Source of the DNA: Rhodothermales bacterium
GTDB lineage: Bacteria; Bacteroidota; Rhodothermia; Rhodothermales; VXPQ01
Direction of reading: 5' to 3'
DNA: 11,373 nucleotides
Assembly: GCA_040904565.1 (NCBI GenBank)
Contig: JBBDTI010000016.1
Span: 11,729 to 23,101 of the forward strand
Shown: piece after piece, positions 1 through 11,373 of the stretch
Layout: every line of letters begins with the position of its first letter
How positions within the stretch are numbered: the first letter of the stretch is position 1
Notes under the pieces: model-generated
What the model was told of the DNA's origin: nothing
Seen by the model: only the letters and a program-made list of their open reading frames with translations
Databases searched by the model: none
Made by a program: the position numbers and the translations under genes

Positions 1-735
1 GCCCCCGAGTATGCTGCGGAGCGTGAGCGCGATCGTGCCCGCCGCCGTGCCGACGCTCAGCGCGTCGCGCCAGCCGAATCCCTGTCGGGTAACGCGGTCG
101 ACCGTCAGCACGTCGCCTTCGAGCAGTTTCGGGTGCATGTTCGGTTCGAGCAGCATCTGTTCGATGGGTGCCTCATAGACCACCCGGCGTCGGCCGTCGG
201 ACTCCTTGCGCAGCAGGCGCACCGTCACGCTGCTCTTCACGCCCGCCTGGCCTCCGGCTTCGAGTCCGCCCGAGAGCGCCACGAGCGCTCCCAGATCGGT
301 GTCCGGGGCGACCTCATAGACGCCGGAGCCCTCTGAGGCTACGACGACGACCTGCACGGTAGCGTCCCCGGGGCGGGCGAATATGCGATACGACGTTCCG
401 GAAGCGACCTGGTCGTTCATCCGGCCGAACTCCTGCGCCGAGGCCGTCGTGCCGATGCAGAGAACGGTGCACAGCATCGTCAACGCCAAAAACACCGCCC
501 GCATGAAGCGCGGCACGGATGGCGCGGCACACGGCGTCGTGGCCGGCTTCGCGGACCGGGTCGCGGTCGGCTTCGCAACCGGGGCTGCCGACTCCTTCGT
601 GACCTGCGTGACGGCCCGTGTCCCGGACGGCTTCGCCGCCGGTTTGGCCGCCCGCGTCTCGAATCGCCCGGCGGATGAGCGTGCGAAGGTCTTCGCGGAT
701 CCCTTGGAGTCCGTCGTCGTGTCGAGCATGTGCAT
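1..735 (-). CDS. Exported SLBB/beta-grasp domain protein, Wza/OPX- or GfcC-like polysaccharide export component (3' end beyond window)
   Basis: Not in ORF track; translated by hand. The frame is open from ATG 735 (alternative ATG 504) to base 1. It reads MRAVFLALTMLCTVLCIGTTASA|QEFGRM... (signal peptide), then ...VQVVVVASEGSGVYEVAPDTDLGALVALSGGL...VRLLRKE...KLLEGDVLTVDR (SLBB-type G.Y / L..L...GG / L..GD.L.V pattern), then a hydrophobic C-terminal segment GFGWRDALSVGTAAGTIALTLRSILGG. ATG 735 is 32 bp downstream of the wzc stop on the same strand. Confidence 0.8.
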   Translation of the reverse strand, partial: MHMLDTTTDSKGSAKTFARSSAGRFETRAAKPAAKPSGTRAVTQVTKESAAPVAKPTATRSAKPATTPCAAPSVPRFMRAVFLALTMLCTVLCIGTTASAQEFGRMNDQVASGTSYRIFARPGDATVQVVVVASEGSGVYEVAPDTDLGALVALSGGLEAGGQAGVKSSVTVRLLRKESDGRRRVVYEAPIEQMLLEPNMHPKLLEGDVLTVDRVTRQGFGWRDALSVGTAAGTIALTLRSILGG

Positions 736-767
736 GAGCGTGCGTGGGGAGTGCCATAGGGTTCGTG

Positions 768-3197
768 CTACGCGCTGACGGCAGGGACGGGCAGCGCGTT
801 GGCCGCCTCATCCTGTCCATAGCCGTACGAATAGCGATTGTAATACTGGGCGTAGTAGCGATACTTGTAGCGATAGCCGCCGGCGCTGATGGGTTCGAAC
901 TGATTCAGCAGCGTGCCGATGACGTTGGCGCCGACGTTCGTGAGCGCATTGAGGCAGTGGTCGTGCTCGTGCGTCTTGGTGGAGCCGGCAAGGGCGACGA
1001 TGATCGTGGCGTCGCACTGCGTCGAGAGCAGCACGGCGTCGGTGGCCATGAAGACCGGCGGCGTATCGAACACGATGACGTCGTATTCCTCGCGGAGCCG
1101 GTAGATCATCTCGCGCATGCGCTTCGAGCCGAGCAGCTCGGCCGGATTCGCGATCGTTTTGCCCGAGGGCAGGGCGAAGAGGTGCTCGATGCCCACGCTA
1201 TCGATCGGCGGCCGCTCGCCCGTCTCGTTGAAGACCTGTTCGATGAGGCCGGGTTCTCTGGACAGACCCAGCTGATGGTGGACGGTCGGACGGCGAAGGT
1301 CGGCGTCGATGACGAGCGTCTTGCGCCCGGCCTGCGCCATGATGACGCCGATGTTTAGAGCGGTGACGGATTTACCCTCGCTCGGACTCGGGCTCGTGAC
1401 GAGGATCGTCTGTACGATCGCGTCGGGGCGGCTGAACTGGATGTTGGTGCGGACGTGCCGGTAGGCCTCCGCCGCCACGGCGGTGGGCTGCACGAGCGTC
1501 ACCAGGCGGGTGCTCACCGTACGCCCCGCGTGTTCGGTCGTCTCGGCCCCGCCGTACTGTTCCTTGATGACGCGGTTTAGTTTCGGGATGACGCCGACCA
1601 CGCTGCCGCCGCGATCTCGGATGTCGTCGGGCGTGTAAATCTTCGTGTCGAGCCGCTGGCGCACCGTTGCGAGGACGATGCCCATCCCCAGCGCGAACAG
1701 CGCGCCGAGGGCCACGTTCTTGCGACGATTCGGGCGCACGGGATAACCCGGCGGGAGGGCTTCCCGGATGATGGCCGCATAGCCGATCTCGGACTCTTCC
1801 GCGATGCGCACCTCCTGCAGCTTCTCTTCGACGTTGACGTACATGCGCTCGGCGGCCTGCCGGGCACGCTGCAGCTGTGCCAGCTCGATCGTCTGTTCGG
1901 GCAGTGTCTTGAGATCCGCTTCGTACTCGGCGAGCCGGTTCGTCATGACGTCCTGCTTGGCACGCAGGCCGCTGATGCGGATGCGGGCCTGGACGACCTG
2001 GCGGTTCAGCTCGGATACCTGGGAGAGCCCACCCCCTTCGACGGTCAGGTCGATGCCGCCGACGGCCAGCACCTCATCCACGTACTGGCGAGAGAGAGCG
2101 GCTATGCTCGTGCGGAGCTGGGCGATCTGCTGGTTGATGTCGGCCAGGCGCGGATCGCCGGCCGGGTCGTCGCGAAGACTGGGATTGCGCAGAAAAGCCT
2201 GCTGCCGGGTGACTTCCAGCTCGGCGATTTTCTGCTGCGCCAGCTCGATGTCGCGCTCGACGCTCGAGGCGACCCGGAGAGCCAGCTGCGGCGAGATGCG
2301 CTCCAGCTCCGATTCGAGCGAGGCGAGCGACGCTTCTTCCATCTGCAGGTCGATGCCCGCCTCGTCACGCGCGGCCTGCAGCTGCGATATCTGAGTAACG
2401 AGAAACTGTCCTTCCGCATCCAGCGCCACGGCGCCGTTGACGCTCATGTACCGGGTGATCCGCTCTTCGACGAGCTGCAGCTCCTCCCGGCGCACCTCCT
2501 CCTGTCGCTCGAGAAAGGAGCGGGAAGCGTGTACGCGGGCGCGGCTGGCCTCCTGGGTCAGTCGGACGTACTCCTCGGCGTAGAGGTTGGCGATCAGGGA
2601 GGCTTCGTCGGGTGACGGACTCAGGGCCGTGACGCGCAGGACGTCGACGTCGCGTCCCTCCGGAGCAATGCGCACGTATCCGAACTGCAGCCGCCGGGCG
2701 ATGTCTTGAACCTTGGGCGTGCTCTCCCCCGCGCCGAGAATGGGGAGCCGTTCATCCGACCCGGGAACGGTCTGCGTGTCGATCAGGCGCTGCGCCGTGC
2801 TGCGCGCGATCGAGAGGGAGTTTCGGATGACGATCAGCTCGTTGGCCAGGGACCGGTCGCTGCGCGCGAAGAGTCCCTGCTCGCCGCCGGGCAGCGCCTC
2901 CCGGGCGTCCGTCTGCCGCGGGTGCACGAGCAGCATAGCGGAGGATTCGTACTCCGGAATCAGCTGCATATTGTACCAGGTGATCGCGCCGGCGATCAGA
3001 ACGAAGGTCGCGATAAGGATCCACTTTCCGCGGTACAGCACGTCGACGGCTTCCTGCACCCGGCCGCTCAGATCGCCGATGTGACCGTAGTCGGCACCGG
3101 GAGACTGGCGCTTGGGTGCTACATTGCGGGCCTCACCGAATGTATCGACGAAATCGAAACGGGTACTCCGTTTCTGGTCCTGCCGGTATGGTTTCAT
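768..3197 (-). CDS. wzc: Polysaccharide co-polymerase / BY tyrosine autokinase (Wzc/GumC-CpsD fusion)
   Basis: 809 aa. Two TM segments (WILIATFVLIAGAITWY; VALGALFALGMGIVLATV) flank a long coiled-coil periplasmic region. Kinase motifs: AEAYRHVRTNI, Walker A TSPSPSEGKS, Walker A' LVIDADLRRP, Walker B VIVFDTPP. C-terminal Tyr cluster YRYKYRYYAQYYNRYSYGY. Confidence 0.95.
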   Translation of the reverse strand: MKPYRQDQKRSTRFDFVDTFGEARNVAPKRQSPGADYGHIGDLSGRVQEAVDVLYRGKWILIATFVLIAGAITWYNMQLIPEYESSAMLLVHPRQTDAREALPGGEQGLFARSDRSLANELIVIRNSLSIARSTAQRLIDTQTVPGSDERLPILGAGESTPKVQDIARRLQFGYVRIAPEGRDVDVLRVTALSPSPDEASLIANLYAEEYVRLTQEASRARVHASRSFLERQEEVRREELQLVEERITRYMSVNGAVALDAEGQFLVTQISQLQAARDEAGIDLQMEEASLASLESELERISPQLALRVASSVERDIELAQQKIAELEVTRQQAFLRNPSLRDDPAGDPRLADINQQIAQLRTSIAALSRQYVDEVLAVGGIDLTVEGGGLSQVSELNRQVVQARIRISGLRAKQDVMTNRLAEYEADLKTLPEQTIELAQLQRARQAAERMYVNVEEKLQEVRIAEESEIGYAAIIREALPPGYPVRPNRRKNVALGALFALGMGIVLATVRQRLDTKIYTPDDIRDRGGSVVGVIPKLNRVIKEQYGGAETTEHAGRTVSTRLVTLVQPTAVAAEAYRHVRTNIQFSRPDAIVQTILVTSPSPSEGKSVTALNIGVIMAQAGRKTLVIDADLRRPTVHHQLGLSREPGLIEQVFNETGERPPIDSVGIEHLFALPSGKTIANPAELLGSKRMREMIYRLREEYDVIVFDTPPVFMATDAVLLSTQCDATIIVALAGSTKTHEHDHCLNALTNVGANVIGTLLNQFEPISAGGYRYKYRYYAQYYNRYSYGYGQDEAANALPVPAVSA

Positions 3198-3637
3198 TGA
3201 ACGCGTAAGTACATGCTAAGAACATAGGAGCATCCAGCATTCAAGCCGCGGAATACCCGAATCGCAGCCGCATATCGATGCTTCAAGCGCCAGTTGTAGA
3301 AAAAATCGAACCATCCTCCCCCATCGCTGCACGTTCGAAACCCGGGACGGGGCCGTGCATCCGGATCCTCTCTTGCAGGCGTTACCTTATATAGTGGGAT
3401 CATCCCGTATCGGCGGCTCGCGCAGGCGTGCACGGTGGGTGCGGCGGACGCTCCGCCACGGAAAACATTTCTGCCCGCCTCGCCAAAGTTTGCCCCTCCG
3501 GACCCTTTGAGGCCAACCCCGATCCACCTTTCTGCGGCCCGCCGCGCATCCATCCTCCCGCAAAAACCCGTCATCTGGACGCCCTTCGCCGCGCATTTCG
3601 GGAATATGGAACGGAGTTCGCAGCCGATACCCGGCAC

Positions 3638-5053
3638 ATGGGAGTCGTCACAATCCAAGACACCGACTTTTTGCTGGATCCGTATCCGGACATAAACAGC
3701 CGCCGCGGCGCGTCCATCCGACGTGCCGTGGCCGTGCTCTTCACCGTGCTCTTCACCGTGCTCGCAGCCGTCGGCACGTCGCGCGCGCAGTCCGCGCTCG
3801 CCGACCGCCTCATGGACCGCGGCTTCGAGAACGTCCGCGTTCGCACGCTACCCGACACAGAATCCGACAGACGGCTCGGCCCGCAATCCGGCCCGCTGCC
3901 CGGCACCCCATCGGACACCCTCCTCCTTTCGTTCGAATACCGCATGGCGCGCGGCTCGCACGCAGGTGTGTGCGAGGCCCTCAAGCTGGCCGGGAGCGGA
4001 TACGCGCACGTCGTCACCATCCTCGAGCATCAGAACGTCCCGATGACGGCCGTAGCCTTCGACGGCGCACCGCGTTCGCGACCCGACCTGCTCGCTGATC
4101 CCGCTATCAGCGGACGCGCCGATTCCTCTTCCGTCCGCCGAGGCCCCGTCGCGCTTGACGCACAGGTTGCCGCGCAGGTCCCCCAGCGCTGCGGCGGCTA
4201 TCGCATCGCCGGAGCATCGATGGACGTACGCCCGTACGTTCGGCAGCTGGAGTCCGGCCACCACGCATCACGACCCCTCATCGACGTCGCACTGCATCCG
4301 CGCTACTCGGCGCTGTTCGGCTTCTACCGCGACCCCGTCATGCTGCAGGTCAACCTGGCGCCGCGGCTTAACGTGCGGCTCTGGCGCGGCTTCGAGGTCG
4401 GTGCACAGATCGTCGTCCCGCTCTACAACGAATTTTCTTCGGAGGGCGACTTCATACGGCCCGGACTCCTTACGGCGAGTCAGTTCATCCGCCTTCCCGG
4501 ACCCACCTTCGTGCGCGCCACGGCCGGCACGTACACCAACCGCCGCTTCGGCCTCGATCTGCGCGCCCGCCGCTTCTTCGCGGACGGTCGCTTCTGGGCG
4601 GGATTCGACGTGGGCCGCACCGGCAACGTTTTCTACCCCAACGGAAGCGTGTTCGTAGAGCGCGATCCGGAGTGGATCGTGCTCGGAACGGCCGGCTTCG
4701 CGTGGAGCCGCCATCACCTGTATGTGGACGGGGCGGCCGGACGGTTTCTGTTCGGGGACGCCGGCGGACGGGTAGAAATCATGCGACAGTTTCGACGCCT
4801 CGACCTCGGCTTCGTTTTCACGCAGACGGTCAACGGGGCCAATGCCGGACTCCGGCTCATCCTCCCGCTCTTCGAGGGGTCGTTCGCCGGCTCGCGCTCG
4901 CTGCGCGTGCGCCCGGCTCACGATTTTACGTGGGACTACCTGTATCGCGCCGGGACGAACGTCGGCGAGGCGTACGAGACCGGCTACTATATGGACCGCG
5001 TCTACCGCCAGCATCAACCGTCCTTTCTGATGGACCTCCTCACTACGCCCTGA
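3638..5053 (+). CDS. Outer-membrane beta-barrel protein resembling the middle domain plus C-terminal barrel of YjbH/GfcD
   Basis: Signal peptide RRAVAVLFTVLFTVLAAVGTSRA|Q and many amphipathic beta-strands. LMDRGFENVRV, PRYSALFG...MLQVNL and AGRFLFGDAGGRVEIMRQF...GLRLILPL match the recalled YjbH C-half pattern (GxYLAGDxGGxxExxxxF...GxxxxxPL). Start uncertain: ATG 3638 preferred over GTG 3428. Confidence 0.75.
   Translation: MGVVTIQDTDFLLDPYPDINSRRGASIRRAVAVLFTVLFTVLAAVGTSRAQSALADRLMDRGFENVRVRTLPDTESDRRLGPQSGPLPGTPSDTLLLSFEYRMARGSHAGVCEALKLAGSGYAHVVTILEHQNVPMTAVAFDGAPRSRPDLLADPAISGRADSSSVRRGPVALDAQVAAQVPQRCGGYRIAGASMDVRPYVRQLESGHHASRPLIDVALHPRYSALFGFYRDPVMLQVNLAPRLNVRLWRGFEVGAQIVVPLYNEFSSEGDFIRPGLLTASQFIRLPGPTFVRATAGTYTNRRFGLDLRARRFFADGRFWAGFDVGRTGNVFYPNGSVFVERDPEWIVLGTAGFAWSRHHLYVDGAAGRFLFGDAGGRVEIMRQFRRLDLGFVFTQTVNGANAGLRLILPLFEGSFAGSRSLRVRPAHDFTWDYLYRAGTNVGEAYETGYYMDRVYRQHQPSFLMDLLTTP
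3732..3763 (+). repeat. In-frame 12-bp perfect tandem repeat (CCGTGCTCTTCA x2.7) in the signal-peptide coding region
   Basis: ccgtgctcttca ccgtgctcttca ccgtgctc encodes VLFT-VLFT-VL. Confidence 0.9.
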
Positions 5054-5066
5054 CCGCTCCGACGTG

Positions 5067-6359
5067 ATGACATCGACCCACCACAACCCCCACTCCAACC
5101 CTGTTCGCTCGGCATCGCGCGGGGCCGTCAGCCGTCTTCGGAGCGGAATCGGACCCTGGAACGGACCGCCGTCCGTGCCCCGGTTCACGATGCGTCCGCG
5201 GCGGCGGCCAGGGCTGCGCTTTGCGCTGCGGATCGTTCCGTGCCTCGTTCTCACTGTCGGCCTTACCGTTGGCCTCACCGGCTGCACGTCCAACCCGATC
5301 GGACCCGTGTCGGATTTCGACTTCGTCTTCGACGAAATCCGGGACGTCCATCTCGGCGAAGCCCCCGACACCTCGACCATTGTCGTCGAATACGAGCCCG
5401 TCGAGGAAGACACCACCTATCTCGAAAAACAGAACCAGTTCATAGCGGATGCCGGCTCCGCCCCGCAGTCCGGCAGCGTCCCCCCCAGCGTCGTCAGCGT
5501 CTCGGAAGCCGTCTTCGCCGCCTTCGACGACGCGAGCGGAGACCGCCTCGGCGTGCTCGCCGAAGAGGCTTCCCTGGATGCCGACGCATTCGTCGAGCAG
5601 CACTACCAGGCGCTCAAGGACTCGACCTCCGACGTATGGCTGTTCGCCGAGCAGATCGCGGATCTGGCCGCCACCGAAGCCGCGCTCGACGAGCTCCTCG
5701 GCGGGTCGACGTCGAACCTCACCGCTCGTCCGACGATCCGTTCTACCCTTGCGTCGAGCCGCCCCGCCCCCTCCTCGGAAGCCGCCCTCGCCGCGAACCG
5801 CGCCGCTCCGTCCCCGACCACCCCATTTACTCCGTTCAGCATGAGCGGCACCTCGTCGTGTGAGACCGACGCCCGCATCCAGACGCAGGACCAGCTCGAA
5901 TCCCTCGACCGGGAGCGCCGGCGCCGGGAAGCCGCTCTGGAACGTGCGCTCCAGAACAGCCTCGAGGCGGTAGAGGCGTTCCGTTCTCGGGAGATGGAAC
6001 GCGTCGCGACGAACGTGGAACGCAGAAAACGTGGCGCGGCGACGTACTATCGTGACGCCGGCGGCGCCATCGTCTCCCTCGTCGAGAACGGCCTGATCAA
6101 CCAGGGAACGGCCGCCAACCTCCGCATGGCGATGGTCACCGTCGTCATCTCACGGCTGAAGCGGACCATCGAATTCGAGCGCCGATCCGGATCGTCCATC
6201 GCGCAGACGGCCGAAGAAGCCGTCGCCGCGGCCCGGACCCGGTACGAGCAGCAGCTCGCCCAGCTCGAGGCCAGTTACGACGACGCCGTCACGACGCTCG
6301 GACGCGTCGAGTCGACCGCGGTCGCAGATTGCCACGATCAGGGAACTTCCAGCGGATGA
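5067..6359 (+). CDS. Hypothetical lipoprotein with C-terminal coiled-coil/helical hairpin
   Basis: Basic N-region, hydrophobic stretch and lipobox LTG|C (Cys codon 5283-5285). Acidic N-domain, Ser/Pro/Ala linker, and an A/E/R-rich helical region bracketed by Cys codons at 5859 and 6330. Its stop overlaps the next ATG (ATGA 6356-6359). ATG 5190 is an alternative start giving a normal-length signal peptide. Confidence 0.8.
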   Translation: MTSTHHNPHSNPVRSASRGAVSRLRSGIGPWNGPPSVPRFTMRPRRRPGLRFALRIVPCLVLTVGLTVGLTGCTSNPIGPVSDFDFVFDEIRDVHLGEAPDTSTIVVEYEPVEEDTTYLEKQNQFIADAGSAPQSGSVPPSVVSVSEAVFAAFDDASGDRLGVLAEEASLDADAFVEQHYQALKDSTSDVWLFAEQIADLAATEAALDELLGGSTSNLTARPTIRSTLASSRPAPSSEAALAANRAAPSPTTPFTPFSMSGTSSCETDARIQTQDQLESLDRERRRREAALERALQNSLEAVEAFRSREMERVATNVERRKRGAATYYRDAGGAIVSLVENGLINQGTAANLRMAMVTVVISRLKRTIEFERRSGSSIAQTAEEAVAAARTRYEQQLAQLEASYDDAVTTLGRVESTAVADCHDQGTSSG

Positions 6360-7057
6360 GCGGCACCACGATCCCCTACACGCACTCGAAAGTACACCGC
6401 TCCATGTACCGACTCATACACGGCCTTGCACGCGTGGCGGTCGCGCTGACGCTCCTGCTTGCGTGCGCGCCGGCGGCCGCGCAGGTGATTTCCATTCGAT
6501 CGGCTGGACTCTCGAGCAGCTGGTACGCTCCCGACCTCGGCCTCTATGACGACCAGTATCTGCTCGATTTCGGGGGATCCGTCCTCGCGGAGGCCCATCT
6601 GGAATTCGACGTACTCGGCATCGCGACCCTCCGCACCTCGACCGGACACTGGCAGAGCACGGGCCGCGGCGACGCCCGGGAACCCGACGGACGGCCGCAG
6701 ACGGCCACGCTCCGCATCGTCCCGTTTACCGCCGCGCTGCTCGTGCAGCCGGACGCCCGCGGCGGTCCGGTACCGGTCTTCGGCGCCGGCATCACCCAGA
6801 ATCTCGTGCAGCGCTCGTTCCGGCTCGCGCGCATCGACGAACCGGAAACGTTCGATACGTTCTCGGGGAACGGCCGAGACTACACCTACCACGGCCTCGT
6901 CGGCATCAACCTGCCCGTGGGCGGAGCCGTTCGAGCCGGATTCGAATGGCGGTACGTCTGGGGACGCTTTCGCGAAGAACCTATCCCTGCGGCCCGCTCC
7001 GGCGTGGCGCTCGACGGCCTTCAATTCGGACTCTCGCTACAGTACCGCATCCGATGA
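6356..7057 (+). CDS. Small (probably 8-stranded, OmpA/OmpW-like) outer-membrane beta-barrel protein
   Basis: Signal peptide VAVALTLLLACAPAAA|Q. About 190 aa mature with alternating strands (LRIVPFTAALL, PVFGAGI, YHGLVGINL, RAGFEWRYVWG) and terminal strand LQFGLSLQYRIR. ATGA overlaps at both ends. Alternative start ATG 6404. Confidence 0.8.
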   Translation: MSGTTIPYTHSKVHRSMYRLIHGLARVAVALTLLLACAPAAAQVISIRSAGLSSSWYAPDLGLYDDQYLLDFGGSVLAEAHLEFDVLGIATLRTSTGHWQSTGRGDAREPDGRPQTATLRIVPFTAALLVQPDARGGPVPVFGAGITQNLVQRSFRLARIDEPETFDTFSGNGRDYTYHGLVGINLPVGGAVRAGFEWRYVWGRFREEPIPAARSGVALDGLQFGLSLQYRIR

Positions 7058-7800
7058 TGAACGACCCGCACAGCACGACAGCTCCCCGTGGCTCGGCCCA
7101 GCGCATGAAGCGCACGGCCCTCGTTCTTTTCGCGCTCCTGCTCGCGGCCTTCGGACCGGCGGCGCAGGCCCAGTCCCTCTCCGGGGTCAACGGCCTTGTC
7201 ACGGTGCCCACGGCCGAGGTGTCGCCGGACGCCACCCTGACGACCGGGTTCAACGTGCTTAACCGGAGCGCGCTCGACTATCACGCCGGACGCCACCACG
7301 CGACGTCGCCCTACCTCTCCCTCGCCTATCTCCCGTTCCTGGAGGTCGGGTTTCGCCTGACGCGGGCGGATTCCGAGATCGAAGAGGCCTTCGGCGACCG
7401 GACGGTCAACGCCCGGGTCCTCCTCCTCGGCGAAGGCCCGCGTCACCCATCCCTTCTCGTCGGCATCCACGATTTCGTCGGACAGAAAAGACACTTTCAG
7501 TCGACCTACGTCGTCGCGAGCAAGCGCCTCGAGGACGTTCCCCACCTCGACCACGTCAGCCTCCACCTCGGGTACGGCACGCGGCTGCTCGACGCGGAGC
7601 TCTATGAATTCGACGGACCGTTCGGCGGGGTGGCCGTCGCCCCCTCTTCCGGCATCCGCCTGCTCGCCGAATATACCTCTTCCCGGGTCAACGTCGGTCT
7701 CGACGCCGGGCCGTTCCGCGGGATGCGGATCCTGGTGGGGTGGATGGACTTCCGCGCCGTATCTGGCGGCGTCAGCTACTCGTTCGTGCTGCCGAAGTAG
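7054..7800 (+). CDS. YjbH-domain outer-membrane protein corresponding to the N-terminal barrel of YjbH/GfcD
   Basis: Signal peptide MKRTALVLFALLLAAFGPAAQA|Q. Motifs GVNGLVTVPTAE, LPFLEVGFRLT, DRTVNARVLLLGE...PSLLVGIHDFVG...YVVASK, HLGYG and FGGV...RLLAEY...NVG are collinear with the recalled YjbH N-half (GxxGLxxxPTAR; PWLExxxRYT; DxKxRLxxE...PxxAVGxRDxxG...YxVASK; FGGVEY...LxxEY). ATG 7054 overlaps the upstream stop; alternative start 7105. Confidence 0.85.
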   Translation: MMNDPHSTTAPRGSAQRMKRTALVLFALLLAAFGPAAQAQSLSGVNGLVTVPTAEVSPDATLTTGFNVLNRSALDYHAGRHHATSPYLSLAYLPFLEVGFRLTRADSEIEEAFGDRTVNARVLLLGEGPRHPSLLVGIHDFVGQKRHFQSTYVVASKRLEDVPHLDHVSLHLGYGTRLLDAELYEFDGPFGGVAVAPSSGIRLLAEYTSSRVNVGLDAGPFRGMRILVGWMDFRAVSGGVSYSFVLPK

Positions 7801-7859
7801 TACCCCGCGCGGTTAACAGGGCCGGCAGAGAGACGAGAGCGAAGCTCGACTCACGCCAG

Positions 7860-8044
7860 TAAACTGTGCAGATCAAGGCACGCGACAAGCCGAGAAACGA
7901 GCTCGCACGGCGCCAAGACAACGCGACATTGGGTTGTGAGCGACTAACGGAGCGCAGCGGAGTAATGAGGCGTACTTAATCAGTTAACTGAGAACGTACG
8001 CCGCAGTGATCGGCGCGGAGTGCAACGCAGAGATGCGCAGTTTA
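7860..8044. repeat. Structured intergenic element with terminal inverted repeats (MITE/REP-like or structured RNA)
   Basis: TAAACTGTGCA (7860-7870) pairs with TGCGCAGTTTA (8034-8044) with one G-U wobble. Internal stem 7901-7907/7935-7941 and a 34-bp dyad at 7969-8002. Lies between convergent genes. Confidence 0.55.
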
Positions 8045-8995
8045 TCAACGGCACTCGTCGACGTACCACGCGTACGTCTTGCGGAGGCCGTCCTCGAGCG
8101 ACGTACCGGCGGTCCATCCCAGCGATGCCATCCGCGACACGTCCAGCAGTTTTCTCGGCGTGCCGTCCGGCTTCGACGTGTCGTAGCGGATCTCGCTCTG
8201 CCCTCCCACCACGTCCCGGATCGTCTCGGCCAGCTCCGTGATGGAGAGATCCTCGCCCACGCCCACGTTCAGCATCCCGTGCTCGGCCGTTTCGTGAAGA
8301 GCCTCTTCGGGCGCGCGGAGCGTAAACAGGATCGCGTCCGCCAGATCATCCACATACAGAAATTCGCGCCGCGGCGTGCCCGTCCCCCACAGCGTCACGG
8401 AATCGTCGCCCGCCTCGTGAGACTTCCGGAGCAGCGCCGGAAGGACGTGCGACGTCTCGAGGTCGAAGTTGTCGTGCGGACCGTACAGGTTCGTCGGCAT
8501 CAACGTGATGAAGTCGTCGCCGTGCTGGCGCCGGTAGGCCTCACACGTCTTCGTACCCGCGATCTTGGCGATGGCGTACCACTGGTTCGTCGGCTCGAGC
8601 GGACCCGTAAGCAGGTGCTCCTCCTTCATCGGCTGCGGCGCGTGCTTGGGGTAGATGCACGAGCTGCCGAGAAAGATGAGGCGCCGGACGCCGGACGCGT
8701 GCGCGGCTCGAATGACGTTCGACTGGATTGCGATATTGTCGGCGATGAAATCGGCCGGATACCGGTCGTTCGCCAGAATCCCGCCCACCCGGGCGGCGGC
8801 CAGCACGACGAAGGCGGGTGCTTCCTCCTCGAAAAACCGGCGCGTCGCCGCCTGATCGCGCAGGTCGAGCTCGTCGCGACGGCGAACGAGCAGGTTGTCA
8901 TACCCTTCTGATTCGAGCCGCCGAACGACGGCGGAGCCTACGAGTCCACGGTGGCCCGCCACGTAGATCGGCGCGGATGGATCGGATAGATGCAC
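8045..8995 (-). CDS. fcl: GDP-L-fucose synthase (GDP-4-keto-6-deoxymannose epimerase/reductase)
   Basis: IYVAGHRGLVGSA (Rossmann), AAARVGGILAN, FLGSSCIYPK, YAIAK (YxxxK), PTNLYGPHDNF, WGTGTPRREFLYVDDLADA, KPDGTPRKLLD. GTG 8995 gives 316 aa and is preceded by AAGGA. The ORF-track extension to 9262 is not credible. Confidence 0.96.
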   Translation of the reverse strand: MHLSDPSAPIYVAGHRGLVGSAVVRRLESEGYDNLLVRRRDELDLRDQAATRRFFEEEAPAFVVLAAARVGGILANDRYPADFIADNIAIQSNVIRAAHASGVRRLIFLGSSCIYPKHAPQPMKEEHLLTGPLEPTNQWYAIAKIAGTKTCEAYRRQHGDDFITLMPTNLYGPHDNFDLETSHVLPALLRKSHEAGDDSVTLWGTGTPRREFLYVDDLADAILFTLRAPEEALHETAEHGMLNVGVGEDLSITELAETIRDVVGGQSEIRYDTSKPDGTPRKLLDVSRMASLGWTAGTSLEDGLRKTYAWYVDECR

Positions 8996-8999
8996 GGTG

Positions 9000-9048
9000 T
9001 CCTTACAAGAATATTTACAATAATATCCGGAGCAATAATATCTCGTTA
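9000..9048. promoter_or_regulatory. AT-rich leader/promoter patch upstream of fcl, with SD-like AAGGA and repeated CAATAATATC
   Basis: Sharp AT-rich island in a high-GC window. CAATAATATC at 9018-9027 and 9033-9042, with a degenerate CAAGAATATT at 9006-9015. Minus-strand AAGGA (9004-9000) lies 4 nt before the GTG. Confidence 0.5.
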
Positions 9049-9166
9049 CGAATGAATGTTGCGCCGGAGGTCCCGGACGAATGGAGGTTGCGGCGGAGGA
9101 CCCGGTCGAATGGTGGTTGCGGCGGAGGTCCCGGACGATGGTGGTTGCGCCGCAGGTCCCCGTCGA
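9049..9166. repeat. Tandem repeat, 4 copies of a 28-29 bp unit
   Basis: Units start at 9049, 9078, 9107 and 9136. Consensus CGAATGGTGGTTGCGSCGGAGGTCCCGGW, head-to-tail with no spacers. Confidence 0.92.
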
Positions 9167-9349
9167 CCCGCCGAAGGAAGGTAACAACAATGCGCCTTCC
9201 GCATTAGATCCGCGCGGCGGCGCCCGTCCGCCGGAACCTCGGTAGCCCCGAAACTTATGCACCCTGGCTCCTTCGCGAGCCTATCGCCGCAACGCGCCCG
9301 GCGCGCTGCGCCGAGATATCTCCTCTTTTTTTGACCGACACATTCGGAT

Positions 9350-10435
9350 ATGGAGTACGCCGTGATCATGGCCGGCGGCATCGGCAGCCGGTTCTGGCCC
9401 CAGAGTCGCAAGGACAACCCGAAACAGTTTTTGCGGGTGTTCGGCGAGCACACGATGATTCAGAACACGGTGGCCCGGCTGCAGGGTGTAGTACCGGCCG
9501 AGCGCATCCTCATCGTCACCCACGAGCGCTACGTCGAGCAGACCCGCGAGCAGCTTCCGGCCATCCCGGAGGAGAACATTCTCGCCGAGCCCATCGCCCG
9601 CAATACCGCGCCCTGCATCGCCTTCGCCGCCGTCAAATTGCTCGCCAGGGATCCCGACGCGACCATGGTCGTGCTGCCGGCGGACCACGTCATCCGGAAC
9701 GTGAAGCGGTTTCACGCCGTGCTGCGCGCCGCGATCGACAAGGCGAAGCAGAAAGATACGCTCGTCACGATCGGCATCAATCCGACCCACCCCGAGACGG
9801 GTTACGGATACATCCAGTATGACGGGTCGAGCCGGGACGAGGAGGAGGACGACTCGACGCCGCGCGCTTTTCCGGTCAAAACGTTCGCCGAAAAGCCCGA
9901 CATCGCGACGGCCGAGCGGTTCGTGGACTCAGGTGACTTCCTGTGGAACAGCGGGATGTTCGTCTGGCGCGCCGATACGATCCTGGACCAGATGCGCCGA
10001 CACCTTGCCCAGGCCTACGAAGCCTTCGAGCCGCTGCCCGACGCGGTCGGAACCGACCGCGAGCGCGAGGCCGTTAAGGAGGCCTACTCGAGAAGCCCCC
10101 ACATCTCCATCGATTACGGCGTGATGGAGCGCGCCGACAAGGTGTTCGTCGTGCCCGGCACCTTCGGATGGAACGACGTCGGCGACTGGCGTTCCGTATA
10201 CGATCTGAAGGAGCAGGACAAGCACGGCAACGCCCTCGACGGCAACGTGATCGTCCACGACTCGAGTCGCTGCCTCGTCGAGGCCGACGACCGGCTCGTG
10301 GTCCTCGTGGGGATGCACGACGTGGTCGTGGTCGACACCGAAGACGCCCTCCTCGTCTGCTCGCGCGAGAGCACCCAGCAGGTGAAGAATGTCGTCGACT
10401 ACCTGCACGCGCACCAGTTCGAAGACTACGTGTGA
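9350..10435 (+). CDS. manC: Mannose-1-phosphate guanylyltransferase (monofunctional, no cupin/PMI domain)
   Basis: VIMAGGIGSRFWPQSR, PKQFL, EPIARNTAPC, VLPADH, PETGYGYI, FAEKPD, WNSGMF, ISIDYGVME, GWNDVGDW. The 361-aa protein ends after the beta-helix region. Confidence 0.95.
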   Translation: MEYAVIMAGGIGSRFWPQSRKDNPKQFLRVFGEHTMIQNTVARLQGVVPAERILIVTHERYVEQTREQLPAIPEENILAEPIARNTAPCIAFAAVKLLARDPDATMVVLPADHVIRNVKRFHAVLRAAIDKAKQKDTLVTIGINPTHPETGYGYIQYDGSSRDEEEDDSTPRAFPVKTFAEKPDIATAERFVDSGDFLWNSGMFVWRADTILDQMRRHLAQAYEAFEPLPDAVGTDREREAVKEAYSRSPHISIDYGVMERADKVFVVPGTFGWNDVGDWRSVYDLKEQDKHGNALDGNVIVHDSSRCLVEADDRLVVLVGMHDVVVVDTEDALLVCSRESTQQVKNVVDYLHAHQFEDYV

Positions 10436-10454
10436 GTGGCGCCGCGGCGGCACT
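10435..10454 (+). terminator. GC-rich dyad directly after the manC stop, possible weak terminator/pause hairpin
   Basis: AGTG-G-CGCCGCGGCG-G-CACT. No proper U-tract follows (TCCTC). Confidence 0.25.
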
Positions 10455-10460
10455 TCCTCA

Positions 10461-10522
10461 GCCCGTCACCTCGCGGCCCGTCACCTCTCTCCGCCCGTCA
10501 CCTCGCGGCCCGTCACCTCTCT
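10461..10522. repeat. Higher-order tandem repeat: core GCCCGTCACCTC x4, arranged as (15+17 bp) x2
   Basis: Cores start at 10461, 10476, 10493 and 10508 with alternating tails GCG and TCT(CC), giving a 32-bp super-period. Confidence 0.92.
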
Positions 10523-10571
10523 ACTCGATCCCTCCCCCCGAACGTCTTAATCATATCTTTACCCGATATCG

Positions 10572-10630
10572 TGAATCTCTGGTCATGAGATGACGTATCG
10601 GTCGAACGGTGACTCACAAGTCACCTTTCG
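10572..10630. promoter_or_regulatory. Putative TetR autoregulatory operator array (three TGAC-N6-GTCA-type boxes)
   Basis: TGAA-tctctg-GTCA (10572), TGAC-gtatcg-GTCG (10591), TGAC-tcacaa-GTCA (10610). The last is the core of a 28-bp dyad CGAAcGGTGACT-caca-AGTCACCtTTCG (10603-10630), which ends 33 bp before the TetR ATG. Confidence 0.7.
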
Positions 10631-10663
10631 CAACTACAGTGTACTGGCCTTCGATCAGAGAGC

Positions 10664-11373
10664 ATGAACGAATCGGAACGCCCGTCGGAAACGATGGAAG
10701 AGAGGAGGGGCGGCCCGTCCGCCGAAACGGCCATCTCGATCGAGACCGAGGAGCTGGAGGATCTTCCCCGACGCGAACGAGAACGGCTGATGCGCCGTCG
10801 GCTCATGCTCGACGCCGCGTTGAGTGTATTCGCTGAAAAAGGATATGCCGACGCCACGCTCGACGAGATCGCCCAGCGGGCGGAATTCGGCAAGGGTACG
10901 CTGTACAACTATTTCGAGGGGGGCAAGGAGGAGATCCTGATCGCCGTCTTCGACGACGTGTACGCGGCCCTTCACCAGCTCATCGAGCGGACGTTCAGTC
11001 CGGCCCTCGTACGCGGGCACCCGTTCCGCGACGTGCTGGAAGGCTTTCTTACCGCGCTCCTTTCCTTCTTCAACGAACGGCAGGATCAGTTCATGATCAT
11101 GCTTAAGGAAGGATACCGCCTGATGTTCAACGACGAACCGGAGAAAGCGGCGTACCTGCTGGAAAAGAGCGAGGGCGTGATTCGCGCGCTCGTACCCGCC
11201 ATCGCGGAAGCGCAGCGGTCCGGCGTACTGCGCGACATTCCCCCTCACTCGATCGCGCACATGATTATGGGAAACGTGCGGGGATACCACATGCACCAGT
11301 GCATGGCCCGGTGCCGGCACACGTTCGCGGAGGGGGAGCCCGAGGGGGCGTCCGAACACGTGGGGGAGCCCGA
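10664..11373 (+). CDS. TetR/AcrR family transcriptional regulator (3' end beyond window)
   Basis: Not in ORF track; translated by hand from ATG 10664 (alternative 10694). ...RRERERLMRRRLMLDAALSVFAEKGYADATLDEIAQRAEFGKGTLYNYFEGGKEEIL... is a canonical TetR HTH. The helical C-domain includes IAEAQRSGVLRDIPP. The frame is open to the window end. Confidence 0.95.
   Translation, partial: MNESERPSETMEERRGGPSAETAISIETEELEDLPRRERERLMRRRLMLDAALSVFAEKGYADATLDEIAQRAEFGKGTLYNYFEGGKEEILIAVFDDVYAALHQLIERTFSPALVRGHPFRDVLEGFLTALLSFFNERQDQFMIMLKEGYRLMFNDEPEKAAYLLEKSEGVIRALVPAIAEAQRSGVLRDIPPHSIAHMIMGNVRGYHMHQCMARCRHTFAEGEPEGASEHVGEP

Follow-up and report, generated by a model that had tools for sequence, protein, structure and literature searches.

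The stretch of DNA analysed here (the window; 11,373 nucleotides from a Rhodothermales genome) carries four plus-strand genes, g1 to g4, delineated from ORF calls and the sequences of their junctions. The first, g1 (3638-5053, 471 aa), encodes the middle domain and C-terminal barrel of YjbH/GfcD as a separate secreted protein. It is followed by g2 (5190-6359), a lipoprotein of 389 aa as precursor and 358 aa when mature, which combines an unconserved body with a C-terminal tail, C-H-D-Q-G-T-S-S-G (6330-6356, plus strand), bearing what we term the H-[D/E]-[Q/G]-G tag. Next comes g3 (6356-7057, 233 aa), a small OMP_b-brl-like outer-membrane beta-barrel outside the conserved module, and finally g4 (7054-7800, 248 aa), which is the N-terminal 12-strand barrel of YjbH/GfcD, again as a separate secreted protein. 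As the original prediction stated, the four translations all begin with signal sequences: a hydrophobic stretch ending SRAQ/S in g1, a lipobox (LTGC) in g2, LLACAPAAAQ/V in g3 and GPAAQAQ/S in g4. Its account of the spacing holds in part: at both the g2/g3 and g3/g4 junctions the downstream ATG overlaps the upstream TGA as ATGA, but the 13-bp gap it gave between g1 and g2 requires a start at ATG 5067, one of two alternative upstream starts (5064/5067). ATG 5067 would leave 73 residues ahead of the lipobox Cys; we prefer ATG 5190, which suits the signal peptide of a lipoprotein and yields a 136-bp spacer.

Divergent from g1, across a 440-bp intergenic region (3198-3637), lies a minus-strand gene for a Wzc-type polysaccharide co-polymerase/tyrosine autokinase (768-3197, 809 aa), coupled to a gene on the same strand for a small secreted protein (1-735), in which a start at 504 fits a signal peptide and the C-terminus forms a hydrophobic helix. 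The bases just outside the window, beyond this small gene, read N. A sigma-70 consensus scan of the intergenic region, which does not cover Bacteroidota-type promoters, gave no match. Downstream of the module are fcl, for a GDP-L-fucose synthase-like epimerase/reductase (8045-9262, minus strand; Pfam Epimerase E 2.1e-66 over ORF residues 99-323), whose true start is probably internal to the ORF, and manC, for a mannose-1-phosphate guanylyltransferase (9350-10435, plus strand; Pfam NTP_transferase E 1.2e-44 together with ManC_GMP_beta-helix).

GfcD/YjbH has been described as the largest multi-barrel outer-membrane protein family. In Escherichia coli its members (PF06082; encoded in yjbEFGH and gfcABCDE-etp-etk) consist of an N barrel of 12 strands, a middle domain lying in the periplasm and a C barrel of 13 strands that carries a C-terminal plug helix, and the same parts are recognizable in the window. 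Against the 658 positions of the Pfam profile, g4 aligns at 5-129 (E 1.1e-14, 54.7 bits) and g1 at 384-469 (E 2e-5, 24.1 bits, at a cut-off of 24). When aligned as families to E. coli K-12 YjbH with hhalign, g4 covers residues 26-270 (98.7% probability, E 2.5e-16) and g1 residues 313-666 (97.7%, E 2e-12). The two ranges do not overlap, in agreement with the original assignment of the N barrel to the last gene and of the middle domain plus C barrel to the first.

The structural models are consistent with these assignments. The AF2 model of g1 (pLDDT 85) has a signal helix (20-44), an alpha/beta domain (53-142), some 13 long strands in the 215-435 region and C-terminal helices (452-469), and a published account of GfcD-C gives a matching architecture of periplasmic domain, ~13 strands and C-terminal helices (PMC11494523). 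Residues ~211-441 of g1 align by VIA-align with OmpG (Z 13.1), CymA (12.8), PelB (11.8), PgaA (10.6) and BcsC (10.3), with Foldseek returning only weak porin matches for this barrel. The polysaccharide pores are equalled or outscored here by OmpG and CymA; the fold of g1 alone does not name a substrate. The g4 model has 12 strands (pLDDT 77, the N-terminal 40-60 residues being of low confidence) and in Foldseek resembles the 12-strand barrels KdgM (E 2.2e-5, TMq/TMt 0.46/0.62), FapF (E 6e-5, 0.43/0.40) and NanC, at low identity (10-13%) and with modest TM scores; a sequence search against solved structures gave no match. The GfcD N barrel has likewise been described in print as FapF-like. FapF itself has an N-terminal plug and a coiled coil and is encoded with the amyloid genes fapA-E; no fap-like genes were found among the ORFs of the window.

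Where the window departs from the E. coli arrangement is in spreading the protein over two genes, both of which encode a signal peptide and which are arranged as M+C ... N, as against a single polypeptide in the order N-M-C. Solan et al. 2021 (PMC8346858), in the survey that defined YjbH-GfcD, state that single barrels include no close homologue of either domain. Our comparisons show, to the contrary, that both do have single-barrel homologues. PF06082 matches occur in 25 of 301 sampled genomes of the phylum, the N-type frames measuring 236-288 aa (416 for that of the window, counted from stop to stop) and the C-type ones 419-578 aa, and no frame combines the two parts; likewise, 144 of the 150 best cluster representatives among g1 relatives are shorter than 600 aa. 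Hence, the split is the rule in the phylum rather than a rarity. The reversed order, with the C-part before the N barrel, was correctly anticipated for the window and is kept in relatives. Fusions exist in both orders: N-M-C in E. coli YjbH and in P0065, and M-C-N, the order of the window, in the metagenomic protein P0055, in which the mature start of the N barrel follows the C barrel and a single signal peptide, with no second, serves the chain. These opposite fusions back the earlier view that the halves work together, and the two may assemble in trans. Since both barrels are widespread in unfused form, for the most part in the reverse of the E. coli order, the split offers a natural dissection of the double barrel, each half being open to separate expression, deletion and imaging.

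The third conserved member of the module is a lipoprotein recognizable solely by its H-[D/E]-[Q/G]-G tail; this intervening tail-tagged lipoprotein was missed as such in the first reading and is newly found here. In a survey of 29 genomes with several kb of context each, a lipoprotein with this ending was present in 16, with a Cys preceding the motif in 12 of the 16. Eleven genomes (that of the window and 10 others) have it right between the C-part and N-barrel genes; these genomes span two phyla, and one of them is a metagenome-assembled Longimicrobiaceae genome (Gemmatimonadota). It was not found in the DNA examined of 13 of the 29 genomes, among them G385 and the Longimicrobium L091, where the C-part and N barrel are adjacent with nothing between. 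Other arrangements bear on a rival explanation, namely that the N barrel and the C-part are separate porins, the lipoprotein is unrelated to them and their adjacency reflects shared regulation only. The three genes are unlinked in G142; the C-part and N barrel diverge in G388, and they converge in Prolixibacteraceae and in one family of the order; and in the DNA examined for G094 and G205 only the C-part was seen. Yet both parts share one locus in most genomes, the lipoprotein recurs precisely between them across two phyla, all three genes are present even in the G142 genome, and the barrels are naturally fused in both orders; we therefore consider mere neighbourhood improbable.

Of the four genes, those for the C-part, lipoprotein and N barrel recur together in other genomes; the exception is g3. 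This gene has no Pfam hit, and an ESM Atlas structure search placed it close to PF13505 OMP_b-brl clusters (TM 0.76/0.72), making it a credible small outer-membrane barrel. The original prediction envisaged a three-barrel machine, in which g1, g3 and g4 form a complex around the lipoprotein, and the ATGA overlaps that couple g3 translationally to both its neighbours could be read in that sense. However, BLASTP recovered no g3 homologue in any other module locus searched, and in the 10 other genomes the N-barrel gene directly follows that of the lipoprotein. Because it lacks homologues there, we regard g3 as a local insertion rather than a part of the module, and the three-barrel complex as very improbable. 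The same prediction was right in holding the enclosed lipoprotein and small barrel to be unlike YjbE/F/G: neither g2 nor g3 has a hit to these families at E <= 1 in Pfam or NCBIfam, and the window holds no other candidate. Thus, although a lipoprotein is encoded alongside the barrels in both systems (GfcB/YjbF in E. coli), the window lacks homologues of YjbE/F/G (GfcA/B/C), its lipoprotein is unrelated to YjbF and the tail is absent from YjbE, YjbF and YjbG.

Conservation in the lipoprotein is limited to the lipid anchor and to some 5 to 10 residues at the very end. Among 13 aligned tails the His and the first Gly are invariant and a Cys stands ahead in 10; three further tails were found. The bodies vary from 55 to ~420 mature residues and from helical through Ig-like/ZU5 to Cys-rich; they are unrelated, with BLASTP E-values between bodies of 0.021 to 9 and differing weak Pfam domains, and g2 itself belongs to no Pfam or NCBIfam family. 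The tail is also specific to the module. A loose tail pattern matches 2 of the 17,561 ORFs (at least 100 aa) of the window's own genome, g2 being the only terminal match and the other a 119-aa Arg/Ser-rich ORF with an internal motif; in the module loci the tail matches 14 of 899 ORFs, all of them the intervening ones. Across the 301-genome sample, lipoproteins terminating in CHDQGG/CHEGGG occur only in G142, G054 and G173, which all possess both halves, and in none of the 276 genomes without a PF06082 match.

Outer-membrane barrels paired with a lipoprotein are familiar from LptD-LptE and from RcsF threaded through OmpA/C/F. As in those pairs, a barrel of the window has a dedicated lipoprotein encoded beside it that may also occupy it, and a lateral opening has been suggested for substrates that bear lipid; the systems differ in that there is no homology between them and in that the hallmark here is a short C-terminal tail on an unconserved body. 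Such a variable body is a pattern more typical of cargo than of a structural subunit. In a rival reading, the two barrels would be a single-substrate exporter that moves the tagged lipoprotein to the cell surface: the tail would be the recognition signal, the polypeptide would pass through a barrel lumen, the acyl chains would leave via the lateral opening suggested for the GfcD C barrel and the variable body would be the displayed payload. Besides the restriction of conservation to anchor and tail, as in a cargo with a sorting signal, this would account for each genome having a single tagged protein, whose gene sits within the pair of barrel genes. It would also fit the resemblance of the N barrel in Foldseek to FapF, a polypeptide secretion barrel (PMC9603273), the lateral gate of GfcD-C, proposed for lipid-anchored molecules (PMC11494523), and the frequent lack of a nearby Wzc (25 of 29 genomes). 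Conversely, two of the lipoproteins are mini-forms, only 55-57 residues long when mature and containing 8-9 Cys, which have little to display, the adjacent barrels of G385 and L091 come with no tagged lipoprotein that we could find, and the E. coli GfcD/YjbH operons lack a tagged protein, yet both barrels are conserved there. On balance, we regard dedicated display as unlikely, if worth keeping in view. A little less likely still, in its full form, is a hitherto undescribed lipoprotein export pathway in Bacteroidota and Gemmatimonadota that serves a single substrate and is formed by the C-part, N barrel and tagged lipoprotein, with the tail as sorting signal and the odd-numbered, laterally open GfcD-type barrel releasing the anchor to the outer leaflet while the variable body is displayed. 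Were it true, E. coli GfcD/YjbH would descend by fusion from an exporter of lipid-anchored cargo, or be related to one, and would not be a plain polysaccharide pore.

The genomic context of the window, with Wzc divergent from g1 and with fcl and manC downstream, suggests polysaccharide export. The adjacent Wzc, rightly named in the original prediction, has Pfam Wzz, GNVR and AAA_31 domains and matches NCBIfam TIGR01007 at 157.6 bits (cut-off 108). For the small secreted protein, first read as "SLBB", Pfam and NCBIfam searches gave nothing at E <= 1, its homologues also lack a hit, and no Poly_export or SLBB domain is detectable in it; its best PDB profile match is ComEA, at only E 0.26. Homologues of 172-185 aa adjoin Wzc in G390 and G388, and it is possible that the protein is a minimal OPX/SLBB-like one. 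In G390 a single operon comprises, in order, the C-part, lipoprotein, N barrel, Wzc and small protein. Linkage to wzc is seen within the flanking DNA examined in the window, G390, G388 and G156 and not in the other 25 of the 29 genomes; because of this, the polysaccharide link is not general to the module, and polysaccharide as its substrate is something we infer. YjbH/GfcD is likewise tied to a Wzc-type kinase locus, and published work places it in polysaccharide export, with the lipoprotein GfcB, together with GfcC, binding GfcD (PMC8592465, PMC9603273).

A further parallel is offered by the composite OPX/beta-barrel translocons of Myxococcus xanthus (WzaB-WzpB-WzcB and relatives). These translocons (PMC9603273, PMC12819527, PMC9601211) share with the window a PCP-2a (Wzc-type) co-polymerase/kinase, adjacent here. 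Their OPX protein, which has Poly_export and/or SLBB domains and no outer-membrane pore, may correspond to the small secreted protein of the window, likewise without a visible outer-membrane pore domain, and their separate beta-barrel of PgaA-like fold may correspond to g1, encoded nearby, which matches PgaA but scores higher with OmpG and CymA. They differ in that Wzp is an 18-strand porin, whereas the barrel here is of the GfcD-C type with a periplasmic middle domain; the window adds a second, 12-strand barrel and a tagged lipoprotein, its small protein lacks a Poly_export/SLBB match, and linkage to Wzc is confined to the few genomes listed above.

Taken together, we favour as probable that these genes encode an outer-membrane module of GfcD/YjbH type in split form, which has its own tail-tagged lipoprotein and is paired in this genome with Wzc for polysaccharide export. 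Briefly, g1, with the middle domain and C barrel, and g4, with the N barrel, are the halves of a YjbH/GfcD-type double barrel, and with g2 they make up a conserved three-gene module ordered C-part, tail-tagged lipoprotein, N barrel. We propose that the products of g1, g2 and g4 assemble into one outer-membrane complex, g3 being a local addition. The lipid anchor of the lipoprotein and its conserved C-terminal Cys-His-Asp/Glu-x-Gly tail would both tether it to the barrels, which would be the docking partner of the tail. In the window genome the complex would form the outer-membrane end of a Wzx/Wzy-type polysaccharide pathway, in which Wzc and its small secreted neighbour may pass the polymer on to a C barrel similar in fold to the exopolysaccharide pores PelB, PgaA and BcsC. 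A short invariant motif at the end of an otherwise free-evolving protein, specific to genomes with both halves, points to a defined protein-protein contact. A contact of this kind, open to change at a few residues, could help to tell a polysaccharide pore that has an accessory lipoprotein from a device for lipoprotein display.

We show that two separately exported GfcD/YjbH halves and a dedicated lipoprotein with a conserved C-terminal tail constitute a conserved gene module. In the window, it lies within a run of four co-directional genes, each with an N-terminal signal sequence: g1 (3638-5053), which encodes the middle domain and C barrel (the C-part); g2 (ATG at 5190, end at 6359), the lipoprotein, with lipobox LTGC; g3 (6356-7057), a small barrel; and g4 (7054-7800), the N barrel. 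The signal peptides of the original prediction and its ATGA overlaps at g2/g3 and g3/g4 stand; its 13-bp gap between g1 and g2 does not, because it took g2 to start at 5067, whereas the ATG at 5190, 136 bp after g1, yields a normal lipoprotein signal peptide. A scan of 3150-8100 restricted to sigma-70 promoters and terminators, which does not cover Bacteroidota-type promoters, returned no promoter-like and two terminator-like sites (2.2 in shuffles). Two genes diverge from g1, one for a tyrosine autokinase of the Wzc type (768-3197) and one for a small, Wzc-linked secreted protein with a C-terminal hydrophobic helix (1-735, minus strand). Downstream of the four genes lie a GDP-fucose synthase-like gene, manC and a plus-strand gene running off the window's end (10664-11371), labeled by eye from its translation as a TetR-family regulator.

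Against the 658 positions of the Pfam YjbH profile (PF06082), g4 aligns with positions 5-129 (E 1.1e-14) and g1 with positions 384-469 (24.1 bits; cut-off 24). In profile comparisons, the g4 family aligns with residues 26-270 of E. coli K-12 YjbH (98.7%, E 2.5e-16) and the g1 family with residues 313-666 (97.7%, E 2e-12); hence, as had been predicted, the two proteins correspond to non-overlapping regions of YjbH. Modeled with AF2, g4 (14-sequence alignment, pLDDT 77) has 12 strands and resembles the 12-strand barrels KdgM, FapF and NanC, and g1 (78-sequence alignment, pLDDT 85) presents a periplasmic alpha/beta domain (53-142), approximately 13 long strands (215-435) and C-terminal helices (452-469). 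Both predicted structures agree with the published architecture of GfcD, which PMC11494523 and PMC9603273 describe as a 12-strand N barrel, a middle domain and a 13-strand C barrel that has a lateral aperture and carries a C-terminal plug. In VIA-align comparisons, the g1 barrel scored highest with OmpG (Z 13.1) and CymA (12.8), above the exopolysaccharide pores PelB (11.8), PgaA (10.6) and BcsC (10.3); Foldseek retrieved nothing from the PDB with the g1 model at E <= 0.001, and a sequence search of the PDB found no solved structure for either family. A complex prediction of g1 (51-471) and g4 (40-248) with the last 60 residues of g2 as the partner, using a separate alignment per chain and run without controls, scored 0.01 against a mark of 0.32 and is evidence neither for nor against binding of the g2 segment to the barrels.

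Splitting of the two halves is common in the phylum, as is the reversed gene order. Of 301 genomes taken from across Bacteroidota and scanned with Pfam, 25 have PF06082 matches, and no reading frame holds both the N- and the C-type. The N-type matches span approximately profile positions 4-225 in frames of 236-288 aa, except for the window's own 416-aa stop-to-stop frame, and the C-type approximately positions 267-618 in frames of 419-578 aa; an odd, weak sub-threshold match (positions 169-247, in a 791-aa frame) was seen in G228. An exhaustive profile-free search with g1 gave 428 cluster representatives at E <= 0.001, and among the best 150 of these only six have at least 600 aa. One of the six, P0065, is by Pfam a canonical N-then-C fusion. 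In four C-part proteins of 603-686 aa (P0021, P0024, P0028 and P0037), N-terminal LysM and/or coiled-coil regions replace the N barrel, which suggests that some lineages anchor the C-part to peptidoglycan. In another representative, the metagenomic P0055 (658 aa), Pfam places the C-part (173-419) ahead of the N-part (450-620); the protein has one signal peptide, and the conserved mature start of its N barrel comes directly after the C barrel. Judged from its sequence, P0055 is a natural single-chain fusion that is circularly permuted with respect to E. coli YjbH, in the order middle domain-C barrel-N barrel. Since fusions of both orders exist, we argue that the two barrels act together. The distribution of the N barrel is patchy: it was found in 23 of 285 genomes of the Rhodothermales and in three of 40 nearer relatives. 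Seven genomes, from one family of that order and from Prolixibacteraceae, have convergent N and C genes that belong to a more distant subfamily (loci L066-L073 and L086-L088 from the former; L092 and L094-L096 from Prolixibacteraceae/Tangfeifania MAGs); a different tail, ...SPG, is common to the ORFs (257-331 aa) that precede the N barrel in L068, L070, L072 and L073.

In the first two relatives examined (G031 and G006), the C-part and N-barrel genes flank a single lipoprotein gene. Its product has no sequence relationship to that of g2, but the three lipoproteins have similar endings. Distant members of the phylum (G173, G054 and G069) display the same layout, with the ending ...C-H-E-G-G-G-G-E/S. 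Altogether, the tail lipoprotein is present in 16 of the 29 genomes examined with several kb of context, and 11 of these 16 are arranged as C-part, lipoprotein, N barrel (the window, which has the additional g3; G006, G031, G390, G471, G467, G393, G173, G054, G069 and a Longimicrobiaceae MAG). As for the remainder, G156 has the order N, C, lipoprotein; the contig of G164 stops after the lipoprotein; the genes share a strand at some distance from one another in G392 and in an uncultured-bacterium contig; and in G142 all three are unlinked, with the lipoprotein among housekeeping genes. Within the DNA examined, the tail lipoprotein was not found in the other 13 genomes, including G385 and a Longimicrobium MAG, where the C-part and N barrel are adjacent; whole-genome HDQGG scans of G388, G384, G385 and G094 gave no terminal match. 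The original prediction had also envisaged a three-barrel machine including g3. While g3 is a credible small barrel of the OMP_b-brl type, no homologue occurs in any other locus searched, and the module thus comprises two barrels rather than three.

An alignment of 13 tails shows the His and Gly of the motif H-[D/E]-[Q/G]-G to be invariant, with a Cys directly before it in 10 of the 13 and in all three tails added later. In all 16 tail proteins the signal peptide ends in a lipobox-like Cys, identified by regular expression in 11 and by eye in five. The bodies vary widely, some being Ala/Glu-rich and others containing CarboxypepD_reg-like Ig domains; those of G390 and G471 give weak DUF7467 matches, and that of G156 a ZU5 match over the Pfam cut-off (25.6 versus 21 bits). 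In G393 (L081:9123-9485) and G392 (L084:2419-2805), the proteins have 55-57 mature residues with 8-9 Cys and consist essentially of a lipid anchor, a Cys-rich knot and the tail. Those of G156 (L040:7399-8763) and G164 (L044:9621-10928) have a Trp-rich stretch, H-D-Q-G and a short hydrophobic stretch ending in Tyr, an arrangement suggestive of a beta-hairpin that has the motif in its turn. A weak match of the G031 lipoprotein (L006:8856-10049) to the NCBIfam model NF058595, the "lipo-invert putative C-terminal anchoring domain", was dismissed as noise (E 0.068; 13.5 bits versus a cut-off of 37): it covers residues 223-262, away from the tail, g2 has no match to this model at E <= 1, and a literature search for its name found nothing. 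We likewise rejected His139 of the N barrel (GxHDF) as a mark of co-evolution with the tail upon comparing barrels with and without a tail lipoprotein: 13 of the 15 tail loci have His at this position, but so do nine close relatives lacking the tail in the fetched DNA, and the distant subfamily and E. coli have Arg; the residue hence tracks kinship.

The tail is specific to this context. Among 899 ORFs of at least 100 aa in the loci scanned, the pattern occurs in 14, all copies of six known intervening ORFs. Among the 17,561 such ORFs of the window's own genome, a loose pattern recovers only g2 and an Arg/Ser-rich ORF of 119 aa with an internal motif. We further scanned the same 301-genome sample with back-translated CHDQGG and CHEGGG, alongside a reversed control, and obtained 16 (control 2) and 27 (control 9) places, respectively; as these strings miss variant tails, including that of g2 itself, the test is conservative. 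Read in frame, real lipoproteins with a terminal motif emerge only in G142, G054 and G173, all of which have both YjbH halves, and in none of the 276 genomes without a PF06082 match. The remaining matches fall outside the reading frame or within short Arg-rich ORFs, besides a 478-aa ORF in G163 (L155, G163:C1:3949832-3952848) with CHEGGG eight residues before its end; it has no signal peptide, its genome has no YjbH match in the Pfam scan or N-barrel search, and it is probably a non-coding frame.

Genes of this kind already carry "YjbH domain-containing" labels in databases, e.g., the adjacent BT0292 and BT0293 of B. thetaiotaomicron, which appear in an expression table of PMC10434189. According to the paper defining the YjbH-GfcD family (PMC8346858), close homologues among single barrels exist for neither domain, and Table 1 of PMC9603273 includes two to three stand-alone GfcD/YjbH C-barrel hits near OPX genes. 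Our literature searches on split or single-barrel GfcD/YjbH retrieved no account of a split pair, permuted order, permuted fusion or tagged lipoprotein, with the proviso that the supplements of PMC9603273 and PMC8346858 may list stand-alone barrels; searches for the tail motif strings returned unrelated papers only.

As to function, we lean towards a three-protein complex: the products of g1, g2 and g4 would assemble in the outer membrane, with the lipoprotein's C-terminal tail as the contact, and in the window organism the complex may serve as a conduit for the adjacent Wzc pathway. The composite OPX/beta-barrel translocons of Myxococcus (PMC9603273; PMC12819527) are analogous to such a conduit, and the binding of E. 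coli GfcB/GfcC to GfcD (PMC8592465) to such a lipoprotein-barrel complex. The main rival, which we deem rather unlikely, casts the lipoprotein as the cargo of a dedicated display system: its body evolves freely around a fixed terminal signal; there is one tagged lipoprotein per genome, encoded inside the barrel pair; one barrel resembles FapF, and for the other a lateral release of lipid-anchored molecules has been proposed; and Wzc is frequently absent nearby. Display is disfavored by the mini-lipoproteins and by genomes where the two barrels are adjacent and no tagged protein was found. Returning to the putative conduit, only four of the 29 genomes (the window, G390, G388 and G156) have a Wzc-like gene in the DNA fetched; in G390 it shares an operon with the module. 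The small protein at 1-735, essentially complete by alignment with its homologues, its last residues reaching the window's edge, has no Pfam, NCBIfam or PDB match; hence, its designation as SLBB stays a presumption of the original prediction. Its homologues are located after Wzc in G390 and G388.
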